Shown one piece after another: positions 1-64,000 of a stretch of DNA of 64,000 nt. The stretch is from Promethearchaeota archaeon (lineage in GTDB: Archaea; Asgardarchaeota; Lokiarchaeia; Sigyniarchaeales; SOKP01). The notes under the pieces are model-generated. The model was not told the DNA's origin, searched no databases, and saw only the letters and a list, made by a program, of their open reading frames with translations. The translations under genes and the position numbers were made by a program. The DNA lies in NCBI GenBank assembly GCA_016840165.1, contig JAEOSU010000076.1, positions 98,664 through 162,663 of the forward strand, in the 5' to 3' direction. Numbering within the stretch: position 1 is the first letter of the stretch; each line of letters opens with the position of its first letter.

Positions 1-361
1 GAATAAATAATGAAAAAATAAACTCATGAAGTTTTGGTATTTCTTCATATGAATCATCTGAATCAGCATAATCATCAATTAGAGGCATTGCTTCGAAATA
101 ATCATTTAAAAAAGCACTAGAAATTCCTTTATGTGGTTTTCTATTCAAAGGAATCTTCTTCTTTAAAATTAAATTATCGGGTTCTTTTTTAGATTCTATG
201 ATTGTATAGAGAGTAACACTAGGTAAAACAGCAACACTACTTATAATTAGGATTGAATTTAGAAGGATATGATCTATATTAAAGAAAATAAAGAGAAGAT
301 AGATTAAAATAAAGAATATATAGAGAATGATTGTACCAAATAATAGATGCTTTAGTTTCAT
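1..361 (-). CDS. Hypothetical membrane protein, runs off the window edge (MKLKHLLFGTIILYIFF...)
   Basis: Manual translation from ATG at 361: open to base 1, with two hydrophobic N-terminal segments then a polar domain. Absent from the ORF track because it has no stop in the window. Confidence 0.6.
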   Translation of the reverse strand, partial: MKLKHLLFGTIILYIFFILIYLLFIFFNIDHILLNSILIISSVAVLPSVTLYTIIESKKEPDNLILKKKIPLNRKPHKGISSAFLNDYFEAMPLIDDYADSDDSYEEIPKLHEFIFSLFI

Positions 362-446
362 GATTTTATTTTTAATACCTACTTCTAAATTTTAAATATA
401 AATCTCTTAATATAAATTCCATTGGAATAAATTTGCAATTTCTCTT

Positions 447-1122
447 TTATTCCTCATTGATTAATTTTCTAACCTCAAAATATTTGTCTTCATTTAAGCA
501 AAATAATACTATTCTATTTTGTCTTCTAATGGTTATCAGTTGTAATTTTTGTAAAATCTTAAAATACTTTTTTATAGAATTATAATTTCTTTTTAGCCCA
601 TTTGCAATTTCGGTGATTTTAAATTCTTTTAAAGAATTTTTCTGTATGAAACTTATTATTTCTTTGACGATACTTTGTTTTAAATAGAAATGTAATTCAT
701 CAAACTCAGGATTTAAATCAAATTTGAAAAATACTCGTTGATTTTCAAATTTTTTAGATCTTACAAATTGAAATTTCTCTAAACAAGATAAATGCCATAA
801 TACTTGATTACTTCCAATGTTTATTGCTTTCATAATCTCATTAATATTTGATGGTGTTTGTTTAATTAAATTAAAGATTTCATTTCTTACTGGATGTTCT
901 ATGATGTTATTCTTCATCAATTTAGTCCCAGGAATAAGGATTTTTTTTTTTAATAAGCTTCTTTATGATTTTTTCGATGCTATTTTTATTTATATTTGGG
1001 TTTAACTTTACCCTATTACTAATGAATAAGACGATATCTTCAATTGAAAAGAATGGTTTCTTTTTTAGATATTCTTTAATTAAGTCAAAAACAATATCTT
1101 CGGCATAATTGGGGGATTTCAT
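447..1122 (-). pseudogene. Winged-helix (ArsR-like double HTH) protein split by a one-base frameshift in an A11 run
   Basis: ORFs 922-1122 and 447-920 fuse into ...LIKKKILIPGTKLMKNNIIEHPVRNEIF... if one T is removed from the T11 run at 941-951. Two HTH-like segments in the C-terminal part. Confidence 0.7.
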
Positions 1123-1379
1123 TAGTGTATACTTCTAATATGTTAGATGAAATGAATTTATTAATGATTTCTTTTATCTAAAATGTTATCTTTCAGTTCA
1201 TATTAATTACTAACCATTTATTCAATTTATAAGTATATTTTCTTAGATTAATAATGGTATTTATGTCTTTATTCAAGAATTTTCAAAATCATTCCAATTG
1301 GTTTTATAATATCATTTTAGCATGTTCTTAGTAAGTTTAAAAATAAACTTTCAAAAAATAAAAAAAAGAAGTGAAAAAA

Positions 1380-1715
1380 ATGAGTTTTGATAATGATTTT
1401 GATGAGGAATTGGAACCATTAAAGTCTAAAACGCCTACAAGTAAAACACCTTCAGCAGGAAAGAAACTGACTCTATATTTTATGTCAACTATCGGTCCTG
1501 GTGAAAAGAAAGAAAAGTTAACCGTAAATGATGCTAATCAAGTCAGTGATATTAAAGAAACCTTAGGAAATTTATACGGTCTTGACCCTGATGAATTTCA
1601 TTTATCATCTGGTGGAGTTACAATGGATGAAAGTAATCAATTAAAAGATTATAACGTAAATGATGGAGACGACATTCTTTTAATTCCTGCGAGTACGGCG
1701 GGTAGACTTATATAA
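1380..1715 (+). CDS. Ubiquitin-like (beta-grasp) modifier with N-terminal tail and C-terminal ...IPASTAG-RLI
   Basis: Ub-like pattern (VSDIKETL...L...G..M...QLKDYNVNDGDDILLI); first gene before E1/E2/JAB; ATG 5 nt after AGTGA. Confidence 0.85.
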   Translation: MSFDNDFDEELEPLKSKTPTSKTPSAGKKLTLYFMSTIGPGEKKEKLTVNDANQVSDIKETLGNLYGLDPDEFHLSSGGVTMDESNQLKDYNVNDGDDILLIPASTAGRLI

Positions 1716-1737
1716 TTTTCTATATAATTTATAATAA

Positions 1738-1769
1738 GAAGGCTTTAGTCCTTCATTTATTTTTTTTTT
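1738..1769 (+). terminator. Hairpin plus T-tract between Ubl and E1 genes
   Basis: GAAGG-CTTTAGT-CCTTC stem-loop followed by ATTTA and a T10 run. Confidence 0.45.
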
Positions 1770-1791
1770 ATTAATAATTAAGGTGATAGGA

Positions 1792-3015
1792 TTGGAGAAA
1801 AATTCAGATTTTTTTGGTAAAGAACTGTCAGTGGAGGAACGAGACTTATATGACCGCCAATTTCGCCTTGAAGGTTGGTCACAAAAGGTAGTAAAAAATT
1901 CGAGAGTCCTAATAGCAGGTGTAGGAGGTTTAGGTTGTGAAACTGCTAAAAATTTAGCTATGTTAGGTGTGGGTCATATCGATCTTGTTGATTTAGATAT
2001 AATTGAACATTCTAATTTAAACCGACAAATACTTTTTACTGGTGCTCAAATAGGAGAATCCAAAGCGATTGTAGCTGCTAGAAAATTGAGGGAAGTAAAT
2101 CCAAATATAACTATAAAAGGGTATTCTACCTCTTTAGAACGATTAAATCCTGAAATTTATCAAGCCGTTGATATTGTGGTTGGTGGTCTTGATTCGATGA
2201 TTGCTCGTTTAAACTTAAATGCGCAGTGTATAAGATTTAGAAAACCTTTAGTTGATGGGGGCGTATCTGGTTATCATGGGCATATCTATACCGTGTTTCC
2301 TTATAAAAATGCCTGCTATGAGTGTAACCCATTACCTATTGGCGAAAGTGATGAAATGGCAGCTTGTACTGTAGTTGGAATTCCCCGGAAAAGAATTCAC
2401 TGTGTTTTTAAAGGGGATATGGCTTTTAGAGAAAAATTTGATAGAGATCCAAATCCAAAAGATATGAATGATATAAAATATATTCAAAAAGCGGCAAATG
2501 AATTAGTAAATAAACATAATTTCTTACCCGAATACACTGAAGATGATATTGTAAAAATTATTGATAGACATGATCCAGGATTAATTACAGTTAATGCCGT
2601 TATTTCTGCTTTACAGTCTCATGAGACTATAAAGATTATTCATTGGAAAAAAGGGCATAAAGGATTAGGAGCGCCCATACAGGATTATGTTATCTTTAAT
2701 GGTATTACCATGAAATTATATCATATTGAAAAAAAAAGAAACCCAGAATGTTCTCAATGTGGAAGAAATGCTCGACGTGTTATTATAAAAATGAAAGCAC
2801 AGTCACCTTGCATGAATATTATAAAAATTTTAAATCATCATGGGTATAACTTAGAGGAAAATTTTGAACCCATTATTACACTATTGGATTTCAATGATAT
2901 ACAAGTTATTGATTTAGAAAAGAATGCTAGAGAAAATGATTTACGTAATTTAGAATTTTTAATTGTAGCTGGGTTTGTTGGTGGAGAAATTTATGTAACA
3001 CTAAAATTAAAATGA
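1792..3015 (+). CDS. E1 ubiquitin-like activating enzyme (ThiF/UBA family)
   Basis: YDRQ, GVGGLG, SNLNRQ, CYEC/CSQC zinc pairs, catalytic-Cys motif ACTVVGIPRKRIHC; TTG start 5 nt after GGTGA. Confidence 0.92.
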   Translation: MEKNSDFFGKELSVEERDLYDRQFRLEGWSQKVVKNSRVLIAGVGGLGCETAKNLAMLGVGHIDLVDLDIIEHSNLNRQILFTGAQIGESKAIVAARKLREVNPNITIKGYSTSLERLNPEIYQAVDIVVGGLDSMIARLNLNAQCIRFRKPLVDGGVSGYHGHIYTVFPYKNACYECNPLPIGESDEMAACTVVGIPRKRIHCVFKGDMAFREKFDRDPNPKDMNDIKYIQKAANELVNKHNFLPEYTEDDIVKIIDRHDPGLITVNAVISALQSHETIKIIHWKKGHKGLGAPIQDYVIFNGITMKLYHIEKKRNPECSQCGRNARRVIIKMKAQSPCMNIIKILNHHGYNLEENFEPIITLLDFNDIQVIDLEKNARENDLRNLEFLIVAGFVGGEIYVTLKLK

Positions 3016-3101
3016 ATTTATGATCAAAATAAATATTTATAATAATTGTCTTATCAAAAACTATAAGAATTGAAAATTAAAAAAAAAGGGGTTGAAAAAA
3101 A

Positions 3102-3629
3102 TTGAGTTTAAGAAGTAGTCGTATTTCTCGAGATTTTGCGGGTTTAAAAAAGATGCTTAAGAATGGAACCATGGTTCAATTAAAACCATTTAATCCAAAA
3201 AAAAAAAGTATTGATCATTTAGCTATTACTATCAGAGGTCCCAAAGGAACAGCTTATGCAGGGGGTCTTTTTAAATTAGAAATGAAATTCCCTGCTCAAT
3301 ATCCTAAGCAGCCTCCATTTGTGAGACTCCATACACCAATTTGGCATCCAAATTTTTGGCCTAAACCAAGTGAATATAAAGGACAAAGAAATATCTGTTT
3401 AGCATTAGTTGATCCTTCTTTAGTTGGTAAAAAAGGAGGTTGGAGTCCTTCGAAAACAGCAGTCACTATAGTGCAAGCAATAATTGCTATGTTAAATACA
3501 CGCGGAAAATATGTTAATCCAACAGATGTATTTAATAAAAAAGCAGCAATCGAAATGATAAAGGATCAAAAATTCTTCGAGAAAAAAGTTAAAAACCTAG
3601 TAAAGAAGTATGCAAAAGAAAAGTGGTGA
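3102..3629 (+). CDS. E2 ubiquitin-conjugating enzyme (UBC fold)
   Basis: GPKGTAYAGGLFKL, FPAQYPKQPP, HPN...ICL (catalytic Cys), WSP motifs. Confidence 0.93.
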   Translation: MSLRSSRISRDFAGLKKMLKNGTMVQLKPFNPKKKSIDHLAITIRGPKGTAYAGGLFKLEMKFPAQYPKQPPFVRLHTPIWHPNFWPKPSEYKGQRNICLALVDPSLVGKKGGWSPSKTAVTIVQAIIAMLNTRGKYVNPTDVFNKKAAIEMIKDQKFFEKKVKNLVKKYAKEKW

Positions 3630-3636
3630 AAATAAT

Positions 3637-4443
3637 ATGAAAAATGATGAAATTCCTGATGATCCAATTAGAGAAGCCATTAAACAAAAAATAAAAAACA
3701 AAATCAAAAAAGAATTACTTAAAGAAATATATTCGGAATTACAATTAGAAGAAGAAATTACAAACGAGATAACCACTGAAATAATTAGTGATCCTTTATT
3801 AGAGCATTCCGAGATCAATAAAGCTAATCTTGAACCGATTCCTTCAGAGATCGTAGAAACTTCTGCTAGTAATGGTAAATTTAAAGCACCTATAGCTATA
3901 AATGTAAAATCCATTCTAAAAATTGCCAGTCACGCATTAAAATATGCTCATTCAAAAATCCCAAGAGAAGAATGGGTTGAGGTTATTGGCTTACTTGCTG
4001 GAACATTTGATAAAATTCATAACGTTTTATATATTGAAGATGTTTATCCAATGGGACATGGTAATGCTGTGTATGCGGAAATTAAAGATTATAAAAATTA
4101 TGTAAGAGCTTTTAAAGATATCAAAAAAAGTAGATTGTTTATATGTGGCTGGTATCACTCTCATCCATCCTATGGATGCTTTATGTCTAGAGAAGATTTA
4201 GGTACCCAATCGCGGTATCAAACATTATGGGATAAAGCAATAGCACTTGTAATTGATCCTTATCAGATAAATGGAAAATCATTGGGTTTTGAAATTTATC
4301 GTGCGAATTTTAAAAAACGAGAGTGGTTTTCTGTACCTTTTGAGATTAATGGAAATTTAGATGTGGGAATGTTACCTGAAATTTTGGATTTTATGAACCC
4401 AATTATAGAGGGGAAGGCTGCTTATTTAGAATATGATGAATAA
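3637..4443 (+). CDS. MPN+/JAMM metalloprotease (Rpn11/CSN5-like)
   Basis: EVIGLL...GWYHSHPSYGCFMSRED...IDP, a complete JAMM motif; ATG 7 nt after GGTGA; ~85 aa N-terminal extension. Confidence 0.92.
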   Translation: MKNDEIPDDPIREAIKQKIKNKIKKELLKEIYSELQLEEEITNEITTEIISDPLLEHSEINKANLEPIPSEIVETSASNGKFKAPIAINVKSILKIASHALKYAHSKIPREEWVEVIGLLAGTFDKIHNVLYIEDVYPMGHGNAVYAEIKDYKNYVRAFKDIKKSRLFICGWYHSHPSYGCFMSREDLGTQSRYQTLWDKAIALVIDPYQINGKSLGFEIYRANFKKREWFSVPFEINGNLDVGMLPEILDFMNPIIEGKAAYLEYDE

Positions 4444-4463
4444 AATCAAAGGTTGATTAATCT

Positions 4464-5603
4464 ATGGTAAAAAAGAAAAATTTGATAATCCTTCTTTTTG
4501 TCTTAATTGGTTTTGTCCATGGGTTGATCTCAATTTCATTAAATATTTTTCTAACTTGGGTATTTATCGGTTTGTGGATATTTTTCATAATAAAAATTTT
4601 CGAAAACATAAAACAACATCGCGAATTTAATTCACCTTATAATACGGCATTTTTTGTTATTCTTCCTTTATTTATTGGGATCTTTTATTCTATGTGGGGC
4701 TACTATACGAATTTATTTGGTGAAAATCTCTTTATGAACTCCAATATCTATTTTAGTTTATGGAGCTTAATTTTTGGATTTCCATTTGTTTTATATGGAT
4801 CTTATTCATTATATCGTTGCTTTAAAAAGTATAATGTGATCTATTTTGGGAGAAGAGCTGTAAAGGCTAAAGTGGTTGGATATCTACTATCATTCTCAAT
4901 AATTTTTGGTATTATTCTTTATTGGATAATTTTTTACTCTATTATTGAGTTTTTTAATTATTTATTAATTCCTTTACATTTCTCTTTAGATTTAAATCTT
5001 TTAATCATTTTTATATTGACTATTCTAATTCTTATTTTATTTGGATTTTTAAATCCTCAAAGACGATTATCTCCTTTAACTCGAGAATATATAGCACAGC
5101 GTACTCGAAGAATTAATGCTCTCACAAGACCTAGTATTCAAAATCAGAGAGTAAAGACAACTAACCGATCAACTTCTCCCTCAACTAGAACAGTGACCCG
5201 ATCAACTACTACTTCCTATAGATCCTCAAGGATCACTCCAAAATCTAAAAGCCATGCGAGGAGAACAACAAGAACCACTGAAACTAAAAAGACAAAAACT
5301 AATCTAAAAATTCGAAATATAAATGCTTATAAGCCAAAAGCGGCATTTCTGACAGAAGAAGATTTCAAATGCATTTTCTGTTTTAATTTGCCAAAATTTC
5401 CCGAAGATAAAGGTAGAGGGATCATTTTATGCCCTAATTGTAGATATCCTTCCCACGCAGATGAGTTTAAAGACTGGTTAAAAACTTCAAATTTATGTTC
5501 ACGTTGTAGCGCACCCATTCCCTCTAGCTTTAGAAGAAATCCAAGAATTATTAGTATAAAAAATTATATTTCTATCTATAAACAAATTTTAAAAAAAACA
5601 TAA
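4464..5603 (+). CDS. Polytopic membrane protein with C-terminal variant RING finger (candidate E3 ligase)
   Basis: About 6 hydrophobic helices, an S/T/R-rich linker, then C-x2-C-x16-C-x2-C-x4-H-x2-E-x3-W-x6-C-x2-C; last gene of the Ubl-E1-E2-JAB run. Confidence 0.75.
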   Translation: MVKKKNLIILLFVLIGFVHGLISISLNIFLTWVFIGLWIFFIIKIFENIKQHREFNSPYNTAFFVILPLFIGIFYSMWGYYTNLFGENLFMNSNIYFSLWSLIFGFPFVLYGSYSLYRCFKKYNVIYFGRRAVKAKVVGYLLSFSIIFGIILYWIIFYSIIEFFNYLLIPLHFSLDLNLLIIFILTILILILFGFLNPQRRLSPLTREYIAQRTRRINALTRPSIQNQRVKTTNRSTSPSTRTVTRSTTTSYRSSRITPKSKSHARRTTRTTETKKTKTNLKIRNINAYKPKAAFLTEEDFKCIFCFNLPKFPEDKGRGIILCPNCRYPSHADEFKDWLKTSNLCSRCSAPIPSSFRRNPRIISIKNYISIYKQILKKT

Positions 5604-5635
5604 TTAGATTGCATAATTCAAGTATTATCAAAGAA

Positions 5636-6595
5636 TTATTTATTTGTTCCAATAATTCTTCTTAATTCTCCAACCGTAGTTTTTAATTCTGAATATACAT
5701 TATGGGGATGGATGGATTCATAACTTTCAATAGTGAATTTAATTTTAGACTGATCCTCCAAATTTGGAAAATCACTCAGGATGAATCTTTTTGCCATTTG
5801 TCTGACTACATCCTCAGAAAAAAGTGGATTTAGATGAGCTGTTCGAACTAGCCTTGCCTCTTCTGGTCTTTTTAGAACTGACTGCATTTTTCCCGACATT
5901 GAACCTTCTATGATATCAATTATATCTAAAACATCAATTTTATGATTGTTTAAATCTTTAATCTGCACAATAATAGTTCCTTTTGATCGCTGATTATGAG
6001 AACTAAAAGGTAAGATATTGAGGAGTTTCTTAATATCTTCTTCCCGCAGATTGATATCTCTTCTATTTTTAATAATTTCTTCAGCATACTCTTGGCTCAT
6101 TTCTTTTGCACAAGGGCAAACCGTCATACCAACGGCACTTGCCCCAATATAGTAGTTAAAATCAATCTCTCCTGATTCATCCTTACGGGCTTTTACAAAA
6201 GAACTTATATCATATGACTTTTGGATATTTCTTTGTTGTTCATCTTTAGTTTGAACGACTATTTTGCCTTCAAGTTTTACATAGACTTTTCTGGTATAAG
6301 GATGCTTTTTGAGAAGTTCTCGTGCAATTCTATCTCCTACCACTTCTACAGATGGTGTTGGTTTGAAAATTACCTCATTTATGATCTCTTCGATAGTTTC
6401 AGAGGTGCGAGACATATGAATCCCTCGTTGTTTGGCAGGAAGAGATATCAGTGCAGAGATCTTAGGATAAAAGGAGTAGCGCTTATTTTCTTGAATGATC
6501 TCGACTTTTTTTTCGACACCAACAATCCCAACTTTATCGATAGGAATATCGATTTTTGAGCCAGAATTCTGTAAATCTTTTTTAAAGTGGCTAAT
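5636..6595 (-). CDS. mptA: GTP cyclohydrolase MptA (FolE2 family); start extended to ATT at 6595
   Basis: GIHMSR, TVCPC, HNQR, ESIHPHN motifs. The frame is open 60 codons upstream of the track's ATG and includes KKDLQN...DKVGI. Confidence 0.88.
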   Translation of the reverse strand: MSHFKKDLQNSGSKIDIPIDKVGIVGVEKKVEIIQENKRYSFYPKISALISLPAKQRGIHMSRTSETIEEIINEVIFKPTPSVEVVGDRIARELLKKHPYTRKVYVKLEGKIVVQTKDEQQRNIQKSYDISSFVKARKDESGEIDFNYYIGASAVGMTVCPCAKEMSQEYAEEIIKNRRDINLREEDIKKLLNILPFSSHNQRSKGTIIVQIKDLNNHKIDVLDIIDIIEGSMSGKMQSVLKRPEEARLVRTAHLNPLFSEDVVRQMAKRFILSDFPNLEDQSKIKFTIESYESIHPHNVYSELKTTVGELRRIIGTNK

Positions 6596-6733
6596 TAAGT
6601 ATCACTAACTTAAAATTATTTATCTATCTAATAAAAGTAGATATCTAATATAAAAAATATTAATGACCAAGTTTGTTCTACTAAAATTTATAATTTAATT
6701 TATATCATTACTATGCTTATCTAATTTAAAAAA

Positions 6734-7903
6734 ATGCCTGAAAAATATCTCTATTGTAAATTTGGGTTAATAGGAGAGAATTTAGAATTAAAACAAAATA
6801 TAAATTTGTCATTTGACAAAGAAGGAAAAATAACTGAGTTAAAATTTGATGAGATCGAAGCAGACATTAATTTTGATAGAACACGAGAAAATTATGTTAT
6901 GATTCCAGGATTGATAAATTCTCATATTCATATTGGAGATAGCTTTGCTAAAGAGAGAGGTCATAATAAAAGATTAATTGAAGTTGTAAGTCCTCCCAAT
7001 GGCATTAAGCATCTATTGTTGCGGGAAACTTCCGACACCAAAAAAATTAAAGGAATTAAATATGCTATACATGAGATGATATCGAATGGAATAACCTATT
7101 TTATAGACTTTAGAGAAAATGGAATTAAGGGGATTGAACTTTTACAAAGAGCACTAAAAGATGAGAGTATTAAATGTTTGATATTCGGCCGTTTTGATCA
7201 AATAGATGATCTACAGGAAGTATTTTACAAATCAGATGGAATTGGATTATCAAGTTATCATCACCTAACCGATGATGTAAAGTTAGAGCTTAGAAGAATG
7301 AAATCCCGTCTGTTTAAAAAGATAGCTTGTCATGTTGCTGAACTCAATCATGAACCTCTCCTTTTAAATGAAATATTAGAGGATGCTTTAGTCGATATAA
7401 TTGTACACGGAACACAATTAAAAATTCCCGATCTAAGAAAAATTCAAGAAAAAAAAATTAAAGTTGTGCTATGTCCGAGGAGTAATGGATATTTTGGACT
7501 CGGATATCCTCCAATTAAAGAGATGTTGGAGTTAAGTATTCCTTTTTCATTAGGAACTGATAATGTTATGGTTAATAATTTAAACTTATTTGAGGAAATG
7601 CGTTATTTATATTATACTGCAAGAAATCAAATAAACGAAGAGGATTTGGGCTATTTTAATGCTAAAAATATTTTTAAAATGGTTACTATTAATGCAGCTA
7701 AAAACTTCGACATTGAATCAGAAGTAGGGTCAATATCCTTAGGTAAAGCAGCTGATTTAGTTATGATTGATTTAAATAATCCAAATTTTTACGTTAATAA
7801 ATTAGATAAAGCTGAGTTCTTTTCATTACTTCTTCATAGGACTAATGTAAGGAATATCAACCAAGTATATATTGGAGGAAAGCTAATTTATGAAAGCGAC
7901 TGA
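6734..7903 (+). CDS. Amidohydrolase-superfamily metalloenzyme (deaminase-like)
   Basis: PGLINSHIH, HVAE, VHGT, CPRSN, LGTDN, GSI..GKAADLV motifs. Confidence 0.85.
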   Translation: MPEKYLYCKFGLIGENLELKQNINLSFDKEGKITELKFDEIEADINFDRTRENYVMIPGLINSHIHIGDSFAKERGHNKRLIEVVSPPNGIKHLLLRETSDTKKIKGIKYAIHEMISNGITYFIDFRENGIKGIELLQRALKDESIKCLIFGRFDQIDDLQEVFYKSDGIGLSSYHHLTDDVKLELRRMKSRLFKKIACHVAELNHEPLLLNEILEDALVDIIVHGTQLKIPDLRKIQEKKIKVVLCPRSNGYFGLGYPPIKEMLELSIPFSLGTDNVMVNNLNLFEEMRYLYYTARNQINEEDLGYFNAKNIFKMVTINAAKNFDIESEVGSISLGKAADLVMIDLNNPNFYVNKLDKAEFFSLLLHRTNVRNINQVYIGGKLIYESD

Positions 7904-8558
7904 TAAACCATATATCATTTTAAGTGCCGCTATGACCATCGATGGTAAAATAGCTTCTAAAGAAGGAGACACTGACATATCAGATGATAAAGATTGGAGG
8001 GAAGTCCATAAACTCAGAACTAAAGTAGATGCAATAATGGTTGGGAAAAATACAATATTGGCTGATAATCCAAAACTCCATATTAAATTTTATTCCCATT
8101 CTGGTTATTATCGTATCGTAGTAGATAGTAATTTAGTAACGCCAATAGACTCTAATGTTATTACATATCAACTAGACTTATATCCTACTATTATTTGTAC
8201 TACTGAAAATGTACCTATTGATAAAATTAGGGAATATGAAGCAAAAAATGTTAAAATTATTACTTCTGGTCGAAAGGAGCACGTTGATATAAATGCTTTA
8301 TTACTAAAATTACATCAAATGGGTATTAAGTCAATTCTATTAGAGGGGGGAGGAAATTTAAATTGGAGTTTTATAAAAGAAAACTTAGTGGATGAAATTC
8401 GATTGACAATCGCTCCTTGGATTATTGGAGGGCAAAATGCGATTAGTTTGGTTGAGGGAGATGGCTTCTCGCAAATGAAGAATGCACCTCGGTATCATCT
8501 ATCTAAAGTTAAAACAAGAAATAATTATGTAAAATTGAAATTTTTGAAATTGACATGA
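7890..8558 (+). CDS. arfC: 2,5-diamino-6-ribosylamino-4(3H)-pyrimidinone 5'-phosphate reductase (archaeal Rib7/RibD-C)
   Basis: AAMTIDGKIA, DAIMVGKNT..DNP, LLEGGG, VDEI...IAP motifs; no deaminase domain. Confidence 0.9.
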   Translation: MKATDKPYIILSAAMTIDGKIASKEGDTDISDDKDWREVHKLRTKVDAIMVGKNTILADNPKLHIKFYSHSGYYRIVVDSNLVTPIDSNVITYQLDLYPTIICTTENVPIDKIREYEAKNVKIITSGRKEHVDINALLLKLHQMGIKSILLEGGGNLNWSFIKENLVDEIRLTIAPWIIGGQNAISLVEGDGFSQMKNAPRYHLSKVKTRNNYVKLKFLKLT

Positions 8559-9658
8559 GAAAATCGACATTACCTATAGAAAAACTCAAATCAATATCAT
8601 TACGCAAGATACAAAAAAAAGTAAGTGAGATTACGAGTGAGTTTAATAAAGAACATGATAAAGTTATAACTTATTCAAGGAATTTTACAATTTCATTGTC
8701 TAATTACTGTCTAAATCATTGCAGTTATTGTTTTTACAATCATCGGGTGCCTAAAGATCAAGATAATAGAAATACCATATTACTTTCTAATTCTAAATTA
8801 GACTCATTAATTGATAGTGCAAAAAAATTTGATTGTAAAGAAGCACTAATTTTATCTGGGGAAGTACCAGACAGTTTTCAAATTGTAAGAGATGAACTTA
8901 AAGCCAGAGGTTTTGCGTCATTTTTCCGATATTTGGTCACTTTATGCAATAAACTTTTGGATATGAACTTCTTACCTCATACTAATGTGGGGTTAATCTC
9001 TTTTGATTATATGAAAGAATTGAAGAATATTAATGCATCAATGGGATTAATGTTAGAGAGTACGTGCGAAAGATTATCAATGAAAGGAGGAGTTCATGAA
9101 TTTTCTCCTGGAAAGATGCCGGAAAAAAGAATTAGGTTTATTGAAAATGCGGGAAAACTTAAAATTCCGTTCACGACTGGTCTATTATTAGGGATCGGAG
9201 AGGATGAAACAAATAGGATTGAGGATTTATTTTTAATATACGAACTACATAAAAAGTATGGTCATATACAAGAAATTATCTTACAAAATTTCATAGAGAA
9301 GCAGAATATTCAATATCATCCCATTAGGCCTATACCCATAGAAGAAATACTCAGAATAATTGGTATTGCTAAAATAATTATGGGAAATGAAATTGAAATC
9401 CAGGTTCCCCCAAATCTTTTAATGGGTTATGAAAAAGAAGCAATAACAATGGGGATTACTGATTTTGGAGGTATATCGCCAATAACATTAGATTATATCA
9501 ATCCAACTCATCCATGGCCCCAAATCGACTATTTAACAAAAATTTGTAAAAAAGAAGGGTATGAATTGAAAGAAAGATTACCTATTTATGAGAAATTTAT
9601 TAGAAAAGAAGGATTCTGTTCAAAAAAAATTAAAGCTGTAATTAATAAAATAATGTAG
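8555..9658 (+). CDS. cofG: FO synthase subunit CofG (radical SAM)
   Basis: TYSRN, CxxxCxxC, LPHTN, ASMGLMLE, PFTTGLLLGIGE, QVPPNL, DFGGISP. Confidence 0.92.
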   Translation: MRKSTLPIEKLKSISLRKIQKKVSEITSEFNKEHDKVITYSRNFTISLSNYCLNHCSYCFYNHRVPKDQDNRNTILLSNSKLDSLIDSAKKFDCKEALILSGEVPDSFQIVRDELKARGFASFFRYLVTLCNKLLDMNFLPHTNVGLISFDYMKELKNINASMGLMLESTCERLSMKGGVHEFSPGKMPEKRIRFIENAGKLKIPFTTGLLLGIGEDETNRIEDLFLIYELHKKYGHIQEIILQNFIEKQNIQYHPIRPIPIEEILRIIGIAKIIMGNEIEIQVPPNLLMGYEKEAITMGITDFGGISPITLDYINPTHPWPQIDYLTKICKKEGYELKERLPIYEKFIRKEGFCSKKIKAVINKIM

Positions 9659-9664
9659 AGACAT

Positions 9665-10789
9665 ATGGCAGCAGCATATAACCATATTGATAAAAAAGTA
9701 AAGAAAATTCTCAAGAAAGCTGAAAATTCTGAGGAGATAACCAAAGATGAGGCTTTGGAATTATTAAAAGTAACCGGAAATGAATTTTTTGCTCTACAAA
9801 ATACTGCGAATAACCTTTGTTTTCAGAAAAAAAATAATGTGGTAACCTTTGTTATAAATCGTAATATTAATTTTACAAACATTTGTTATCAGGGATGCCG
9901 TTTTTGTTCCTTTAGCGTTCCTAATAAAGAAAAAGATGCTTTTCTTTTAAGCATTGAAGAGATTCATGATAAAACTGTGCAAGCATATCATTCAGGATGT
10001 ACTGAAATATGCATTCAAGGGGGTATAAATCCAGATTTAAATTTTGAATACTATTTAGATATCTTAAGTATTGTTAAAGAAGTTAATAGGAATCTCCATA
10101 TTCATGCCTTTTCTCCCCAGGAAATTTTCTACATGGCGAAATTGCATGGTACTAGCATTGAAGAAACTTTAAAGGAACTTAAGAAAGCTGGATTAGATTC
10201 AGTTCCTGGAACTGCAGCAGAAATTCTTGTTGATAAAGTAAGAAAGATTATTTGTCCAAAGAAAATATCAACCGCACAATGGATTAATATTATAAAGACA
10301 GCCCATAATCTGGACATTCCAACCACTTCAACGATAATGTATGGCCATATTGAGGATCTTATAGATCGTGTAGAGCATTTACACATTTTAAGAGAAATTC
10401 AAAAACAAACTTCTGGGTTCACTGAATTTGTACCACTTCCTTTTGTAAACGAAAATCCCATATTATCTAAATTACCTAACTTTCCCTTAAGACTACATTA
10501 TGGTATGGGAGATCTAAAGTTATTTTGTGTTGCAAGGCTATTTTTTAATAATTATATAGACAATATTCAATGTTCGTGGGTAAAATTAGGTCCTAAGATG
10601 GCTCAGGTTTCGTTAAACTATGGTGTAAATGATTTCTCCGGCACACTGATGGAAGAAAATATATCAAAGTCAGCGGGAGCAGATTATGGAGAGTATTTAT
10701 CACCTCAAGAAATAACATCTATAATAAAAACAGCAGGAAAAAAACCTGCTCAAAGAGATACTTTGTATAAAATTTTAAAATTTTATTAA
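9665..10789 (+). CDS. cofH: FO synthase subunit CofH (radical SAM)
   Basis: NRNINFTNICxxxCxFC, PGTAAEIL, TSTIMYGH, FTEFVPL, NIQCSWVK, GTLMEENI; follows cofG. Confidence 0.92.
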   Translation: MAAAYNHIDKKVKKILKKAENSEEITKDEALELLKVTGNEFFALQNTANNLCFQKKNNVVTFVINRNINFTNICYQGCRFCSFSVPNKEKDAFLLSIEEIHDKTVQAYHSGCTEICIQGGINPDLNFEYYLDILSIVKEVNRNLHIHAFSPQEIFYMAKLHGTSIEETLKELKKAGLDSVPGTAAEILVDKVRKIICPKKISTAQWINIIKTAHNLDIPTTSTIMYGHIEDLIDRVEHLHILREIQKQTSGFTEFVPLPFVNENPILSKLPNFPLRLHYGMGDLKLFCVARLFFNNYIDNIQCSWVKLGPKMAQVSLNYGVNDFSGTLMEENISKSAGADYGEYLSPQEITSIIKTAGKKPAQRDTLYKILKFY

Positions 10790-10802
10790 TTTAGAATTCT
10801 AA

Positions 10803-12680
10803 TCATTTCCTTGCTTGCTCTTGAAGCAGATTTAGAATGAAATGTTGGGTAATTAAGTCAGAACTTATTTTTCCAAGAACGATTCCCTCTTTAACTACAG
10901 GCATTGCTGAAATTTTATATTGCTCAAGTTCTCTGACTATTTCTAGCAAACTCAAGTCGGGAGATGCTGTAATTACATCCTTCGTCATAATATTTTCAAG
11001 ATTAGTAGCACTAATTCCTTCAGCAATAGCTTTCGTTATATCCCAATCTGTTAATACTCCAACGAGTTTCTGATTTGAAAGAACTGCAACTATTCCACTA
11101 TTTTCATTTATCATTAATTCAGCAACTTGTTGCATACTACTTTGAACATCAATAACTGGAATAGTAATCATTATATCTTTTGCTGTTCTCAGACTTTCCT
11201 TTCGAGAAAGGCGTTGAAGGCTTATCTGTTCAGCCGCAGCAGATGGTAACAGGTCCTGATTTGAGGTTAAAATTTCGACTAACTCATTCATGTTATGTTG
11301 AATCACATTTTCTCTATATTCTCCTCCAGCTTCTAATCGTTCCATCGAGAGTTTAGCAAATTCCTTAGCATGATCCTTTAACCATATCTCAACCTTATCT
11401 GGATGTCCTAATAAGTTGTTTGGGATTTGAAGATTATCTGGTGTTTTTATTATATGTTCTTGTGCTGCAAAAATTACTCCTCCAGAATTAACGAGATAAT
11501 CATTCGCAATCATAATTCCTTTTCCTCGATAAACCACTTGCTCCATAACTGTTCTTGCCGCTTTCCTATTGGGATCAGGAGAGTAGGTATTCGCTCCTTC
11601 CACTATTAATGACCAATTTCCAATACGATCGACCGTCATTGAAGGATTATCAATGTTACTTACCCCCAAATAGTTAAATATTGGTGCTGCAGGAACTAAA
11701 CAAAAAGCATTTTCACGAAGTAGGTTATTAGGATTATTTGAATATTTGATTGGATGTTTGTGGCCTTTAGATATAATTTTACTCTTAAAATAATTAAGTG
11801 ATACTCTCTTCTCTTCTACCCATATATCAAATAGTTCTTTAACTGGTAATCCATCCTCATCATAAAGATAGCCCTCTAAATCGCTTATTCCAATTACTTT
11901 CGCCTTTGGAAGACGCTCGGAAAGTATTCTAGCTGCATGGGCTCCCACAGCTCCAAAGCCTTGAATAATCAAGCTCACTTCTTCTGGTTCTGGAACTTCC
12001 AATGTAGAAAATTGGGAAAGCACAGTTAGACGTGGCATTATTTTTAATAAAGTTTGCAAAGCAATTACGACTCCTCCAGCCGCAGCACCAAGCTCATCAA
12101 TTCTATTTCCTCCCATATCTGCAGTTTTAGATACAGCACTATCAATTCCATTTTCAATTGCAATAGTTTTCATATCCATATCATTTGTACCTACATCTGG
12201 ACCGGGTACATATACATTTTTATATCTATTAATTAATCTTGCAAAATGGCGTACAATCTCGGTGTGTTGATCTGGAGGTATATCTCGTTCTGCTATAATT
12301 CCAGACTTACCTCCTCCATAAGGAAGATTGGCTGCTGCATTCTTTAAAGTCATTCCTCTTGCTAGGTTGTATATATCTGAAGGTACTAAATCTGGAAGCA
12401 TTCTAATTCCTCCCATACTAGGTTTGCCCATTGATAAATTATCAACGACTAAATATCCACCTACTTCTAGTTCGGAGTTTTTATCCCATATACAGGCTAC
12501 AAGCTGTGGCCCTAATTTATCACTTATAATCCCAATGCTAGACAGTAAGTTTTCATCAGTTTTAGTAAATTCTAAATAACACAGACCATTTTCTTCGAAA
12601 AGACGGTTTTTAAGGATATTTTTGGGTAGATGTTCTTTTAGAAAACTTTCCATATTTTTAGGAATCATTTTTACCACCAA
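10803..12680 (-). CDS. Glu/Leu/Phe/Val dehydrogenase fused to a C-terminal CBS pair
   Basis: GMTLKNAAANLPYGGGK, GPDVGT, QGFGAVG, EGAN, NSGGV; the last ~125 aa are two CBS repeats. Confidence 0.85.
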   Translation of the reverse strand: MVVKMIPKNMESFLKEHLPKNILKNRLFEENGLCYLEFTKTDENLLSSIGIISDKLGPQLVACIWDKNSELEVGGYLVVDNLSMGKPSMGGIRMLPDLVPSDIYNLARGMTLKNAAANLPYGGGKSGIIAERDIPPDQHTEIVRHFARLINRYKNVYVPGPDVGTNDMDMKTIAIENGIDSAVSKTADMGGNRIDELGAAAGGVVIALQTLLKIMPRLTVLSQFSTLEVPEPEEVSLIIQGFGAVGAHAARILSERLPKAKVIGISDLEGYLYDEDGLPVKELFDIWVEEKRVSLNYFKSKIISKGHKHPIKYSNNPNNLLRENAFCLVPAAPIFNYLGVSNIDNPSMTVDRIGNWSLIVEGANTYSPDPNRKAARTVMEQVVYRGKGIMIANDYLVNSGGVIFAAQEHIIKTPDNLQIPNNLLGHPDKVEIWLKDHAKEFAKLSMERLEAGGEYRENVIQHNMNELVEILTSNQDLLPSAAAEQISLQRLSRKESLRTAKDIMITIPVIDVQSSMQQVAELMINENSGIVAVLSNQKLVGVLTDWDITKAIAEGISATNLENIMTKDVITASPDLSLLEIVRELEQYKISAMPVVKEGIVLGKISSDLITQHFILNLLQEQARK

Positions 12681-12794
12681 AAACGATATTTTATTTAAAA
12701 TATCTATTAACTATTATGAGTCATTTGAATTTAAAATTGATTGGTTAATATATAAGAAAGCTATTAAAAATTAGAATGATTTGAATATGTGATT

Positions 12795-14690
12795 ATGGTT
12801 AATGATGAGAAGAAACTTCTTGTAATTGGTATCGATCAAGCTATTCCCTATCTTCTTAATAAATTCCTAAAAGAGGGATTACTTCCTAATATCGAAAATT
12901 TGGTGAATAATGGGGTCATTGGAGAAGGCTATTCTTGTCCTCCTTGCGATACTCCTACAAATTGGACAACGATAGCTACAGGAGCCACGACAGCGGTTCA
13001 TGGAGTGACAAGCTTTTATATGCATCTTCCTGGTGAGCCTCTTGATTTAGGAATGAAATATCGATCAAGAACACAACTATATAAAAATTGTAAAGCACAA
13101 TATTTATGGAATGTAGCGGATAGCAATGGATATAAGCCTTTTGTTTTGAATTACCCTTCTGGTTGGCCAAATGTATTTAAAAATGGAGTAATGAGCTTAT
13201 TTACTTGGAATATTCCTGAATCCTTACCCAAAATGTTGATTTCAACTGAAATCTATAAGATCGTATCAAACACACAGTCTTATTTAAAAAATGGTGAGAT
13301 CTCAGAATATATTTTTGAAAATATCCAGAGTCTTACCCAAAATCTAAAAATGTCAATTGAAAGTCAAAATGCTTCTTGGAAGAATTTCAAAATTGAGTTG
13401 AATAAGAGTAAGAACCAAATGTATGATTCGATTAAAATTAGTGGAATTGATTCTGGAAAATTTGAGATTGTTAAAGAAAATGAATGGAGCCAATGGTTAA
13501 AGTTAAATGTCAATTCAGAGTTCGGTGTTTTACCGTGTCTTTTTAGAATAAGACCGTTGAAGGTAGAAGAAAATGGCAAATATATTAAATTAGAACGTTC
13601 TGGAATCTATAATACAAAAGGATGGTCAGTACCCGAATCATTTGGGGAAAAAATCGTGAAGAATGTGTTTGAATATGACCTACCGAAGAAAAGGGATGTC
13701 GAATTTATGATTTATGGAAAAATGAAAAATTTTCTAAAGTCAGCTAGAAATGAAAGTTTATCCTTAGTTCAAGCACTTTATTTTGCCAAAAGAGATTTTA
13801 ACTGGAATTTTTGCTTCTTTCACTATCATCCATTAGATACTATTAATCATGACCTTCTGGCGTTATTACATAAAAACTCAACTGTATATAGTGAAGCGAA
13901 AGCAAGCAAGGCACTCAAAAATGTGGAAACCGCATATAAAATCGTCGATGAGATGGTGGGGGAATTGATGAAAAGATGTGTAGATGAAGATACAATTACT
14001 TTATTTATTTCTGATCATGGTGCAATTCCTATTTGGAAAGTAGTTAATATCACTAAAATCTTAACTGAAGCGGGATTAATTACTTATAAATTTATTCATT
14101 CTCAGAAAAAGTATATTATAGATTGGAATAAAACAATGGTATTTCCTTATATGGAGCCTCCCTTTATCTGGGTTAATTTAGAAGGGAGAGATTCTTCAGG
14201 AATTGTTAAGCAAGAAGAATTTGAGAATGTGAGAGACCAAATTATTGAAGTCCTTTCAAACGTAAAAGAACAAAAAACAAATGTAAAGCTGATAGATAAA
14301 GTATTAAAAAAGGAGGACGCGTCAGATTTTGGTTTGAATGGTGAAAGAGTGGGAGATATTGTTTATTTCTTAAATCCTCCTTATGGTGTATTTGATGGCG
14401 ATTTAGATGCCTTAGATGCATCTTCTTTATCTCCAAGTGCATATAATAAACCCATAACTTACAATTCCAAAAGATTTTTTGGAGCGCATGCATACTATAC
14501 TCCGGACACGATTTTTGGAAATTTTTCTGTAAGCGTACCTTTAATAATTAGTGGAAAGGGAATCGCAAGAGGAGTGTCTCTAAATAAAATTATAAAATTA
14601 ACAGATATAGCTCCCACCTTATCACATTTACTTAATATTCCAAAACCTCAGCAGGCACAAGGTAGTATTATTTACGATATCTTAGAATGA
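12795..14690 (+). CDS. Alkaline-phosphatase-superfamily nucleotide pyrophosphatase/phosphodiesterase
   Basis: IGIDQ, TPTNWTTIATG..HG, DTINH, SDHG, DIAPTL motifs. Confidence 0.85.
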   Translation: MVNDEKKLLVIGIDQAIPYLLNKFLKEGLLPNIENLVNNGVIGEGYSCPPCDTPTNWTTIATGATTAVHGVTSFYMHLPGEPLDLGMKYRSRTQLYKNCKAQYLWNVADSNGYKPFVLNYPSGWPNVFKNGVMSLFTWNIPESLPKMLISTEIYKIVSNTQSYLKNGEISEYIFENIQSLTQNLKMSIESQNASWKNFKIELNKSKNQMYDSIKISGIDSGKFEIVKENEWSQWLKLNVNSEFGVLPCLFRIRPLKVEENGKYIKLERSGIYNTKGWSVPESFGEKIVKNVFEYDLPKKRDVEFMIYGKMKNFLKSARNESLSLVQALYFAKRDFNWNFCFFHYHPLDTINHDLLALLHKNSTVYSEAKASKALKNVETAYKIVDEMVGELMKRCVDEDTITLFISDHGAIPIWKVVNITKILTEAGLITYKFIHSQKKYIIDWNKTMVFPYMEPPFIWVNLEGRDSSGIVKQEEFENVRDQIIEVLSNVKEQKTNVKLIDKVLKKEDASDFGLNGERVGDIVYFLNPPYGVFDGDLDALDASSLSPSAYNKPITYNSKRFFGAHAYYTPDTIFGNFSVSVPLIISGKGIARGVSLNKIIKLTDIAPTLSHLLNIPKPQQAQGSIIYDILE

Positions 14691-14692
14691 AT

Positions 14693-16276
14693 TTATTCAT
14701 CTTGAATATATGGTTTATGCATCTCTAGACAGATTTGAGCTCTTTCTAATTCTCTTCCTAAATAGTTAAGATGTTCAAGATTTTGAGTAAGATCTAAGCC
14801 AATAAATTTCTTACATAATGCTTCAGCATTAGTGCCGATGAGAGTTTTTAAGAGTTTATTTTCATTGGAATAAAATTGTAAATATATTTTTTTATCGTAT
14901 TGCTCAACATAGATTCGAAAATAGCCATTTTTATCGGGAGTATAAGGGATATTTTCCGATTTCACATTTAAAACGTTATAAAGATCGATTTTTGGTATCT
15001 TCTGACGGGTCTTTCCTTTTGATCGAAAAACCATAATTCCTTGGTTAATAGGAGGAGATTTTCGATATTGGGCTAAAAAGTTCAATTTCACACTTTCTTT
15101 TAGTTCTGAGATTCCTCCCATTAATTTTACACTGTGCTCTACCGAGAAAAGGATCCCAATTCCTAACTCAATGGCAATACTTGCTAGAAGTCCATTTACT
15201 CCTACTGAATCAATATCCATTAGTTCAACCACATTTGAAATACCAAAGAAAAGAGGTAATTGAAATGATTTATTTTTCTTTTCACCAACCATTTTATTAT
15301 ACAAAAAATAAGACTCTAAAGAATTGCAAATCCCAGGCGATATAGGAGTTTCTAATAGTGGATCCGCAATCAGTTTTTGAAATCCTTTGTCTTGCAAGAT
15401 TTTGGTTAAATTAAATAAATTCTCAACTCTATCCTTTGGATTTCTGGGAAAATAAGCATTCTTAATGTCTGTTGGCAAAATAACTATTGGTATAGTTTTA
15501 GGAATATCTAAAAACTCTTTATAATTACCTAAATCAAAGCTAAGGATCATATCAATATCAGAATTGATAGCGGCCATAATCTCCGATTTATCCATTGAAT
15601 CTATACTGAGTAACACATCAAAATTACGGCGAATAGTATCAATAATATTAGGGATTTTTTCTGGATATACTTTATTTGCCACACATCCAATATCAATAAT
15701 ATCTGCTCCAGATTCAATATAGTGTTTCACCTTCTTAAGAATATTTTTTTCCGTTCTTTCGGTACAATTTACTATTTCTGCAATAATAGGAGGAGGGAGA
15801 TGAGGGGAGATCATTATGTCTGATTTCTTTTTATTTATATAAAACGAAGTAGTACTAATTTCTTTCTCAGCAATTTTTTTTTGTTCCTCTAAAATCGTAT
15901 AATATTCTTTTTCACCAGACATTTCAATCAACTTATTAGCAGGTACTTTTCCTGAAAGCGTTATATTTTCAAGATTCTTGAGAATAAAGGGTAAATCTGA
16001 GGCAAACTCGGGACCTTTTTTTACTTCAACCCCATATTTTTGTTCTAACGATTTTGCATCCCATTGTACAAATCCCGGCAATAAAATTAAATCATAATCA
16101 GAAAGAGATACCTTATTAAGGATGTCCATAACGATATCGTTAGTAAGAAAAGCAGAAATCGTTATTGGTGCTTTAAATACATCTATCTTATATTTTTTAA
16201 TTGGTTTGATTACTTTTGAGATAATAGGAAAACTGCTTGTACCGGTGATGATTAATATGTGCTTATCCAAAATCAC
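14693..16276 (-). CDS. Dihydropteroate-synthase-like protein (archaeal, pterin-binding barrel, DUF4346-like C-terminus)
   Basis: IIAEIV, GADIIDIG, SIDS, ADPLL, PLFFGISNVVELMDIDSVGVN, HLNYLGREL. Confidence 0.85.
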   Translation of the reverse strand: MILDKHILIITGTSSFPIISKVIKPIKKYKIDVFKAPITISAFLTNDIVMDILNKVSLSDYDLILLPGFVQWDAKSLEQKYGVEVKKGPEFASDLPFILKNLENITLSGKVPANKLIEMSGEKEYYTILEEQKKIAEKEISTTSFYINKKKSDIMISPHLPPPIIAEIVNCTERTEKNILKKVKHYIESGADIIDIGCVANKVYPEKIPNIIDTIRRNFDVLLSIDSMDKSEIMAAINSDIDMILSFDLGNYKEFLDIPKTIPIVILPTDIKNAYFPRNPKDRVENLFNLTKILQDKGFQKLIADPLLETPISPGICNSLESYFLYNKMVGEKKNKSFQLPLFFGISNVVELMDIDSVGVNGLLASIAIELGIGILFSVEHSVKLMGGISELKESVKLNFLAQYRKSPPINQGIMVFRSKGKTRQKIPKIDLYNVLNVKSENIPYTPDKNGYFRIYVEQYDKKIYLQFYSNENKLLKTLIGTNAEALCKKFIGLDLTQNLEHLNYLGRELERAQICLEMHKPYIQDE

Positions 16277-17351
16277 TCATCTGTGTTTTATCAAAAGGAA
16301 TATATATATCATCTAATATAGAACCTGTTGCTTCCTTTAATCTTAAATTATCAATAATTGGCTTAAATTCTCCGTCTAATAGACCATTGGCTATGAAAGC
16401 TGCTCCTTGTGCCGCACGCTTTGATAAGTGACTATAGGTCTTCATGAGTCTTACGGGAGCGATATCTTTCAGATTTGAGATTATTATCTCCCTAAGATAT
16501 GCTAAGTTTGCACCTCTCCCCGCTAATAAAATCTCTTGGATATTGGATCTACTGGCAAATGAAGAAGAAATTGCATAAACTGCTTTTTTTACACTTGAAA
16601 TATAGGCTTCAAGAGCAACCCTAGTCTGATCATCTCTTTCAGCCAGAAGCATTATTTCTTCTAAGCTTAGATCTTCATAACCAGCAATATAGGAAACACC
16701 ACCCTTGTAAATATTTTTCTTTTTAATAGTTTTAATAAGATATGCTAATTCACCGTCCAAACTGCCACATGCTTTGAATCCCATAATATTAGAACCACCA
16801 ATTCCATCAATTATTCGTCCTTTTTCAATAGCTAAAACCGCAGTAAACCCATACCCTATTTCTACCATGATAAAATTAGTTTTTTGAGGAGGTATCTGAA
16901 GGCTCTCCATTTGATCCCGAATACCGGTAACAGCTGTACATAGTTTATCTGCGGTCCCCATATCAATTTTATTAATTTTCCTATATCTAGGTATAGTCGG
17001 TAAATGTTTTACTCCAGGAACAATTATTCCAGGGATTTTTTCTGCTTTAATTAGGCGTAAAACCTCCCCTAAACCTATTAATTTTTCTTTCTCATCTTGT
17101 TTAAACTTTAAGAGTGTATAATGAATGTCTCTTTCAGTTAAATCTTCAACATTTTTTAAGGGAAGTCCAAAACCACTAGGGGCCACCATTAAATCAATTT
17201 TTTCAACAGATTTAATTATTGTAATTGCCTTTTGTGGTTCTTTAATTAATTCTTTTGATGGTAAAGAAGTATCGAGAATAATCTCATCATTATTTAATCC
17301 AAAAAAATCCCAGCTCAGTGATCCCGGATCAATTCCTATAACGCGAAACAA
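16263..17351 (-). CDS. DUF1464 family ASKHA-fold protein (butyrate-kinase-like)
   Basis: GIDPGS, APSGFGLP, PGVKHLPTIP..RKINKIDMGTADK, IDGIGG, LDGELAY, AAQGAA. Confidence 0.85.
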   Translation of the reverse strand: MFRVIGIDPGSLSWDFFGLNNDEIILDTSLPSKELIKEPQKAITIIKSVEKIDLMVAPSGFGLPLKNVEDLTERDIHYTLLKFKQDEKEKLIGLGEVLRLIKAEKIPGIIVPGVKHLPTIPRYRKINKIDMGTADKLCTAVTGIRDQMESLQIPPQKTNFIMVEIGYGFTAVLAIEKGRIIDGIGGSNIMGFKACGSLDGELAYLIKTIKKKNIYKGGVSYIAGYEDLSLEEIMLLAERDDQTRVALEAYISSVKKAVYAISSSFASRSNIQEILLAGRGANLAYLREIIISNLKDIAPVRLMKTYSHLSKRAAQGAAFIANGLLDGEFKPIIDNLRLKEATGSILDDIYIPFDKTQMSDFG

Positions 17352-17530
17352 GAGAAATCAGATTTCATTAAAATTGAATATATAATTCTTTTATACTTAT
17401 TAGTTTATAATTATTGCTAAAGATATTATACTGACTTTTAGTTCATAGTGATTAAATATTAATAAACTAAAAAATTCATTTCCAAATAATTTAAAATTGA
17501 ATTAAATCAAATAATATTAAAAAAAGAAAG

Positions 17531-18070
17531 GTGTTCAAAATTACTGTGGTAGATGTTTATGTATGTAAAATTTGTGGAGAAGCATATATTGGAGAGAAGA
17601 TGCCCACGCATTGTCCTTTTTGTGGGGCTCATAAAAAGTATTTAGTGAAAGCCAGAGATTATGATGACACGGGTGCTTGGGAAGTAGATTTAAATGAAAA
17701 AGATAGAATAAACGCAGAGAAAGCTTTAGAAGTTGAAATCTCTAACACTATATTCTACAAATGCGCAAGTCAAAAAACTCCAAGTTTAGAAGGTCAAAAA
17801 TTATTTAAAATATTATCTAAAGTAGAAAATGAACATGCTTCTGTCTGGAAGAAAATTTTAAAATTAGAGAAAATTGAACTTCCAAAATATGATGCGTGTG
17901 CTTCTGAGTACATCCCAAATCTAGAGGAATCTCATTCTCGAGAAGAGAGAGCGATTAATTTTTACAAACAAGCAGCAGTAGAATCTGCGAATCCTCGAGT
18001 GAGAGAAATTTTTCAAGCTTTTGTAGAGGTAGAAACCGATCATCTCCAATTATCTGAAAAAAGACTTTAA
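17531..18070 (+). CDS. Rubrerythrin-like protein (N-terminal rubredoxin + ferritin-like domain)
   Basis: CKICG...CPFCG followed by two E...ExxH di-iron motifs. Confidence 0.85.
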   Translation: MFKITVVDVYVCKICGEAYIGEKMPTHCPFCGAHKKYLVKARDYDDTGAWEVDLNEKDRINAEKALEVEISNTIFYKCASQKTPSLEGQKLFKILSKVENEHASVWKKILKLEKIELPKYDACASEYIPNLEESHSREERAINFYKQAAVESANPRVREIFQAFVEVETDHLQLSEKRL

Positions 18071-18144
18071 TAGAGCTTTTTTATTTTTTTTAGATAATTT
18101 TTAATTAACTGTGAAGGATTTATTTAATTAATTCATTTTTTAAA

Positions 18145-18879
18145 TTGTCGTTATCCATGGAAGTAAAATATCAAAATCTTGGAATCAAAGAAGACTATTT
18201 GTATGAAATATTAGCAACAACTTTTTCTTTCAAGGATAATGACTTAATTCCAAATACTTCATGTATGGGAATAAAAATAATTAATAATACCATAATCATC
18301 AAACCCTATCATAATACTAAAACTTACAAAAATTTAAAAAACAACTCTTTAATTTGTATTAATCTTGTGGAAGATATTTATTTATACGCATTAGCAGCCT
18401 TGAAAGGACCGTTTCTCTCAAAAAGAGATTATACTTTTCTAGAGAAAGATTATGATTATTATAGTCTAAAAAGTAATCAAAAGATCTTTAAGCATCTAAG
18501 AACAAATCAAATTCCTTACCTTAGAGAATCATGGGCAATAATAATCTGCAGAACGAAAAAAGCTGTAGAAATTAATAAAGAGGATATTTTTGGATCAGTC
18601 AATCTTACTGAATTTACTTTAGAGATACTTTCTATACTAAAGTTTAAAGATTCATACAAATTGTATAATAGAGCTGAGAATTTAACTTTGGAAGCACTTA
18701 TTTTAACTACTCGGCTTAAAATTGCTCGTGAAAAAAATGACAATGATCTAATAAATCATTTTCAAAATAAAATTAGAGATATTATTAGCAATATTAAAGA
18801 ATTCAGTAAAAATCCAGATGTATCAAAATCAATTAATCTTATTAAAGAATTTGTTAGGAATTTAAATTTAGAGTTCTAA
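18145..18879 (+). CDS. DUF447 family protein
   Basis: YEILATT...PNTSCMGI, TKTYKNL, YNRA...LEALILTTR pattern; lies in a methanopterin gene neighbourhood. Confidence 0.75.
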   Translation: MSLSMEVKYQNLGIKEDYLYEILATTFSFKDNDLIPNTSCMGIKIINNTIIIKPYHNTKTYKNLKNNSLICINLVEDIYLYALAALKGPFLSKRDYTFLEKDYDYYSLKSNQKIFKHLRTNQIPYLRESWAIIICRTKKAVEINKEDIFGSVNLTEFTLEILSILKFKDSYKLYNRAENLTLEALILTTRLKIAREKNDNDLINHFQNKIRDIISNIKEFSKNPDVSKSINLIKEFVRNLNLEF

Positions 18880-19253
18880 GATATCTTTTCGATATACATA
18901 AGCGGATAGCTTAAATCTTTTATCCATTTTATCGCAGCTTTAATTTTTACTGATTCATATTCCAGATCAATTTCCGCATTAATAATTTCCCCTGATATAT
19001 CATCATAAGCAAATTCAGTTTTTTTATCTCCAATTATCTTATCTTTATTGAGGTGTATTTTTATGTTTTTAACATAAGGTTGGCAAGAAATAGAAGCTTC
19101 AATCCCTTTCTCAATAGATTTTATAATATCTACATTTGAAGATATTGGTAGACCACATAATATATGATAAAGCGCACCCAGCTTTATTCCCACTTCAAAA
19201 CAAGCTCTTTCTCTTTCAGAAAGATTTTTAGGAAAATAGTTATTTATCGACAT
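18876..19253 (-). CDS. mptD: Archaeal dihydroneopterin aldolase
   Basis: RERACFEVGIKLGALYH...G.P, QPYV, LSYPLMYI. Confidence 0.88.
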   Translation of the reverse strand: MSINNYFPKNLSERERACFEVGIKLGALYHILCGLPISSNVDIIKSIEKGIEASISCQPYVKNIKIHLNKDKIIGDKKTEFAYDDISGEIINAEIDLEYESVKIKAAIKWIKDLSYPLMYIEKIS

Positions 19254-20266
19254 TAATTCTCATTTAAAATTTCAATTTTAGCTCCAAAATTATTTGGTTT
19301 ACAAATATAAATATGACCTCCAAATCCGCTTATCAGTTTTTGAACTTCTTTCAACAGAAGATGAGCCTCTTCATCTGATTCAGTTATTGCAACAACACTA
19401 GGGCCGAATGATGACATTCCATAAGCTTTCAGCCCAAGATGCTCAAAAAAATTCAAAATTTTCTTTACTATGTCATGTTGAAGATCAATTTCAATTTTTT
19501 TAAATCCAATAGATTGAATTCTTTTTAATCCTTCACCAAAACAAATAATATCCTTTTTGAGAATTCCAGGAATAATTTTCATTAATATTTGATGTGATAC
19601 TTCATTAACTTCATTTTTTGGAATTGGTGCATGTTTATGGAATATGCTTACTTCCTCATCACCATAAGCTCCCTTTTTCACATTAGGAATCACTAAAACA
19701 AAACGCCAATGTTCCGGAATAGGATGTCTAAATATTGTAAGAGCTGGGTCTGCAGAAGTGGAAGCAGAGGATGGTAGATAGGTCTCTTTTTCCTTTCCAA
19801 GACCAAAATCATGTCCCGCATCAACGATGAATCCACCGCTCTCAAAACCTCTCCAACCTATACCGGAAGTACCTCCCCGTTCCATAAGTTTAGTTAATTT
19901 TTTTATTGATATGTTATTAATTTGCTTTAATTTCATAATAGCTGTGGCAATAGCTAATGATAATTGAGTTTTAGAGCCTAATCCAACATGGCTTGGATAA
20001 TATCGTTTCAGAGAAAAATGAAAATTTTTATTACTAATATTAAATGTTTTAAACACTTTCGAAGCTTTTTCATTAATGACTTCTATGGATTCCCTGTAAT
20101 ATTTATGAGCTTCTATCTTGAACTCTTCAGCATGATTTGAAGCTTCGAATACAACATTAGGTCTATCAAGCATTAATCCAATCCCGCCATCGATTCTATT
20201 TGTATAGCCATTCTCATCTATTAAGGAAAGATGTATCCGACAAGGAGTGGTTATGCGAATTTTCAT
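19253..20266 (-). CDS. mptG: beta-ribofuranosylaminobenzene 5'-phosphate (RFAP) synthase, GHMP fold
   Basis: TPCRIH..LID....RIDGGIG, HVGLGSKTQ, RGGTSGIG..GF..GGF..DAGH, GMSSFGP. Confidence 0.9.
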   Translation of the reverse strand: MKIRITTPCRIHLSLIDENGYTNRIDGGIGLMLDRPNVVFEASNHAEEFKIEAHKYYRESIEVINEKASKVFKTFNISNKNFHFSLKRYYPSHVGLGSKTQLSLAIATAIMKLKQINNISIKKLTKLMERGGTSGIGWRGFESGGFIVDAGHDFGLGKEKETYLPSSASTSADPALTIFRHPIPEHWRFVLVIPNVKKGAYGDEEVSIFHKHAPIPKNEVNEVSHQILMKIIPGILKKDIICFGEGLKRIQSIGFKKIEIDLQHDIVKKILNFFEHLGLKAYGMSSFGPSVVAITESDEEAHLLLKEVQKLISGFGGHIYICKPNNFGAKIEILNEN

Positions 20267-20459
20267 ACTAATGATACTGAGATATTTTTGAAGCTAAGAT
20301 TAAGAATTTTTACAATAATTTAAAGTTAATATTTCAACTTTTTTCAAGAGTATAATTATTATGAAATTTTCAAAAAGAAACAAATTATAAAAAAAAAGAA
20401 TCTTATTTTTTATCTAATAAGTGAGATATTCAGGCTTATAGACACTTTTGTCATAGATT

Positions 20460-20831
20460 ATGATAGATATTTTTATTGTTGAAGATGATAGTTCATTGAG
20501 AATGCTTTATGAGAAAGCTCTCGCATTAAATGGATATAATATTCTTGGTTCTGCAAGAGATGGTCAAGAAGCAGTCCAAATGTATCAAGCATTTAAAAAT
20601 AAACCTGATATTATCATAATGGACCATCGAATGCCTATAAAAAATGGTATTCAAGCAACTAAAGAAATTTTAAAGAACCCGTCTAAAGTTAAACCAAAAG
20701 TGATTTTTGCAAGTGCAGATAATTCTATTAAAGATATTGCATTAGAGATTGGAGTAAAAAGTTTTAAAACTAAACCATTTACACTTCAGAAACTTTTTGA
20801 TAATATAAAAAAAGTTTTAGTTAATGATTAA
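20460..20831 (+). CDS. Stand-alone response-regulator receiver (CheY-like)
   Basis: VEDD, PDIIIMDHRMP..NG, FASA, KPF. Confidence 0.9.
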   Translation: MIDIFIVEDDSSLRMLYEKALALNGYNILGSARDGQEAVQMYQAFKNKPDIIIMDHRMPIKNGIQATKEILKNPSKVKPKVIFASADNSIKDIALEIGVKSFKTKPFTLQKLFDNIKKVLVND

Positions 20832-20854
20832 AAATAAAAAAAAAATAAAAAAAA

Positions 20855-21895
20855 TTATTTATACTTCTGTATTTTAATAATTCGATAAATATCCTCTATC
20901 GAAGTTAAGCCAGCGATTACAGCAACCAAAATCATCAAATTACTTAAGAGATCATAAAAATCAACGCTAACTCCCTCGTTTATCCACAGACCAGAAATTT
21001 CGTCATGGTAGAACCATGGAAAAATTTGAGGATTTTGAGCTAAAAAGATAATAAGTGGGATTCCCGCGAATTTTAGAATAATTTTTACTCCATGTATTAT
21101 TTGATGGATGGAAGGTTTATAATTTCCGATAATTCCTCTGGAGATATCTAAGGAAGCTTCTATAGTTAGCAACACACCAAATATTCGAATAATGAGACTA
21201 AACAAGGGATCAAGTAACCCTATGAAAATTGGTTGAGTTATGAAGAAGATCCCTGCTATTAAACCTATTCCACCAGCAATAATCTCTTCCAGTGGTTTAA
21301 TAAAAGGCTTAAGTGGTTTACCAGTTCTTTTCGAAACGGGGTATCCCTCCTCACGAGCTTTCTCCTTAAGTATTTTTTCCTTTTCCAATTCCTTTTTCGA
21401 TTTAAAGTCTTCGGGAAAGTATCCTTCCATTGAAAGCACTACGAAAATAATACTAATGACAGAAAAAGAACCTAAGAGCCCTAGTTGAATCCCTGATACA
21501 AGATTTCCAATTATAGTCCCAAAAGACGGATTTTCGAAAATGATATTAACAAGCATAGCTATAACATTTAATATAATTATTACGGCAAATACAATTGTTA
21601 ATACTCGAAGGTAGAGGGGCCACATTTCCTTAGTGATATAAATATGAGGAGTACCACGTCTTTTATATTCTTTTGCAATAGTTTTTGGAGTACCCATGTG
21701 TTCAATAGCGTCATGGATCGACTTTAATGTAATCTCTCCCGTATTTGATAATTCTCTGGCTTTTTCCCGCAAGTGGTCTTCCAGATCGGCTAAAATTTCC
21801 TTATGCTCTTTCTTTTCTTTTAACCACTCAGGAAGAGCTTTTTTTACTTCCTTAAGATATTCTTTTATTATATTTTCACTTTCTGTATTACTCAT
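20855..21895 (-). CDS. Membrane protein with N-terminal HAAS-like domain
   Basis: YLKEVKKALP...EILADLEDHL...AIEHMGTPKTIAKEY followed by ~6 TM helices; overlaps the PadR gene. Confidence 0.75.
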   Translation of the reverse strand: MSNTESENIIKEYLKEVKKALPEWLKEKKEHKEILADLEDHLREKARELSNTGEITLKSIHDAIEHMGTPKTIAKEYKRRGTPHIYITKEMWPLYLRVLTIVFAVIIILNVIAMLVNIIFENPSFGTIIGNLVSGIQLGLLGSFSVISIIFVVLSMEGYFPEDFKSKKELEKEKILKEKAREEGYPVSKRTGKPLKPFIKPLEEIIAGGIGLIAGIFFITQPIFIGLLDPLFSLIIRIFGVLLTIEASLDISRGIIGNYKPSIHQIIHGVKIILKFAGIPLIIFLAQNPQIFPWFYHDEISGLWINEGVSVDFYDLLSNLMILVAVIAGLTSIEDIYRIIKIQKYK

Positions 21896-22409
21896 CTAAA
21901 AAACCTCTTGATTTTAATTCTAGATCAATCTGATGTCCACATACATCACAAAAACTAATATCTTTAACAGACAAATCGATTTTGTTAGCGCAGTTAGGAC
22001 AATAAAAGTATTGATCTTTTTTAAGTTTCACATTTACATCGAATAATGGTGCAATCGCTTCAGTAAGTTTTGAAAAGAATCCAGATAAGAAATTAAAAAC
22101 TTTTTTTCCTTTTTCCGTAATAAAATAAAACTTTCTTCTTCTCCCGATATTTTCTCGTTCCGATTTTATCAACTCATCTTCTTCTAGTTTTCTTAAAATA
22201 GGATAAAGAGTACCCTCTTCAATGATTAAAATTTCATTAGTTTGTTCTTGCAAATCTTTAGAAATCTGATATCCATGTACTCCCTCGTCACCATATCGCT
22301 TGATTATTGACAGGATACATAATGTTGAGATTCCACGATTGATCTCAGATTCGAATTTTGATGCATAATCAATAAATTCAGGATCAAATCCTTTTACTCG
22401 TTTTATCAT
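21888..22409 (-). CDS. PadR-family regulator with C-terminal zinc ribbon
   Basis: HGYQI...EGTLYPILRKLE...RRKFYFITEKG; CPNC...CDVC tail. Confidence 0.88.
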   Translation of the reverse strand: MIKRVKGFDPEFIDYASKFESEINRGISTLCILSIIKRYGDEGVHGYQISKDLQEQTNEILIIEEGTLYPILRKLEEDELIKSERENIGRRRKFYFITEKGKKVFNFLSGFFSKLTEAIAPLFDVNVKLKKDQYFYCPNCANKIDLSVKDISFCDVCGHQIDLELKSRGFLDE

Positions 22410-22452
22410 TTTTTTTTCCTTCTTCTACTGTTTTTCTTTGATTTAAATGTGA

Positions 22453-22487
22453 ATAGTATCTTTTCGATACTATGCTATGTATAGTAT
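22453..22487. promoter_or_regulatory. Two overlapping palindromes, probable PadR operator
   Basis: ATAGTATC-N5-GATACTAT (22453-22473) and ATACTAT-N7-ATAGTAT (22467-22487), just downstream of a minus-strand TTTAAATA box (22506-22499). Confidence 0.6.
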
Positions 22488-22577
22488 GGGATGAATCATA
22501 TTTAAATCTTTGGATCCTTATTATTTTTTAAACTAAGATTTATTTTATTTTAGTCGTTATAATTCCTTAGAGATTTT

Positions 22578-23396
22578 ATGGAGTTATCTATTATACTTAG
22601 GAATAAGCTTGATTTGTTAATCTCATTTCTAAATAATAAGAAAATCATTGTTGCTTTCTCTGGTGGAGTAGATAGTAGCTTATTAGCTTATCTTTCTAAT
22701 CAGTATACTAAGGAAACGTTATTAATAACAGTAAAATCGTTACTCAACCCCAGTGAGGAGATTGAAGAAGCAAAGTTGTTTGCGAAAAAATATAACATTC
22801 CTCATCAAGAAATAGTAGTAAATCTATTAGATAACGAGGATTTCGTAAATAATTACAAAGATAGGTGTTATATCTGCAAAAAGGAATTATTTGGGAAATT
22901 TGTTGAAATTAAGCAAAATAAAAACTTTAATCTAATAATCGATGGTTCTAATGCAGATGATAAAGAAGATTTCAGACCTGGGATTAAAGCTTTAGAAGAA
23001 TTAGATATCAAATCTCCATATATCTTATTTGATATAACTAAACAAGAAATTAGAGATTTAAGTCAACATTTTAATCTAAAAACATATTCAAAACCCTCGG
23101 GTGCGTGTTTTGCATCTAGAATTCCTTATTCTCAAAAAATTACTGAAAGTAAAATTCAAATGATTCGGGAAGCAGAAAGTTATTTGAAAAGACGACTTGG
23201 TATTAATCAATTAAGAGTTAGATATCATGAGGATCGATTAGCAAGAATTGAATTGCCTCCTAATAGAATTTCAGAAGTTCTAAATCAAAAAAGTTTAATG
23301 GAAATTAAAAGCAGATTTAAGGAATTAGGATTTGTGTATATCACTATTGATATTGAAGGATTTCGATCTGGTTCCTTAAATGAAATCTTAAACTAA
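22578..23396 (+). CDS. larE: ATP-dependent sacrificial sulfur transferase LarE family
   Basis: AFSGGVDS, RCYICK, DGSN.DD..DFRPG, KPSGACFASRIPY, LRVR, GFRSGSLN. Confidence 0.9.
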   Translation: MELSIILRNKLDLLISFLNNKKIIVAFSGGVDSSLLAYLSNQYTKETLLITVKSLLNPSEEIEEAKLFAKKYNIPHQEIVVNLLDNEDFVNNYKDRCYICKKELFGKFVEIKQNKNFNLIIDGSNADDKEDFRPGIKALEELDIKSPYILFDITKQEIRDLSQHFNLKTYSKPSGACFASRIPYSQKITESKIQMIREAESYLKRRLGINQLRVRYHEDRLARIELPPNRISEVLNQKSLMEIKSRFKELGFVYITIDIEGFRSGSLNEILN

Positions 23397-24770
23397 CTGT
23401 TCTGATTTAATGTATTTTAAGATCTCTTTCCTTTTATTTAAAGCTTGCTTAGCAGCTTCTTCTATGTCTTTTTTCATTTTTTCGACCATAGTAGGAGTTT
23501 CCTCGCCTATTTCTTGTTTAATTTTTGTATAAGCTGATTCACGAAACCGTGGTAATAGTTCTTTTTTACGATTACCTTTAAAAATCATTGAAACTTGTTT
23601 TGAATAATCTACATATCCAATTTCAGCACAATCAATACTTTTTTTTTTTAAATCGTGGATAATTTCTTTGGAATATCTTTCAGGGCAATAAATGAGGAGA
23701 GCATCCAGAGAAACACCAAGATAATCAACTCCCACTGCATCTAACATCTTTAAAACCTTCGAATTGACTAATTTTCTTATACGCTCTTCATAAATTGTCA
23801 CCCCACAATTCGCTTCAAAATTAATTTCCCAAAGATCCCCTCTCAAACCACCATTAGTAACATCACACATAGCATGAACTTCATTTATATAGTCTGAGTT
23901 CAAAATTATTTCGCATGCTTTCAAGAATTTAATATTCATAGTTTCCTTAACAACATCATGATTCCCAGAATAAATAGCGGTTGTTGATATTGTGCCTCCA
24001 CCTGCTCCTTCTGTAAGAATTATTTTATCTCCAGGTTCGATATTCCTTCGGGCTAGAAGATGATCAGTGATTCCTACTGCTGAAACTCCACCAACTAGTC
24101 TATCTCCTATAACCATATCACCTCCTATTCTTAATGTAGATCCCGCGGTTATAGGAACCTCTGCTAGCTCTGAAATAGTAGAAATTCCTGCCATAAAATC
24201 GAATAGTTTTCCCACATCAGCATCATCTCCTAAATGTACGTCTACCATGAGTGAGAGAGGTTTTGCTCCTTTTACATAGAGATCGCGCAAACATGCTCTT
24301 GCAACATGAAATCCACATATAAATGGGAAATCACTTAGTCGACTATGAATGCCCTCCATTTTGGATGCAATTATTATTTCTTCTTTATTATTTATTTCTA
24401 TTTTAACCGCCCCCGCATCATCAAGAGAGCTGGGTGATAAGAAAGCTTTTTTATCTGTTTCAGAGAGTTCTGCGACTAATTTATGAACAAAAAAATCACC
24501 AGCACCTCGACAACCAACGCCTTGATTTCCAACGGAAACGTTAGCATTGTTAATAGATAATAAATTTTTTATAAAAGAAGCTGAAAGTTTAGAAATATCA
24601 CTTTTTATACATTCTTCGTATACGGCATTTGCTAATCGATTAGCATTATTTATATCTATGTCCTTAAAATCAAGATATTCTTGAACTAATCTTTGTATAA
24701 TTTCTTGTTTGGTTTTTCCTTTTTCGATTAATTTTCTTGTTAAACCTTCTAAATCACTCAATTTATTCAC
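23388..24770 (-). CDS. AIR-synthase-related (PurM/HypE/SelD fold) protein of unknown function
   Basis: GVGCRGAGDFFVH, DDAG, GIHSRLS, GSTLRIGGDMV, DVTNGG.RGD, FRESAYT. Confidence 0.8.
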   Translation of the reverse strand: MNKLSDLEGLTRKLIEKGKTKQEIIQRLVQEYLDFKDIDINNANRLANAVYEECIKSDISKLSASFIKNLLSINNANVSVGNQGVGCRGAGDFFVHKLVAELSETDKKAFLSPSSLDDAGAVKIEINNKEEIIIASKMEGIHSRLSDFPFICGFHVARACLRDLYVKGAKPLSLMVDVHLGDDADVGKLFDFMAGISTISELAEVPITAGSTLRIGGDMVIGDRLVGGVSAVGITDHLLARRNIEPGDKIILTEGAGGGTISTTAIYSGNHDVVKETMNIKFLKACEIILNSDYINEVHAMCDVTNGGLRGDLWEINFEANCGVTIYEERIRKLVNSKVLKMLDAVGVDYLGVSLDALLIYCPERYSKEIIHDLKKKSIDCAEIGYVDYSKQVSMIFKGNRKKELLPRFRESAYTKIKQEIGEETPTMVEKMKKDIEEAAKQALNKRKEILKYIKSEQLV

Positions 24771-24882
24771 TTTTTGTATTTAATTTCTCTAATAAGAATT
24801 TCTCATATCATTTATAGAATTTTCATAAAAAAAAATAGTTTATTAGAAATAAAAAAAAATTGAAAGTCTAAATTGACTGACT

Positions 24883-25608
24883 TTACATTTTTTCTTTTCT
24901 AAGTTTCTGTAGGATAATAATTGATAATGGTATTAACCATAGGAAGGCTGCAAAAAGCATCATCCATTCAAGAAAAGGTAACGTCGTTGAGGGTGGAGGA
25001 AATACAAATAGAATTGCCGCTGTGGGTGGCCCAACTATCATATACGCGCCTAAAAATCTTGGATAAATGGACTTCTTAAACAATATCGCAATACCATTAA
25101 AGAGTGCACCCGTTGCTAATCCAGCAAATACTATAATGGAGAAAATATAATGGAGCCCCAATTCGGTGGATCTGTCTTCGCTAAACAATCCAATACCAAA
25201 TAAGCCGATAGCTGCGATTATAAGACATACTAAGCCCAGAATTATATTAATTAAAACAAAAAAATTGAAGATTCTTTTCGAAAATGGATTAGTTGAATCA
25301 AATACTACTTCTTTTTTACCAGCTATTAATTTTTTATAAGAATAGAGAAAAATTGGAACAAGAAAAAAAGCAGTAATCATAGCAATACTATCTAAGATAA
25401 ATGGAGTTGGAGTATAACGAAAAGACCCTAAATCACTAATATAATTGTCAATTATGTTATATCCTTCTGGACCAAAAAATACAGCGATAAGAGCACCAAT
25501 TAAAAGCCCACCTAAAAAGAGTAAATTACTCACATAGATACAGATCTTAATAACTCTTGGCTGGACAATTTTGTTAAAGATAACATATTTTGAATTACCA
25601 TCATTCAT
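24883..25608 (-). CDS. DUF998-like membrane protein
   Basis: YNIIDNYISDLG, GIGLFSED..H, EW motif; ~6 TM helices. Confidence 0.7.
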   Translation of the reverse strand: MNDGNSKYVIFNKIVQPRVIKICIYVSNLLFLGGLLIGALIAVFFGPEGYNIIDNYISDLGSFRYTPTPFILDSIAMITAFFLVPIFLYSYKKLIAGKKEVVFDSTNPFSKRIFNFFVLINIILGLVCLIIAAIGLFGIGLFSEDRSTELGLHYIFSIIVFAGLATGALFNGIAILFKKSIYPRFLGAYMIVGPPTAAILFVFPPPSTTLPFLEWMMLFAAFLWLIPLSIIILQKLRKEKM

Positions 25609-25665
25609 GTTATTCTTTAATATAACAATTACTTAAAAGTTAAGGAAAAAAAAGGTAAAAAAAAG

Positions 25666-26886
25666 TTAATATTCTTTCTTTATTTTGGACAATTTATAGA
25701 CTTTATAGTAATTCCCAATCATTCCTCCAATGGTTCCTATGATGATTAGAATTATTACCCAGAAGTAGATAATAAACTTTATATCTGTTATGTCATTAGG
25801 AATTGAGGCAATAATGCCACCAGAGAACACATCAATCGGGAAGATTTCAGGGTGTTGTAAAAGGAATAGTAACAATGGTATATAGGTAATATCATAGAGC
25901 GTAGTGATTACAATGAGAACTTGTTGACCAGTATGATTTGAAACACCCACAGCTAAACGGATAAGACATAAGAGTCCATTAACAAAAACTAATAATCCAA
26001 AAATCGTTAACCATTCCAGGAATTCTGTATTGAAAAGACCAAGTATGGAAAATGGTTGTAAAATTAAGATTAATCCAAAAATGATTCCCCCAACCGCTCC
26101 AAAGATCAATTCTCCTAAATTAACTGGTTCCTTTTTTTTGAGAGCGCGTTTTGCTTTTGCTTGAGCTAATTTCTCTTTCCTTAAGAGCTTGGCTTCAGCC
26201 ATTTTTTGCTTGCGAACATATTTTGCTTCTTCTAATCTTTCTGCTCGTATTTCACGTTTAGCTTTTACTTCGGCTAATTTCTCATCACGTAGAATTTTAG
26301 CCTCTTCTAATGTTTGTTTTGTATATTCTTTAGCTTCTTCCATTTCTTCTTCTGTAAGGTGAAATGGAAAAATTAGTTCTAACCTTTTGGGTATAATACC
26401 AAAATCTTCCGGCAAAAAACCTTCATGAGAAAAGTATACAAAAGCAATGGTGATCACTACAGCAGATATCAAACAACCAATCCAAATCCCAGAAAATGCA
26501 CTTCCTAAAATTTCCCACCAAGGAGTTATAAAAACTTGAAAAACCGCGACAACGATATTAATCAGCACAATTATCCCCCAAAAGAAAAATAACGAACGGA
26601 GATAAAATTCAAACAACTCTTCAGTTATAAAATATTTAGGTGTTCCCCTTCGTTTGTAGAGTTTTGCAATACTTTCTGGAGTACCCATTCGATCAATGGC
26701 CTCTTGGAAGTCTTTATTAGTTGGCTCACTTCCTGAAGCTATAAGTTTTGCTTCATTGATGACTTGAGACGCTAAATCATCTAAAATATGTTGTAATTGT
26801 TCCTCCTTCCATTTAAGCCATTCGGGCATTTTTTTCTTTACTCGATCTATATAGTCCTTTAAAATTTCATTATTTGGAACACTCAT
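25666..26886 (-). CDS. HAAS-domain membrane protein with coiled-coil repeat insert (paralog of 20855-21895)
   Basis: Shares MPEWLK, MGTP..IAK.YKRRGTP, S.EG..PEDF with the first paralog. Confidence 0.75.
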   Translation of the reverse strand: MSVPNNEILKDYIDRVKKKMPEWLKWKEEQLQHILDDLASQVINEAKLIASGSEPTNKDFQEAIDRMGTPESIAKLYKRRGTPKYFITEELFEFYLRSLFFFWGIIVLINIVVAVFQVFITPWWEILGSAFSGIWIGCLISAVVITIAFVYFSHEGFLPEDFGIIPKRLELIFPFHLTEEEMEEAKEYTKQTLEEAKILRDEKLAEVKAKREIRAERLEEAKYVRKQKMAEAKLLRKEKLAQAKAKRALKKKEPVNLGELIFGAVGGIIFGLILILQPFSILGLFNTEFLEWLTIFGLLVFVNGLLCLIRLAVGVSNHTGQQVLIVITTLYDITYIPLLLFLLQHPEIFPIDVFSGGIIASIPNDITDIKFIIYFWVIILIIIGTIGGMIGNYYKVYKLSKIKKEY

Positions 26887-26989
26887 TTTTATTCACATAT
26901 TTGATTTAATTTATCTAAAATATTTATTTTAATAAAAGCTAATCATTATCAGTTATTAAAAAAAATGGAGACCAATTTTCATTATCAAT

Positions 26990-28468
26990 TTGAATAAAAA
27001 AATAAGAAGTTTATTTTTATCTAATAAAGGAAAGGATATGAAAGAAAAAAGTAGCTTCCGTGCAAAAGAAAGAGGTAAACGGAGAGCATTTGGGACACAT
27101 ATGACATCTATTGAGATTTTCCTTGAATTCATCTTTCCTGAAATTGAAAATGAACTAGAAGGCTACATTTGGGTTGATCTTTATGCTGGGGAGGGAAATT
27201 TAATATTACCTATATTAAATCATATAAATATTGAAAAGAGAGAGGGTTTTTTTCGAAAAAACATCTTTTTATTTGATATTCAAAAGAAAATGGTACAAAA
27301 ATGCATTCACAACGCAATATCATATGGTATTTCTGAATCTGTGGCAAAAAATAATATTAAAGTGCGTGATAATCTTGAAAGTTTCCCTGAATTTCTAAAA
27401 TCATTAAAGAAGCCAATCTATCATATTACGAATCCACCGTATCTTTATTTAGGATATATTAGTAAACATAAATCAACAAAACCTTTTTTGAGATATTTCA
27501 AAGATGAGAATACTGGATACCAAGACTTATACCAAATAGCCATGATTAACGATCTAAGGAACAATATTAAAGATCTTATTTATATTATTCCCACTAACTT
27601 CTTATATGGTGCTTCTGTCTCCAATAAATTCCGTATAGATTTTTTAAAGTACTACAATATTCGTCAAATGATAATCTTTGAGACGAAAATGTTTAAGTTT
27701 ACAGGTACAAATATTTGTTTTGGTTTTTTTGAAAGGAAAAAGAATCCTAAACATGAGGTCAATAGATTTGTTGGAACAAAAATTTATCCAAATAATCACA
27801 TTTTAGAGAAAAAGTATAATTTATACCCCGATTATAAATACCGTGCTGGTTCTGAATTCGAAGCTTTCCTTAAAAAATTCAAATTAAGGCATCCTTTAAA
27901 AGTAAGATATTATTTATTAGCTGTTGATGTCCATCAGAATTTGGGTAAAAATGAAATTAACCTATTGAATGCAAATAAATACAAAAATGGTAAGTATGAA
28001 AGAGTAGCTTTTAGTGTTAATCCTGACTTGTATCATAAAATTAAATCGAATATACTATATGTAAGAACAGTAGATACTGGTTCGAATAATGGAAGGGTTG
28101 GATTGAATATTATAAAGGAAGATTTTAAAGTTGATGGTATTTATGTCTCTGGTAATACATATCGTACCCATCCCATTCAAATCTTTTTAACACCGGAGCA
28201 ATCTATCAAAGACCAAATGCTATTAAGAAAATATTTCAATTTTGTATTAGAAGCATTTAGACATAAATTAGATAGTGAATTTTTGACCACCTATAAATAT
28301 TCTAATGCTTCCTATACTAGAAAATATTTAGGATTAAGTCAGGTTAGAAAGCTAATTGAAACGTTTCCATTCAATATAAGAGAATCTGAGAAGATAAGTC
28401 TGAATAAAATTATTAATGAGAAAAAATTCACGGAGCTAATGCATTTTTTAAATAGTATAAACTCTTGA
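26990..28468 (+). CDS. Amino (N6-adenine-type) DNA methyltransferase, orphan
   Basis: Motif I DLYAGEG, motif IV ITNPPY, DLYQ, YIIP.NF; real start may be the ATG at 27038. Confidence 0.75.
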   Translation: MNKKIRSLFLSNKGKDMKEKSSFRAKERGKRRAFGTHMTSIEIFLEFIFPEIENELEGYIWVDLYAGEGNLILPILNHINIEKREGFFRKNIFLFDIQKKMVQKCIHNAISYGISESVAKNNIKVRDNLESFPEFLKSLKKPIYHITNPPYLYLGYISKHKSTKPFLRYFKDENTGYQDLYQIAMINDLRNNIKDLIYIIPTNFLYGASVSNKFRIDFLKYYNIRQMIIFETKMFKFTGTNICFGFFERKKNPKHEVNRFVGTKIYPNNHILEKKYNLYPDYKYRAGSEFEAFLKKFKLRHPLKVRYYLLAVDVHQNLGKNEINLLNANKYKNGKYERVAFSVNPDLYHKIKSNILYVRTVDTGSNNGRVGLNIIKEDFKVDGIYVSGNTYRTHPIQIFLTPEQSIKDQMLLRKYFNFVLEAFRHKLDSEFLTTYKYSNASYTRKYLGLSQVRKLIETFPFNIRESEKISLNKIINEKKFTELMHFLNSINS

Positions 28469-28471
28469 ATT

Positions 28472-29344
28472 TTAAATACTAGCAAATAGAAATGCTACTA
28501 AGCCCAAAAAAGCTCCAATTTTTAGGAAAAGGCTGATTCGCTTAAAATCTCTCTTAGTTTGTTCCTTTTTAAACATGAGTATTATAACATATCCAACATC
28601 AATTAATCCAAAAGTCATAGGGAAAAAAAAATAGGCAGGACTAATAATGGGGGTATAAAAAGTTAAAATAAAAAATATTATGGCAAATATAGCAAAGAGC
28701 ATTGAAATGTACTTTGACTTTTTTATACCGATCTTAATAGCTAAGGTTTTTACTCCCAACTGTTTGTCTCCTTCAAGATCCTCACATCCCTTTATAACCT
28801 CACGAGATAATAGGAGAAAAAATGAAGTGAAGAAAAAATAGTATATATATATCGGGATAATTGAACTATTAAGAATCGCTCCATATATCAAACCAATCGA
28901 AAAGGATATACTAACAATAATATTTCCGAGAAAACCACTTTTTTTGCCCCATTTAGCATATACCCATCCAATTAACCCAAAAAAAGCTGCGATAATTATA
29001 TTTGATAAACCTAGTATATTTAATGTACTATTAAACACACTAGCTGTGAGCCCTAATATTAAATAAATAACGAATAGGATCTGTGCTTGAGTTATAGTTA
29101 TTGAACCTCGTGGGATTGGTCTTTGAGGCCTATTAATTAAATCAATTTCAATATCATAGATATCATTGATAACCATTCCCGAACCTGCGATAAAAACATA
29201 AGCTAAGATTCCTAAAATAATATTTACAAGGAACTTTTCGGGTAAAATACCAGTACGTGTATTTAATAATCCAATAATTACAGTAAGAGAGCCCATTAAA
29301 CAATTTACAGGTCGTAAAATTTCAATAGCATCCTTAATTTTCAT
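28472..29344 (-). CDS. Digeranylgeranylglyceryl phosphate synthase (UbiA family)
   Basis: RPVN, NDIYDIEID.INRP.RPIPRG, REVIKGCED.EGD...G.KTL. Confidence 0.88.
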   Translation of the reverse strand: MKIKDAIEILRPVNCLMGSLTVIIGLLNTRTGILPEKFLVNIILGILAYVFIAGSGMVINDIYDIEIDLINRPQRPIPRGSITITQAQILFVIYLILGLTASVFNSTLNILGLSNIIIAAFFGLIGWVYAKWGKKSGFLGNIIVSISFSIGLIYGAILNSSIIPIYIYYFFFTSFFLLLSREVIKGCEDLEGDKQLGVKTLAIKIGIKKSKYISMLFAIFAIIFFILTFYTPIISPAYFFFPMTFGLIDVGYVIILMFKKEQTKRDFKRISLFLKIGAFLGLVAFLFASI

Positions 29345-29364
29345 AAAAACTTCTCTGAATTGGA

Positions 29365-30174
29365 TTATTTCATATTATAATTTTTTTTAAAATCTTTAGC
29401 AGTATCTTTAATTTCGTCAATAATTGCTTTTAAAGAATTTCCTTTATGTTTTAATATGTTTTTTTCTAAGAAACTCCCCATTACGATTATATCTGCTCCT
29501 GCTTCTACGAAACATCTTACATCTTCTTTACAGCTTACTCCTCCACCAGTTATTATGGGAATATTAAGGATCTTTGAACACATTTTAATAATCTCCGGAG
29601 GGATACAGTTACCACCTGAGCCTGCTTCAAGATATACCATTTTATACCCAATCATTTCTGCCGCTAAACCATATGCAGCAGTTAATTTTGGTTTATCTCG
29701 AGGAAGTAACTTTGCTTTTCCAATCCAACCTGCAGTAGCTCCAGGCTCAATTATTAAGTAGGCAGTGGAGATATACTCAAGGTTGGTAATCTTAACAGTA
29801 TAACTTGCTAATGCTTGTTGAGTTATAATAAAATATGGATCTTCAGAATTAAGTAACGACATGAATAATATCGCATCTGCATATTTGGAGATATTAGTAA
29901 TACCTCCGGGAAAAATAATTACTGGTATATTGACTTCTTCTTTAATTGCTGTGATTGTGTTATCTACAAATGTTTGATCAAAAACAGTGCTCCCTCCAAT
30001 AAGGATACCGTTTGTCCCTGCCTCCTCAGCATATAAAGCCATTTTAGCGGCTTTTTTAGGCGTCTGGCGTATTGGATCAGGATCAATTAATGAGAAATGA
30101 AGAGTACCCTGTTCGTTTATTTTTTTGATAATATATTCGTAGGTAGTCTTCTTCTCTGGTCCAAAACTATCCAT
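29365..30174 (-). CDS. Geranylgeranylglyceryl phosphate synthase
   Basis: LIDPD, IGGST, FPG, ADAILFMSLLNS, YLEAGSG, GGG, GAD. Confidence 0.92.
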   Translation of the reverse strand: MDSFGPEKKTTYEYIIKKINEQGTLHFSLIDPDPIRQTPKKAAKMALYAEEAGTNGILIGGSTVFDQTFVDNTITAIKEEVNIPVIIFPGGITNISKYADAILFMSLLNSEDPYFIITQQALASYTVKITNLEYISTAYLIIEPGATAGWIGKAKLLPRDKPKLTAAYGLAAEMIGYKMVYLEAGSGGNCIPPEIIKMCSKILNIPIITGGGVSCKEDVRCFVEAGADIIVMGSFLEKNILKHKGNSLKAIIDEIKDTAKDFKKNYNMK

Positions 30175-30201
30175 ATGTATTGATTACCTCTCGTAATATA
30201 A

Positions 30202-31596
30202 TTATTTTACTTTTTTTGGATTTATTAACATTTTTCGAACTTTATCATAAACTTGAAGAACCGATGATTTCCACGACTCGAACATAGAAATATCATTTGG
30301 AAATTTCTTATAAAGTTTAGAAACTTCCTTCATTCTTATTCTAAGATAATTTAAGTCTAATAAAAGATTAGGTTTTGAAATGCCTTTAAAGCCTTTTACT
30401 GCCATGTCTAATAGGGATAAATTTAAATCTCCGGAGGAAGAAATTTCCAATATTTCCTCTCCCGTCAAGAGATCTTGCTCTAAACCAAAGTTCAATTCCT
30501 CATTATTTAAAACCTGAAGCACCATCCTTAACAGATCTAACGAGGCAAATTCCGCTCCAAAGCTCGTCATTATATTATAATTATACATCCATAAATTTTC
30601 AATAGACGCTTCACCTGCATCTATTGCAGATTTAGCACAATTAGCTGCTAAATATCCTGCTCTCATTGAAGGATCAATCCCTCCCCCATGCAAAGGGTTT
30701 ACTTGACAGGCAGCATCTCCTATTAACATTATTCCATTGTCCGCACAAGACCAAAGTGGTCTTCGAATAGGCACGACACCACCACCCGAGGATAAGATCT
30801 CTACTTTAGATGTTTTGATGAATTGATTAAAAACATTTTTTTTATAGAACTCTTTTACTTGGCCTTTATAATCCATAAAAGCTCCTAATCCAACATTTAC
30901 AGAACTTGAATTTTTAGGAAAGTACCAAATATATCCACCAGGTGCTTTATCTTGATCTAGAATAATTGAGATATATTCAGGATCATTTACCTGCATATCT
31001 TCAAGTGAAAACTTTACAATTTCTCGAAAACATAGAATTGAATCTTCTTTTGATATTTCTTTTTCAATTAAGGAGCTTTTAACTTTCTTTCTTAATGGAG
31101 AGTAAAACCCAGAAGCATCAATGACGACTTTTGATTTGAGCATGATTTTAGAACCATCAGATAATTTAACACGCACTCCAGAGACCTGATTATTTTCATA
31201 AATAAGATCCAAAGCCATAGTATTTTCTAAAAATTGTGATATCCCGTTATCTAAAGCTTCGTTTAAAAGGCGTTGGCCAAATTCTAATCGATTAACAATA
31301 TACCCCGCTTGTCTTGGATCCATTAAAGTAATACATTTTTTTAAGTTGGGGGTATAAAGCTTCGCACCTTTAATATTACAAGACAATTCTTCGCCTTTAG
31401 GATGATTTATTTGAAGATAATCGAATATATCGGTTCCAACAGCGTCACCACATATTTTATCCCCAATAGAATTCTTATCTTTTCGATCAATCAGGCATAC
31501 ATCTAAGCCTTGTTTGGCAGCAAAACGGGCAGCAGTACTACCTCCCGTTCCAGCACCTACAACGATTACATCAAAAGATTTCTTTACCGATTCCAT
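30202..31596 (-). CDS. Geranylgeranyl reductase family flavoprotein
   Basis: VVGAGTGG, K.CG, PGGYIWYFP, NVGLG, GDAA.QVNPLHGGG. Confidence 0.9.
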   Translation of the reverse strand: MESVKKSFDVIVVGAGTGGSTAARFAAKQGLDVCLIDRKDKNSIGDKICGDAVGTDIFDYLQINHPKGEELSCNIKGAKLYTPNLKKCITLMDPRQAGYIVNRLEFGQRLLNEALDNGISQFLENTMALDLIYENNQVSGVRVKLSDGSKIMLKSKVVIDASGFYSPLRKKVKSSLIEKEISKEDSILCFREIVKFSLEDMQVNDPEYISIILDQDKAPGGYIWYFPKNSSSVNVGLGAFMDYKGQVKEFYKKNVFNQFIKTSKVEILSSGGGVVPIRRPLWSCADNGIMLIGDAACQVNPLHGGGIDPSMRAGYLAANCAKSAIDAGEASIENLWMYNYNIMTSFGAEFASLDLLRMVLQVLNNEELNFGLEQDLLTGEEILEISSSGDLNLSLLDMAVKGFKGISKPNLLLDLNYLRIRMKEVSKLYKKFPNDISMFESWKSSVLQVYDKVRKMLINPKKVK

Positions 31597-31640
31597 GGTC
31601 TCTTTATTTCTTAGATGATTAGAAAATTAAATTTAGAAGC

Positions 31641-32384
31641 TTAAAATAATAGCGCAAGCAGATAAATTATTAACGTAGTAAGAATTGGCACTGTTAAATC
31701 ATCCCAGGTACTTGGAGATACTAACTCTACTAATGTTGCCAATACTGAAGTAATTAACGATAAAATTAAAGCCGATTCTAAGGAAATATGTTCTTGGGTG
31801 ATTGGATTTGCAACCCCTAATAATGTAAATGCAATAAAACAGAGAATAAATCCACTTATTAAAAATGTTAAGGAGCCCTCCAATGTTCGTTTTGAATTGG
31901 TCCATGGTAATTTAATAGAGATTTTACCATATCGTTTTCCAATTACAGAAGCTAAAGTGTCTGAAATTATCATTAATAGTATACCAGCTACTGGAAAATA
32001 CATCTGAGATGGAGCAAAAATGACAAATACTAAAACTAATAATGTAATTGATAGGCAATAGTGAAATGGCCCTTGTAAATAACCCACTTTTTCTTCAGCT
32101 TCCTCCCCGATTGATTCGTATAGTTCTTTTAACTGTTTAACTTTAGATTTTTTAGAGCTTAATAAAACAAGAAAAGTAAGCGAACCGGCAATGATAACTG
32201 CCCACCATTTCCACTCGTAATAGGAGACAGTTAATACTGATAATCCGGCTAGTAGATGGACAGCTTTTCGAGCTTGGAATTTAGTGATTTTCCCGCGCTT
32301 TTTTAATTGAACGGGAATTAAGATGGTTATGAACACATAAATATAAGTAATTAATACAATTAATAAATCTAATAAGATACTCAT
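31641..32384 (-). CDS. CTP-dependent prenol/phytol/dolichol kinase-like membrane protein
   Basis: RKAVH, GP..Y, SDTLASVIGKRYG, KRTLEGS, VE, DDLTVP. Confidence 0.82.
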   Translation of the reverse strand: MSILLDLLIVLITYIYVFITILIPVQLKKRGKITKFQARKAVHLLAGLSVLTVSYYEWKWWAVIIAGSLTFLVLLSSKKSKVKQLKELYESIGEEAEEKVGYLQGPFHYCLSITLLVLVFVIFAPSQMYFPVAGILLMIISDTLASVIGKRYGKISIKLPWTNSKRTLEGSLTFLISGFILCFIAFTLLGVANPITQEHISLESALILSLITSVLATLVELVSPSTWDDLTVPILTTLIIYLLALLF

Positions 32385-32649
32385 CGATATTCAACGAATT
32401 TATTTATAATTATTAATTAGTCTTCAATCTATTTTTAATGAAATCAAACTAATTATAGTATTAAGTGTAATATTATAAAATTATGAGAATGTTAAAAAGC
32501 TACCTATAGAGAAGCAATCTCCATTTTTTTCGCTTAAAAACCTTTCTCTTTCTCTTAAGAAATTCTGCAAAATTATATGATTAAAAAAGAGGGTTTTAAT
32601 TTTTAAAAATTTTTTTTAATGTGTTTCATTTCAAGAAGTGAGATTAATC

Positions 32650-34662
32650 ATGGAAGAGGATATTTCTTCATTACCATTTAGGAACTCTTCACTTGGGCTA
32701 GAAGAACGCGTGGATGATTTGCTAAAAAGATTAACATTAAAAGAGAAGTTTAAACTTAGTTCTGGTAGATTAATGTGGTTTACTAAGAAAATTAAAAGAT
32801 TGGGGATTGATTCATTTGCGATGTTTGATGGGCCTCATGGAGTTCGTCCGGATTATAAAGGTGAACGACCATGCACTTATTTTCCTTCTGCAATTTGTCG
32901 TTCTGCTACTTGGAATAAATCACTTTCAAAAAAATTTGGAGTTGCAATTGCCGAGGAAGTTCGAGAGCTGGGAGCGCATATGATACTTGCTCCAGGAATC
33001 AACATTCAAAGAACACCGATGTGTGGAAGAACATTTGAATATCAGACAGAGGATCCATATTTAAATAAAATATTAGCTGTATCAGTAGTAAAAGGTATTC
33101 AAAGCCAGAGAATTGCTGCCTGTGTAAAGCATTTCGTTTGCAATAATCAAGAAACAAATCGATTTACTTCTAGTTCAGAAGTGAATGAGCGAGCACTTCA
33201 AGAGATTTATTTTCCTGCATTTAAAGCTGCAGTAGAAAAAGCCGATGCATGGTCTTTTATGAGTTGTTATAATAAAGTGAATGGAGTGTATGGATCTGAA
33301 CACTTCAATTTGATTCGTGAAAGATTGATGAATGAATGGGGATTTCGAGGGTTTGTAGTTTCAGATTGGAATGCTACGGCTTATACAACAACAGAGGGAT
33401 GTGTAAATGCAGGATTATCACTTGAAATGCCAATAAGAAAAGCATATCAAGTAAAAAAAATGCAGAAAGCATTTGAAGAAGGAAAATTTAGTCTTGATTA
33501 TTTAAATGATAACATTAGAAGACTCTTGAGGGTCATGTTCTTAGTAGGATGTTTTGATAATCAGGATTCAATACCAAAAGGGAGTAGAAATACTCCTGAA
33601 CATCAAGCCTTAGCTCGTAAAATTGCGCAAGAGGGAATTGTCCTTCTAAAAAATGAAAAACAACTTCTTCCGTTAAACATTGAGAAAATCAAAAAAATAG
33701 CCGTTTTAGGCCCTAATGCGGAACTAAAAACATCATTAGGAGGGGGAAGTTCTACTAACTTTCCAACATATGAAGTAACTGCTCTTCAGGGAATTATAGA
33801 AAGATGTAGAGACAAGATTGAGATTATAGATTCACTTCCCGATGCAGATGTTTCAATATTATTTATCGGATTAAATCATGAAAAGAATATGGATGCTGAA
33901 GATACTGATAAGACTTCTTTCAAATTAGCATCAAGTCAAATACAGTTAGTTAAAAATACGATAAGGCAAAATAAGAACACAATTGTAGTGTTAATAAATG
34001 GGAGCCCAATTTCGATGGAGGAGTGGATCGATGAGATCCCAGTTTTGCTTGAAGCTTGGTATGCTGGAATGGAAGGTGGGCGGGCTATAGCTGATATTTT
34101 GTTTGGTGATGTGAATCCATCTGGAAAACTTCCGATTACTTTTCCTAAGCGACTTTCAGATTCACCTGCCCATAAGTCAGATAAAACATTTCCAGGAGCT
34201 GATAAAGTTTTCTATGATGAAGGAATATTCGTTGGTTATCGTCATTTTGAGTATAATGATATTAAACCACTTTTTCCATTTGGTTATGGTTTATCATATA
34301 CCACCTTCAAATATAGTAATATAAAAATGGAAAATAATCGAGTCTCGGGGAATGAAACTATAAGAGTTTCTGTTGAGTTGGAAAATACTGGAAATAATGA
34401 AGGAGCAGAAGTTGTTCAGTTATATCTTCACGACATGGAATCAAGTTTACCAAGGCCATTTAAGGAATTAAAGGGATTTAAGAAGATTTTTCTTAAACCT
34501 AAACAAAAAGAAACTATAAATTTCGAATTGTATCGTGAAGATTTAGCTTTTTTTGATGAAGAGGAGAATGATTGGGTAGTTGAAAATGGAACTTTTAAGA
34601 TTCTAATTGGGAGCTCATCGGAAGATATTCGTTTAGAAACTGAGTTTAATTATTCTAATTAA
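32650..34662 (+). CDS. GH3 beta-glucosidase
   Basis: DGPHGVR, LAPGINIQR, GRTFEY.TEDP, KHF, VSDW, NPSGKLP, PFGYGLSYT, Fn3-like tail. Confidence 0.93.
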   Translation: MEEDISSLPFRNSSLGLEERVDDLLKRLTLKEKFKLSSGRLMWFTKKIKRLGIDSFAMFDGPHGVRPDYKGERPCTYFPSAICRSATWNKSLSKKFGVAIAEEVRELGAHMILAPGINIQRTPMCGRTFEYQTEDPYLNKILAVSVVKGIQSQRIAACVKHFVCNNQETNRFTSSSEVNERALQEIYFPAFKAAVEKADAWSFMSCYNKVNGVYGSEHFNLIRERLMNEWGFRGFVVSDWNATAYTTTEGCVNAGLSLEMPIRKAYQVKKMQKAFEEGKFSLDYLNDNIRRLLRVMFLVGCFDNQDSIPKGSRNTPEHQALARKIAQEGIVLLKNEKQLLPLNIEKIKKIAVLGPNAELKTSLGGGSSTNFPTYEVTALQGIIERCRDKIEIIDSLPDADVSILFIGLNHEKNMDAEDTDKTSFKLASSQIQLVKNTIRQNKNTIVVLINGSPISMEEWIDEIPVLLEAWYAGMEGGRAIADILFGDVNPSGKLPITFPKRLSDSPAHKSDKTFPGADKVFYDEGIFVGYRHFEYNDIKPLFPFGYGLSYTTFKYSNIKMENNRVSGNETIRVSVELENTGNNEGAEVVQLYLHDMESSLPRPFKELKGFKKIFLKPKQKETINFELYREDLAFFDEEENDWVVENGTFKILIGSSSEDIRLETEFNYSN

Positions 34663-34757
34663 ATTTGAATTATTAGATTACTTCCAATTTACACCAAATA
34701 TTTTTAATTTTGATAAGATTTAGATAACTATCTTTAGATTTAAGCCGGTGAATTAGG

Positions 34758-36014
34758 ATTTTAAGAGTAGGAATTATAGGTTGTGGAGATATAGCCAATT
34801 TAAATGTTCAAGGCTATTTATACTCAAAAGATACAGAGTTAATTGCCATTTGCGATACAGATCTCGCGAGAGCTGGTGAGAAATTGGAGCGATGGGGTTT
34901 AAGATCCACAAAAGTTTACACTGATTATAAAGAAATGATAGACTATGAAGAACTTGATATCGTGGAAATACTTACACCGCATCACCTTCATTATCCTATG
35001 GCAGAATATTGTGCAAATGCTGGAGTACATGGAATTTCAGTTCAAAAACCATTAGCACATACAATTACAGATTGTGAGAAAATAATTCATGTATGTAAAA
35101 AGAATGAAGTTAAGCTAAAGTTGTATGAGAACTTTAGATTTTATCCCCCGTTTTTAAAAGCAAAAGAATTATTAGATAAGGGTATAATAGGAGAACCGAT
35201 TAATTTTCGAATTAATACTATTTCCGTCGGAGGCCCAGCAATGAAAGTTGATCTCAAATCTTTAGGGTGGCGTCGTAAGTTTGAAACATGTGGTGGGGGT
35301 CCACTAGTCTATGATGATGGAATTCACAAATTTTCAATGGCGCTATGGTTAATGAATCAAGAGAGAGTTGAAGAGCTTTATGCGCGGGTTGACTATTTTT
35401 CTGTTGTCAGAGATATGCCTAGCTATATTATTTGGAAATATCCAAACACAGATCCAAATAATCCTCCCAAATACGGTTCGATGGAATTTACTATCGCACC
35501 AAATCTTTATTATCCCAGTAATTATTATGGTTGTGATGAGTTTATTGAAATTTCAGGAACAAAAGGCATAATGTGGCTTAATCAATGTACTGCAGGTGGA
35601 AACTTTCTCTCAAAAACACCCCAATATCCTCCAATTGTTGTCTATGTAAATGGAGATATTAAAAAATTTGGAGAGGATTTGCCAAGAGATTGGAGATATT
35701 CATTTATTAATTCTACTTCACATTTTATAAGAGTAATCAAAGATGGCGGAGAACCTATTTATACAGGAGAAGAAGGGAGAGCCTTATGTATATTTGCTAA
35801 ATTACCATATATCTCCAATCAAAAGAATAGGATCGCATATTGGGAAGAGATAACGTCTGAGAATGAGCTTGATAAGTCATGTGTTGTTGAGGAGCCTCAA
35901 TATATTGATGTGGGAGGATTTACACGCTACGGTCGAAATGTCAGAAGAGATCTAAGAAAAGGAATAAATCAAGGGTTGGTTCATACCGATTTTAAATATC
36001 AATATGAACAATGA
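34758..36014 (+). CDS. Gfo/Idh/MocA oxidoreductase; start extended to ATT at 34758
   Basis: The upstream frame gives ILRVGIIGCGDIA (Rossmann motif), missing from the track ORF; QKP, ENFRF, GGG...D.GIH. Confidence 0.88.
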   Translation: MLRVGIIGCGDIANLNVQGYLYSKDTELIAICDTDLARAGEKLERWGLRSTKVYTDYKEMIDYEELDIVEILTPHHLHYPMAEYCANAGVHGISVQKPLAHTITDCEKIIHVCKKNEVKLKLYENFRFYPPFLKAKELLDKGIIGEPINFRINTISVGGPAMKVDLKSLGWRRKFETCGGGPLVYDDGIHKFSMALWLMNQERVEELYARVDYFSVVRDMPSYIIWKYPNTDPNNPPKYGSMEFTIAPNLYYPSNYYGCDEFIEISGTKGIMWLNQCTAGGNFLSKTPQYPPIVVYVNGDIKKFGEDLPRDWRYSFINSTSHFIRVIKDGGEPIYTGEEGRALCIFAKLPYISNQKNRIAYWEEITSENELDKSCVVEEPQYIDVGGFTRYGRNVRRDLRKGINQGLVHTDFKYQYEQ

Positions 36015-37121
36015 TTAAGGAAACTCATCAAGGAGAACCTCTTTCTTTTGTTCTACTGACTTGATGGCCGCAAGATTAAATTTCAGTACTTTTTTCGCTT
36101 CATAACCCGACAATACTGGTTTTTTTTCATTTTTTGCTACTTCTATTAGATGCTTAGTCGCATTAATGAAACTCTGTTTCCAATCATTATTAAAATCGTT
36201 ATAGGTTTCAACCTTTCCATCCCTTATTATTATGATTGGGGCAAAAACATCTGATTTTGTCATAGCATTTCCGATAGCAGTTCCTTGATTAATGCGCATG
36301 ATACCTCTAGAGGCAATAATTTCAATGAATTCGTCTGTTGAGTAATAAGGAGAGGGAATTTCCATCTCAGGCAAGTAGCAGAATTCCATTTGCCCATACT
36401 GGGGAACAACATGCTCTTTACTTTGCTTATATTTAAAAAGTACATACGCGGGAGCATCCATGCCATTATATGAACCCGTCCATGCAAAAATTTTGTCGAT
36501 CTCTTCATTTACTAACCATCTTGCTAAAGTGAATGCATGCCAACCATTATCAAATAAGATAGGAGACCCTTTAACTCCTCCTCCAACAAGTTTAGGATCT
36601 AATCTCCATTTTTCAGCGCTTTCTGGAATTTCCCAGCCACCGGAAGTTCCCAAAGCAACTTTAATCCGTACGGAAGTAATATCCCCAATATAATCTTGAT
36701 CGATTAATTCTTTTGCTTTTTGAATATGAGGGGCAAATATGAAATTTTCATATATTGATAATATTGCTCCTGAGTCATTACACGCTTTAATCATGTCATC
36801 TGCTTCCTTAAGCGTCAGGGCCATTGGTTTTTGAACCGAAATAACCCTCACTCCTTTACTAGCAGCGTGAATGCATGCTTCAGCATGAAGATTATGGGGT
36901 AAGAGAATCTCTAAAATGTCTAATTCTTCATTTTTAATCATTTCTCGATAATCAGAATAGACATGCATTTCTTCACTAAATTTAAATTTATCAATTTTGT
37001 CTCTCGCTTTTTGAACCGTTCTATTACATAAAGCTACAATTTTAGTTTCTTCATTTTCTAAATATCCTAAGACATTAAGGTCAAAAATAACTCCCGTTCC
37101 AATGAATCCTACACGCAACAT
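36015..37121 (-). CDS. Gfo/Idh/MocA oxidoreductase (convergent paralog)
   Basis: MLRVGFIGTG, SVQKPMA, YENF, D.GWH. Confidence 0.9.
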   Translation of the reverse strand: MLRVGFIGTGVIFDLNVLGYLENEETKIVALCNRTVQKARDKIDKFKFSEEMHVYSDYREMIKNEELDILEILLPHNLHAEACIHAASKGVRVISVQKPMALTLKEADDMIKACNDSGAILSIYENFIFAPHIQKAKELIDQDYIGDITSVRIKVALGTSGGWEIPESAEKWRLDPKLVGGGVKGSPILFDNGWHAFTLARWLVNEEIDKIFAWTGSYNGMDAPAYVLFKYKQSKEHVVPQYGQMEFCYLPEMEIPSPYYSTDEFIEIIASRGIMRINQGTAIGNAMTKSDVFAPIIIIRDGKVETYNDFNNDWKQSFINATKHLIEVAKNEKKPVLSGYEAKKVLKFNLAAIKSVEQKKEVLLDEFP

Positions 37122-37284
37122 AACAAATAAATAAATTATTGCTAAAATTTATACAAGTCTATTTAATAATAATGAAGATATAATATTTCCCTTTTGGTCT
37201 TAATTTATTATAAATATTGAAATTTTTTTTATATTTGTTATAACTTTAATTCACTAAGCATTTTATAGAAGTTAATGATCTCTC

Positions 37285-38961
37285 ATGTTAAATAATAATG
37301 AAGATTTGGATTTCAGAAAATCATATGAGCGTGCTTTATATCTTGGATGCGGTTTTAATTACAATGATTTAAGCAAACCGAAGGTCGCTATTGTAAATTC
37401 ATGGAATCAGATTAACCCAGGCCATATTCATCTAAGAAGGTTAGCATCCTTTGTCCATGATGGAGTAAAAGAGAAGGGAGGGACTCCTATGGAGTTTAAT
37501 ACTATTGCTCCTTGTGATGGAATTGCGAATTCAGGAAATAATTCAAAATATATCTTACCCTCTAGAGAAGTTATAGCTAATTCAATAGAATGTATTATCA
37601 AGGCTTACAATTTTGATGGAATGGTTATGTTATGTTCATGTGATAAAGTAATCCCTGGGATGTTATTAGCTGCCGCTCGTTGCGATATTTCAACAATCTT
37701 CTTAACGGGGGGTATCATGAAACCAAAATATTTCGAAAATGGTCCATTGAAAGGGAAAACTTATGTTACCTGCGATATCAAAGAAGCAATAGGAGAATAT
37801 AAAGCAGGAAAGATTTCTAAACAGGAGTTAAATCTCATAGAATCCCAAACATGTTGTTCTCCTGGAGCATGCAATATGATGGGGACTGCGAATACTATGG
37901 CATGCATAGTGGAGGCTATGGGGCTGTCTTTGCCCGGTTGTGCGACTTTAAGTGCTGTTGGTGAGGAGCGAGAGAGCTTGAGCAAAGAAACGGGTATAAG
38001 AGTAATGAGTTTAATAAAAAACAAAATCACCGCTTTAAATCTAATCACAGATGCATCAATCCAAAACGCAATTAAAGTTGCTTTATCATTTGGTGGATCC
38101 ACTAATATGATACTACATATGTGTGCACTTTCCCATGAAATTGGAGGAAGTTTAAACCACTTTGATTTTAATATCTTAAGCGAAACTACTCCACTTCTTG
38201 CAAAATTCAAACCTGCATCGGAATATAATCTCTCAGAGTTCCATAAGGTTGGAGGGGTGACCGTAATGATGAAAAAAATGGAAAAATTATTAGATCTTTC
38301 GGCGATGAATGCATTAGGAATTTCTTTAAAAGAATTTTTAAAGGATATAAAATATGATGATTATCAAATAGTAAGAGTTTTAGAGGATCCGATCTCTTTA
38401 GAAGGGGGTGTAGCTGTTTTAAAGGGAACTTTGGCTCCTGAAGGGGCTATAGTAAAACAAAGCGCAGTTTCGTCTCAAATGCGAAAACATACGGGCCCTG
38501 CAAAAGTGTTTGAATCAGAGGAGGAAGTTCAAGAGGCATTGTTGTCAAACAAGATAGAGAAAGGAGATGTGTTAGTTATCCGTTATGAAGGTCCAAAAGG
38601 ATCTCCTGGGATGAGAGAACTTTCATTACCTGCGGCAATTTTAGTGGGGATGGGACTTGGTGAATCAGTAGCTATGATTACAGATGGGAGATATTCTGGG
38701 GCAACAAGAGGCCCTTGCATTGGACATGTTTGTCCTGAAGCCTATGAAGGAGGTCCAATAGCTATTGTTCAAGATGATGATATGATAGAAATTGATATTG
38801 ATAATAAAGAACTTAATTTACTTCTATCTTCTGAAAAAATAAGAGAAAGGCTTAAGAGATGGGAAAAACCTGAACCCAAGATAAAAAAGGGTTATCTATC
38901 TTTATATAGTAAAATAGTTTGTTCTGCAAAATATGGAGCATATTTGGGGGATTCATTATGA
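37285..38961 (+). CDS. ilvD: Dihydroxy-acid dehydratase (IlvD/Edd family)
   Basis: [55 protein letters not shown]. Confidence 0.9.
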
Positions 38962-40118
38962 TTGATGAAGAATCAATAAAACAAAATTTAAATCATTTTG
39001 CATTTCCAAGACTTTCTGGGACAATACATGAAAAAAAGGCTTTAGATTTAGCATTTAAAAAAGTTTCAGATTTAGGATTGAAACCAAATATACAGAATTT
39101 CGAATTTAGCACTTTTTATTCCAGAACATATCCAAAAATAGCATTTCTTTTCGGGTTTTTGCTTTTAATCTCGTTTTATATTGATTTGAGCGTGGGGATT
39201 TTTATCTCATTGATTATAGGCCCAATTTTAGTGTTCTTAGTCATCATTATGAGAAAGCCAGAAAATGTGAAATTTCCCAGAAACTTTGAATCCGCTAATC
39301 TATTTGTTAAATTAAAAGTAAGGAGAAAGCTATCGAAAAAAGTATCATATAATCAAAGAAAAAGAATTGTTTTTTCATGTCATTTAGATTCTAAAGGCCA
39401 GAAATTGTCCATCCTAGCTCGCATCAGATCAATGAGAACCTGGATCATCAGTAGTGTCATCATAATAGGCACTTTAGGATTTAAATATTTAGTTCAACCT
39501 AATTTTGTAATATTCTTCATCATAATCGGAGGCATTCTGATGATCTTAAACTTTATATCGACAATATTAATTTTAATAAACACTACTAACAATAGTTCAC
39601 TCGGAGCAATAGACAATGCGACCGGAATCACTTGTGTTCTTGAATTACTAAAATATTACTTATTAGATGATAATCGAATAGATAATATAGAGTACTGGTT
39701 TGTTTTTACTGGATGTGAAGAAACAGGAACTATGGGAATTCGCAATTTATATAAAAAGATTAAGTTCTTTGAAAGGGATTCTTTAATGCTTGTAAATTTT
39801 GATGCGATAGGAGGAAGTATTACTATTTTCGATAGCATATTTCAACCAGAGGGGTATCGAGAATTTTATAATAGTTTCTTAAATAATAACATAGGTTTAG
39901 AAATTCGAGAAGAATCTAAAAGGATTAACTTTGGAACGCACTCTGATGGATACTACTTAAAAAAGAAGAATTTCCAAGGAATCGAGTTTGGCGACATGGA
40001 AGCTTACCAATTCCTACATTCCAAGGAGGATACAATAGATAAGGTGAATACAAGAAATCTTAAGAAATTATGTGAAGTAATAGTTGAAAATTTAAGATTG
40101 CATTATAAAAACATGTGA
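38958..40118 (+). CDS. M28 metallopeptidase with transmembrane insert
   Basis: [29 protein letters not shown]; ATGA overlap with ilvD. Confidence 0.82.
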
Positions 40119-40202
40119 AACTAAGTTGCTTTCTAATTTTTAATGTGGAACCAAAAATTTTAAAAGATTTATGTGAAGTTATTATTGATTACTTGAGAAA
40201 AT

Positions 40203-41762
40203 TTGATAAATCATATGTCAATTAAGTTCAGTAGGAAGGACCTTGGTCTAGTTATTACTCCTAATAAAACAGCAGAATATCTTATACATAAATTAGGGTC
40301 AATAAAGCAAAATCAGTCAATTTTAGATCCTTGCGTAGGACCAGGTATTTTTGTAAAACTCTTAATAAAAAAAGGAATAAATAAAAAGCAAATCCATGCT
40401 TTTGATATAAGTTCTGAATACGAGGATGATCTAAAAGGACTAGGAGTTCATTTCGAACGAAAAGACACATTGTTATCCATTACCGAGAGCGAGCATAATC
40501 AATATGATTTTATTATCGGAAATCCACCATATTTAAACAAATCGAGCAGTTATGTGAGAGAAAATAAGAAAGAATTAAGAAAAATTTACGGTAAAATAAA
40601 TTCTCATGAGACATATGCTATGTTTATAGTAAATAGTATATGGCGATTAAAGGAAGGTGGAAAATTAGCTTTCATTACCAGTGATTCCTTTCTAACTTTA
40701 CGAACTCATCAACGCTTAAGAAAATTCATTCTAAGACATTGTGTAATTAATGAAATTTTACTGGCACCTCAAGATTTGTTTTCGAACCAGAATGTAAGTA
40801 CAAGCCCGGTTATTATAGTTCTTACTAAACTTTCTCGTAAAGACCAGAGAGAAAAGCGATTAACTAACCAAATACGAGTCATAACTCGTGTAAAGAACGA
40901 GGAAGAGTATAAAAAACCAAATAAGATTTTAACTCATCTTCAAAAAAGTTATCAAATACTACCATTTAATATATTTTATACTGATATTGAACCTCAAGTT
41001 ATTACTTTTTTTGAAACAGCACCAAAAATCGTAAACTACATGAAGGGATATATTGGAATGCATACACATAATAATAGGAAATACATCGCCGCTATTGAGG
41101 GAACAGAATTAGCAAAAATATTTCATAATAGGAATTCAAAAATAAGAGAACCAGAAAATCAATATCGAATTATATCAAGGGATTATCTAAAAGAGAAAGC
41201 CTGGAGACCTTATTTAAAGCGCGGAGGTGCTGAACAATATTATCGTCCCATCATGGAAGCTTTAGATTGGAGGGAAAATGCTAAAAAGGTATATGATATT
41301 CCTGAAAATGTTCCATTTGAAAGGGAAGGACTAGTGATTAGTGGAGTTAGTTCAAGATTAGCGGCACGTTATATGCCAAAAGGCTGTTATTGGGATTCAA
41401 ATAAAGCCATTGGTTGTATTGTCTTAGATGAGAATATTTCTATTAGCTATTTATTAGGTTTATTAAATAGTTCGCTTTATAATTATCTTGCGAAAGGAAT
41501 TATTAATAATACAAATAGCATCCAATTATCAGGGATTCATGCTTTACCCTTCATCATGCCCGACTCTGAAACTAAAAGCTTAGTTGAAAAATATGTGGAG
41601 AGAATTATTGAGCAATTAAAAAATGATGGCTTATATAATTATGAAAATGAGCAAAGAATCATAGATAATCTTATATTTAATTTGCATCAAACCGAGTTTG
41701 ATTTCGCTGAATCACTTAAAGAAAAATTAGAGAAAAAATACTCGATTTATCAGAAGAAATAA
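40203..41762 (+). CDS. N6-adenine DNA methyltransferase (gamma/TaqI-Eco57I-like) with C-terminal TRD, orphan
   Basis: LDPCVGPGIF, IIGNPPY, LKEGG.LAFI, YLLGLLNS. Confidence 0.85.
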   Translation: MINHMSIKFSRKDLGLVITPNKTAEYLIHKLGSIKQNQSILDPCVGPGIFVKLLIKKGINKKQIHAFDISSEYEDDLKGLGVHFERKDTLLSITESEHNQYDFIIGNPPYLNKSSSYVRENKKELRKIYGKINSHETYAMFIVNSIWRLKEGGKLAFITSDSFLTLRTHQRLRKFILRHCVINEILLAPQDLFSNQNVSTSPVIIVLTKLSRKDQREKRLTNQIRVITRVKNEEEYKKPNKILTHLQKSYQILPFNIFYTDIEPQVITFFETAPKIVNYMKGYIGMHTHNNRKYIAAIEGTELAKIFHNRNSKIREPENQYRIISRDYLKEKAWRPYLKRGGAEQYYRPIMEALDWRENAKKVYDIPENVPFEREGLVISGVSSRLAARYMPKGCYWDSNKAIGCIVLDENISISYLLGLLNSSLYNYLAKGIINNTNSIQLSGIHALPFIMPDSETKSLVEKYVERIIEQLKNDGLYNYENEQRIIDNLIFNLHQTEFDFAESLKEKLEKKYSIYQKK

Positions 41763-41780
41763 GAATAAGTATAGTTTAAA

Positions 41781-43604
41781 TTATAATTTTTCTTCTTTAA
41801 TTTCTTGCTCATATTTGCTTCTTCGTTCTTTTAAATATTCAGGAATAGGAACATCCCACCATCCTACAGCGGGAGAACCTGTGAAAGGATAGGTTCTATT
41901 CACAAGAATCTCAATTACAGAGGGTTTTCCCGATTTAGTAGCCCTCTCTAATGCGGGAATAATCTCTTCTTTTTTTGTTAGTTTTTCGGCATAGCAGCCA
42001 AATCCTTCAGCAATTTTCGCAAAATCAGGCGAATATGCTTTTCCCTCGAAGTTTTCAAAAGCTGTTCCATAACCTCTGTCCTCTCCAAAAGCGGTTTGCT
42101 GCAAGTCTTTAATAGCAATCCATCCATAATTGTTGATTACTATAAAAAACATATTGGTAAGACCGAGTTGAACAGCAACAGATAATTCTGAAATTGTCAT
42201 CATAAAATCTCCATCACCTACAAGAGCAACGACTTCACGATCGGGTTTACCTATATCAATGGAACCTAGTTTTGCTCCTATAGCGGCGGGAACAGAATAT
42301 CCCATTGTGGAAAAGCCTCCTGCTGTTAAACAAGTTTTTGGTTCATAAAATTCTAATTCTTGCAACATTTGAGCTTGTACATTACCTGAACTTGTGACAA
42401 ATACCGCATCTCTCTTAAAAAATTTTCTTACTTCTTGAAGTACAGTTGAAATCATGACAGGTACTTTTGAATCGTCTCGATTTTTATCAAGAAATTCAAA
42501 CCATTTTTGTTTCTCTTCTTGCATTTCTTTAAAATAGTCCGTTTTTTCGTATTCTTTTGAATAGTTGTCTTTCTTAAGTAGATCGATAATTTGGTTTAAA
42601 CAAGCCTTAGCGTCACCGTAGATTCCAACGGTTACTGGATAATTTTTCCCAACTTCATGTGGGTCAATGTCAATCTGAATTAATTTGGTAGGTGGGATAG
42701 AAAAGCTTACTCCTTGTTTATAGGAGCTTGCAGTCTCATCGGCAAATCTACATCCAACTGCCAAAATTACATCTGCTTTTGTTGTCATTTTCAATCCAAT
42801 ATTAGTCCCTTTAGAACCCGCAGACCAACAAAAGAGTGGAAGATCATTTGGAAAAGCATCTTTCCCCATCATAGTCACCACAACTGCTGCTCCTAAAATC
42901 TCTGCTAGCTTTTTGATTTCTTCGGCCGCATCAGATGCTAGGACACCTCCACCTAAAAATAAAACAGGTCTTTTAGCAGTTTTTAATAAGCCAATAGCTT
43001 CTTTTATTAATTTTGGATCACCTAATATCCTTCCTCCTGCTCTCCTCTTACTAGGTTCTGGAATCTCAGTTTCAGTGGCTTTTGCTTGAACATCCATCGG
43101 TAAATCGATATGAACCGGACCTCTTCTCCCAGTTAACATCTGATTAAAGGCTCGTTGCATTATGGTTGGTAATTGATTAGGATTGGATACTTGCCAGCTT
43201 CGTTTCGTGACAGGCTCAAGAATTCTAGGAAAATCGGAATCACTCTTCCGTTCGATTTCTTGCAATACGCCTTTCCCTCTCATATGGGTATGAGTGTCGC
43301 CCGTAAGGCATAATACTGGAAAGCTATCTACATAGGCATCAGCTAATCCAATCACAGTATTTGCAGCTCCAGGACCAATTGAAGTAAAGACACATAAAGG
43401 TTGTCCAGTGATCCTATAATAACCAACTGCTAAGTGTACCCCAGACATTTCCTGTTTTGGTTGGATTAATTTTAGATGATCTTTATTCTTAAAAAAGGCA
43501 TCTACAAGCGGAAGATTTCCATGTCCTGGGATTCCAACGACATATTTTACTCCCTCTTTTATGAGATATTTAGCAATTATTTCTCCACCTGTATATTTAA
43601 CCAT
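41781..43604 (-). CDS. Thiamine-diphosphate enzyme (acetolactate synthase/IolD family)
   Basis: GIPGHGN, TSIGPGAAN, GPVHIDLP.D, MGYSVPAAIG, GDGDF...NN. Confidence 0.85.
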   Translation of the reverse strand: MVKYTGGEIIAKYLIKEGVKYVVGIPGHGNLPLVDAFFKNKDHLKLIQPKQEMSGVHLAVGYYRITGQPLCVFTSIGPGAANTVIGLADAYVDSFPVLCLTGDTHTHMRGKGVLQEIERKSDSDFPRILEPVTKRSWQVSNPNQLPTIMQRAFNQMLTGRRGPVHIDLPMDVQAKATETEIPEPSKRRAGGRILGDPKLIKEAIGLLKTAKRPVLFLGGGVLASDAAEEIKKLAEILGAAVVVTMMGKDAFPNDLPLFCWSAGSKGTNIGLKMTTKADVILAVGCRFADETASSYKQGVSFSIPPTKLIQIDIDPHEVGKNYPVTVGIYGDAKACLNQIIDLLKKDNYSKEYEKTDYFKEMQEEKQKWFEFLDKNRDDSKVPVMISTVLQEVRKFFKRDAVFVTSSGNVQAQMLQELEFYEPKTCLTAGGFSTMGYSVPAAIGAKLGSIDIGKPDREVVALVGDGDFMMTISELSVAVQLGLTNMFFIVINNYGWIAIKDLQQTAFGEDRGYGTAFENFEGKAYSPDFAKIAEGFGCYAEKLTKKEEIIPALERATKSGKPSVIEILVNRTYPFTGSPAVGWWDVPIPEYLKERRSKYEQEIKEEKL

Positions 43605-43708
43605 TTTTGGTAACCTATTCCAAATTAAATTGATTAATGCTTAAATCAAAAGAATTAAGAATGGAATTTTAATGATTGTGTTTAAGTGAATAAATAAAAA
43701 ATAAAACG

Positions 43709-44488
43709 TTAAATGACTTTACTAAAGATTTCTTTAGCTTGTAAATAGGAAGGATTTTGATTTGATATTTCTAGGAGATTACCTCCCATTAAGTTGATTT
43801 TAGCTATCTCATCATTTGATGAGATAAATCCGAGCAATTTCACATTATCTCTATTAGTTTCAATGATTTCTTTTTCTAAAATGCCCTGCAAATCCTCTGG
43901 AAATCTATTACCGAGTATCCAAATATTTTCAAACTCCAATTGTAATTCATCAGTAATCTCAAGAATGCGTTTTAAGGTGTGCATTGCCATCTTAGAGGGA
44001 TCAGAAACGATAATAAGATCAGTTACATTTCTTCCTGTTTTACGAGCAAAATGTTCCAAACCAGCGGGAGAATCAAGTAATGTGATATCATAATTTTTTG
44101 AGAGAGTATCTATAACTTTTTTAAGCACATCATTTATAAAACAATAACAACCTTCTCCCTCTTGTCTTCCCATTTCCAATAGATCAAAATCGTCCATCTC
44201 TATTAAGCAATTATAGACATCAGATTCTATCAACTGACCTTTAGGAGTGTTCGGTGACAATTTCATACTTTGGATCTTGTCTTTCAAGACCTTCATTTTT
44301 CCTCCAATCGTATCACAAAATTGAACTTCTTCCCCAATAACATCTGCCACATTGGCATCTGGATCAGAATCAATAACGAGAATGTCCTTATTATTTCCAT
44401 TATCAAGAATATATTTAAGAAATAAAGCTAATGATGTTGTTTTACCTACACCACCTTTACCAGCAAAAGCTATTACGCGATTTTTCAT
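43709..44488 (-). CDS. cooC: CO dehydrogenase nickel-insertion ATPase CooC/AcsF
   Basis: GKGGVGKT, DSDPD.N, MGR.EGEGCYC, AGLEH. Confidence 0.85.
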   Translation of the reverse strand: MKNRVIAFAGKGGVGKTTSLALFLKYILDNGNNKDILVIDSDPDANVADVIGEEVQFCDTIGGKMKVLKDKIQSMKLSPNTPKGQLIESDVYNCLIEMDDFDLLEMGRQEGEGCYCFINDVLKKVIDTLSKNYDITLLDSPAGLEHFARKTGRNVTDLIIVSDPSKMAMHTLKRILEITDELQLEFENIWILGNRFPEDLQGILEKEIIETNRDNVKLLGFISSNDEIAKINLMGGNLLEISNQNPSYLQAKEIFSKVI

Positions 44489-44644
44489 TGTTATTTTAAA
44501 TTAATTTTTAATTTCTCTTATGTTAAGAAAAATAATGTTTGATTAAAAATTTGTCATTCATAGAATAAAAGAAAAATAAACAAGGAAAGTTAACTTCTAA
44601 ATCCAAATAAAGAGGAAAATTATAGGTAATAAGGAAATATGTAA

Positions 44645-45466
44645 TTACTCTTGGCGATACATTGGGACTATTTTAGAGGTAAATTCATCTAATGTATACT
44701 TAAATTCCTCTTCACTTGAAATTTTACCTAGTTCCATGAGAATCTGTCTTGCTAATAGCCAAAAGGCTACTCCTAAAGCTTTTTTACCCCGATTATTGGC
44801 GGGGACTGCTAGATCAATACCATCCAAGGTATCATCCGTATCAAACAAAGCAACGACGGGAATTCTCGCAAGTTTAGCTTCTCTTAATATAACTTTATCG
44901 GCATGAGGGTCAACTATTACCACAACAGAAGCATCTTTAATGTAATCGTCGATGAGCGGATTAGTAAGCGATCCTGGGATAAAACGTTCAGTGATTGCTT
45001 TACAACCTAAAACTTCACAGAATTTCCTAACCGGTTCTTTTCCATATCTTCTTACGGAAGTAACGATTACTCTGTCACTTCCTTCCTCGATATATTTGCT
45101 TAGGAATTTAGCAGCTATGTTTAAGCGCTCATCTGTTTTAGTTAAATCTATGACGTATAAACCATAATTAGTTTGCCGGTAAATGAATCGGCGAGCATCC
45201 CCAGATAATAATTTAGTCCCGATATGTATACCACAACTAAGATATAATTGCTTTTTCTCTTCATCCTTATCGATGATTGTTTCTTTGGGGGCTAGACCGG
45301 CCTCTAAATCTTCAGTGTCTAATAAATCAAGTTCTTCTTCTAAATCAAGATCCTCTTCAAAATCTTCTTCGAAATCAATATCCAAGTCTTCTGAGAGTTT
45401 CAAATCATCTTCCTTGTCTATCTCTTCACTTTCCGGTTCTTCTGCTTTTTTTTTCTTTCTAGCCAA
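44645..45466 (-). CDS. rps2: 30S ribosomal protein uS2 (archaeal type) with long acidic N-terminal extension
   Basis: G.HIGT, YVIDL..T, RFIPG.LTNP, DP..D, EA....IP, PANN.G. Confidence 0.93.
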   Translation of the reverse strand: MARKKKKAEEPESEEIDKEDDLKLSEDLDIDFEEDFEEDLDLEEELDLLDTEDLEAGLAPKETIIDKDEEKKQLYLSCGIHIGTKLLSGDARRFIYRQTNYGLYVIDLTKTDERLNIAAKFLSKYIEEGSDRVIVTSVRRYGKEPVRKFCEVLGCKAITERFIPGSLTNPLIDDYIKDASVVVIVDPHADKVILREAKLARIPVVALFDTDDTLDGIDLAVPANNRGKKALGVAFWLLARQILMELGKISSEEEFKYTLDEFTSKIVPMYRQE

Positions 45467-45673
45467 GGTATTGACCTAAGTATTTAAGAAATTAATTTAA
45501 TCAAATAAATGACTGTAATTATTTTAATTAAAACTTCATAATTTTAATATTTTATTAAAAGAAATCTCCTAATTCGCTTATAACTAAAGATTTAATATAA
45601 TCAAATTATTAAAGATATTTATAATCTATATTATTATAATTGGATTTAAACTTACAAAAATAGGATTTTCTTC

Positions 45674-46162
45674 ATGGTTTCTTATAGATTATTAATAGGA
45701 ATTATTACTAGTGTGATTTTCAGTTTCTTTACTGCTTTTTTCTTTACTATGGAAGACATTACTGATCAAATTCAGTCATTTATTGCTTCAGATCCTCTAA
45801 AAGTTATAATATTGATGATAGGTGCAAATTTTAAGTTTGATATTATTTCATACTTTATAGAATCACCTACTTTTCTTGAGTTTTTTGCTCCCCAACTTTT
45901 AGCAAGCATTTTAATAGGTTTTTTAAGCGGTACGATTTCTAAGGGATTGAAAAGAGGATTTATAGCCAGCATGATTGTTATAGTTGTTGATGTATTAATT
46001 TGGATTTTGCTCAGCGTGATTTCGGGAGAAGATTTAATGGCATTATTTCAAGGTGCACAATTATCAGCCACAATCGGTGGTATATTAACCGCAATTATAG
46101 GAGCAATAGTAGGTGGAATGATTGGAGGTCTTATTAGTGGCCCATATGAAAATAGCTATTAA
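45674..46162 (+). CDS. Hypothetical glycine-rich membrane protein
   Basis: 4 hydrophobic helices with GxxxG repeats. Confidence 0.65.
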   Translation: MVSYRLLIGIITSVIFSFFTAFFFTMEDITDQIQSFIASDPLKVIILMIGANFKFDIISYFIESPTFLEFFAPQLLASILIGFLSGTISKGLKRGFIASMIVIVVDVLIWILLSVISGEDLMALFQGAQLSATIGGILTAIIGAIVGGMIGGLISGPYENSY

Positions 46163-46235
46163 AATTTGATAATCAAGTCAAATTAGTTTCTTAACATAAC
46201 CAAACCTTAAAGCATATGCTGATTTATAAAATTTA

Positions 46236-46769
46236 ATGGTAAATCAAGAGATACTCCCATCTAAAGAGGCAGCTTTCGAACTTCTTAAAAAATTAAAGGT
46301 TCCCTATCAAGTGAGACGGCATTCTTTAAAAGTAGCAGAAAAAGCTTTGGAGATTGCTTATAAAATAAATAAAACTGATGTTGATCTCGATCTAATTGAA
46401 ATAGGAGCTATACTACATGATATAGGCAGAGCTCAGACTCATGGATTTAAACATGCAATAATTGGGGGCAGGATTTTAAGAGAGAGGGGGTACCCAAGCA
46501 AACTAGCCCGAATTTGTGAAACACACATTTTAGGTGGTTTAGATAAAGAGGATGCTAGGTTCCTAAATTTACCAGAAAAAGATTATCTTCCCAATTCTCT
46601 TGAAGAAAAGGTCATATGTTTAGCTGATAAACTAACCGCTGGAACTAAAGAAGTGACTATTGAACAACGGTTTCAAAAATGGTTTAGTAAATACGGCAAA
46701 ACTAAGATTCTTATGAAATCTAAAAGAAGAATTGAGAAAATTCAAGAAGAATTATCTAGTCTCATGTAG
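46236..46769 (+). CDS. HD(IG)-domain phosphohydrolase
   Basis: HS..V, LHDIG, H...G, ETH..GG, EEK....AD. Confidence 0.88.
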   Translation: MVNQEILPSKEAAFELLKKLKVPYQVRRHSLKVAEKALEIAYKINKTDVDLDLIEIGAILHDIGRAQTHGFKHAIIGGRILRERGYPSKLARICETHILGGLDKEDARFLNLPEKDYLPNSLEEKVICLADKLTAGTKEVTIEQRFQKWFSKYGKTKILMKSKRRIEKIQEELSSLM

Positions 46770-47262
46770 CTTTTAGTCGCTTTTGTAGTTTTTTGATGAT
46801 TCCTCCTTCATTTAAAATCTCAGTTAAAAATTTAGGGAGTTTTGGAAATTCTAAAATAAGATTTTTAGTTTGATTTTCAATAATCCCCCTACTTAGATCT
46901 ATTTTTATTAAATCACCATCACTAAAGGAAGCATCTTTCCAATTCAACGTTATACCAGGAATTCCATTGTTAATAAGGTTTCTAAAATAGATACGAGCAA
47001 AAGATCTTGCGATTATAGCTTTTATTCCAAGAATTTTAAATACATTAACAGCTTCTTCACGAGAGCTTCCCGTTCCAAAATTACTCCCCGCAATCAATAT
47101 TTTTTGTTTAGCTGACTTTTCTGTGAAGTTTGGATCTATGAATTCTAAAGTATATTCTGCCATTGCATTCGAATCTCTCATTGTTAGTGTGTGACTTGGT
47201 ACAATATCATCAGTATTTATATCATCCCCTAAGATATAAACATAGCCCTCAATGAATCTCAC
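46762..47262 (-). CDS. leuD: 3-isopropylmalate dehydratase/homoaconitase small subunit
   Basis: DDINTD.I, NFGTGSSRE, SFARIYFRN..N.G. Confidence 0.88.
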   Translation of the reverse strand: MRFIEGYVYILGDDINTDDIVPSHTLTMRDSNAMAEYTLEFIDPNFTEKSAKQKILIAGSNFGTGSSREEAVNVFKILGIKAIIARSFARIYFRNLINNGIPGITLNWKDASFSDGDLIKIDLSRGIIENQTKNLILEFPKLPKFLTEILNEGGIIKKLQKRLKAT

Positions 47263-48524
47263 TATGACAACACCTCCCTTGGATCTGAAATTTTTCCATT
47301 TAGAGCAGACACAGCAACCGTAGCGGGAGAGGCTAGATAAATTTGAGAGCTAGGATCACCCATCCTTCCAGTGAAGTTTCTATTTGTACTGCTGATACAA
47401 ACTTCATTCTCACCTAGGAGACCAAGATGGCCTCCTATACAGGCACCACATGTGGAATTTGTAACAATTGCACCAGATTCTAAGAATATTTCGATTAAAC
47501 CTTCTTTTAAGGCACTTAAATATATTTCTTTAGAAGCAGGGGTGACAATCATCCTAATTTTTTGATTTATTTTTTTTCCTTTTAAAATTTTTGCTGCTAC
47601 ACGTAGATCTTCCATTCTTCCATTTGTACAGCTACCTAAAAAAGCTTGATCAATCGATATTCCTTCAACTTCTTCTATATATGCTAAATTATCAGGATTT
47701 GAAGGTTTGGCAACCACGGGAGTTATCTTTGATAAATCGTATTCAAAAGTCTGCTCATATTCTGCATTCTTATCTGAATTTACCATTTTATAAGGTTTAT
47801 TTGATCGTTTAGCAATCCAATTTTCTAAATTTTTATCAGGAATAAAAACACCAAACTTGGCTCCTGCTTCCACCACCATATTAGAGATTGTCATTCTTGA
47901 ATCGATGGACAGACTTTCAATACCATCCCCATGAAATTCAAGCGATTTATAAATTGCTCCTTTCGTAGATATATCTCCAATAAATGTGAGGATGAAATCT
48001 TTTGACATTACGCCATTATTTAATTTATTAGTTAAATCAATTTTTAATGATTCCGGAACCTTGAACCAAAGTATTCCTGTTGCAAATACCATAACTACAT
48101 CTGTAGCCCCAATACCAGTTGATAAACAGTTAAAGGCTCCATAGGTGGTTGTATGACTATCTGAACCAACAATAAGCATTCCTGGTCTTGAATAACCCAT
48201 TTCTGGTAAAACTTGGTGACAAATACCTTTATCCATACCCATGTTATGAACAAACTTATATTTTTCAGCAAAATTACGACAATCTTTATGCATTTGTGCC
48301 GCAGATACACTAGGGGCGGGTACCCAATGATCTAAAATAAAAAAGATCTTATCAGGATCCCACACTTTATCAAGTCCTAACTTTTCATACTCTTTATGAA
48401 TTCTTCCACCTAATTGTTCATGAACCATAATAAGATCAATTTTAGCTTCAATAAATTGACCTGGTTCAACTTTTCCGGTAGAACAATGAGATTGAAAAAT
48501 TTTTTCTGCGATTGTATTACTCAT
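47262..48524 (-). CDS. leuC: 3-isopropylmalate dehydratase/homoaconitase large subunit
   Basis: DH, GICHQ, DSHT, GSCTNGR, CGAC.G, NRNF.GRMG, SPAT. Confidence 0.88.
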   Translation of the reverse strand: MSNTIAEKIFQSHCSTGKVEPGQFIEAKIDLIMVHEQLGGRIHKEYEKLGLDKVWDPDKIFFILDHWVPAPSVSAAQMHKDCRNFAEKYKFVHNMGMDKGICHQVLPEMGYSRPGMLIVGSDSHTTTYGAFNCLSTGIGATDVVMVFATGILWFKVPESLKIDLTNKLNNGVMSKDFILTFIGDISTKGAIYKSLEFHGDGIESLSIDSRMTISNMVVEAGAKFGVFIPDKNLENWIAKRSNKPYKMVNSDKNAEYEQTFEYDLSKITPVVAKPSNPDNLAYIEEVEGISIDQAFLGSCTNGRMEDLRVAAKILKGKKINQKIRMIVTPASKEIYLSALKEGLIEIFLESGAIVTNSTCGACIGGHLGLLGENEVCISSTNRNFTGRMGDPSSQIYLASPATVAVSALNGKISDPREVLS

Positions 48525-49798
48525 TTTGTATCACACGTGAGTTCTTGATTATTACTTAATTTATTATAATCTTTATCCATCATTAATATAACTTTTTTAA
48601 ATAAGACGCAAGTTTGAAGCAAAATATTGGGATCTACTTTATCAAGAGTGTCATGCTTACTATGGGTAAATAGGGCCGCTGCTCGAGTGGTGATGTCAAT
48701 AGCGTCATAACCTCTCAAATGAAAGGGTACTGAATCTGTATGAGCCCCAGTACTTAAATGAAATCCATTAATTTTGATATTCTCTTTATCTGCTACAAAA
48801 AGAATATATTTGCCTAGGAGAGGTGCAATCTTCTTTCTTGGAAACACCCCATATGATTTAAAATATTCAATTTGATTTAGTCTGTGATTTTTACAAGATA
48901 CCATATCAAAATTAAATTGAAAAATACGCCCTTTTGTAAATTCGGTTTCATAATCATTAACGAAAATACGAGAACCCATCGTTCCTAATTCCTCTGCCGA
49001 AAATTGACAGCACCAAACATTAAAATTATCAAGAGGGTGTTTTAAAAAATACTGACTCAATTCAAATACTATTGCCATGCCAGATCCATTATCTAAAGCT
49101 CCAGGTGAATTATTATGAGTGTTAAGAAACAGTAAAAATATGTTTGAAATTGAAATTAGAATAACCGAAATCCAAGATCCATATAGAATAAACCGGGAAT
49201 CCATATTAGATAAAGTAAAAAAGTTAAGTAAAAAAGAAATGTAAAAAAAGCCTTGAAATAGACCAGAATATAACCATAATCTATAAAATAATATTCTCCA
49301 AAACGTTTTGTAAGTTTGAGATTTACTGTCTAAATGAGCGGATAATATTATATCACCTACCTGTTCTTCCTTGAGTTTTTTAGCGGGTACCTTAACAATC
49401 ACATTACTAGCTGTATGAATATTGCCAAAGTATTCCCCCCAAAAACCTCTATTTTCAGGATGTCTTAAGCCTTTAAAAATTAATAAAACAACGATAGCCA
49501 TTATAGCTACTACTGCTAATGTTAAAATAACGTGGATATAAAAAAATAATAATAATATTAAATTAAAAATCAAATTTATCACCATTAATAATTTAATTAG
49601 CGTAGTAGAATAAAAATCAGAAAATTCAAATTCTCTTTCTATAATCTGTGATTCTTGAAATCCTAACTCTTTAAAGGTTTGAACTGTTATCCCTACAGCT
49701 TGTTTTTCATTAGCTGTTCCTGCAAGCCGAGGGAAACTTAATTTTTTGACGTAATTGAAAATCCTTTTTTGCTCGAACTCGAATTCATTTCTCTCCAT
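48521..49798 (-). CDS. M28 metallopeptidase with transmembrane insert (paralog of 38958-40118)
   Basis: FPRLAGT, AHLDSK, GALDNGSG, AEELG, NFDMV, HS..D. Confidence 0.85.
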   Translation of the reverse strand: MERNEFEFEQKRIFNYVKKLSFPRLAGTANEKQAVGITVQTFKELGFQESQIIEREFEFSDFYSTTLIKLLMVINLIFNLILLLFFYIHVILTLAVVAIMAIVVLLIFKGLRHPENRGFWGEYFGNIHTASNVIVKVPAKKLKEEQVGDIILSAHLDSKSQTYKTFWRILFYRLWLYSGLFQGFFYISFLLNFFTLSNMDSRFILYGSWISVILISISNIFLLFLNTHNNSPGALDNGSGMAIVFELSQYFLKHPLDNFNVWCCQFSAEELGTMGSRIFVNDYETEFTKGRIFQFNFDMVSCKNHRLNQIEYFKSYGVFPRKKIAPLLGKYILFVADKENIKINGFHLSTGAHTDSVPFHLRGYDAIDITTRAAALFTHSKHDTLDKVDPNILLQTCVLFKKVILMMDKDYNKLSNNQELTCDTK

Positions 49799-49813
49799 AT
49801 TTGAATAAATGAG

Positions 49814-50422
49814 TTACTCCTTTAATTTTTGAAGAACAATTTGTTGAATCTTATCTTGGACGAATTCTATAATATCATTTGAGTTTACAATAGAATAATT
49901 CTCTTTTTTTGCACGCTTCAGATAAAGCGCCCTTACTTTGTCCAAAAAGGACGTATCTTCGAATTTTTCTAAATCTTGTTGCGTTTTACGGGCTAGAGAT
50001 ATTTTCGGATCAATGTCTAAGATTATTGTGAGATCAGGCAGTCCTACAAATTTGTTGATATTTTTTACCCATTCTATCGAAATTAATTCTGATTGGACAG
50101 ATTGATAGATAATAGAGGATTCAATATATCTATCTGAGATAACAATATAGCCTTCTTTTAGCTTTTCCTTTATCTCACCATGATAATGGAGATTTCTATC
50201 CGCGGCAAATAATAGTGCATCGGTTATAGGAGGGATTTTTTCATCTTTCAAATATTTTCTAACTAGAAGACCTATTTCGTTGTTTGATGGCTCTTGAGTT
50301 AGATGAACCTTAAATCCTTTTGTTTCCAAAAATCCCTTAAGAAGATTACAATGAGTCGTGGTACCACTTCCATCAATTCCATCTAGCACGATAAATATCG
50401 GTTTTTGAATCAACTTTAGCAA
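49814..50422 (-). CDS. tmk: Thymidylate kinase
   Basis: DGIDGSG.TT, QEP, LLFAADR, SDRY..SS..YQ, PDL. Confidence 0.92.
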   Translation of the reverse strand: MLKLIQKPIFIVLDGIDGSGTTTHCNLLKGFLETKGFKVHLTQEPSNNEIGLLVRKYLKDEKIPPITDALLFAADRNLHYHGEIKEKLKEGYIVISDRYIESSIIYQSVQSELISIEWVKNINKFVGLPDLTIILDIDPKISLARKTQQDLEKFEDTSFLDKVRALYLKRAKKENYSIVNSNDIIEFVQDKIQQIVLQKLKE

Positions 50423-50624
50423 TGAATACTTTTTATTTGATATCTAATTTAATAGGAAATTATTGTTTTAGCTACTTTAAATTATTAATTATTTCTTTTG
50501 AAATAATAATAAAGAAGCGACTTTTTAATATGTTTCTTATCACTGACTAAAGAAAATTATATTTAAGTAATTATGAACTTATAATTACTATTAAACAAAT
50601 TTAATGAATAAGAGTTGATAAAAG

Positions 50625-50996
50625 ATGGAGACAAGAAATCCTACTGGTTATTGCCCGCGATGTAGACAAGAAGTCCTTCTTACAAGAGAAGAGATTAATT
50701 GGGGTGTAGCGATATTATTATTATGCTTTACTGGTGGTATTGGTTTAATAATATATTTGGCAATTTATTATTCTAAGCCACAGGATCGGTGTATCCAATG
50801 CAATACTCGAATAATAAGTAGAGCTCCACAATACTCACGAAATATTAACATATATCAAAATGAAGCAGCTATATCAAACGAGAATCAGAATGTAGAAGTA
50901 ATAGAAAATAACAGCCCTAAGTATTGTCCCTTCTGTGGAGAGCAATTACAGTCATCCAATGTAAGGTTCTGCCCTAATTGTGGAACTAAAGTATAA
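50625..50996 (+). CDS. LITAF-like zinc/membrane protein with C-terminal double zinc ribbon
   Basis: CPRC-hydrophobic hairpin-CIQC, then CPFC...CPNC. Confidence 0.7.
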   Translation: METRNPTGYCPRCRQEVLLTREEINWGVAILLLCFTGGIGLIIYLAIYYSKPQDRCIQCNTRIISRAPQYSRNINIYQNEAAISNENQNVEVIENNSPKYCPFCGEQLQSSNVRFCPNCGTKV

Positions 50997-51011
50997 TTAT
51001 ATTACCTATTT

Positions 51012-51236
51012 TTAAAAATAGAGTCTAGTTCTAATGCTAAATAAGTATTTTTCGTCAATTGAATATACATTGGACTGATTTTCTCTTTTCAGGTGATCTC
51101 TTTCTTTAGAGATTATTTTAAGAACTCGAAAATACACTCGATTATTATCGATCCACATTCGATCTACTAAAATGTTAAGATTTCCGTTAGTTCCTTGACC
51201 ATAAACTTGGAAGGAATTTATAGTTTCCACAGTCAA
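51012..51236 (-). CDS. Small hypothetical protein
   Basis: 74-aa ORF filling the gap between two paralogs; AGAGGA upstream. Confidence 0.55.
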   Translation of the reverse strand: MTVETINSFQVYGQGTNGNLNILVDRMWIDNNRVYFRVLKIISKERDHLKRENQSNVYSIDEKYLFSIRTRLYF

Positions 51237-51426
51237 TCCTCTAAGCTATTTTTTATATTAATATATTTAGAAATAAATATTTGAATAGCACTTTTTTAGA
51301 CATATTACTCTCTTTGAGAGGATCAATTCATTTTTAAAATATTGGACTAAAGATCATTTTTGTATTTTCTATTTAATTTGTACTTAAAGATTAATATATA
51401 ATTTAAAAATTCGTGAGGTAAGTTAA

Positions 51427-51792
51427 TTGAGCACAATGTATTGTGAAAAATGTCAAACAAACGTCTTAACCAAAAGGGAAGATTTAGATATCGGTATCAT
51501 AATTCTTCTGTTTATTTTTACCGCAGGATTCGGTATTATAATATATCTTGTCGTATATTATGACAAAAAACCAAATCGCTGTATTCATTGTAATTCAATT
51601 TGTAAGCCAATGCTGCTTGAATCTCAGAATAACAAAACGGTAGTTCAAGTTGAGGATAAAAGTGAAAAGATGCAGAATTATGTATCTATAAGTACCATTA
51701 ATACAACATCTAAATTCTGTTATAACTGTGGAACTGAACTTGATGAAAGGGAACGAAAATTTTGTCCTTTCTGCGGTGTAAATGTAGAATAA
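51427..51792 (+). CDS. LITAF-like zinc/membrane protein, paralog of 50625-50996
   Basis: CEKC-hydrophobic hairpin-CIHC, then CYNC...CPFC; GAGGT SD before TTG. Confidence 0.7.
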   Translation: MSTMYCEKCQTNVLTKREDLDIGIIILLFIFTAGFGIIIYLVVYYDKKPNRCIHCNSICKPMLLESQNNKTVVQVEDKSEKMQNYVSISTINTTSKFCYNCGTELDERERKFCPFCGVNVE

Positions 51793-51811
51793 AATTTTCC
51801 ATTTCCATATT

Positions 51812-52720
51812 TTAATCTTCCTTTTTTTTTAGAATTTTCATAAATTCATAAAAGTATTCATATGAGCGTTTAAAATGAACATCATATTTCGAATAGTTTA
51901 ATGCATCAATAAAGAGTTCATTAAATTTTTCTTTATCCTTATTTTCAATGACATGTTTATAATCGTTCATTAAAGATACCAAATCATTAATTACGTTAAG
52001 AAATTTAGGATTTTCCATTTGAATCTCTCCAAACATTTCCATCTCTCTCTGAATAATGCTTTCAGCAAATACTTTCTGTAGTAAAAATGTTGTGCCCGTA
52101 AAACGAGTTAATTCATTCAAAGAATTATTTGATCTTTTCAAAAGATTAAGGAACAGAATGTTAAACATATGCGGAAGCCCTAATGTTAAAGCAATTTTAG
52201 TATCATGGATTTCAGGAGTGGTTTCTATAATAATTAATCCGTCTGATCTAAATAACTCAAGCAAGTCATCCACTAAGATGTTATAGTCTTTTGTTCCACC
52301 AATTCTTATTGAGAGCATCATGTAATTTTGCATATTGGTTATCCCCGGGCCAAACATCGGATGAAGTGATAAGCAATTAATTGGATATTTATTTAATTCT
52401 TGTTTGTAGACTTCATAAATTTCAGACTTTAAGGAGGTAATATCACATATTAGCGCGTTATTTTTTAAATATGGTATTACTTTTTTTATAACACCAATTG
52501 TTGAGCTTATTGGAACCGAGATCATAACTATATCAGCATTGTTTAATCCCTCTTCTAGTGTTTTTGCGAAATTTACCTCTAATTCTTTAGCAACTTTTCT
52601 TAATCTATTTAGATCCCGAGCAAAAATTGTTACTTGAAATCCATGGTTTTTAAAATATTTAGAAAATACTTGGCCCATCCCGCCAGAGCCTCCAATGATG
52701 GTTATTTGTTTATTTTCCAT
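51812..52720 (-). CDS. tyrA: Prephenate dehydrogenase
   Basis: IIGGSGGMG, SVPI, DITSLK, HPMFGP, HD......GLPH. Confidence 0.9.
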   Translation of the reverse strand: MENKQITIIGGSGGMGQVFSKYFKNHGFQVTIFARDLNRLRKVAKELEVNFAKTLEEGLNNADIVMISVPISSTIGVIKKVIPYLKNNALICDITSLKSEIYEVYKQELNKYPINCLSLHPMFGPGITNMQNYMMLSIRIGGTKDYNILVDDLLELFRSDGLIIIETTPEIHDTKIALTLGLPHMFNILFLNLLKRSNNSLNELTRFTGTTFLLQKVFAESIIQREMEMFGEIQMENPKFLNVINDLVSLMNDYKHVIENKDKEKFNELFIDALNYSKYDVHFKRSYEYFYEFMKILKKKED

Positions 52721-53589
52721 TATTTTTCACTCAAAGTTTCAATTACTTTTTTTTTCATTAAAATAGTATTTGGCTTCTTATTTGTCCACCATTCAAATGC
52801 TAAAGCACCTTGATTGATTAGCATGTCAAGACCATTTAAAGTTTTACAGCCTAATGTTTTTGCATCTTTTATTAGTTGAGTTTCTAAAGGGTTATAAATC
52901 AAATCAAAAACAGCTAGATCCTTATGAAGCATATCCCGAGATATAATTGACTCATGATGAGAGGGATACATCCCAATTGGAGTAGCATTAATTAGTAGGT
53001 CTGCTTCTTTAATAGCATTAGTTAGTGTGGTTTCGTTTAACTTTTTGGCGTCTATTTGAGACCTTGATTCTTTTTTTAATTTATCTGCTAACTCTTTAGC
53101 TTTATGCTCTGTTCGATTAAGTATAGTCAATTTATTTATATTTTGTATAAGACCATAAGAAACGGCTTTGGCAGCACCACCCGAACCTAATAAGAGCACA
53201 TCTAATCCTGATGAATTTATACCCGAATTACTTAATGCTTGGATAGCACCCTCAGCATCAGTATTTCTACCAAAAAAAAGACCATCTTTTAGCTTTATTG
53301 TATTTACAGCTCCAATTTTTTGAGCTATGGGATCAAGGAAATCCAAATATCGGATTACTTTTTCTTTATAAGGAATGGTAACATTAATTCCTCGGATATT
53401 TAATGCTTTTATTCCCTCGAGGGCTTGTTTGAGGTTATCTGGGATTACGTCAAATGCGATATATACATAATCTAATTTTAGATCTTTTAATGCTATATTA
53501 TGCATTAATGGACTCATGCTATGTGAAATTGGATGTCCAATAATACATAGAATTTTAGTGTTAGTAGAAATGTTATTTTGATTTAGCAT
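52720..53589 (-). CDS. aroE: Shikimate dehydrogenase
   Basis: HSMSP.MHN, NVTIPYK, GAVNT, NTD, GSGGAA, NATPIGM, DLIYNP, ML..Q. Confidence 0.95.
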   Translation of the reverse strand: MLNQNNISTNTKILCIIGHPISHSMSPLMHNIALKDLKLDYVYIAFDVIPDNLKQALEGIKALNIRGINVTIPYKEKVIRYLDFLDPIAQKIGAVNTIKLKDGLFFGRNTDAEGAIQALSNSGINSSGLDVLLLGSGGAAKAVSYGLIQNINKLTILNRTEHKAKELADKLKKESRSQIDAKKLNETTLTNAIKEADLLINATPIGMYPSHHESIISRDMLHKDLAVFDLIYNPLETQLIKDAKTLGCKTLNGLDMLINQGALAFEWWTNKKPNTILMKKKVIETLSEK

Positions 53590-53723
53590 TTATTATGAGA
53601 AAAATCTTTTAATAGCTATTAATAATTTTAAGGATTAGATTCATTATAATTATTTAGTAAATATGAGAATCTAAGGGAGCTTTTCCCTTATGCACATATA
53701 ATTAAAATCCCTTTAATAGAGAC

Positions 53724-54260
53724 ATGAAAAAAGATTCAATTGCGCTTATCGGATTTATGGGCACAGGTAAAAGCGTAGTAGGTAAAGCCTTGGTTAAGCA
53801 ACTTGGGAAGGAATTTGAGTTTTTAGAGACAGATGATATTATTATTAAACTAGCAGGTAAATCAATTCCGGAAATTTTTTCTGAGAATGGGGAGGCTATT
53901 TTTAGGCATTATGAAATAGAGGCCTGTAAAAAAATATCTAAGCAAAGTAAAGTGGTAGTATCTTGTGGTGGAGGAGTAGTCCTTAATCAAATCAATATCG
54001 ATAATTTAAGAAAAAACTGTTATATTATCTTATTAAATTCTTCGATTCAAGAAATTTATAAGAGAATTCTAAAAGATGGAATTATAAGTAGACCATTAAT
54101 TGATCCCACTTCTCCATTGGATGATATTAAGGAGCTTTTAGAATATCGCCAACCATTTTATGATTCAGCAGCGGATTTTAGGATCGAAACCACTGGAAAA
54201 TCAATTAAAAGGATAGTAAAGAATATTATAACTAAATTAAAATCATTAAATCTTTTCTAG
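53724..54260 (+). CDS. aroK: Shikimate kinase, bacterial (NMP-kinase fold) type
   Basis: GFMGTGKS, GE..FR..E, CGGG, RPL, R.P.Y. Confidence 0.92.
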   Translation: MKKDSIALIGFMGTGKSVVGKALVKQLGKEFEFLETDDIIIKLAGKSIPEIFSENGEAIFRHYEIEACKKISKQSKVVVSCGGGVVLNQINIDNLRKNCYIILLNSSIQEIYKRILKDGIISRPLIDPTSPLDDIKELLEYRQPFYDSAADFRIETTGKSIKRIVKNIITKLKSLNLF

Positions 54261-54365
54261 AATTATGCTATATGAATTTTTCTTATATTTAGCTTTCTTT
54301 AATTTCCAATTGTCCATTTTTGAGCTTTAAATATAAGATCATTTAAATATTATATATTATGAATA

Positions 54366-54483
54366 GCTTTGCAATGTAAAGCCTAAATCTTTAGGGATAG
54401 GATTCTTCTTGTTTCACTTTGTATAGCAAAGTTTAAATATCAATGTTGCCTATTTATATTTAAGAAGCTTTGCGTGGCAAAGT
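54366..54483. promoter_or_regulatory. Three palindromic operators CTTTG-N5-YAAAG spaced 50-51 bp apart
   Basis: GCTTTGCAATGTAAAGC (54366), ACTTTGTATAGCAAAGT (54416), GCTTTGCGTGGCAAAGT (54467); TTTAAATA box at 54432-54439. Confidence 0.7.
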
Positions 54484-54531
54484 TGTTGTATCTATTTACA
54501 TGATCAGTTCAATTTAGGTTTAAAAAAGGAT

Positions 54532-54765
54532 GTGATGAAAAATATGGATAAGTATGAAAGGATGATTTTTGCTGTTATCGCGATTGTTGTAGTATCAACA
54601 GTTTTGTATCTATTGTTGCTATTCACAGGAGTTATTGAATCCAAATTTCCGTTTGGTGTTTTGATCCCAAGTTGGCTAATAATATTAATTCCGATTATCA
54701 ATCAAAAAAAACTTGAGGAGAAGAATAAAAGAAGTAATGTGATTCAAGAGGGAGATGAGATTTGA
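54532..54765 (+). CDS. Small two-TM membrane protein
   Basis: Two hydrophobic segments; overlaps the next ORF by 4 nt. Confidence 0.6.
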   Translation: MMKNMDKYERMIFAVIAIVVVSTVLYLLLLFTGVIESKFPFGVLIPSWLIILIPIINQKKLEEKNKRSNVIQEGDEI

Positions 54766-54971
54766 GATTCATTAGAAATAAAGATAGTCTTTTGGTAATT
54801 GGAATCTCATCATTGCTAATAATGATCCTCTTAAGGATGATAAATTTTGAATTGCCTATTCTAGATTTTTTTGAAGGTATTTTCGCAGGGATTTCTTTAG
54901 TAACAAATATATGCTTTCTGATTCGATTTGGAAAGGAACAAAGAATTATTCATAATGAAATAGAGGATTAA
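54762..54971 (+). CDS. Small two-TM membrane protein
   Basis: Two hydrophobic segments with DF..G...GIS; GGAG upstream. Confidence 0.6.
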   Translation: MRFIRNKDSLLVIGISSLLIMILLRMINFELPILDFFEGIFAGISLVTNICFLIRFGKEQRIIHNEIED

Positions 54972-54983
54972 GAGGTTAATCAA

Positions 54984-56114
54984 ATGTTTATAATAAAAGA
55001 AGGTCTAGGTAAATTTACCAATTTTTTCGTACCTTCGATGCTAGTAATTCTAAGTCCAGTTTTACTGTACTTTGTTCAAAATCTAATTAATATAATCCTA
55101 TTAACAAGTAATATAGTTTTGAATGTAGATATACTAATACAATCTTTATTTGTTATGTTTATCTCTCAACTTGTGGGTATTTTGATGATATATGTTATCA
55201 TAATCCCTCTCATGAGAATTAAGGATGTTAAGAAAAGTGCTTTTACTATTAAAAAGAGTGGAAATACTATTCTTCTTTTCTGTCTTACAGTTAGTGTAGT
55301 TATTATTAGCAACTTTATAATCACTTCAATCTTTAGTGTATTCAACTTGATTCCACAATCAGGTTATTCAGGTATTTTACTGAATTCAACTCAAACAAAT
55401 AATCCATTAAATATAATAATATATTTTCTTCCATTTATAATTGGAGCGCCAATATTTGAAGAGCTTCTCTATCGCCGTACATTAATACCTTTGTTGGAAA
55501 AACGAGGGATGCCTTCTTTTACAGCAATTGTAATCATTAGTATTATTTTCGCTGTAGCACATCTCCCAAACGACGTAATAAATGGTAACATATACGGAGG
55601 TATAATACATACTGTTGGAGTTTTTTATATCTCAATCTCGCTTGGAATCTCTTACATACTCACACATAATATTTTCTTCCCAATTATTATTCACAGCCTA
55701 ATCAATTTAGTTTCATTTTCTGGACCTCTATTTCAAGTAATGGATAACACGGTATTAAACCTGATATATAATATTACTATCGTGTTCATTTTTGCTGTAG
55801 GGATTGCTTTTTTGATATATTGTATTTGGAATCTTATCAGGAGAAAACCTAAAAAATGGATTGAGTTAATGAGAAATAGAACGATTCGAAATATAAAGAT
55901 AGGAACAGTAATCTTTTTGTTAATAGGTATAAGTAGTGCTTTTTTACCGATAATAATTGAGATAATTTCGGTAATAGCGTTAAACTTAAGCAATAATATT
56001 TACTACTACATTAACCTATTACTCGTAAGTCAATTTTTAGTTATTTTAATTACATTATGGTTATCTAAACACGCTAAAATTGAACATGAAATTAAATTAG
56101 AATATGGAATGTGA
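54984..56114 (+). CDS. CPBP (CAAX/Abi) intramembrane glutamic protease
   Basis: EELLYRR, FAVAH, HSLIN motifs; ~10 TM helices. Confidence 0.88.
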   Translation: MFIIKEGLGKFTNFFVPSMLVILSPVLLYFVQNLINIILLTSNIVLNVDILIQSLFVMFISQLVGILMIYVIIIPLMRIKDVKKSAFTIKKSGNTILLFCLTVSVVIISNFIITSIFSVFNLIPQSGYSGILLNSTQTNNPLNIIIYFLPFIIGAPIFEELLYRRTLIPLLEKRGMPSFTAIVIISIIFAVAHLPNDVINGNIYGGIIHTVGVFYISISLGISYILTHNIFFPIIIHSLINLVSFSGPLFQVMDNTVLNLIYNITIVFIFAVGIAFLIYCIWNLIRRKPKKWIELMRNRTIRNIKIGTVIFLLIGISSAFLPIIIEIISVIALNLSNNIYYYINLLLVSQFLVILITLWLSKHAKIEHEIKLEYGM

Positions 56115-56205
56115 GAAAAATAAGTAATACAAATTACAGGTATTTCTGACCGTTTTACCAATAAATTATCAAAATTAAAAAATAAAAAAATGAGGTGTAA
56201 AAAAA

Positions 56206-57030
56206 ATTACAGAAATTTATGCAATAAAAACAAATGAACTTACCAAATCATTTGGTAATGTTATGGCTGTTAAAAATTTGAATTTAAGTATTCCATATGG
56301 CCAAACTTACGGTCTCTTAGGACCTAATGGAGCTGGAAAAACCACGACTGTAAGAATGCTGAATTCAATTATTTCCAAAACATCTGGAAGTGCGATTGTG
56401 GGAGGATTCGATACTTTTCTCCAAAGCCAAGAGGTTAAGAGAATTTGTGGTTTCTTACCAGAATCCCCCGGATTATATTCGAAACTAACTGCCCGTGAAT
56501 TCTTAGAATTCATTGGAGCGTTATACAGCATACCGAAAGAGGTATTAAGAGTTCGTATTGATGAATTGTTAGAACTTTTTGATTTAGAAGGCAGAGAAAA
56601 TGATTTATTAGAAGGTTTTTCAAGGGGTATGAAGCAAAAAGTCTGTTTATGCGCAGCATTAATCCAAGATCCAGAAATAATCTTTTTAGATGAGCCTACT
56701 TCAAACCTGGATCCTGCAATTGCTCGGATGGTAAAAGATCTCATTTCAATCCTTGTAAAAAAAGCTGATAAAACCATTTTCATATGTACACATCTATTAG
56801 ATGTAGCTGAGGAGCTATGTGATACTATTGGTATCATCGTTAACGGTGAGTTAAAAATTGAAGGTTCACCAAAAAATATCATCGAATCTGTTGGTGCTAC
56901 TAATCTCGAAGATGCTTACTTAAAAGTTACAGGGGCAACTCATATTGAAGATCTGCTTGGCTGGCGAAAAGATAGTACTTCAGATGTGAATAGGAAAAAT
57001 GAAAAAGTAAAAAAAAAACTAAGGACATAA
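56206..57030 (+). CDS. ABC transporter ATP-binding protein; start extended to ATT at 56206
   Basis: GPNGAGKT, FSRGMKQ, FLDEP, TH. The upstream frame adds YAIKTNELTKSFG, the usual first strand of the ABC domain. Confidence 0.92.
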   Translation: MTEIYAIKTNELTKSFGNVMAVKNLNLSIPYGQTYGLLGPNGAGKTTTVRMLNSIISKTSGSAIVGGFDTFLQSQEVKRICGFLPESPGLYSKLTAREFLEFIGALYSIPKEVLRVRIDELLELFDLEGRENDLLEGFSRGMKQKVCLCAALIQDPEIIFLDEPTSNLDPAIARMVKDLISILVKKADKTIFICTHLLDVAEELCDTIGIIVNGELKIEGSPKNIIESVGATNLEDAYLKVTGATHIEDLLGWRKDSTSDVNRKNEKVKKKLRT

Positions 57031-57048
57031 GTAGGAGATGATATTTTC

Positions 57049-58740
57049 ATGGATTTAATACAAAACAAGGAACAACTGGTTTCAGTTGAAAGTCAAATGG
57101 AGAAGTTTAGTCATTCTAGCGATAATTTTCAAATGAAGAGCTTATGGAGCACAATAGCTAAAAATGAGATTAAAATAAGAACGAGTAAGTTCAGAAATCA
57201 TAGAGTTATCTTTTTTATTACCGTATATTCTATACTGATTGCTTGGGCGTTGATAATTGCTCCCATGCTATTCGACGCATTTATGCCAACTATAGCCATC
57301 CAATATTCAACAATATTTAAACCTTTAGTAGCTCTAATTATCGAATCTCTAATGATGGCAGTGTTTATTTTACTGATAATGTATCCCTTAAATAATGTGT
57401 ATCGGGAAAGTGAAATCAGTTTCAAAGAATCAATCTTATCATCACCTATTAGCTCAAAAGATATCTTTTTTGGTGAATTTTTGGGAAAAATGCCTATTTA
57501 TTTAGCAACAATCCTAATTATAGGGCCTATTCTCATTGGATTAGTCAATCCAGTGATTGACCTAAACCCTATTCAATATATAGTAATATATTTTAGCCTT
57601 TTTGGTATAGTAAGTTTTGCTAACTTAATTGGTTCCATTTTGGCAAGCTGGTTAGAGCATAAAATAAATAAAAGCGAAAAAGCACGAGAAATTGGAAAGT
57701 TATTCATCTGGATTTTTGCAATTTTGCTTGTCGTTATAATGTATGCTGTTATATTCTTTTTAAACGAGATATTATCGCACCCTGAGCTTAAGAACTGGTT
57801 AGCTTTCTATCCATCTCTATGGTTCTCAAACATCATTCTTTACAGTATTGATCCCCTATTATTAAATGGATTCATTCTAAATATTTGGCTAAATATCTTA
57901 TTAGCTGTGATTATACCAATTATTACATTATATCTGTCATATCTTAAGGCAGAAAACTTCTATACGTTGGAAAGTTTGAGGGATAAGAGTAATATAACTG
58001 TTGTCGCACACGAGAATCTTTTTTATCGATTAATAAGATTTCTCTTTGGTAAAAAATGGGGTGTATTAACCGTAATTCAGATGAAACGTTTATTCAGGAA
58101 AAAGTCTAACTTCGCGAGGCTTGCCTATGTTTTCGGACTATTAGGATTTATAACATATATATATAGCCAGTTTATGGCTGAGATTGTTCATGATGAATTT
58201 GGATTTATTCTCTTTTCTACTATAATAATGGCAATCGGTGGTGCTATATTAAGTATTATGATTGGTCATTTGGCTTTCGTTGACTCCAAGGATATAATAT
58301 GGGTATATAAAAGATCTCCACGAGGTCTTAAAGGTCTTGTATATTCATATTTATTAGCCATGTTTATTCTGACTACTTTCTTGGCAATTTTTGAAACAGT
58401 TTTCTTTGGAATCTTAGCTGGTTTAGAATTAATTGATGCATTGATATTTTTTGGAACTTTTTTGGTAATAGGCCAATTTTCTATGGCCCAAGCTATGGGA
58501 CTTCAATGTTTATCACCTGCCTACGGAGAGAAAGCTCCAAATATGAGAACTAATACCATTATTTCAATGGGATTGATGCAACCAGTTCTTATGCTTCCAG
58601 TAATAATGTTGATCTTCTTTAATCCTGATAGTTTGATAATGATGCGAATTATCCTTCAATTGCCTCTTTTCATATTCATAATGGGAATAAGCAGCCTCCT
58701 ATTATATTTTGGGATGAGGAAATTAAAAAAAATAGAATAA
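57049..58740 (+). CDS. ABC-2-type exporter permease
   Basis: ~12-14 TM helices in two halves, directly after the ATPase. Confidence 0.75.
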   Translation: MDLIQNKEQLVSVESQMEKFSHSSDNFQMKSLWSTIAKNEIKIRTSKFRNHRVIFFITVYSILIAWALIIAPMLFDAFMPTIAIQYSTIFKPLVALIIESLMMAVFILLIMYPLNNVYRESEISFKESILSSPISSKDIFFGEFLGKMPIYLATILIIGPILIGLVNPVIDLNPIQYIVIYFSLFGIVSFANLIGSILASWLEHKINKSEKAREIGKLFIWIFAILLVVIMYAVIFFLNEILSHPELKNWLAFYPSLWFSNIILYSIDPLLLNGFILNIWLNILLAVIIPIITLYLSYLKAENFYTLESLRDKSNITVVAHENLFYRLIRFLFGKKWGVLTVIQMKRLFRKKSNFARLAYVFGLLGFITYIYSQFMAEIVHDEFGFILFSTIIMAIGGAILSIMIGHLAFVDSKDIIWVYKRSPRGLKGLVYSYLLAMFILTTFLAIFETVFFGILAGLELIDALIFFGTFLVIGQFSMAQAMGLQCLSPAYGEKAPNMRTNTIISMGLMQPVLMLPVIMLIFFNPDSLIMMRIILQLPLFIFIMGISSLLLYFGMRKLKKIE

Positions 58741-58865
58741 ATAATGGAGATCTAAATCTTTTTCTTTTTTTATTTATCAATTACTAAATAACAAAAAATA
58801 AATGATCTTATGAAAAAGCAATTACTATAGTATTTGGATATATTTAGACTATAGGTGAGATTAAT

Positions 58866-59510
58866 ATAAATCAAATAGATTCACTGGATAAATTAGAAAA
58901 AAAAGCATGGAGCATTAATTTCGAAGATGGGACTTTTGAAATTTATTTAGGGATAATAATTATAAGCTTCGCACCACAGCTCTCCTTATTTGACATACTA
59001 CCTATTCCATTTAACTTTTTATTAGGTCCAATAATTATTGGATTTGCTTTAGCCTTATTTCTTCTCAGTAAGAAGTATCTCATTAAACCTCGTATTGGAA
59101 TTGTTAAGTATGGGCGAAAAAGGAAAATGAAAAAACAAAAAACGGTATTCATTTTAACAATCAATATGCTAATGTTATTTATCATCTTCCTTTTAACGTC
59201 ATCAGGTTTTTTGGATGATTTGAATATTCCTTGGTTTTTAGAAGTATTATTTATCCAGTTAATTTTTGTTACACTTCCATTGTGCCTTGTAGCATATTAT
59301 TTTCAATATAGTCGGCTATATATTATCGCTGTTTTGATGGGATCGTCAATCTTTATCGCAGAGCTCAGTTCAACCTTTATTATCCCTCCATTTAACTACT
59401 TATTCATATTTCTAATTATAGGTGGTTTAATTATACTAATGGGGGTAATATCATTGTTCAAATTTCTCAAAAAGTATCCTAAACAAAAGGAGGAGGCAGA
59501 TAAATTATGA
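58866..59510 (+). CDS. Membrane protein, tandem paralog 1; start extended to ATA at 58866 (or ATT at 58860)
   Basis: The upstream frame encodes LEKKAW...FEDG..EIYLG and KKYLIKPRIG, matching the next two genes; in-frame TAG at 58845. Confidence 0.75.
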   Translation: MNQIDSLDKLEKKAWSINFEDGTFEIYLGIIIISFAPQLSLFDILPIPFNFLLGPIIIGFALALFLLSKKYLIKPRIGIVKYGRKRKMKKQKTVFILTINMLMLFIIFLLTSSGFLDDLNIPWFLEVLFIQLIFVTLPLCLVAYYFQYSRLYIIAVLMGSSIFIAELSSTFIIPPFNYLFIFLIIGGLIILMGVISLFKFLKKYPKQKEEADKL

Positions 59511-60148
59511 ATGATACGATAAATTTAAAACAATTGGAAAAAAAGATTTGGAGAGCTACCTTTCAAGATGGCTTATGGGACATATATTTTGGTTTAATTA
59601 TCATGGGAATGGGGCTCGCCCCTTTAGGAAGATTTTTAGGTCTACCAGAAACAATTGGAGTTTTAATATTAGTCTTTAGTTGGGATATAGTAGCAGGATT
59701 AATCTTTATTTTGGGAAAAATATATATTACGAGACCGAGGATTGGTTTTGTTAAATTTGGACAAATTCGTAAAAGAAGAAATAAGCTTTTAGCTGTCTTT
59801 TTAGGCATAAATGTTGGATTTACTTTTATAATATTAACTTTTACTTTACTGGGAATGTTTCAAATAAGTTTGCCCGGGTACATGGTAATGTTGGTTATTG
59901 GGTTATTATTCATTACTACACCCTTTAGCTTTATAGCCTATTTTATCCAATTAAAGCGTGTTTATCTTTATGCATTATTAGGTGGATTTGGACTATTCTT
60001 TAGTGAATTATTAACTCCAATTTTAGATTCTCCTTTTAATGACCTACTTGTTTTTGTTTCTTTTGGTGGTATGATTTTAGTTTTTGGAATAATCATTCTA
60101 ATTCGTTTTTTAAGCAAATATCAATTAGGTAAAGAGGGGGTGCCCTAA
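59507..60148 (+). CDS. Membrane protein, tandem paralog 2
   Basis: LEKKIWRATFQDGLWDIYFG, ITRPRIG.VKFG, RFL.KY. Confidence 0.8.
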   Translation: MNDTINLKQLEKKIWRATFQDGLWDIYFGLIIMGMGLAPLGRFLGLPETIGVLILVFSWDIVAGLIFILGKIYITRPRIGFVKFGQIRKRRNKLLAVFLGINVGFTFIILTFTLLGMFQISLPGYMVMLVIGLLFITTPFSFIAYFIQLKRVYLYALLGGFGLFFSELLTPILDSPFNDLLVFVSFGGMILVFGIIILIRFLSKYQLGKEGVP

Positions 60149-60151
60149 AAG

Positions 60152-60790
60152 ATTTCAGAACAAGTTGATCTTGAAAGTTTAGAGAAAAAGACTTGGCGTT
60201 CTACATTTCAAGATGGTTTATGGGATATATATTTAGGTTTAATATTATTTGGTTTAGGAGTAGGATGGTTAGGTGATTATATTGGAATGCTGTATCCATT
60301 TGGAACAGTATTTTTAATATTTACTATTGACATAATAGCAGTTCTTATCATAACACTGGGAAAAAAATATATCACAAAACCACGAATAGGGCAGGTAGAA
60401 TTTGGAGAATCAAGAAAAAAAAGAAAAAAATGGTTGATGGTATTTTTGGCTTTGAATGTAGTTTTTTCTGTAATTGTTTTAATCTTGACAATTACTGGCA
60501 ATCTTAGCCAATTTTTTGTACCGGGACTATTTACTCCTTTAGCTTTAGGTTTAATAGGTATAACAGTACCTTTTAGCGTTGTGGCATTTTATTTACAACT
60601 TCCGCGATTATACGTCTATGCACTTTTAGGAGGGTGTGGATTCTTTTTTACTGAGCTATTATATCCTCTTGTAGGAGAACCATGGGACATAGTAATAAGT
60701 TATGGTAGTATCGGAGGATTTATATTAGTTATAGGAATAATACTTTTGGTTAGATTTCTTCAGAAGTATCCTTTAGAAAAAGAAAGGTGA
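60152..60790 (+). CDS. Membrane protein, tandem paralog 3; start extended to ATT at 60152
   Basis: The upstream frame encodes LEKKTWRSTFQDGLWDIYLG, nearly identical to paralog 2. Confidence 0.8.
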   Translation: MSEQVDLESLEKKTWRSTFQDGLWDIYLGLILFGLGVGWLGDYIGMLYPFGTVFLIFTIDIIAVLIITLGKKYITKPRIGQVEFGESRKKRKKWLMVFLALNVVFSVIVLILTITGNLSQFFVPGLFTPLALGLIGITVPFSVVAFYLQLPRLYVYALLGGCGFFFTELLYPLVGEPWDIVISYGSIGGFILVIGIILLVRFLQKYPLEKER

Positions 60791-60796
60791 TGCTAT

Positions 60797-61129
60797 ATTT
60801 CCAAAGAGAAAGATAATATCAATAACGAAAAAGATAAATTAATTTCAATAGGAAACATTGATAAAATTATTCATGAACCAGCACGTTTAATGATTCTTTC
60901 TCTTTTGTACGTAATAGAAAGTGCAGATTTTAAGTTTGTTAAAGGACAGACAAATCTGTCTTGGGGTAACTTATCTTCTCATATAAGTAAGTTAGAAGAA
61001 GCTGGATATGTAGAAGTAGAGAAAAAAACGAAAGGAAAAAAACCAATCACCCTTTTTAAGCTTACTCCCGAGGGTAGAAAGGCCTTTGAAAAATATCGCG
61101 AAGATATGCAGCGATTTCTCACAACCTAG
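60797..61129 (+). CDS. Winged-helix regulator (ArsR/MarR-like, HTH_34 type); start extended to ATT at 60797
   Basis: IDKIIHEPARLMI...F......LSWGNLSSH...LEEAGYV...LT..GR.AF. Confidence 0.88.
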   Translation: MSKEKDNINNEKDKLISIGNIDKIIHEPARLMILSLLYVIESADFKFVKGQTNLSWGNLSSHISKLEEAGYVEVEKKTKGKKPITLFKLTPEGRKAFEKYREDMQRFLTT

Positions 61130-61258
61130 AAAAGTATAGAATTTAAACCATTCTTTTTTTCAGATTCAATAACGAATAATTATGCTAAACCCTATATTTA
61201 AATAAATAAAATCAATTTTATAATTATAAAATAATACTATTTAAGATAAGATACTAAA

Positions 61259-61429
61259 ATGACTGACTATAAAAGGTTTAAATGTACTAAATGCGGAGAG
61301 GAGAATCCACGCAAATTACAAGAAGTTCCAGACAAAACGCAAGTTTTATATTATTCCATGCAAGGAACTCCTGTTTATAAAAAGCATATTAAATGTGGAA
61401 ATTGCGGTAATACGTTTGATAAGAGTTAA
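61259..61429 (+). CDS. 56-aa zinc-ribbon protein (missed by the ORF track)
   Basis: Manual translation MTDYKRFKCTKCGEENPRKLQEVPDKTQVLYYSMQGTPVYKKHIKCGNCGNTFDKS; two CxxCG knuckles. Confidence 0.75.
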   Translation: MTDYKRFKCTKCGEENPRKLQEVPDKTQVLYYSMQGTPVYKKHIKCGNCGNTFDKS

Positions 61430-61431
61430 GA

Positions 61432-62178
61432 TTAAGGATTAAAAATTGATTCATGATATTCTCTTATTTTTTCAATTTTTATTTGCCCTGGAGCCGTTTC
61501 TTTTTCTAATGACGCATAAGTGAAAAAAGAACCAAATTTAGTGCAAAATATTCTTGAAAATTTTCCTTTTTTACCCATACAAAATGAGATGATTTTGAAT
61601 TTATCATTTAAACTAGCGCATAAATTCAAGGGAATTAAGTTATCTGTGTACTTCTCAGCGGTAAATATGATTTTGTAGATAGAATTTTCTATAAAATTAA
61701 AATTTAAGTTAAAATCATCCTTTAATCTGTTAATAAACATACTTATATGAGTCTGGGATTCATCTAAGGAAGAAGTTTTTTCAAAGTCATGATGAGAAAA
61801 GATTAAGGTGAGATTTTCTTTAATTGCTAAATTAATAACTTGTGAGAGAATATGTCCTTCTGTTCCCATTTCGATGTCTAAATAATCTGGCTTTGAATTT
61901 ATTAATGTTTTCAATATTTGAAACCTCCTCTCCTCCTCAAGTTCAATCTTTCCACCTTCTTTAAAGCTCCTAAAAGTGAAAATACTTGAGCAATTTGGAT
62001 GGATAAGATCTATTAAAGGAGTAAGCAAGGATTGATTTATTGCTGCTAAATCATCGATAAAGTCAAATCTAAGCTCTATATAATGAGGTTCATATTTCAA
62101 TGCTTCTTTAATTACTTTGACATTTTCGTTTACCTCTCCATAGGTAATTGGCAGAGAGACGCAAATTCGGTTATTCAT
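61432..62178 (-). CDS. aroD: Type I 3-dehydroquinate dehydratase
   Basis: ELRFD, FTFR...EGG, DIE, SHHDF, FCMG..G..SR, TAPGQ. Confidence 0.9.
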   Translation of the reverse strand: MNNRICVSLPITYGEVNENVKVIKEALKYEPHYIELRFDFIDDLAAINQSLLTPLIDLIHPNCSSIFTFRSFKEGGKIELEEERRFQILKTLINSKPDYLDIEMGTEGHILSQVINLAIKENLTLIFSHHDFEKTSSLDESQTHISMFINRLKDDFNLNFNFIENSIYKIIFTAEKYTDNLIPLNLCASLNDKFKIISFCMGKKGKFSRIFCTKFGSFFTYASLEKETAPGQIKIEKIREYHESIFNP

Positions 62179-62208
62179 AATAATACAAAAAAGATAGTAA
62201 AAATTGTT

Positions 62209-62859
62209 TTAGATTTCTAGTATATCCTTTATGTCCTCTTCAGAGAATGCTAAAGTGTTTTCCGCATTCACTCTTTTAAGTAACTTTTTTTTCTTATAAT
62301 ATTTAATTAAGGGTTTAGCATTCTTTTCATAGGTATCCAATCGATTTTTGAGTGTTTCTTCATTATCATCACTTCGTTGTTCAAATTTAATCTCTGCGCC
62401 ACATTTATCGCAAATCCCTTCCTGTTTCGGTGGGAGTGTATATTTATTGTAAAGCGCACCACATTCTTTACACGAATATCGACCTAAAATTCGTTTTTTA
62501 ATGATATCACGATCAACTTCCAATAATAAAAGCAGATCTGGGTCAGAGATCTCAGATAGAGCTTTCGCTTGAGGTAATGTACGAGGAAATCCATCAAGAA
62601 TATAACCATTTTCTTTTACATCGGCTTTATTTAACCTATCCTGCACCATTTCGATAACAACTTCATCCGGAACTAATTTACCTTTATCCATATAACTTTT
62701 TGCTTTGTTTCCCAAAGGGGTTTCATTTTTTAAATTTTCCCGGAAAATATCACCAGTACTAATATGGATGATATTGGGTAAAACTTTTTTAATCTGTGAA
62801 GAGAACGTTCCTTTTCCACTTCCAGGGGGTCCAAATAGTATAAATTTAGAATTTTTCAT
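62209..62859 (-). CDS. adk: Adenylate kinase, long type with zinc LID
   Basis: GPPGSGKGT, HISTGD, LDGFPR, CKEC...CDKC, QRSDD. Confidence 0.93.
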   Translation of the reverse strand: MKNSKFILFGPPGSGKGTFSSQIKKVLPNIIHISTGDIFRENLKNETPLGNKAKSYMDKGKLVPDEVVIEMVQDRLNKADVKENGYILDGFPRTLPQAKALSEISDPDLLLLLEVDRDIIKKRILGRYSCKECGALYNKYTLPPKQEGICDKCGAEIKFEQRSDDNEETLKNRLDTYEKNAKPLIKYYKKKKLLKRVNAENTLAFSEEDIKDILEI

Positions 62860-62945
62860 TTGAAATCAATATTAGATTATATAGTAATAAATATTGTTAA
62901 ATCCATAATTGTTAATAATTTTTCGATGCTGATTGAGTGATTAAT

Positions 62946-63785
62946 CTAAGTTTCTCCTCCTCCGTAAAGGAAGAAATCAGGTATTAATCTTACATTAGGT
63001 ACGACCGAATAATGACTTAAGTCAGTTATTCCATGTTCTATTAAAACCTCATCATCAATGAAGAAATTTCCAGTACATTTATCGCTCTTTTCAGTAATTA
63101 TGTAGTAAGCAGCATCAGCTACAATTTCAGGTTTTCTTGAATGTTTGACCGCACTTTCACCACCTAATAAGTTTTTTACCGCTGCAGTTGCGATTGCAGT
63201 CCGTGGCCATAAAGCGTTTACCGCAATTTTGTCCTTTTTGAACTCTTCAGCCATCCCAAGAACGCACATACTCATTCCATATTTTGACATAGTATATGCT
63301 ACATGATGAGCAAACCATTTGGGAGCCATATTTAAAGGAGGGGAAAGGTTTAGGATATGTGGATTTTCTGATTTTTTCAGATGAGGGATGCAGAGTTTTG
63401 AACACATAAAGGTCCCACGCACATTTACAGAAAACATAAGATCAAATCGCTTCATTTCGGTTTCCAAGGTTGATGTTAAATTAATCGCACTCGCATCATT
63501 TATCACAATATCAATGCCACCAAATTCTTTTATAGTAGCATCTACCGCTGCTTGGACTTGATCTTCAAATCGTATATCTGCGATACATGCAAGACCGTGT
63601 CCACCCGCCATATTAATATCTTCCACTGCTGAATAGACTGTCCCTGGTAATTTTGGATGTGGTTCCTTAGTCTTAGCAACGGCAGCAATATTTGCTCCAT
63701 CCTGGGCTGCACGAATAGCAATTGCTTTTCCTATACCTCTACTTGCCCCAGTGATGAAAAGAGTTTTATTCTTTAACATTTTCAT
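62946..63785 (-). CDS. SDR oxidoreductase, HSDL2-like
   Basis: TGASRGIG, KT..PHPKLPGT, HILNLSPPL, YTMSK, NALWPRT.IAT. Confidence 0.88.
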   Translation of the reverse strand: MKMLKNKTLFITGASRGIGKAIAIRAAQDGANIAAVAKTKEPHPKLPGTVYSAVEDINMAGGHGLACIADIRFEDQVQAAVDATIKEFGGIDIVINDASAINLTSTLETEMKRFDLMFSVNVRGTFMCSKLCIPHLKKSENPHILNLSPPLNMAPKWFAHHVAYTMSKYGMSMCVLGMAEEFKKDKIAVNALWPRTAIATAAVKNLLGGESAVKHSRKPEIVADAAYYIITEKSDKCTGNFFIDDEVLIEHGITDLSHYSVVPNVRLIPDFFLYGGGET

Positions 63786-64000
63786 TATTATTTACCTAAA
63801 AATTTGCTAAATGTATTTGGATTTGAATCATAAATATTTCTTTGTGTTATTTTTTAAAAATAGCTTTTCTTACGAAGTAATAATGGGATTTTCAATATGA
63901 TTGACAATAAATTCCACTCGCTTTCTTTCTTTAAGGCTAAGCAGTTTGCTAAAGTTCGATTTAATTTGGGCACCATAGTAAGTATTTCCAAAAAAAGTAT

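Follow-up and report, generated by a model that had tools for sequence, protein, structure and literature searches.

A probable membrane-directed ubiquitin-like conjugation system encoded by an Asgard archaeon

The operon of Caldiarchaeum subterraneum encodes ubiquitin, E1-like and E2-like enzymes, a small RING finger and an Rpn11-like JAMM protease; the cascade has been reconstituted (PMC5654768) and processing by its Rpn11 described (PMC6043591). In Helarchaeia, an E1, an E2 and a small RING E3 modify UEV-Vps23 (bioRxiv 10.1101/2023.07.25.550441), and the ubiquitin cascades of Asgard archaea linked to ESCRT have been surveyed (PMC9192718). These cascades use a di-Gly ubiquitin and a RING that is soluble and has an N-loop, and their genes are linked to those of ESCRT. 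Asgard homologues of Ufm1 have also been reported, with partial and multi-region matches (PMC12962969), and matches of this kind were also seen for the modifier family described here.

In the window (the whole 64,000-nucleotide stretch of Promethearchaeota DNA that was analysed), five co-oriented ORFs occupy positions 1371-5603 in the order Ubl, E1, E2, JAMM and membrane RING, with intergenic gaps of 67, 86, −20 (the JAMM gene begins 20 nt before the E2 gene ends) and 20 nt. The same five functional roles are gathered in the single gene cluster of Caldiarchaeum. Ubl, E1, E2 and JAMM all exceeded the curated Pfam cut-offs, and the fifth protein was recognized as a RING by its fold and by profile alignment (hhalign), bearing out the preliminary description of a complete operon of this composition in an Asgard archaeon. 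That description's picture of a five-gene system proved too narrow, as the locus reaches upstream past the window and includes a second Ubl, a membrane-anchored Ubl-domain protein, a regulator and a motif-bearing coiled-coil protein; of these, the second Ubl, the membrane Ubl-domain protein and the coiled-coil protein are conserved partners that the Caldiarchaeum system lacks. The cassette resembles the ESCRT-linked cascades of the same phylum in its eukaryote-like E1, E2 and RING and in a pro-modifier with a cleavable tail, but it does not adjoin ESCRT genes.

We consider it likely that the locus is a dedicated, vertically inherited Asgard system that conjugates Ubl on the cytoplasmic side of the cell membrane. 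The earlier suggestion that it may be undescribed holds for the membrane RING and for the modifier family ending in Ala-Gly, for which no description was found in the searchable literature, but not for the kind of cascade, which is already published for Caldiarchaeum and Helarchaeia.

The modifier and its enzymes

The first gene (1371..1715, + strand, likely true start ATG 1380) encodes a 114-residue pro-Ubl, Ubl2, of the ubiquitin family (PF00240, E 4.8e-7), in which an acidic leader with an L-K-S-K-T-P motif precedes a ubiquitin-fold core. Its profile matched ubiquitin and the Caldiarchaeum Ubl in a PDB profile search. The mature end is ...IPASTAG, with Gly111 at nt 1701-1703, and is followed by the tail RLI (1704-1712). 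The Caldiarchaeum pro-modifier likewise has a short C-terminal tail, whereas it ends in Gly-Gly rather than Ala-Gly and differs in the leader, which here comprises 35-60 residues with K-T-P motifs. The modifier had been described as other than canonical ubiquitin, and this stands: it belongs to the ubiquitin family, yet has an Ala-Gly end and an N-terminal leader.

IPASTAG was invariant across the Ubl loci and was followed by 0-4 variable residues; the tail was absent in 43 loci and present in 21, and one locus (L033) encodes a tandem Ubl-Ubl precursor. The second Ubl, the upstream paralog Ubl1, is already mature and ends in ...STAG. Since the Ubl of most orthologs is mature as encoded, the system does not in general need the JAMM for processing. 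In the scheme that we favour, the modifier would be produced either mature, from Ubl1, or short-tailed, from the operon copy (...STAG followed by RLI), and the Rpn11-like JAMM would remove the tail and also cut tandem precursors, exposing the C-terminal Ala-Gly.

A single C-terminal Gly after a small hydrophobic residue, a cleavable tail and a membrane-associated ligase are also features of eukaryotic UFM1. The likeness did not extend to the searches: the Ubl had no Pfam Ufm1 match, and the best 60 PDB profile matches, with ubiquitin at the top, contained no UFM1 chain. Moreover, this E1 and this E2 belong to the canonical UBA/UBC type, unlike the UBA5/UFC1 type of the UFM1 system.

The E1 (1783..3015, + strand; 410 aa; ThiF, E 1.2e-59) has an adenylation domain with GxGxxG at 46 and zinc-binding CxxC at 178 and 323, a catalytic Cys195 within AACTVVGIP and a C-terminal domain of roughly 77 aa that is presumably the UFD. 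UBA2, UBA1 and UBA3 are its closest solved relatives in the PDB, and the UBA3 alignment spans 37-333 and includes the catalytic-Cys region; the E1 of Caldiarchaeum also has a catalytic-Cys insert. The E2 (3102..3629, + strand; 175 aa; UQ_con, E 9.8e-26) has a UBC fold with HPN82-84 and Cys99, the latter flanked on both sides by short insertions, and its best PDB matches were eukaryotic UBCs. The Rpn11-like JAMM/MPN+ metalloprotease (3610..4443, + strand; 277 aa; JAB, E 2.3e-13) carries an acidic N-terminal extension of ~95 aa and an intact motif (Glu124, H183-S-H185-x7-S193-x2-D196). Among solved structures it is nearest to the Caldiarchaeum Rpn11-like protein (6fjv, 4.5e-15), and eukaryotic Rpn11 was also among the closest. 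The catalytic motifs of all three enzymes were invariant in all orthologs examined. In the proposed cascade, the E1 would adenylate the C-terminal Gly of the modifier and load it onto Cys195, from which it would move to Cys99 of the E2.

An E1 that merely thiocarboxylates the Ubl, as for a sulfur carrier of the SAMP/Urm1/MoaD-ThiS type, would fit the scores of the adenylation domain against MoeB/ThiF models, which lie far below their cut-offs. We regard such a role as extremely improbable: the E1 has a eukaryote-type catalytic-Cys insert and no rhodanese domain, it is co-inherited with a RING, a JAMM and an E2 whose motifs suggest that it is catalytically intact, the conserved cassette is free of cofactor-sulfur genes, and a separate short ThiF of the MoeB/UbaA type is encoded elsewhere in the genome, on contig C4. 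The genome also encodes, elsewhere, a second paralogous E1/E2 pair (43% and 39% identity) and a separate di-Gly Ubl ending in -TQAGGA.

A six-helix membrane protein with a variant RING

The fifth gene (4464..5603, + strand; 379 aa) encodes a transmembrane (TM) domain (residues 1-221; 4464..5126), a disordered linker (residues about 222-289; 5127..5330) and a C-terminal zinc domain (residues 290-379; 5331..5603). In the structure model, TM helices lie at residues 2-23, 26-54, 62-78, 99-121, 135-160 and 177-195, mostly with pLDDT above 90. The charge distribution and the positive-inside rule predict an N-in/C-in topology with the RING in the cytoplasm, where the conserved REFNSP and KKY..IYFG.K hairpin elements of the TM domain would also lie. 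The linker is basic and rich in Ser, Thr, Arg and Lys, has pLDDT below 50 over 222-282 and differs in length and sequence among orthologs. These six confidently modelled helices and the predicted cytoplasmic RING agree with the original view of the putative E3 as membrane-embedded. With a six-helix membrane protein as its probable ligase, the system probably tags proteins at the cell membrane.

In overall design the protein resembles the eukaryotic ligases of the Hrd1/gp78, MARCH and RNF families: several membrane passes, then a flexible linker, then a cytosolic RING that would recruit a soluble E2. Structure searches with the TM domain gave no convincing fold match, and an alignment of 40 sequences contained almost no invariant residues and no conserved polar ones; therefore nothing points to a binding partner for this domain. 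A chain of the HRD1 complex was among the structural matches (Z 6.8 over 111 residues), but this value falls short of the tool's guide value for helical bundles, lies within the noise of such bundles, and is therefore not evidence of homology to Hrd1. What survives of the comparison with Hrd1/MARCH-type ligases is thus the shared layout of several TM helices followed by a C-terminal RING in the cytoplasm, and not common descent of the TM domain, whose homology to Hrd1 is not demonstrable.

No Pfam RING model matched the fifth protein at E 0.1 or better, and only sub-threshold zinc-ribbon noise was seen. Fold matches of the C-terminal domain, by two independent structure aligners, were almost exclusively RING/U-box domains, the HRD1 RING among them; single scores were modest (Foldseek E 0.03-0.3; Z at most 7.7, with 7.7 and 7.1 for the domain within the full-length model). 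The family profile reached bona fide zf-RING_2 proteins, and hhalign against these canonical relatives gave 98.5% probability (E 2e-15) with the ligands all in register. The ligands are C303, C306, C323, C326, H331, E334, C345 and C348, a C4-H-E-C2 pattern, and together with the E2-contact residues I304/F305 and W338 they were invariant over 40 sequences, down to 17% identity. The invariant Glu334 takes the place of metal ligand 6 and aligned with the ligand-6 His of the relatives; zinc site 1 may therefore be altered or absent. Eukaryotic membrane RING ligases, in contrast, have RING-H2 or RING-CH (C4HC3) domains, and their modifier is ubiquitin proper. The closest sequence relatives, small archaeal zf-RING_2 proteins (e.g., P0225 and P0228), share the spacing C-x2-C-x17-C-x2-C-x4-H-x2-H and the conserved Trp, but these proteins of 126-300 aa are either soluble or fused to a zinc ribbon, their ligand 6 is His, and they clear the Pfam RING cut-off. 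The RING of Caldiarchaeum is likewise small and soluble and differs from the present one in both its lack of a six-helix membrane domain and the Glu at ligand 6.

In a model of the E2-RING complex, the score was 0.70 and the best of 3 controls reached 0.02, in a test whose mark was reached by 58/80 solved complexes and 2/110 mismatched pairs; as E2-RING is a textbook pair, this pass may reflect solved complexes that the predictor had learned, and the score shows likeness, not binding. The modelled contacts agreed across three runs, with partner pLDDT of at least 90; the RING docked through its classical surface, and the E2 side of the interface was formed by helix 1, by residues 68-69 and by the W-S-P loop. 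Fold, profile-profile homology and predicted docking on the cognate E2 together identify the zinc domain as a RING. It would bind E2~Ubl through the canonical surface, that is, the first zinc loop (I304/F305), the helix Trp338 and the second zinc loop, and drive transfer of the Ubl to lysines in proteins that lie in or near the membrane, a mark that the same JAMM enzyme would reverse.

The protein might instead serve at the membrane as a receptor, an anchor or a substrate, its zinc domain doing no more than bind Ubl, E2 or JAMM, for example tethering a JAMM deconjugase to the membrane, with E3-independent conjugation resembling the consensus-directed transfer of SUMO by Ubc9. The Glu at ligand 6, the failure of the Pfam RING models, the tight JAMM-membrane RING linkage (below) and a consensus-like I-x-x-K-T-P motif that could permit direct recognition by the E2 would suit such a role. 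E2-binding RING domains normally activate the E2. Given also the invariant classical E2-contact residues, the modelled docking on precisely the classical surface and the strong RING homology, we judge a non-ligase role to be quite improbable and prefer a ligase.

Conservation and neighbouring genes

The full gene order was found in 60/61 loci, counting species representatives with enough flank, and the order was kept in divergent members. The membrane RING gene is thus syntenic with the other four, so that the loss of synteny which would have counted against the earlier reading was not seen, and because of this retention the arrangement is not due to chance. Adjacency of JAMM and membrane RING, the most conserved linkage, persists into Heimdallarchaeia and is kept even where E1 and Ubl lie elsewhere. 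Named homologs all came from Promethearchaeota/Lokiarchaeota-type MAGs; full-length homologs were not found in some families (0/76 in family f11), nor in three genomes of the same order that each consist of a single contig.

Bacterial Ubl-E1-E2-JAB operons are reported to function in phage defence (bioRxiv PMC10557695), and a mobile module of the Bil or CBASS-Cap2-Cap3 kind could place Ubl on viral proteins at the membrane. The E1 matched PADLOC E1-E2 models weakly, at 28-61 bits and in the adenylation domain only; Ubl, E2 and the membrane protein had no PADLOC match, and that of JAB was marginal. The cassette is present in 23/24 same-genus genomes, several of these loci share one chromosomal position beside housekeeping cofactor genes (MptA), and the E2 is ~60% identical to Heimdall versions, across classes. 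This steady position, wide presence and cross-class identity are what a core function passed on vertically would show, rather than a patchy defence island, and anti-virus defence, already disfavoured, is very improbable.

At the edge of the window, on the − strand (1..361), lie the first 120 codons (N-terminal part) of a membrane-anchored protein of 260 aa, the remainder of which is upstream (G000:C58:98242-99024). The protein combines two TM helices and an acidic middle with a Ubl domain at its C terminus (Pfam ubiquitin, 31.7 bits for the full protein), ends in ...LIPRNKK without a terminal Gly and is kept in same-genus loci. By analogy, this non-conjugatable protein could be an adaptor like Herp/TMUB1 in an ERAD-like form of the quality control that the earlier description had suggested as a possible purpose, in which the TM bundle would recognize misfolded or orphan membrane proteins for Cdc48 extraction and proteasome degradation. 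Such a function is a special case of membrane-directed conjugation, not an alternative to the cascade. The Hrd1/gp78-like architecture, the HRD1-complex match and a fusion protein with CDC48_N-like, VWA and Ubl parts adjoining the cassette in family f4 are consistent with it. We nevertheless consider it unlikely, as that match is under the helical-bundle guide, hardly any residue of the TM domain is invariant, the locus has no proteasome or Cdc48 gene link, and the acceptor-like motifs of the conserved coiled-coil neighbour suggest a specific substrate rather than general quality control. Derlin (PF04511) had no match in the genome, but the same search matched in no control genome either, so this negative carries no weight.

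The rare motif I-x-x-K-T-P is common to the Ubl leader and to both ends of this coiled-coil protein, occurring at the N and C termini in 55/60 of its orthologs. In its strict form it was found in 6 ORFs genome-wide, 3 of them within the Ubl locus, a count of rarity that is partly circular since the pattern was derived from the locus proteins themselves. In the preferred scheme of conjugation at the membrane, the motif is a candidate acceptor or recognition site, which may serve chain formation and mark a built-in substrate.

Between the membrane Ubl-domain gene and the operon, a double wHTH (ArsR/TrmB-like) regulator is divergently transcribed (447..1122, − strand; Pfam and relatives). Relatives have it as a single 223-aa ORF; here a frameshift where an A11 run lies, near 941-951, divides it into ORFs of 66 and 157 aa.

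The five-gene operon and its modifier

Five open reading frames of one orientation were found at positions 1371-5603 of the window, separated by spacers of 67, 86 and 20 nt, with the E2 and JAMM genes sharing a 20-nt overlap. The operon claimed in the preliminary description, encoding a ubiquitin-like modifier (Ubl), an E1, an E2, a JAMM protease and a membrane RING protein, is real and complete, and four of its products were assigned by Pfam matches over the curated cut-offs (ubiquitin family, E 4.8e-7; ThiF, 1.2e-59; UQ_con, 9.8e-26; JAB, 2.3e-13). An NCBIfam search gave no match for the Ubl, the E2 or the membrane protein, and the window, scanned for tRNA genes and Rfam families, gave no matches. 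The source genome, in which the window spans C58:98664-162663, comprises 3.6 Mb in 105 contigs, and all named homologs came from MAGs of Promethearchaeota (Asgard archaea), the closest at 81% identity.

The best solved relatives of the E1 were the SUMO E1 UBA2 (7e-39), UBA1 and the NEDD8 E1 UBA3, the alignment with UBA3 spanning E1 residues 37-333. The E1 is of the eukaryotic type, and all orthologs examined kept its nucleotide loop, the two zinc CxxC pairs and the AACTVVG[IV]P motif with the catalytic Cys195. The E2 carries HPN at residues 82-84 and a Cys99 flanked on both sides by short insertions; its best solved relatives were ordinary eukaryotic UBCs without specific orthology, and even the versions from Heimdallarchaeia share ~60% identity with it. 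The JAMM protein was closest to the Caldiarchaeum Rpn11-like protease (6fjv, 4.5e-15) and also matched eukaryotic Rpn11, and its Glu and H-S-H-x7-S-x2-D motif were invariant. Across 14-15 orthologs, the catalytic motifs of all three enzymes (the E1 Cys, the E2 HPN and Cys, and the JAMM E...HxHx7Sx2D) did not vary. Sulfur carriers of the SAMP/Urm1 kind rely on a MoeB/UbaA-type E1 lacking the catalytic-Cys insert and have no E2, whereas here both the Cys insert and an E2 are present; with the MoeB, ThiF and SAMP-E1 equivalog models also scoring far under their own cut-offs on the E1, we rejected membership in this group.

A profile built from 17 Ubl sequences matched ubiquitin, the Caldiarchaeum Ubl, FAT10 and ISG15, ubiquitin being the best PDB profile match. 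An acidic leader with K-T-P repeats precedes the Ubl core, and the C-terminal end of the family is invariant (...LLIP-A-S-T-A-G). The modifier had been proposed not to be canonical ubiquitin; consistent with this, it has an Ala-Gly end (...IPASTAG) and no di-glycine. Among the species-representative loci, 43 have an operon Ubl that ends right at the Gly, and in 21 another 1-4 residues follow it, a tail that reads RLI in the source genome and its closest relatives; the Ubls of distant cassettes end in ...VSTAG (in one form ...VSTAG-RGY) or ...HSVAG. Because the Ala-Gly end is invariant across tailed, untailed and distant copies, it appears to be the functional end of the modifier. Trimming after the Gly would be required for some Ubl copies only, and this partial occurrence of tails fits a linked Rpn11-like protease with a processing and deconjugating role. 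The JAMM protein would be the enzyme that performs both steps here, a double role established for Caldiarchaeum Rpn11 (PMC6043591). In one distant cassette (L033:2-577), the product of the modifier gene consists of at least two Ubl units joined head to tail (...HSVAG followed directly by VDDDF...HSVAG).

The RING and membrane domains of the fifth protein

The fifth protein (379 aa) has hydrophobic segments across residues 4-200, a basic Ser/Thr-rich stretch and a C-terminal Cys/His cluster, C303-x2-C306 ... C323-x2-C326-x4-H331 ... C345-x2-C348. Pfam gave no family match for this protein and no RING family at E 0.1 or better, and a PF13639 search of the source genome retrieved other proteins and not this one. 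In a set of 40 sequences with identities as low as 17%, C303, C306, C323, C326, H331, E334, W338, C345 and C348 were strictly invariant, as was F305; F305 is the hydrophobic residue of zinc loop 1 and W338 the helix Trp. The seven Cys/His ligands lie in canonical RING spacing with the invariant Glu334 at position 6, where it may act as a metal ligand. In Rbx1 one zinc ligand is known to be an Asp, which gives a precedent for a carboxylate in such a position.

The isolated RING domain (residues 290-379) was modelled by AlphaFold with a pLDDT of 80. Foldseek against the PDB and an independent aligner over 48,161 chains returned almost only RING and U-box domains for it, including RNF4, Ring1b/Bmi1, HRD1, Rbx, CHIP, Pex12 and Prp19. 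Single fold scores were modest (E 0.03-0.3; Z at most 5.3 for the isolated domain, and 7.7 and 7.1 in the full-length model), and the signal for a RING fold in these models is the uniformity of the match lists. When the RING-domain profile was searched against 1.84 billion representative proteins, only 121 were retrieved, ~100 of them with the same membrane-plus-RING architecture, and the weak tail of matches consisted of small archaeal proteins over the Pfam zf-RING_2 cut-off. An hhalign comparison with these small proteins, which were themselves matches of the family profile and so give transitive homology via independently validated RINGs, yielded 98.5% probability (E 2.2e-15) with all ligands in register and Glu334 opposite their nearly invariant ligand-6 His. 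The domain shares profile homology and the RING/U-box fold with zf-RING_2/RING-H2 proteins but lies below the Pfam gathering threshold.

In complex models, the RING domain paired with its cognate E2 reached 0.70 versus 0.02 for the best control, a mark attained by 58/80 solved complexes and 2/110 mismatched pairs, and since E2-RING is a textbook pair this score shows likeness to solved complexes, not binding by this copy. The contacts agreed over three runs with a partner pLDDT of at least 90, and the modelled interface placed E2 helix 1, residues 68-69 and the W-S-P loop against RING residues 304-308, 334, 338 and 341-349. The assignment of the C-terminal domain as a RING is well supported by alignments and models, and the membrane-embedded putative E3 proposed earlier holds up, the RING being the C-terminal domain of a protein predicted to have six transmembrane (TM) helices.

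The full-length model had a pLDDT of 77, with values mostly >90 in the TM region. It placed TM helices at residues 2-23, 26-54, 62-78, 99-121, 135-160 and 177-195, a short hairpin at 125-134, and a disordered segment at 222-282 that is followed by the RING. Clusters of basic residues mark the N terminus, the loop at 55-61, the hairpin at 122-134 and the segment behind helix 6; from the positions of these clusters, the positive-inside rule predicts an N-in/C-in topology that puts the RING in the cytoplasm together with the E2. Conservation within the TM domain is highest in REFNSP and KKY..IYFG.K, both of which would be on the cytoplasmic face.

Comparisons of the TM domain gave no known fold from Foldseek, VIA wide or the Atlas: Foldseek against the PDB returned RING matches only and no TM match, the VIA wide structural comparison returned generic helical bundles (Z at most 8), and the Atlas search retrieved the protein's own family and a RING-bearing Asgard cluster (TM 0.34-0.43). 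The match to a chain of the HRD1 complex (9uav_B; Z 6.8, rmsd 3.6, 111 residues) is in the tool's noise range for helical bundles. In Hrd1/gp78 ERAD ligases, too, a cytosolic RING follows a polytopic membrane domain, a likeness of architecture only. A search for Derlin (PF04511) found no match in the source genome and was uninformative, as the same search matched no control genome. In the distant cassette L033, the gene after the membrane RING gene (4870-5454) encodes a 194-aa paralog of the TM domain without the RING.

Relation to known ubiquitin-like systems

Archaeal eukaryote-type E1-E2-RING cascades are central to ideas on the origin of the ubiquitin system. The Caldiarchaeum operon of Ub, E1, E2, small RING and Rpn11 has been reconstituted (PMC5654768, PMC6043591), a Helarchaeial cascade of E1, E2 and soluble RING with a di-Gly pro-ubiquitin modifies UEV-Vps23 (bioRxiv 10.1101/2023.07.25.550441), and Asgard Ub-ESCRT clustering has been surveyed (PMC9192718; PMC11188069). 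The operon resembles the Caldiarchaeum and Asgard ubiquitylation operons in that a ubiquitin-fold modifier is clustered with E1, E2, RING and JAMM genes, and its assignment as a cascade of this already known kind is well supported at the sequence level. In those operons the modifier ends in di-glycine and the E3 is a small soluble RING, whereas here the end is an invariant Ala-Gly and the RING lies on a six-TM protein. The archaeal ligases described so far are small soluble RINGs with Gly-Gly ubiquitin, and in the searchable literature, which excludes subscription journals, we found neither a membrane-embedded RING nor an Ala-Gly modifier in Asgard archaea.

The C-terminus of the operon Ubl resembles that of UFM1. 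The UFM1 system uses a UBA5-type E1 and a UFC1-type E2, whereas the operon enzymes are of canonical UBA and UBC types with HPN. UFM1 identity of the Ubl was rejected on sequence grounds, as there was no Pfam Ufm1 match and no UFM1 chain among the best 60 PDB profile matches. Asgard Ufm1 homologues have been reported, with partial and multi-region matches (PMC12962969); these might overlap the present Ubl family, for which the sequence comparisons did not support Ufm1 membership.

Other ubiquitin-like parts are encoded on further contigs of the source genome (G000). Paralogs of the operon E1 and E2 are encoded at C53:25079-28362: the E1 (527 aa) is 43% identical to its operon counterpart and contains a long insertion, the E2 (169 aa) is 39% identical, and no Ubl gene is nearby. 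A di-Gly Ubl ending in -TQAGGA (C4:44374-44565) and a short MoeB-type ThiF are on contig C4, and several canonical RING-H2 proteins are encoded elsewhere. There was no obvious Ub-ESCRT cluster around the C53 pair or the C4 Ubl, and the di-Gly Ubl may be the modifier of the C53 pair. Given these parts, the Ala-Gly cassette is an additional system and not the sole one of the genome.

Distribution and the wider locus

The membrane protein was present in 23/24 genomes of the same genus and, within the order, in several families. Of the families represented among 301 sampled genomes of the phylum, at least nine had full-length matches (E <1e-30) and some had none (for example, 0/76 in family f11). 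Throughout the databases the membrane-RING family (~120 clusters at 50% identity) is named only "hypothetical protein" and has no Pfam domain. Synteny of the RING-membrane gene with the other four was borne out, the co-oriented order Ubl-E1-E2-JAMM-membrane RING being complete in 60/61 species-representative loci with enough flank, and the full gene order was also seen in other families and very divergent members. In Heimdallarchaeia/Kariarchaeaceae, the JAMM gene adjoins the membrane RING gene with the E2 nearby. The distribution is that of a function passed on vertically rather than of a defence island. A bacterial defence Ubl reading (CBASS Cap2/Cap3, PADLOC E1-E2/JAB) was rejected on the near-universal vertical distribution in the genus and on the outcome with PADLOC, whose 2023 library may lack Bil models and which returned only partial generic matches to the E1 adenylation domain and one marginal JAB match.

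The five-gene extent originally given to the system was too narrow, since the locus is larger and has extra genes upstream, partly outside the window. On C58, the contig of the window, a coiled-coil gene (367 aa) lies at 96509-97612 on the minus strand (L119:2510-3613), and a second Ubl, ending exactly in ...STAG, lies at C58:97786-98196. A divergent protein of 260 aa, whose N terminus is encoded at window positions 1-361, has two TM helices and, at its C-terminal end, a Ubl domain without the terminal Gly. A divergent double wHTH regulator (window 447-1122, minus strand) is split by a frameshift at an A11 run (~941-951) into ORFs of 66 and 157 aa in different frames, and is one 223-aa protein in relatives; the split is either a homopolymer assembly error or a real frameshift.

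In >55 genomes the coiled-coil gene is conserved beside the cassette; its protein gave only Pfam coiled-coil matches under threshold and Atlas scores of at most 0.83. An I-x-x-K-T-P motif, the same as that borne by the Ubl leader, was found at the N terminus of 55/60 orthologs of this protein and at the C terminus of 55/60, often as tandem IKSKTPS repeats, and the C-terminal copy in the source genome reads IKSKKP. We infer that the motif would offer a consensus lysine for conjugation. The strict form [ILV]-x-[STEK]-K-T-P occurred in six ORFs of the source genome, three of them at the cassette locus, a rarity count that is partly circular because the pattern was derived from the locus proteins themselves. 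The ORFs outside the locus (C60:12565-13731, C64:244-1896 and C88:3456-5198) are possible candidates for further substrates.

One possible interpretation of all these features is a second, dedicated Asgard Ubl pathway beside Gly-Gly ubiquitin, in which an Ala-Gly modifier and a membrane-embedded RING ligase would act by I-x-x-K-T-P consensus-lysine conjugation, chains would form on the modifier's own leader, and the co-inherited coiled-coil protein would be marked at the membrane. Such a pathway would be a prokaryotic forerunner of eukaryotic membrane-localised ubiquitylation (ERAD, cargo tagging) with a SUMO-like consensus-site logic. We regard this joint reading as tentative and rather unlikely as a whole. 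Apart from it, membrane targets are proposed for the ligase, and a quality-control role is conceivable. Membrane-directed tagging underlies ERAD, receptor down-regulation and ESCRT cargo selection, and a membrane-integrated RING ligase that has an Ala-Gly modifier to itself and is conserved between Lokiarchaeia and Heimdallarchaeia would place such tagging in the archaeal relatives of eukaryotes. The system is compact and reconstitutable: it comprises five small genes, its RING domain has 90 residues, and a candidate acceptor motif is defined.

Several further genes lie around the cassette. In f4 relatives (L016:2213-3964 and L017:9691-11448), proteins of ~583 aa are encoded beside it in which a CDC48_N-like region, matched below threshold, and a VWA domain are joined to a C-terminal Ubl ending in ...STAG plus a tail, so that these large proteins could themselves be activated and conjugated. 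In Heimdall-type and divergent loci (L035, L033/L034), small GTPase genes of the Arf/Ras family recur downstream of the adjacent JAMM and membrane RING genes, no more than a few kb away. A cofactor island flanks the operon at window positions 5636-10789, with genes for an MptA-type GTP cyclohydrolase (GCHY-1, minus strand), an amidohydrolase, a RibD C-domain-type reductase and radical-SAM CofG/CofH-like proteins, and the MptA gene is kept beside the cassette in several loci of the same genus.

What the first reader, a model, noticed from the sequence alone, without database searches (positions are those of the whole stretch)
1380..1715. Ubl with a single C-terminal glycine, a 3-residue propeptide and a SUMO-like N-terminal tail
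Seen: the protein ends ILLIPASTAG-RLI with no GG, and ~28 acidic and S/T/P/K-rich residues (SFDNDFDEELEPLKSKTPTSKTPSAG) precede the fold. Known: single-Gly ends occur in UFM1 (…IIPRDRVG|SC, same spacing from the IP to the Gly) and ATG8, and disordered Lys-bearing N-tails are typical of SUMO. Inference: the operon's JAMM removes RLI to expose AG, and tail lysines (the SKTP-x-SKTP duplication) could support chains. This would be a distinct modifier class rather than ubiquitin.
Basis: partly seen in the sequence, partly recalled or inferred. Interest (0 to 1): 0.75.

Follow-up and report, generated by a model that had tools for sequence, protein, structure and literature searches.

The report
Asgard ubiquitin tag ending Ala-Gly
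This Lokiarchaeon gene encodes a ubiquitin-family protein tag whose reactive end is always Ala-Gly instead of Gly-Gly and whose conserved N-terminal tail carries a lysine motif also found on a neighbouring rod-shaped protein. It is a distinct, testable variant of the archaeal forerunners of eukaryotic ubiquitin, not a new kind of modifier.

Summary
Window 1380-1715 encodes a 111-aa protein ending ...LLIPASTAG-RLI, with a disordered 27-residue acidic, KSKTP-bearing N-tail before a beta-grasp fold.

- **Family:** by sequence and fold it is a ubiquitin-family protein (Pfam PF00240 above cut-off; best structural match is Caldiarchaeum ubiquitin). G108 aligns with Ub G76 and A107 with G75.
- **Conservation:** all 121 close homologues, and every full-length soluble relative down to 35% identity, keep P-x-S-x-A-G. 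What follows the Gly is 0-6 variable residues.
- **The RLI tail:** it arose from a 1-nt deletion that reads into conserved intergenic DNA.
- **Precursors:** head-to-tail di- and tri-Ubl precursors exist.
- **Operon:** Ubl-E1-E2-JAMM-membrane RING recurs in at least six families of the phylum. The enzymes are ubiquitin-type, not UFM1-type.
- **JAMM docking:** a structure model places the Ubl tail in the JAMM active site (0.76 against 0.00 for controls), but a similar complex is already solved.
- **Tail motif:** KSKTP also sits at both ends of an adjacent coiled-coil protein. This suggests a SUMO-like acceptor or recognition site.

This is a new variant of archaeal ubiquitin, not a separate class and not UFM1. 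The scan has noted this family before in other genomes.

The parts
1380..1715 (+). Ubl gene (111 aa plus stop): ubiquitin-family modifier precursor ending STAG-RLI
   Evidence: ORF and translation. PF00240 scores 29.7 bits against a cut-off of 25.4. 830 homologues.
1380..1460 (+). Disordered N-terminal tail, residues 1-27: an acidic/aromatic stretch followed by the lysine motif
   Evidence: pLDDT below 50 for residues 1-21. The tail is conserved in 29 orthologues and, in outline, down to 35% identity.
1422..1451 (+). K15-S-K17-T-P-T-S-K22-T-P24: duplicated [ST]-K-T-P motif, a candidate acceptor or recognition site
   Evidence: K17, T18 and P19 are invariant in alignment A1. K-x-P is present in 120/120 close units and 27/36 distant units. 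The same motif sits at both termini of the adjacent coiled-coil protein in 12 loci.
1461..1688 (+). Beta-grasp core, residues 28-103, with a 3-residue insertion (P40-G41-E42) in the b1-b2 loop and Ser at the Ub I44 position
   Evidence: AlphaFold2 model. Foldseek top hits are Caldiarchaeum ubiquitin 6fno_D, 6fj7 and 6fnn_C. VIA-align gives Z 13-13.9 to ISG15, Ub and NEDD8. Residue mapping to ubiquitin.
1686..1703 (+). C-terminal tail P103-A-S-T-A107-G108; G108 is the predicted reactive residue (Ub G76) and A107 corresponds to Ub G75
   Evidence: P103, A107 and G108 are three of only five invariant columns in a 36-sequence alignment at 35-63% identity. 121/121 close homologues end P-x-S-[TS]-A-G. 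Mapping.
1704..1715 (+). R109-L-I111 and TAA: a dispensable C-terminal extension, encoded by the conserved AT-rich flank (CTTATATAA)
   Evidence: Tail lengths among 121 close homologues are 0 (35), 1 (2), 2 (59) and 3 (25). The KLI form is the no-tail form minus one base, and RLI is KLI with an A>G change.
1738..1770 (+). Hairpin (GAAGGC...GTCCTTC) followed by a T-run between the Ubl and E1 genes: a possible partial terminator that would let the tag out-express its enzymes
   Evidence: Pattern scan. Terminator-like sites in the region are not above chance overall (3 found, 2.0 expected), so this is inference only.
1783..3015 (+). E1 (ThiF family) with a CTVVGIPRKRIHC catalytic-Cys segment, CxxC pairs and a C-terminal domain. 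The true start is probably the TTG at 1792.
   Evidence: PF00899 at 1.2e-59. Best solved relatives are UBA2, UBA1 and UBA3 (1e-39 to 1e-35); UBA5 reaches only 7e-17. Orthologues align from residue 4.
3102..3629 (+). E2 (UBC fold) with HPN...C
   Evidence: PF00179 at 9.8e-26. Canonical E2s are the best solved relatives.
3610..4443 (+). JAMM/MPN+ metalloprotease, Rpn11-like, with a conserved charged N-terminal helix
   Evidence: PF01398 at 2.3e-13. Best solved relative is Caldiarchaeum Rpn11 (6fjv, 6fju). E124, H183, H185, S193 and D196 are invariant in 30 orthologues. Predicted complex with the Ubl.
4464..5603 (+). Polytopic membrane protein with a C-terminal RING-like zinc finger (presumed E3)
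   Evidence: ORF. Only weak Pfam zinc-ribbon and RING hits. It holds the last position of the cassette in all loci compared.
2..361 (-). 5' part of a membrane-anchored paralogue whose Ubl domain ends IALIPRNKK (no Gly); the rest lies upstream of the window
   Evidence: L002:1483-2265(-). Relatives P0194, P0244 and P0245 also lack the Gly.

Best explanation
The gene encodes the modifier of a Lokiarchaeial ubiquitin-type conjugation cassette (Ubl, E1, E2, JAMM, membrane RING).

Proposed mechanism:
- The precursor must lose R109-L-I111 so that G108 becomes the free C-terminus.
- The single-chain E1 adenylates G108 and takes it as a thioester.
- The HPN-Cys E2 receives it.
- The membrane RING protein directs it to lysines of targets.
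- The co-encoded Rpn11-like JAMM most likely does the trimming. It would also cleave the head-to-tail poly-Ubl precursors found in relatives, and reverse conjugation.

The penultimate Ala is a fixed, selected feature of this subfamily, not drift. The N-terminal tail stays on the mature tag. Its KSKTP lysine motif is a short linear motif recognised by the system. It is most likely an acceptor-site consensus, which would allow chains on the tag itself and mark the neighbouring coiled-coil protein as a dedicated substrate, in the manner of SUMO's consensus lysine.

Shown here: fold, family, conservation pattern, synteny, intact catalytic motifs and motif sharing. Inferred: cleavage, activation, conjugation and the role of the lysine motif.
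For: **Family and fold**
- PF00240 scores above its cut-off, and 34 of 36 diverse members hit it.
- The AlphaFold2 model is a beta-grasp.
- Foldseek's top three matches are Caldiarchaeum ubiquitin.
- VIA-align gives Z 13-13.9, rmsd 1.1-1.5 A over 73-77 residues, to ISG15, Ub and NEDD8.

**Reactive end**
- G108 aligns with Ub G76 and A107 with G75.
- 121/121 close homologues end P-x-S-[TS]-A-G plus 0-3 residues.
- In a 35-63% identity alignment only G39, G79, P103, A107 and G108 are invariant, and tails run 0-6 residues.
- P0126 (three units) and P0127 (two units) join complete units directly after ...STAG. P0126 was seen in two assemblies.
- Tails are frames of one conserved 3' flank.

**Machinery**
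- The E1 is closest to UBA2, UBA1 and UBA3. The E2 is canonical. The JAMM is closest to CsRpn11 and its E...HxH...S..D motif is invariant.
- The same cassette with an AG Ubl occurs in GTDB families f1, f2, f7, f16, f18, f24 and f30.
- The family is present in 123 of 301 sampled genomes of the phylum.
- Precedent: Caldiarchaeum pro-ubiquitin carries 9 residues after GG, is refractory to E1 until Rpn11 removes them, and then conjugates (PMC5654768; PMC6043591).

**Predicted JAMM(95-277)+Zn+Ubl(28-111) complex**
- Score 0.76 against 0.00 for the best of 3 controls. That mark was reached by 58 of 80 solved complexes and 2 of 110 mismatched pairs.
- The runs share at least 93% of contacts, and the partner's pLDDT is at least 84.
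- The interface includes Ubl residues 100-110 and JAMM E124, H183 and S193-D196.
- A similar complex (6fnn, 6fno) is already solved, so this pass may reflect likeness rather than binding.

**Tail motif**
- K17, T18 and P19 are invariant in close orthologues.
- K-x-P is present in 120/120 close units and 27/36 distant units.
- The adjacent coiled-coil protein carries [IK][KR][STE]KTP near its N-terminus and at its extreme C-terminus, in this genome and in 11 further loci from families f1, f2 and f18.
- The motif is not enriched genome-wide (SKTP 9 observed, 9.4 expected).
Against: - No biochemical or expression data exist for this protein.
- 35 of 121 close orthologues, and many cassettes (L007, L045, L047, L059, L062, L064, L070), have no tail yet keep the JAMM. 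Propeptide removal is therefore not what maintains the JAMM.
- An Ala next to the reactive Gly is unusual for canonical E1s. From general knowledge, not tested here, it could slow activation or isopeptidase cleavage.
- Ser replaces Ub I44, so eukaryote-type ubiquitin readers may not apply.
- The acceptor-site reading of KSKTP rests only on motif sharing. A Thr-Pro phospho-site or a docking motif would fit equally well.
- The genome holds a second E1/E2 pair (contig C53) and a second soluble AG Ubl, so the pairing of tags with enzymes is not settled.
Confidence: 0.75

Rival explanations
1. It is an archaeal UFM1 homologue, or a separate single-Gly modifier class, which works like UFM1 (…VG|SC) rather than like ubiquitin.
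For: It has a single C-terminal Gly with a short extension. Koestlbacher et al. (PMC12962969) report structure-based 'Ufm1 homologues' in nine Asgard clades. Some of their hits had multiple hit regions, some were not full length, and some had long disordered termini. That description would fit this family (poly-Ubl forms, fusions, N-tail), but I could not check which proteins they meant.
Against: - The Pfam Ufm1 model PF03671 hits neither this protein nor any of 36 relatives. It has no match at E<=0.001 in 301 genomes of the phylum, and only a spurious hit in this genome.
- The E1 is far closer to UBA1, UBA2 and UBA3 than to UBA5.
- The E2 has the HPN motif that UFC1 lacks.
- UFC1 (PF08694) and UFSP (PF07910) were not found in this 99.7%-complete genome. 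The PF07910 search matched none of its control genomes either, so that blank is weak.
- The protease in the operon is a JAMM, not a Cys peptidase.
- The P-to-Gly spacing is the same as in ubiquitin.
Confidence: 0.07
2. The tag is conjugated through G108, but the RLI-type extensions are not removed by the operon JAMM. Either another peptidase trims them, or tail-bearing alleles are crippled while the upstream paralogue (which ends STAG-stop) carries the function. On this reading the JAMM acts only as a deconjugating enzyme.
For: - Tails arise from 1-nt indels or stop-codon changes over a conserved flank, and they differ between close relatives.
- 35 of 121 close orthologues have no tail.
- A mature-ended paralogue lies 1.9 kb upstream.
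- The JAMM is kept in tail-less cassettes.
Against: - Tail-bearing forms are the majority (86 of 121), and the rest of the protein stays under strong constraint.
- Poly-Ubl precursors need an endoprotease that cuts after AG.
- The nearest characterised JAMM does exactly this job.
- The model puts residues 100-110, spanning the G108-R109 bond, at the JAMM metal site.
Confidence: 0.15
3. It is a non-conjugated ubiquitin-like domain protein (an adaptor or shuttle) or a sulphur carrier, and the conserved AG is structural.
For: A membrane-anchored paralogue of the same family clearly cannot be conjugated, since it has no Gly. The genome also has a MoeB-like E1 with a GG-ended small Ubl on contig C4.
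Against: - The invariant Gly lies at, or within 6 residues of, the C-terminus in every soluble member.
- Head-to-tail precursors exist.
- The gene is constantly linked to an E1 with a catalytic-Cys segment, an HPN-Cys E2, a RING protein and an isopeptidase.
- Sulphur carriers pair with MoeB-type E1s without an E2.
Confidence: 0.04

Closest known systems
Caldiarchaeum subterraneum ubiquitin operon (pro-ubiquitin, E1-like, E2-like, small RING finger protein, Rpn11 homologue; PMC5654768, PMC6043591)
   Same: A beta-grasp ubiquitin made with a C-terminal extension. An Rpn11-type JAMM sits in or next to the operon, with a single-chain E1, a UBC E2 and a RING E3. CsUb is the top structural match to this model and CsRpn11 is the top solved relative of the JAMM.
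   Different: CsUb ends TVGG plus 9 residues and has no N-terminal tail, and its E3 is a small soluble RING protein. Here the end is STAG plus 0-6 residues. There is a conserved 27-residue tail with a KSKTP motif, the RING sits on a polytopic membrane protein, and there are extra paralogues (a second soluble tag and a membrane-anchored Ubl).
Classical Asgard GG-ubiquitin operons (e.g. the Helarchaeia cascade of bioRxiv 10.1101/2023.07.25.550441; loci L052-L054 here)
   Same: Same phylum and the same E1/E2/RING logic. Short, variable residues follow the reactive Gly (GG+W, GG+Y, GG-stop).
   Different: Those ubiquitins are 78-81 aa, have no tail, end R-T-x-G-G, and sit beside a 76-82 aa soluble RING protein. 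Their E1 and E2 are only 30-39% identical to the ones here. The AG family was not found in those genomes.
SUMO (eukaryotic), especially SUMO-2/3
   Same: A flexible N-terminal tail carrying a lysine in a short consensus that also occurs in substrates (in SUMO, psi-K-x-E, used for chains; general knowledge). 23 of 36 family members hit the SUMO-like Rad60-SLD model at E<=0.01, though the window protein scores below that model's cut-off. UBA2 is nominally the best solved relative of the E1.
   Different: SUMO ends GG. Its E1 is a heterodimer and its proteases are Cys peptidases. The motif here is K-T-P, not psi-K-x-E. No function for the motif has been shown.
UFM1
   Same: A single C-terminal Gly preceded by a small hydrophobic residue, and a 2-3 residue extension that must be removed (general knowledge).
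   Different: There is no sequence match to the Ufm1 family. The enzymes are ubiquitin-type, not UBA5, UFC1 or UFSP.
Eukaryotic polyubiquitin precursors
   Same: Relatives P0126 and P0127 are head-to-tail repeats of complete units, with one or two extra residues after the last unit.
   Different: The units are only about 50% alike. Each includes its own N-terminal tail, and the junction is AG|A or AG|S rather than GG|M.

Membership tests
Ubiquitin family (Pfam PF00240) | Sequence match to the family model above its curated cut-off | tested here: met
   29.7 bits against a cut-off of 25.4. 34 of 36 diverse relatives match. A profile of the family finds Ub, ISG15, CsUb, FAT10 and ubiquilin in the PDB.
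Ubiquitin family (Pfam PF00240) | Beta-grasp fold | tested here: met
   The model has b-b-a-b-b(3-10)-b topology with core pLDDT 79-88. Foldseek probability is 1.00 to CsUb and Ub. Z is 13-13.9.
Conjugatable ubiquitin-type modifier | Reactive Gly at the Ub G76 position, at or just before the C-terminus | tested here: met
   G108 corresponds to G76. It is invariant, with a tail of 0-6 residues.
Conjugatable ubiquitin-type modifier | Di-glycine (GG) C-terminal motif | tested here: not met
   A107 is invariant in 121/121 close homologues. It is also invariant in the 36-row alignment A2, but those rows were chosen among relatives that carry the xxP-x3-x-G end, so that count is not independent.
Conjugatable ubiquitin-type modifier | Dedicated E1 with catalytic Cys, UBC-type E2 with HPN-Cys, and an E3 in the same locus | tested here: met
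   The cassette is conserved in seven families of the phylum.
Conjugatable ubiquitin-type modifier | ATP-dependent thioester and isopeptide linkage to lysine | not testable with these tools
   Needs biochemistry or proteomics.
Eukaryotic ubiquitin proper | L8-I44-V70 hydrophobic patch and K48/K63 chain lysines | tested here: not met
   I44 is Ser76, K48 is Val80 and K63 is Asp95. Only K27 (K59) and K11 (K43) have lysine counterparts.
Archaeal Rpn11-processed pro-ubiquitin (Caldiarchaeum type) | C-terminal extension beyond the reactive Gly, plus a co-located active JAMM related to CsRpn11 | tested here: met
   The extension is RLI. The JAMM's best solved relatives are 6fjv and 6fju, and its catalytic residues are invariant. 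The predicted complex scores 0.76 against 0.00 for controls, with the caveat that a similar complex is solved.
Archaeal Rpn11-processed pro-ubiquitin (Caldiarchaeum type) | Cleavage exactly after the reactive Gly by the JAMM | not testable with these tools
   Needs an in vitro cleavage assay read by intact mass (expected loss 382.5 Da).
UFM1 | Sequence match to Pfam Ufm1 (PF03671) | tested here: not met
   There is no hit for this protein or for 36 relatives, and none in 301 genomes of the phylum at E<=0.001.
UFM1 | UBA5-type E1, UFC1 E2 and UFSP Cys protease | tested here: not met
   The E1 matches UBA5 at only 7e-17, against 1e-39 for UBA2. The E2 has the HPN motif. PF08694 and PF07910 have no match in this genome; the PF07910 controls matched nowhere, so that blank is weak.
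UFM1 | Fold closer to UFM1 than to ubiquitin | tested here: inconclusive
   No UFM1 chain appears among the rows shown by Foldseek or VIA-align. Absence from a list does not exclude the family, and no UFM1 sequence or model was available for a direct comparison.
SUMO | Match to the Rad60-SLD/SUMO model above its cut-off, a GG end, and a heterodimeric E1 | tested here: not met
   Rad60-SLD scores 20.8 bits against a cut-off of 23.8. The end is AG. The operon has a single E1 gene.
SUMO | Flexible N-terminal tail with a consensus lysine also found in substrates | tested here: inconclusive
   The tail and the shared K-T-P motif are present. Whether the lysine is an acceptor is unknown.

The most novel reading that the evidence does not exclude
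Lokiarchaeia and several other Asgard lineages run a second, SUMO-like branch of ubiquitin-type tagging. K-S-K-T-P would be the acceptor-site consensus read by the E2 or the membrane RING. The modifier's own tail carries this site, so chains can form. The adjacent coiled-coil protein, with the motif at both ends, would be the dedicated substrate. The fixed Ala-Gly end would insulate this pathway from other ubiquitin-type enzymes and proteases in the same cell. If true, consensus-directed conjugation and the divergence of modifiers would predate eukaryotes.
Probability: 0.3. Interest if true: 0.8.

Novelty: new variant of a known kind. Interest (0 to 1): 0.62.

Why it matters
- **Evolution of the ubiquitin system.** Asgard ubiquitin systems are used to reconstruct how eukaryotic ubiquitin, SUMO and NEDD8 arose. 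In a large part of the phylum, including Lokiarchaeia, the operon-encoded tag is not a GG ubiquitin. It is a fixed Ala-Gly variant with a conserved lysine-bearing tail, poly-tag precursors, domain fusions, a membrane RING and a probable built-in substrate.
- **Practical consequence for proteomics.** Di-Gly remnant proteomics would miss this modification. Trypsin would leave a 19-residue remnant, DYNVNDGDDILLIPASTAG, adding 1943.911 Da.
- **A tractable test.** The system offers a compact in vitro test with five proteins plus one candidate substrate. It would show whether consensus-site, chain-forming tagging existed before eukaryotes.

Tried and rejected
- **Expression.** No RNA holder was listed for window 1300-5700; all 20 runs are metagenomic DNA. 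Read laying was therefore not used. This says nothing about expression.
- **UFM1 by fold.** No UFM1, URM1, ATG8 or ATG12 chain appears among the rows shown by Foldseek (top 50), by VIA-align on Foldseek's 1000 best, or by VIA-align against 48,161 representatives (top 50, Z>=11.1). This does not exclude those families. I had no tool-supplied UFM1 sequence for a direct profile or structure comparison and did not type one from memory.
- **UFM1 in the literature.** The supplement of PMC12962969 is not held, so I could not see which Asgard proteins its authors call Ufm1 homologues.
- **Ala-Gly end in the literature.** Searches for an explicit description of an Ala-Gly-ended Asgard ubiquitin found none in the held library. 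That is not proof that none exists.
- **Rod-protein homologues.** The large-database search was swamped by low-complexity coiled-coil words, giving one hit. I used synteny-guided extraction from genomes instead.
- **Genome-wide motif enrichment.** There is none: SKTP 9 observed against 9.4 expected, and K[ST]K[TS]P 4 against 3.2. The motif's significance rests on conservation and on sharing between neighbours.
- **Weak Ufm1-model hit.** The hit on contig C53 is an aspartokinase ACT region and was rejected.
- **Promoter scan.** The sigma-70 type scan is not informative for an archaeon (24 found, 25.4 expected).
Full report
**1. Observation**

The + strand frame from the ATG at 1380 to the TAA at 1713-1715 encodes 111 residues. 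The product ends ...DDILLIPASTAG-RLI, and there is no GG at the C-terminus. Residues 2-27 are acidic and then rich in S, T, P and K (SFDNDFDEELEPLKSKTPTSKTPSAG).

An AlphaFold2 model built on 29 orthologues gives a beta-grasp between residues 29 and 103, with core pLDDT of 79-88. Residues 1-21 and 109-111 score below 50.

The window has about 30% G+C. Named relatives come from Promethearchaeota (Lokiarchaeia-type) MAGs.

**2. What the protein is**

- Pfam places it in the ubiquitin family: PF00240 scores 29.7 bits against a cut-off of 25.4. The SUMO-like Rad60-SLD model falls below its cut-off, and there is no Ufm1 hit.
- phmmer against the PDB aligns residues 46-101 to ubiquitin 14-69.
- Adding a ubiquitin unit to the family alignment gives this mapping: G108=G76, A107=G75, T106=R74, A104=R72, P103=L71, S76=I44, V80=K48, D95=K63 and K59=K27. 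There is a 3-residue insertion in the b1-b2 loop.
- The 'UFM1-like' spacing between Pro and Gly is therefore simply the ubiquitin spacing.
- The three best Foldseek matches are Caldiarchaeum subterraneum ubiquitin, free and bound to its Rpn11.
- VIA-align gives Z 13-13.9 to ISG15, ubiquitin and NEDD8, with rmsd 1.1-1.5 A over 73-77 residues.

**3. Conservation of the end**

- All 121 close homologues end P-x-S-[TS]-A-G, followed by 0 (35), 1 (2), 2 (59) or 3 (25) residues.
- An exhaustive HMMER search over 50%-identity representatives found relatives down to 35% identity. Every full-length soluble one keeps [LIVM][LIV]-[IL]-P-x-[ST]-x-A-G near its end.
- In a 36-sequence alignment at 35-63% identity, only G39, G79, P103, A107 and G108 are invariant, and the tails run from 0 to 6 residues. 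Those rows were chosen among relatives carrying that end, so the unbiased counts are the 121/121 above and the listing.
- The only family members without the Gly are truncated entries and a membrane-anchored paralogue class ending ...IPxRKK.
- The Ala is as fixed as the Gly, so it is a selected feature.

**4. Origin of RLI**

I compared the DNA after the Gly codon in about 40 related loci. The tail-less form reads GGG TAA ACT TAT ATA ATT TTC TTC. The KLI form is this sequence minus one base (GGT AAA CTT ATA TAA). The window's RLI is KLI with one A>G change. The YF and TFK forms are other frames of a related flank.

The 'propeptide' is therefore read-through into conserved, TATA-like intergenic DNA and is not a conserved peptide. 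Such accidents are tolerated in most lineages, which implies that something reliably removes whatever follows the Gly.

**5. Poly-tag precursors and fusions**

- P0126 (372 aa) is three complete units joined directly after ...STAG, each unit being tail, KSKTP, beta-grasp and STAG, with VL at the very end. P0127 has two units.
- The units of P0126 are only about half identical to one another, so this is not an assembly artefact. The ORF occurs in two assemblies.
- Other relatives place the same module at the exact C-terminus of a CPKC zinc-ribbon protein or of a P-loop ATPase.

**6. The machinery**

Downstream lie four genes:

- an E1 (ThiF) with a CT....P....HC catalytic segment;
- an E2 with HPN...C;
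- an MPN+ JAMM;
- a polytopic membrane protein with a C-terminal RING-like finger.

The E1 is closest to UBA2, UBA1 and UBA3 (1e-39 to 1e-35). It is far from UBA5 (7e-17). The E2 is a canonical UBC. The JAMM's best solved relative is the Caldiarchaeum Rpn11 homologue, and its E124, H183, H185, S193 and D196 are invariant in 30 orthologues.

The cassette Ubl-E1-E2-JAMM-TM/RING, always with an AG-ended Ubl, recurs in loci from families f1, f2, f7, f16, f18, f24 and f30 of the phylum. The Ubl family is present in 123 of 301 sampled genomes. It was not found in, for example, 76 genomes of family f9.

Genomes without it carry the classical operon instead: a 76-82 aa soluble RING protein, a 78-81 aa tail-less ubiquitin ending R-T-x-G-G(+0/1), an E2 and an E1. 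The phylum therefore holds two cassette types, and this one is the less described.

**7. Does the JAMM trim it?**

In Caldiarchaeum, the pro-ubiquitin (GG plus 9 residues) cannot be activated until the Rpn11 homologue removes the extension (PMC5654768; PMC6043591).

A complex prediction of JAMM(95-277), Zn and Ubl(28-111) scored 0.76 against 0.00 for the best of three controls. That mark was reached by 58 of 80 solved complexes and 2 of 110 mismatched pairs. The runs share at least 93% of contacts, and the partner's pLDDT is at least 84. Ubl residues 100-110 touch JAMM E124, H183 and S193-D196.

Because a similar complex is already solved, this shows likeness and does not prove binding. Because tail-less cassettes keep the JAMM, its conserved role must be deconjugation and/or precursor cleavage. 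Trimming would be a by-product.

**8. The N-terminal tail**

The tail is not just low-complexity sequence. F3, K17, T18 and P19 are invariant, and F7, D8, S16, K22 and P24 are nearly so, in close orthologues. A K-x-P motif precedes the fold in 120/120 close units and 27/36 distant units.

It begins ...IREKTP and ends ...IKSKKPSKY. Its orthologues in 11 further loci from families f1, f2 and f18 all carry one or two [KE]KTP near the N-terminus and one to three [IK][KR][ST]KTP at the extreme C-terminus.

The motif is not enriched genome-wide. Two unrelated neighbouring proteins therefore share a conserved short linear motif centred on a lysine. The simplest reading is an acceptor or recognition site, as with the SUMO consensus lysine that also sits in the SUMO-2/3 tail (general knowledge). 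A Thr-Pro phosphorylation switch or a docking motif are equally open.

**9. UFM1**

- The Pfam Ufm1 model matches nothing in 301 genomes of the phylum.
- UFC1 and UFSP models match nothing in this genome.
- A 2026 paper reports structure-based 'Ufm1 homologues' in nine Asgard clades (PMC12962969). Its remarks on multiple hit regions and disordered termini would fit this family, but I could not verify the identity.
- On the evidence here, the protein is a ubiquitin-family variant whose single-Gly end converges on the UFM1 pattern.

**10. Verdict**

This is a new variant of the known archaeal ubiquitin system, not a new class. The points most worth testing are the fixed Ala-Gly end, the poly-tag precursors, and the lysine motif shared with a probable substrate. 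Earlier notes of this scan describe the same family in other genomes.

Noticed in passing
L002:1027-1437 (+), i.e. G000:C58 about 1.9 kb upstream of the window start: A second soluble paralogue (136 aa) with a longer acidic tail (repeated FDEE, then ATKTP). It ends exactly ...LLIPASTAG-stop. It is present in most relatives as a 125-163 aa 'Ubl1'.
   Followed up: partly
window 2-361 (-), continuing to L002:1483-2265: A 260-aa protein with two N-terminal membrane helices and a C-terminal Ubl domain of the same family. It ends IALIPRNKK with no Gly, so it cannot be conjugated. It is conserved next to the cassette (L007, L009, L057-L059, L063, L070).
   Followed up: partly
window 447-1122 (-): The winged-helix regulator, divergent from the operon, is split into 66-aa and 157-aa ORFs at an A11 run (around 932-942). 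Orthologues are single proteins of 220-224 aa (L007, L009, L057-L059). This could be a sequencing error or a homopolymer switch.
   Followed up: partly
L056:8510-9613 (-) in this genome; orthologues in L007, L009, L045, L057-L059, L064-L066, L069, L070: A coiled-coil 'rod' protein (281-470 aa, no Pfam family) next to the Ubl locus. It carries [KE]KTP near its N-terminus and one to three [IK][KR][ST]KTP at its extreme C-terminus, the same motif as in the Ubl tail. It is a candidate dedicated substrate or partner.
   Followed up: yes
L005:59-1177 (P0126); P0127: Head-to-tail tri- and di-Ubl precursors of this family. Each unit includes its own tail and ends STAG. This is an archaeal counterpart of polyubiquitin genes.
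   Followed up: partly
L009:8001-8825; L069:13703-14470 and 14765-15658; L045:10072-11814: The STAG Ubl module is fused to the C-terminus of a CPKC zinc-ribbon domain protein (255-341 aa forms) and of a P-loop ATPase (about 565-580 aa forms). This implies that whole proteins might be activated at their C-terminal Gly.
   Followed up: no
L049:8080-9663 (+) and 10854-11363 (-) (G000 contig C53): A second E1 (527 aa, ACTLKGLPRNRNHC) and a second HPN-Cys E2 (169 aa) lie beside a 1643-aa coiled-coil protein, with no Ubl gene seen nearby. It may serve one of the two AG tags.
   Followed up: partly
L001:1486-1746 (-) (G000 contig C4), about 5 kb from a 251-aa MoeB-like E1: A small ubiquitin-fold frame ends ...ATQAGGA (GG plus one residue). 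It has no ATG, GTG or TTG start before its beta-grasp part (the only in-frame ATG lies near its 3' end). It is probably a SAMP/Urm1-type carrier with an unusual start.
   Followed up: no
window 1704-1770: The DNA just after the Gly codon (CTTATATAATTTTCT...) is conserved across genera even though the reading frame over it changes. It looks like an archaeal TATA element and is followed by a hairpin and a T-run. It could be an internal promoter or a partial terminator separating tag and enzyme expression.
   Followed up: partly
window 1783-1800 and 3610-3640: Start codons are uncertain. E1 orthologues align from residue 4, suggesting the TTG at 1792. Many JAMM orthologues are 9 residues shorter, suggesting a start at M10 (3637), which would remove the overlap with the E2 gene.
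   Followed up: no

Follow-up and report, generated by a model that had tools for sequence, protein, structure and literature searches.

The 64-kb window, that is, the whole stretch of DNA analysed, contains a set of co-oriented genes encoding a ubiquitin-like modifier (Ubl), an E1-like activating enzyme, an E2, a JAMM metalloprotease and a polytopic membrane protein with a variant RING finger, here termed the TM-RING protein (Table 1). This last gene of the operon starts 20 nt past the JAMM stop codon. Its 370 homologues are all annotated as hypothetical and lack a Pfam domain, and we found no description of a polytopic RING protein in archaeal Ubl operons in the literature, where subscription papers or supplements could mention one. 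The sequence-only reading had taken the product for a membrane protein with about six transmembrane (TM) helices and a variant RING, and this proved to be real: the open reading frame, the helices (six by both hydropathy and the AF2 model) and the finger were all confirmed.

Table 1. Features of the Ubl operon and of the TM-RING protein; coordinates are positions within the 64-kb window.
Feature	Position	Strand	Basis
Ubiquitin-family modifier ending ...LLIPASTAG-RLI	1380..1715	+	PF00240, 30 bits vs cut-off 25.4
E1-like activating enzyme (ThiF family)	1783..3015	+	PF00899, E 1.2e-59
E2 (UBC fold), HPN...Cys99 active site	3102..3629	+	PF00179, E 9.8e-26
JAMM/MPN metalloprotease (Rpn11-like), intact H-x-H-x7-S-x2-D	3610..4443	+	PF01398, E 2.3e-13; motif from translation
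Gene for the 379-aa TM-RING protein (P0001)	4464..5603	+	open ORF; last gene of the operon
Six-TM membrane domain, predicted N-in/C-in	4479..5051	+	hydropathy, AF2 model pLDDT 72, K/R distribution
TM1 (about residues 6-25)	4479..4538	+	hydropathy, AF2 model
TM2 (about residues 27-46)	4542..4601	+	hydropathy, AF2 model
Cytoplasmic loop 2-3 with clade-conserved HREFNSP(H/Y)N motif	4602..4643	+	close-homologue conservation
TM3 (about residues 61-80)	4644..4703	+	hydropathy, AF2 model
TM4 (about residues 97-115)	4752..4808	+	hydropathy, AF2 model
Cytoplasmic loop 4-5 (SLYRCFKKYNVIYFG...), strongly basic, predicted beta-hairpin	4809..4874	+	model, K/R distribution
TM5 (about residues 138-160)	4875..4943	+	hydropathy, AF2 model
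TM6 (about residues 176-196)	4989..5051	+	hydropathy, AF2 model
Juxtamembrane helix, LT-R-[DE]-YIAQRTRRIN-L (residues 204-221)	5073..5126	+	conservation, AF2 model
Low-complexity basic Ser/Thr/Arg/Lys tether (residues 223-288)	5130..5327	+	composition
Variant RING finger, C4-H-E-C2	5370..5507	+	conservation, model, structure searches, hhalign
Glu334 codon GAG, sixth metal-ligand position	5463..5465	+	opposite second His of H-x2-H in RING-H2-type relatives
Trp338, central helix, ligand 6 +4	5475..5477	+	invariant; model helix residues 332-341
Amphipathic helix at the C-terminus, packed against the RING (about residues 365-378)	5556..5597	+	model helix 81-94; within RING/U-box alignments

The order Ubl-E1-E2-JAMM-TM-RING and the shared strand were the same in all 80 species-representative loci, within the reach of their contigs. 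At 14 loci from other Asgard families, where identity is 25–40%, E2, JAMM and TM-RING are adjacent, with Ubl and E1 nearby. A match was present in 201 of 400 Asgard genomes and in 117 of the 134 belonging to the window's own family, mostly as one copy per genome. The commonest Lokiarchaeota-type Ubl operon ends with a conserved six-TM RING protein, and the arrangement spans several Asgard classes. By comparison with the Caldiarchaeum-type operon, a co-oriented modifier, E1, E2, RING and JAMM are present; a Gly-Gly terminus and a small soluble RING protein are not. The modifier carries -STAG (not -GG) in every locus examined and 41 of 62 orthologues end right after the Gly. PDB matches of the operon E2 include UBE2R, UBE2T and UBC13. 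The genome also encodes a second E2 (G000:C53:27877-28308).

Lysine and arginine residues of the TM-RING protein are distributed asymmetrically about the membrane, with three in the N-terminus, two in loop 2-3, seven in loop 4-5 and seven in the segment following TM6, by comparison with none in loops 1-2, 3-4 and 5-6. This is a clean positive-inside pattern, from which both termini, and hence the finger, are predicted to be cytoplasmic. The membrane domain itself has no known fold or family match, which does not by itself prove a new fold. Its model gave a best E of 0.7 with Foldseek against the PDB, returned generic helical bundles only (all Z < 8) in an exhaustive VIA structure search, and had no TM score of 0.5 or above in a shape search and no usable match in a feature search of the ESM Atlas; a profile of the TM part found nothing relevant among PDB sequences, and the TM part alone yielded only sub-threshold rows against Pfam. 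Kinship of this domain with Hrd1, derlins, transporters or membrane enzymes was considered and dropped, as the searches gave no match.

Between membrane and finger, the sequence-only reading had described a linker of some 90 residues. Its low-complexity basic part stands, but it is not a single unit, as a conserved juxtamembrane helix comes first. Across 121 homologues the tether proper measures 56–82 amino acids with a median composition of 44% Ser/Thr, 25% Lys/Arg and 1% Asp/Glu; it contains 2–11 lysines and, around residues 254–259, the conserved motif SSR-x-TP. That the tether is a phosphoregulated element is pure speculation.

The finger has the spacing C-x2-C-x16-C-x2-C-x4-H-x2-E-x10-C-x2-C, contributed by C303, C306, C323, C326, H331, E334 (preceded by D333), C345 and C348, with W338 between the last two pairs. 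The limits 5370–5507 originally given for a RING-like motif were exact, as were the Glu at ligand 6 and the Trp at the E2-contact position. The seven Cys/His residues, Glu334, Ile304 and Trp338 are invariant in 121 of 121 homologues (52–95% identity), and Trp338 coincides in position with the Trp through which RING-H2 domains contact the E2. The wide family keeps the Cys/His ligands and Trp338, and Glu334 nearly throughout; the sequence of the TM part is not kept. Short family matches with a TM count near zero (P0125, P0133, P0140 and others) were not counted as stand-alone soluble forms and are probably gene calls on short contigs that lack their N-terminal part.

Structure searches with the finger model (pLDDT 75) returned the RING/U-box fold. 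In an exhaustive VIA search of 48,161 PDB chains the best 50 rows were all RING/U-box (Z 3.5–5.1; 47–78 aligned residues), as were the best 50 of a Foldseek-seeded structure search, and the best Foldseek matches were RING/U-box domains together with the RING-like domains of IFT-A and GATOR2. The cross-brace RING/U-box assignment is made on a predicted model, and its Z scores are moderate, about 5 at best. Pfam scans of the whole protein and of the finger alone found no curated RING model above cut-off; the best rows, far sub-threshold, were Zn_ribbon_15 (E 0.004–0.05) and zf-RING_16 (E 0.08–0.2). A profile of the finger against PDB sequences matched best the C-terminal zinc-binding domain of IFT144/WDR19, at a non-significant E of 0.05–0.3. 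The family profile also reached soluble prokaryotic proteins, most of which exceed the Pfam cut-off for zf-RING_2, and hhalign aligned the family with these soluble RING-H2-type sequences over 58 columns with a probability of 99.1% (E 1.2e-18), in a register that sets Glu334 opposite their second His (ligand 6). The finger is thereby a genuine homologue of RING domains, one in which a conserved Glu occupies the position of a zinc ligand.

As a canonical RING has eight Cys/His ligands, by comparison with seven plus Glu334 here, the finger is filed as a variant RING. Judged by its homologues, it would bind two zinc ions in a cross-brace, with C303, C306, H331 and the Glu334 carboxylate (as sixth ligand) predicted to form site 1, and the four cysteines C323, C326, C345 and C348 site 2. 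The codon at position 334 was GAA in 79 and GAG in 14 of 94 loci, an alternation indicating that Glu has been retained through synonymous change, and Glu334 persists in family members down to 17–25% overall identity. Ala was found at this position in only two natural variants (protein cluster P0150 and locus L093), which implies either that Glu is dispensable as a ligand or that another residue can replace it, perhaps the neighbouring Asp333. Asp333 may act as substitute ligand in these two 'HADA' variants; as a general ligand it was rejected, given that N, S, T, H, G, L and other residues occur there in distant members while Glu stays.

Fold, homology, E2-contact residues, topology and genomic context agree in silico with the membrane E3 of unusual zinc ligation that the sequence-only reading had put forward, its activity and ligation being what we infer from them. 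In our assessment the five-gene Ubl system is Asgard-wide, and the TM-RING protein is probably its dedicated E3, of RING type and anchored in the membrane. The six TM helices hold it in the cell membrane and the tether carries the C-terminal RING, which the positive-inside pattern places on the cytoplasmic side, where E1, E2 and Ubl reside. A RING surface made up of Ile304, Trp338 and, from the last zinc knuckle, S346 and R347 would then dock the Ubl-charged operon E2 and promote transfer of Ubl to lysines of proteins in or close to the membrane, among them perhaps those of the tether itself; JAMM would trim Ubl precursors that have residues past -STAG and would also reverse conjugation. There is precedent for such cascades in archaea, as operons of Ub, E1, E2, small RING and Rpn11 constitute a functional cascade in vitro (PMC5654768) and in vitro ubiquitination of a substrate was obtained with the E1, E2 and RING E3 of a Helarchaeia (Asgard) cascade (bioRxiv 10.1101/2023.07.25.550441).

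Docking of the RING to the operon E2 was weakly supported by complex prediction, with a score of 0.41 versus 0.01 for the best control. Of 80 solved complexes 58 reach the mark applied, as do 2 of 110 mismatched pairs; with a score of 0.60 or below, it was reached by only 7 of the 80 complexes but by both of those mismatches. The partner models had a pLDDT of 82 or more, and agreement between runs extended to 5% of contacts or more; as RING-E2 complexes have already been solved, the pass may reflect likeness only. In active RINGs such as c-Cbl, RNF4 and BIRC7, the linchpin after the last Cys is usually Arg, Lys or Asn and a Pro after ligand 7 is common. Here the linchpin position is Ser349 and the residue after ligand 7 is Ser346, so that two common E2-activating features are absent.

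The missing linchpin Arg/Lys and post-ligand-7 Pro, together with the weak docking support, would also fit a RING-like domain that is a non-catalytic adaptor tethering the E2, the Ubl, the JAMM or another partner to the membrane, or that is a module for assembly or dimerisation, with the protein perhaps itself the main Ubl acceptor through the 2–11 lysines of its tether and serving as a membrane mark or receptor. The C-terminal RING-like domains of IFT-A and GATOR2 are mainly structural, not catalytic, and they are among the top Foldseek matches, with IFT144/WDR19 the best PDB sequence match (E 0.05). However, the E2-contact residues Ile and Trp are invariant family-wide, the nearest true homologues of the finger are of RING-H2 type, and the operon offers no other E3 candidate while the TM-RING gene is kept in every locus examined. 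We therefore regard an adaptor or acceptor role as unlikely.

It is more doubtful still that the membrane domain is the main functional unit, as a transporter, channel, sensor or enzyme whose abundance or activity is regulated by RING and Ubl through self-modification and JAMM reversal. Its invariant polar residues in the Lokiarchaeota-type clade (HREFNSP-N, GENL, YFS-WS and SLYRCFKKY) do exceed what a passive anchor needs, and the HREFNSP(H/Y)N motif is invariant or nearly so among close homologues. These motifs are, however, not kept in distant classes, which retain only the RING and the general layout, and the searches revealed no similarity to any fold or family of transporters, channels or enzymes. 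A function of this kind would in any case be compatible with E3 activity, merely narrowing the substrate.

In PHD fingers the Trp lies two residues before ligand 7, by comparison with a conserved Trp at ligand 6 +4, as in RING-H2, and an Asn at position 343 in the TM-RING protein. A PHD-like or zinc-ribbon-like reader of peptide, lipid or nucleic acid, assisted by the basic tether, is very improbable despite the strongly basic character of the tether, the zinc-ribbon families among the weak Pfam rows and the ml3-x2-ml4-x4-ml5-x2-ml6 spacing (ml, metal ligand) that PHD shares with RING-C2 (PMC5240574), as neither fold occurs in the best 50 rows of the Foldseek-seeded or the exhaustive structure search, Pfam returned no PHD row even at E up to 5, and homology to zf-RING_2-scoring proteins is strong.

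A membrane-anchored E3 remains the preferred reading, and the most likely role for a TM-RING layout otherwise known from eukaryotes. To our knowledge, membrane ubiquitylation by polytopic RING ligases, as in ER-associated degradation and endosomal sorting, has been regarded as a eukaryotic trait, and the archaeal ubiquitin operons studied so far have small soluble RING proteins. If the TM-RING protein does act as an E3, conjugation of Ubl at membranes would be older than eukaryotes and open to testing with four small proteins made recombinantly. A Cys2-His-Glu site, if real, would be a natural case of a carboxylate ligand tolerated or exploited, between RING and U-box. A wider proposal is a long shot: a second, Asgard-wide and membrane-directed Ubl pathway with an -STAG modifier and a polytopic RING, whose Cys2-His-Glu zinc site could be a labile metal, redox or pH switch, and a family that is the archaeal forerunner of the membrane-embedded RING ligases, so that membrane proteins were already tagged for extraction or sorting when eukaryotes had yet to arise.

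Resemblance to the eukaryotic membrane ligases, which had been suggested from the sequence, is confined to layout, as the membrane domain resembles neither Hrd1 nor MARCH/Doa10 and the ligand spacing is that of RING-C2 and PHD, not of RING-CH or RING-H2. Hrd1/SYVN1 and gp78/AMFR have the same order of multi-pass membrane domain, cytoplasmic linker and C-terminal RING, but with eight TM helices and a C3H2C3 RING-H2, by comparison with six TM helices and a C4-H-E-C2 finger of x2/x4 spacing. HRD1 ranked 19th when the TM-domain model was searched with Foldseek (E 3.5, TM score 0.32, probability 0.10), was absent from the best 50 of the exhaustive structure search with that domain, and gave no PDB sequence match. 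The RING-CH (RINGv) proteins of the MARCH/Doa10 group are likewise membrane-bound with four Cys before the His, but their finger is N-terminal and its spacing is ml3-x1-ml4-x7-ml5 (PMC5240574), whereas the TM-RING finger lies at the C-terminus, has x2 and x4 in these places and has Glu at ligand 6.

The spacing of the finger is matched by plant RING-C2, and in the accepted RING-D and RING-S/T types ligand 5 or 6 is Asp, Ser or Thr; the catalogue of modified plant RINGs has no type with a Glu ligand (PMC5240574). Those plant types are eukaryotic paralogues of scattered occurrence, whereas Glu is the hallmark of an entire, ancient family of archaeal proteins here. The RING-like domains of IFT144/WDR19 and GATOR2 share C-P-x-C-[KR]-[FY]-P-A...C-x2-C with the TM-RING finger and are within the top five Foldseek matches, at scores that are not significant, but they form the ends of large beta-propeller/solenoid proteins, and His331 and Glu334 are absent from them (IFT144 has Ser and Gln instead).

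Among demonstrable homologues, those closest to the finger belong to soluble prokaryotic RING-H2-type proteins (zf-RING_2 PF13639, Prok-RING_1 PF14446; for example P0224, P0227, P0239), which share the register C-x2-C...C-P-x-C-x4-H-x2-[ligand 6]-x3-W...C-x2-C but differ in the His at ligand 6, the Pro that follows ligand 7 and the absence of TM helices; in the contigs examined, P0227 sits outside any Ubl operon. The Helarchaeia RING E3 (bioRxiv 10.1101/2023.07.25.550441) is likewise from Asgard archaea and encoded beside Ub, E1 and E2. It is soluble and ESCRT-linked, recognising its substrate UEV-Vps23 by an N-terminal loop, whereas the TM-RING protein is polytopic and its operon has no ESCRT gene. 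The srfp operon of Ca. Caldiarchaeum subterraneum (Ub/E1/E2/srfp/Rpn11), with like operons in Asgard archaea (PMC5654768), combines the same five roles in a compact arrangement in which the RING is the presumed or proven E3. Its RING protein, described as small and soluble, is set apart from the TM-RING protein by the six TM helices, long basic tether and Glu ligand 6 of the latter, and its modifier ends in -GG where that of the present operon carries -STAG.

The 379-amino-acid membrane protein with a C-terminal RING-like finger (TM-RING) is encoded by the last of five successive genes on the forward strand of the window (G+C approximately 30%), following those for a ubiquitin-like modifier (Ubl), an E1, an E2 and a JAMM protease, and its start lies 20 nt beyond the stop codon of the JAMM gene. 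The window lies on contig 58 of a 3.6 Mb genome that is 99.7% complete; MAGs under the name Promethearchaeota, formerly Lokiarchaeota, match it best. Three or four zf-RING_2 ORFs of the ordinary type, a second E2 and other ubiquitin-family ORFs are found elsewhere in this genome; the operon thus forms a system of its own, within which TM-RING is the sole E3 candidate. In 62 of 80 related loci the TM-RING gene faces a convergent MptA/FolE2-type GTP cyclohydrolase gene; no functional link is obvious behind this conserved synteny. Two further ubiquitin-family ORFs lie just upstream of the window (G000:C58:98029-98466), one within a 270-amino-acid frame, and an ORF running off the 5' end of the window (2-361, reverse strand) has a hydrophobic N-terminus, which suggests extra Ubl paralogues beside the operon, possibly membrane-anchored.

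Genes of the Ubl operon, its convergent neighbour and a soluble finger from a related locus (window positions unless a locus is named)
Feature	Position	Strand	Evidence or remark
Ubiquitin-family modifier (Ubl)	1380-1715	+	PF00240, 30 bits (cut-off 25.4)
E1	1783-3015	+	ThiF, E 1.2e-59 (Pfam)
E2	3102-3629	+	UQ_con, E 9.8e-26 (Pfam)
JAMM/MPN protease	3610-4443	+	JAB, E 2.3e-13 (Pfam)
TM-RING	4464-5603	+	379-aa product
MptA/FolE2-type GTP cyclohydrolase	5636-6415	-	convergent, next after TM-RING
Soluble 84-aa finger, C4HC3	L056:1548-1799	+	same spacing, Cys at ligand 6, Trp at +4

The sequence-only reading had placed the finger at 5370-5507, which was exactly confirmed; its pattern is C303-x2-C306-x16-C323-x2-C326-x4-H331-A-D-E334-x3-W338-x6-C345-x2-C348. 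A Pfam scan did not recognise the finger, the best rows (Zn_ribbon_15 and zf-RING_16) falling far below their cut-offs. The finger is a RING by three independent lines, namely fold, homology and register. An AF2 model built from 29 sequences (pLDDT 75) predicts a beta-hairpin, a central helix from residue 332 and a C-terminal helix; Foldseek matched it to RING and U-box domains and to the RING-like domains of IFT-A and GATOR2, with Z scores of 5-5.8 on VIA re-alignment. An exhaustive search of 48,161 PDB representatives, independent of Foldseek, returned RING/U-box domains for all of the top 50 (Z 3.5-5.1). Moderate scores such as these are what a domain of some 70 residues would be expected to give, and the evidence lies in the uniformity of the match list.

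When the family profile was run against 1.84 billion representative proteins, only 118 clusters matched, most of them proteins of 340-470 amino acids with several TM helices and the domain at the C-terminus. The weakest matches are soluble (126-203 amino acids) with the pattern C-x2-C...C-P-x-C-x4-H-x2-H-x3-W...C-P-x-C, and most of these exceed the Pfam zf-RING_2 cut-off; hhalign aligned the TM-RING family with them at a probability of 99.1% (E 1.2e-18). The gene for one such soluble relative, P0227 (L099:3356-4820), lies outside any Ubl operon, directly after a 285-amino-acid ORF with no Pfam family and adjoining pyrimidine-biosynthesis genes.

The same alignment sets Glu334 opposite the second His of H-x2-H, as expected from the earlier claim of Glu at the sixth ligand position, and the E2-contacting Trp said to be retained is invariant four residues further on, its place in RING-H2 domains. 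The 84-amino-acid soluble finger, which one related genome encodes in front of and close to the operon's Ubl gene, has Cys at this place; together these observations assign Glu334 to metal-ligand position 6. The ligand spacing matches RING-C2, with ligands 3 and 4 separated by x2, 4 and 5 by x4, 5 and 6 by x2, and 6 and 7 by x10; the catalogue of modified RING types accepts Asp, Ser or Thr as the fifth or sixth ligand and does not include Glu (PMC5240574). Glu334 is invariant in 121 of 121 close homologues and is encoded by both GAA (79 loci) and GAG (14); almost every TM-bearing cluster has it, even at overall identities of 17-25%. The adjacent Asp333 is not retained in distant members. Two natural members, cluster P0150 and locus L093 (6353-7642, reverse strand), carry Ala instead of Glu (H-A-D-A-F); both keep Asp333 and are otherwise intact. 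We take this pattern to reflect strong selection for a carboxylate, which would complete site 1 with C303, C306 and H331; Glu334 may either bind zinc directly or stabilise a three-ligand site in the manner of a U-box.

Six hydrophobic helices were found, in agreement with the approximately six proposed earlier. The N-terminus has 3 Lys and Arg residues in total, loop 2-3 has 2, and loop 4-5 and the segment after TM6 have 7 each, whereas the three alternate loops have none; this one-sided distribution places both termini and the finger in the cytoplasm, as a membrane E3 had been predicted to have its RING. TM6 is followed by a conserved helix (residues 204-221) and then, across 121 homologues, by a low-complexity tether of 56-82 amino acids (medians: Ser/Thr 44%, Lys/Arg 25%, acidic 1%). 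Within this otherwise variable tether an SSR-x-TP motif (residues 254-259, window 5223-5240) is nearly invariant, which makes it a candidate short linear motif or proline-directed phosphosite.

The gene order Ubl-E1-E2-JAMM-TM-RING is held wherever the contig reaches in 80 species-representative genomes. In 14 loci from other Asgard families E2, JAMM and TM-RING remain adjacent, with TM-RING identity of only 25-40% and with Ubl and E1 upstream or, in two, slightly downstream. A TM-RING match is present in 201 of 400 genomes of the phylum, mostly one per genome, including 117/134 of the window's own family and 30/31 and 19/22 of two others. One complete cluster (L014, DATKTW010000176.1) is deposited as 'Candidatus Nanopelagicaceae bacterium' and is probably mis-binned.

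Every Ubl orthologue examined (window; L005-L098) ends in -LLIP(A/V/H/T)STAG and never in -GG, with -SRAG in one second copy. Translation stops directly after the Gly in 41 of 62 orthologues and 1-4 residues later in the others (RLI in the window), which, with the intact JAMM motif H-x-H-x7-S-x2-D, fits processing by the JAMM enzyme. At its N-terminus the Ubl carries a tail, some 30 amino acids long, that includes an acidic patch. Second copies adjoin the operon in distant-class loci (L087:9819-10761, L092:10280-12317, L098:7234-7509); one, on the opposite strand just after TM-RING, extends far beyond -STAG, and one is the copy with -SRAG. Within residues 82-100 of the E2 (window 3345-3401), 14 consecutive residues lying between the HPN motif and catalytic Cys99 are invariant (FWPKPSEYKGQRNI), and this gap is longer than in most UBC enzymes.

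We consider it probable that TM-RING is a membrane-anchored E3. Its Ile304, Trp338 and last knuckle would form the docking surface for E2~Ubl of the operon, and TM-RING would steer the -STAG modifier to lysines close to the membrane, perhaps including those of TM-RING itself. Co-folding gave the predicted E2-RING pairing weak support, with a score of 0.41 against 0.01 for the best control (partner pLDDT at least 82; runs agreeing in at least 5% of contacts), at a mark reached by 58/80 solved and 2/110 mismatched pairs, where scores of 0.60 or less include only 7/80 solved pairs and both passing mismatches; because RING-E2 complexes are already solved, the pass may reflect likeness only. Ser replaces the basic linchpin that usually follows the last Cys, and also the Pro after ligand 7; both changes speak against full E3 activity, as do the nearest eukaryotic look-alikes, the IFT-A and GATOR2 domains, whose role is mainly structural and not catalytic. 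A non-catalytic anchor or acceptor is unlikely in our judgement. A membrane protein whose own RING regulates it is less likely again. The membrane domain is as well conserved as the RING within the Lokiarchaeota-type clade, with invariant polar motifs in both cytoplasmic loops and one outer loop, and has almost no sequence conservation across the wide family. A PHD-like reader is very improbable, neither PHD fingers nor zinc ribbons being among the best 50 of the exhaustive fold search.

All database copies of this membrane-bound E3 candidate are annotated 'hypothetical protein', and a literature search found nothing on a polytopic RING in archaeal Ubl operons, the Glu variant or the -STAG modifier. 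Archaeal operons of ubiquitin, E1, E2, a small RING and Rpn11 are known and functional in vitro (PMC5654768), and a soluble Asgard RING E3 is active (bioRxiv 10.1101/2023.07.25.550441); the surveys of Asgard ubiquitin genes consulted sought E3s by the UFL1 signature only (PMC9192718). Searches of Pfam families, PDB sequences and folds gave no match to the membrane domain above noise, HRD1 ranking 19th by Foldseek (E 3.5). As far as it can be tested, kinship by descent with Hrd1 or gp78 was not detected, and the likeness of TM-RING to these proteins is one of layout.

Follow-up and report, generated by a model that had tools for sequence, protein, structure and literature searches.

Shine-Dalgarno-anchored AUU, AUA and AUC codons as probable translation starts in a promethearchaeal genus whose aIF1 gene appears to begin at a conserved AUU

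The window analyzed here is the whole 64,000-nt stretch G000:C58:98664-162663, where G000 is the source genome, a metagenome-assembled member of the Promethearchaeota (3.6 Mb, 31.6% G+C, 105 contigs). No known prokaryotes are closer to eukaryotes than the Asgard archaea, whose biology has been read almost wholly from predicted proteins. The main gene of this study encodes an oxidoreductase of the GFO/IDH/MocA family that faces a convergent paralog and appears to be read from an ATT codon behind a Shine-Dalgarno (SD) box; other genes of the window in which ATT or ATA stands in the same setting are collected with it in Table 1. Throughout the text AUH denotes AUU, AUA and AUC (ATT, ATA and ATC in DNA), and ATG, GTG and TTG are referred to as canonical.

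Table 1. Features discussed in the text. Positions are those of the window, except for aIF1, which lies on contig C49 of the same genome.
Feature	Position	Strand	Remarks
SD box GGTGA	34747..34751	+	contains in-frame TGA 34749-34751, the upstream closing stop
GFO/IDH/MocA oxidoreductase CDS	34758..36014	+	418 codons from ATT; stop TGA 36012-36014
Convergent oxidoreductase paralog	37121..36018	-	starts MLRVGFIGTG
FolE2/MptA-type GTP cyclohydrolase	5636..6606 incl. SD	-	ATT 6595..6593 behind AGTGA 6606..6602; 319 codons
Rubrerythrin CDS	17529..18070 incl. SD	+	start ambiguous: ATT 17540 or GTG 17546
ABC-transporter ATPase	56192..57030 incl. SD	+	ATT 56206 behind GAGGTG 56192-56197; 274 codons
Membrane protein, tandem paralog 1 of 3	58853..59510 incl. 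SD	+	ATA 58866 behind AGGTGA; first ATG 87 codons in
Third tandem paralog	60136..60790 incl. SD	+	ATT 60152 behind GGGGGTG; first ATG 45 codons in
HTH_34 winged-helix regulator	60785..61129 incl. SD	+	ATT 60797 behind AGGTGAT; 110 codons
aIF1	G000:C49, ATT at 34728	-	no canonical start between closing TGA and zinc knuckle

From ATT 34758 the oxidoreductase frame reads I-LRVGIIGCGD and stays open to its terminal TGA. The ATT lies 6 nt after GGTGA and 7 nt after GGTG, the latter being the modal ATG spacing in G000. The first canonical in-frame codon, TTG 34884, comes 42 codons in, and because the Rossmann GxGxxG motif lies upstream of it, a protein started there would lose that motif. Pfam GFO_IDH_MocA (PF01408) pairs residues 2-121 of the ATT-started protein with profile positions 1-117, in a domain architecture that combines an N-terminal Rossmann NAD-binding domain with a C-terminal alpha/beta domain (PF01408, PF22725, PF02894), and the convergent paralog pairs with the same protein residue 1 to residue 1. 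The sequence-only reading of this DNA had named 34758 as its clearest case of initiation at ATT, and the letters, the SD box, the in-frame TGA, the missing canonical start and the paralog alignment on which it relied were all verified.

In all 11 same-genus orthologs, which are 68-82% identical over the compared N-terminal stretch, ATT 34758 is matched codon for codon by ATG. These orthologs mostly have no SD box, and the G000 copy has GGTGA. The ATT is confined to the G000 species among 12 genomes and is a derived state, so that for this gene alone it may be a recent, partly deleterious start-codon mutation. Two alternative explanations find their footing in this distribution. A codon unique to one species and read from a 105-contig metagenome-assembled genome could be an ATG miscalled through sequencing or assembly error. 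A non-canonical codon derived in one species alone could also signal the loss of a start codon, with genes that are decaying or are made only as truncated proteins from the next ATG, GTG or TTG; downstream in-frame canonical codons are available, for example TTG 34884 and ATG 56263.

The FolE2/MptA-type GTP cyclohydrolase has a different history. In every one of its 11 same-genus orthologs the aligned codon is ATT or ATC and stands behind GGTGA, GGTGT or AGTGA; in most of them a stop precedes it by one to six codons. Genera g4-g7 have ATG at the aligned codon or adjoining it. Pfam GCHY-1 covers residues 6-302 of the ATT-started protein (E 4.9e-61). The first canonical start, ATG 6415, is 60 codons in, and the 259-aa product that it would give was absent from the searched contig collection. 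In the ABC-transporter ATPase the first ATG, 56263, is 19 codons in and Pfam ABC_tran spans residues 22-166; four of five same-genus orthologs have ATG aligned to ATT 56206 and the fifth has ATG one codon upstream, and in the closest ortholog the GAGGTG of G000 is replaced by TAGATG.

Also found in the window were three tandem membrane-protein paralogs, the middle one of which starts at ATG 59507. The N-terminus read from ATA 58866 aligns with that of this middle paralog and with orthologs in two relatives, G010 and G012; the paralog and most of these orthologs show ATG where G000 has the ATA. The codon aligned to ATT 60152 is ATG in the middle paralog and in three orthologous copies from these two genomes, and a fourth copy (G010) has ATG four codons upstream. 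In the HTH_34 regulator, where the Pfam domain covers residues 30-108, the TGA of the SD box also terminates the upstream paralog; the regulator's ortholog in G012 has an aligned ATA behind GGTGA, and that in G010 an ATG two codons upstream. The rubrerythrin start is ambiguous: ATT 17540 stands 6 nt after GGTG, and GTG 17546, two codons later, stands 12 nt after it, a spacing that favors the ATT. No ortholog of this gene was found among 20 relatives.

The sequence-only reading had proposed each of these starts, that of the rubrerythrin merely as possible. Its ATT at 6595 holds, and SD geometry together with the aligned codons of paralogs and orthologs bears out the starts at 56206, 58866, 60152 and 60797; at 17540 the ATT and its SD spacing are present as described, but the nearby GTG leaves the choice of start ambiguous. 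Six solid AUH-start genes were counted among about 62 genes in the window, close to the six in about 65 that had been suggested, and this density is a local high relative to the genome (roughly 1.5-4% of genes, see below). An alternative genetic code was not supported in the window, since TGA, TAG and TAA all serve as the closing upstream stop and orthologs start with ATG at the same codon.

No SSU rRNA was found in the G000 assembly, so the anti-SD sequence was assumed, guided by what is usual in archaea (the consensus) and by the 4-mers overrepresented 5' of G000 ORFs (GGTG, GAGG, GTGA, AGGT). All matches of at least five bases to GGAGGTGATC were collected in G000, and the triplet at each aligned spacing was tallied if it opened at least 100 codons and was preceded by an in-frame stop with no canonical start in between; non-canonical triplets were additionally required to have no canonical start within the next four codons. 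At 7-8 nt the counts were ATG 111, TTG 35, ATT 30, ATA 13, GTG 12 and CTG 7, and those of AT-rich control triplets were AAT 5, TTA 4, TAT 4, AAA 7 and TTT 10. ATT, ATA and CTG peak at this distance as ATG, TTG and GTG do, and the control triplets do not (Fisher test, spacing peak versus the controls taken together: ATT 7e-6, ATA 0.006, CTG 2e-4). A reversed decoy motif gave no spacing peak in G000, and neither did the triplet ACG (1 against 4). Behind a strong SD in this genome, ATT about matches TTG in frequency and exceeds GTG, ATA is about level with GTG, and with background subtracted about a fifth of starts are non-canonical. Among the 56 candidates listed are several small GTPases in which no canonical start occurs until after the P-loop, and further candidates with an essential motif in that position are an ABC ATPase, a flavodoxin-like protein and a HisA-like protein.

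The SD-anchored lower bound is about 45 genes in G000. A crude estimate from hexamer coding potential, which separates coding from non-coding sequence poorly over short extensions, gave 60-100 of about 2,740 likely genes, or a rough 2-4%. Taken together, the share of AUH starts in G000 would be roughly 1.5-4% of genes. Simpler measures were of little use. When the pattern GGTGA-spacer-triplet was counted without regard to ORF context, background dominated and the counts were unusable for surveying other genomes. Leader length, from the stop to the first canonical start, was dominated by noise such as shadow ORFs, and on this measure G000 could not be told apart from G026, a complete genome from a different family of the same order.

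The same SD test was applied to relatives. Four sister species (G008, G012, G017, G018) contributed 1.2 Mb, in which the counts were ATG 42, TTG 8, ATT 15 and ATA 2, with controls at 0-2; the enrichment of G000 thus recurs. In G026, of which 800 kb was sampled, the enrichment was absent (ATG 35, TTG 3, ATT 2, ATA 1; controls 1-2). In G024, from a third lineage, the counts from 400 kb only (ATG 8, TTG 3, ATT 3, ATA 2; controls 0-2) are suggestive of enrichment. These comparisons bear on the account that a few AUU starts occur in every prokaryote as ordinary background and nothing here is specific to the lineage. AUU starts are indeed known in bacteria (infC, pcnB), the leader-length distributions of G000 and G026 are alike, and G026 was sampled in part. 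Yet ordinary background would not be expected to place ATT level with TTG behind strong SD boxes, to vanish from G026 under the same test, or to leave conserved AUH starts on core genes such as those for ribosomal protein uS4 and initiation factor aIF1, and we consider that it has a small chance of being the right explanation.

The gene for uS4, which lies outside the window, begins ATC-GGA-GAT-CCA behind AAGGTGA in G000 and in eight of 12 sister species (9 of 13 genomes in all), and ATG-GGA-GAT-CCA in the remaining four sister species and in genera g2, g4 and g5. In a reciprocal test, five ATT candidates and one ATA candidate from sister species aligned to ATG in G000, and others were shared with G000 as ATT, ATC or ATA; start codons thus switch from ATG to AUH or back among members of the genus. 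At aligned positions, relatives therefore carry either ATG or a conserved ATT or ATC. The ortholog codons differ at 34758 and agree in FolE2 and uS4, which indicates a recent origin of the non-canonical codon in the first case and an old one, kept ever since, in the other two.

The consequences for annotation are visible in public data. Gene callers of the Prodigal, GeneMark and PGAP type do not accept AUH starts. A 359-aa oxidoreductase product from ATG 34935 was called in the Logan assemblies of SRR14699980 and SRR14699982, beside the intact paralog, and a 255-aa ABC ATPase product from ATG 56263 was called on three contigs of Logan assemblies. Callers restricted to ATG, GTG and TTG truncate or mis-start AUH-start proteins, as the sequence-only reading had anticipated when it spoke of systematic N-terminal mis-annotation. 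An ATG at 34758 or 56206 would have been taken by the caller, which suggests that the independent assemblies have a non-canonical codon at these positions. Such short calls are not what miscalled ATG codons would produce; nor would error be expected to strike the same FolE2/MptA codon in 11 independently assembled species and the uS4 codon in nine, or to yield an excess specific to ATT, ATA and CTG at SD spacing in place of random bases. The probability that these bases are really ATG is, in our judgment, negligible.

Loss of the start codon fares little better. Initiation at the next canonical codon would delete the Rossmann GxGxxG of the oxidoreductase, strand 1 of the ABC ATPase, the P-loops of the GTPases, most of the N-terminus of uS4 and 60 residues of FolE2, whereas the upstream stretches are open and conserved at the protein level across species, and each site has a strong, well-spaced SD. 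One of the genes with this pattern encodes an essential ribosomal protein. Decay or obligatory truncation consequently seems to us a slim prospect as a general explanation, for all that downstream codons are at hand.

If AUH codons are real starts, they could be read either by the ordinary initiator tRNA or by a special device, such as an additional initiator-like tRNA whose anticodon is not CAU, or AUU-to-AUG RNA editing. The initiator tRNA of G000 was located at about G000:C49:11030-11175 with a loosened anticodon-stem regular expression, the strict version having missed it because of an intron. It has two introns and is canonical throughout: the anticodon is CAU, A1-U72 is present, and the anticodon stem has three G-C pairs (G29-31/C39-41). 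The tRNA counts are incomplete: ARAGORN, run with and without introns, found 11-13 tRNAs, with no tRNA-Met among them, an Rfam scan found 20, and introns are common in the tRNAs, so other initiator-like tRNAs could have been missed. But the single initiator found is canonical, the sequences gave no hint of editing, and the interchange of U, A and C third bases, and of CUG, between species fits tolerance of a mismatch better than a dedicated decoder. We regard a special decoding device as having a very slim chance of accounting for these starts.

It is very probable that the AUH codons are real start positions, used through near-cognate initiation anchored by the SD. Strong pairing with a GGTGA-type core would position the 30S subunit in this genus and place a near-cognate codon (AUU, then AUA, then AUC, and in some cases CUG), 6-8 nt further on, in the P site, where the ordinary CAU initiator tRNA would read it with a third-position mismatch and start the protein with methionine. 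On this account start codons would turn over between ATG and ATT, ATA or ATC among sister species, and some non-canonical starts would be kept for long periods. The lineage would tolerate AUH because its start-codon stringency is set low. Relaxed start-codon selection is what the earlier reading had proposed for the lineage, and the proposal gains support from the ortholog codons and from the spacing statistics, in which ATT and ATA behave like start codons in G000 and four sister species.

That reading had also suggested looking for fidelity residues in aIF1, aIF1A and aIF2. SUI1/aIF1 is present in G000, and bacterial IF3 was not found there. No obvious fidelity defect was seen in aIF1; instead, its gene itself starts at a conserved ATT. 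A match was obtained in 14 genomes of the genus, none of which has ATG, GTG or TTG before the CPxC...CxC zinc knuckle, and ATT AAA GA is kept at the start. Additional aIF1 copies occur in G005 and G007, and in these a perfect GAGGTGA precedes the ATT by 8 nt (9 nt when counted from GGTG). Elsewhere the gene starts with TTG (genera g2 and g9), ATA (g5) or ATG (g4 and g8). The alignment of the ATT-started protein with Methanocaldococcus jannaschii aIF1 begins with residue 5 against residue 3 of the latter. The zinc knuckle, loop 1 with its basic residues (RRKWGR) and the GGT and LQGDH motifs are intact, and they are similar whether a lineage is rich or poor in ATT starts. Residues R31, Y32 and K34, shown to matter in Pyrococcus abyssi aIF1 (PMC6237735), have basic or aromatic counterparts in the G000 protein. 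A defective aIF1 protein was considered as an explanation and ruled out, the fidelity residues being intact and alike across lineages. The two copies of aIF1A and aIF2-beta start at ATG in G000.

In Sulfolobus solfataricus, aIF1 is reported to cause rejection of an AUU mRNA by the 30S complex (review: PMC4705826). If a factor with this activity is translated from an AUU of its own, the logic would be that of infC. Translation of aIF1 from its own conserved AUU would make its synthesis self-limiting, as for infC and IF3 in bacteria, and self-limited aIF1 would hold discrimination against AUH at a permissive level. It is possible, and we offer it tentatively, that start-codon stringency in this genus is set by such feedback and that the permissive set-point let AUH codons become regular starts that trade places with AUG in the course of evolution, ribosomal-protein genes included. 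Three lineages only can be compared for aIF1 start and AUH enrichment: genus g1 has ATT and is enriched, G024 has ATA with enrichment that is suggestive (400 kb), and G026 has TTG and is not enriched.

If a few percent of Asgard genes start at AUH, the corresponding proteins would be deposited truncated or mis-started, such as the oxidoreductase, which at 359 in place of 418 aa loses its NAD site, GTPases lacking the P-loop, and uS4. Systematic mis-starts would then run through Asgard proteomes, affecting many of the small GTPases that are listed among the eukaryotic signature proteins, and they would distort domain inventories, structure predictions and expression constructs. An AUH-accepting archaeon with eukaryote-type factors and an AUU-started aIF1 would be a natural system for studying how stringency is set, and the AUU-started aIF1 bears on whether autoregulation of the eIF1 type is older than eukaryotes. 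If the feedback proposed above is real, self-limiting control of an eIF1-family factor would predate eukaryotes.

The closest parallels are bacterial. The pcnB gene of Escherichia coli starts at AUU, and infC is another known bacterial AUU start (PMC4705826). Both resemble the case described here in having a near-cognate AUU behind an SD and a normal initiator tRNA. They differ in scale, being one or two regulatory genes, whereas here roughly 1.5-4% of genes would be involved, a ribosomal protein included, and in this archaeon AUA, AUC and CUG serve as starts as well. infC offers the further likeness that the gene of the discriminating factor is itself AUU-started, but aIF1, its counterpart in this genus, is a SUI1/eIF1 homolog with a fold unrelated to that of IF3, and any feedback through it is hypothetical. 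Eukaryotic eIF1 is autoregulated via the poor context of its own AUG (Ivanov et al., 2010, as cited in PMC6237735 and PMC4705826). There the factor is homologous and shares the SUI1 fold, and in both cases a weak start on its own gene would cut synthesis as stringency rises; the difference is that in aIF1 the weakness would lie in the codon, AUU, in an SD-dependent setting without scanning.

Within the Asgard archaea, the tubulin AtubA of Kariarchaeaceae was deposited as a protein that was too short and was repaired with a "rare ATT start codon" near a ribosome-binding site (Sci Adv 2026, PMC13394414). The likeness is close, an Asgard gene with a short deposited protein and an ATT at a plausible distance from its ribosome-binding site, and AtubA shows the practical cost of mis-starts; but it is a single gene from another Asgard class and was called a rarity, whereas the evidence presented here is statistical, genome-wide and cross-species, and extends to core genes. 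ATT, ATA and ATC are regular starts in mitochondrial and Mollicutes codes (NCBI tables 2, 4 and 5), which share with this genus routine AUH initiation in an AT-rich genome. Here, by contrast, the organism is an archaeon with aIF1, aIF1A, aIF2 and SD positioning, and no change of stop or sense codons is evident. A full-text literature search of incomplete coverage found no systematic account of archaeal AUH starts or of an AUU start in aIF1. AUU starts themselves are known; what would be new is AUU initiation at genome scale in a eukaryote-type archaeal system, together with a plausible but hypothetical autoregulation of a fidelity factor.

The gene callers that began the GFO/IDH/MocA oxidoreductase at an ATG left a 272-nt "intergenic" gap at window positions 34662-34935 on public assemblies, which actually codes for the first 59 codons of this protein. 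Non-canonical starts were also found in an apparent operon of the window, where four of the six genes begin with ATT or ATA and the three tandem membrane-protein paralogs had no Pfam match. One gene's stop codon in this operon lies inside or just before the Shine-Dalgarno (SD) box of the next, as with the TGA at 60788-60790, which sits within AGGTGAT, an arrangement that suggests translational coupling between the genes.

Coordinates of the features compared (G000, the Promethearchaeota archaeon genome; C58, the contig of the window)
Feature	Location	Strand	Remarks
Ribosomal protein uS4	G000:C105:11822-11958; loci L211-L223		start comparison
aIF1/SUI1 gene	G000:C49:34399-34728 (locus L035:1462-1791)	-	outside window
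Initiator tRNA gene	G000:C49 about 11030-11175	+	outside window
Ras/Arf-like small GTPase	G000:C2:19719	-	ATT start
Ras/Arf-like small GTPase	G000:C78:13728	-	ATT start
Ras/Arf-like small GTPase	G000:C58:85151	+	ATT start
Ras/Arf-like small GTPase	G000:C2:65466	-	ATT start
Apparent operon	window 56192-61129		ABC ATPase, 563-aa protein, three tandem membrane-protein paralogs, HTH_34 regulator

Other triplets were examined in the genome-wide SD-spacing statistic of G000, where CTG showed a peak (7 at 7-8 nt vs 1 at other spacings), with a HisA-like and a flavodoxin-like gene as examples, and neither ATC nor ACG did. Despite its flat statistic, ATC clearly serves as a start in uS4 and in FolE2 orthologs. 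The uS4 gene starts with ATC behind AAGGTGA in G000 and in 8 of 12 sister species, and with ATG in the remaining four and in other genera.

The G000 gene of aIF1/SUI1, the start-codon proofreading factor, lacks a canonical start; its ATT, the fourth codon after a closing TGA, is conserved in all 14 genomes of the genus with a match. Elsewhere the start is ATA (genus g5), TTG (g2 and g9) or ATG (g4 and g8). A second copy in two same-genus genomes, G005 and G007, has GAGGTGA 8 nt 5' of the ATT, which falls 9 nt after GGTG. The mature initiator tRNA is canonical, with a CAU anticodon, and its gene has an intron behind the anticodon loop and another in the T loop; ARAGORN missed it and most other tRNAs of the genome.

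Several Ras/Arf-like small GTPases of G000, a class counted among the Asgard "eukaryotic signature proteins", likewise start at ATT with an SD box in front. In C2:65466 the first ATG comes 7 codons in, before the P-loop; in the other three tabulated genes no canonical start comes until 56-84 codons after the P-loop GxxxxGKT.
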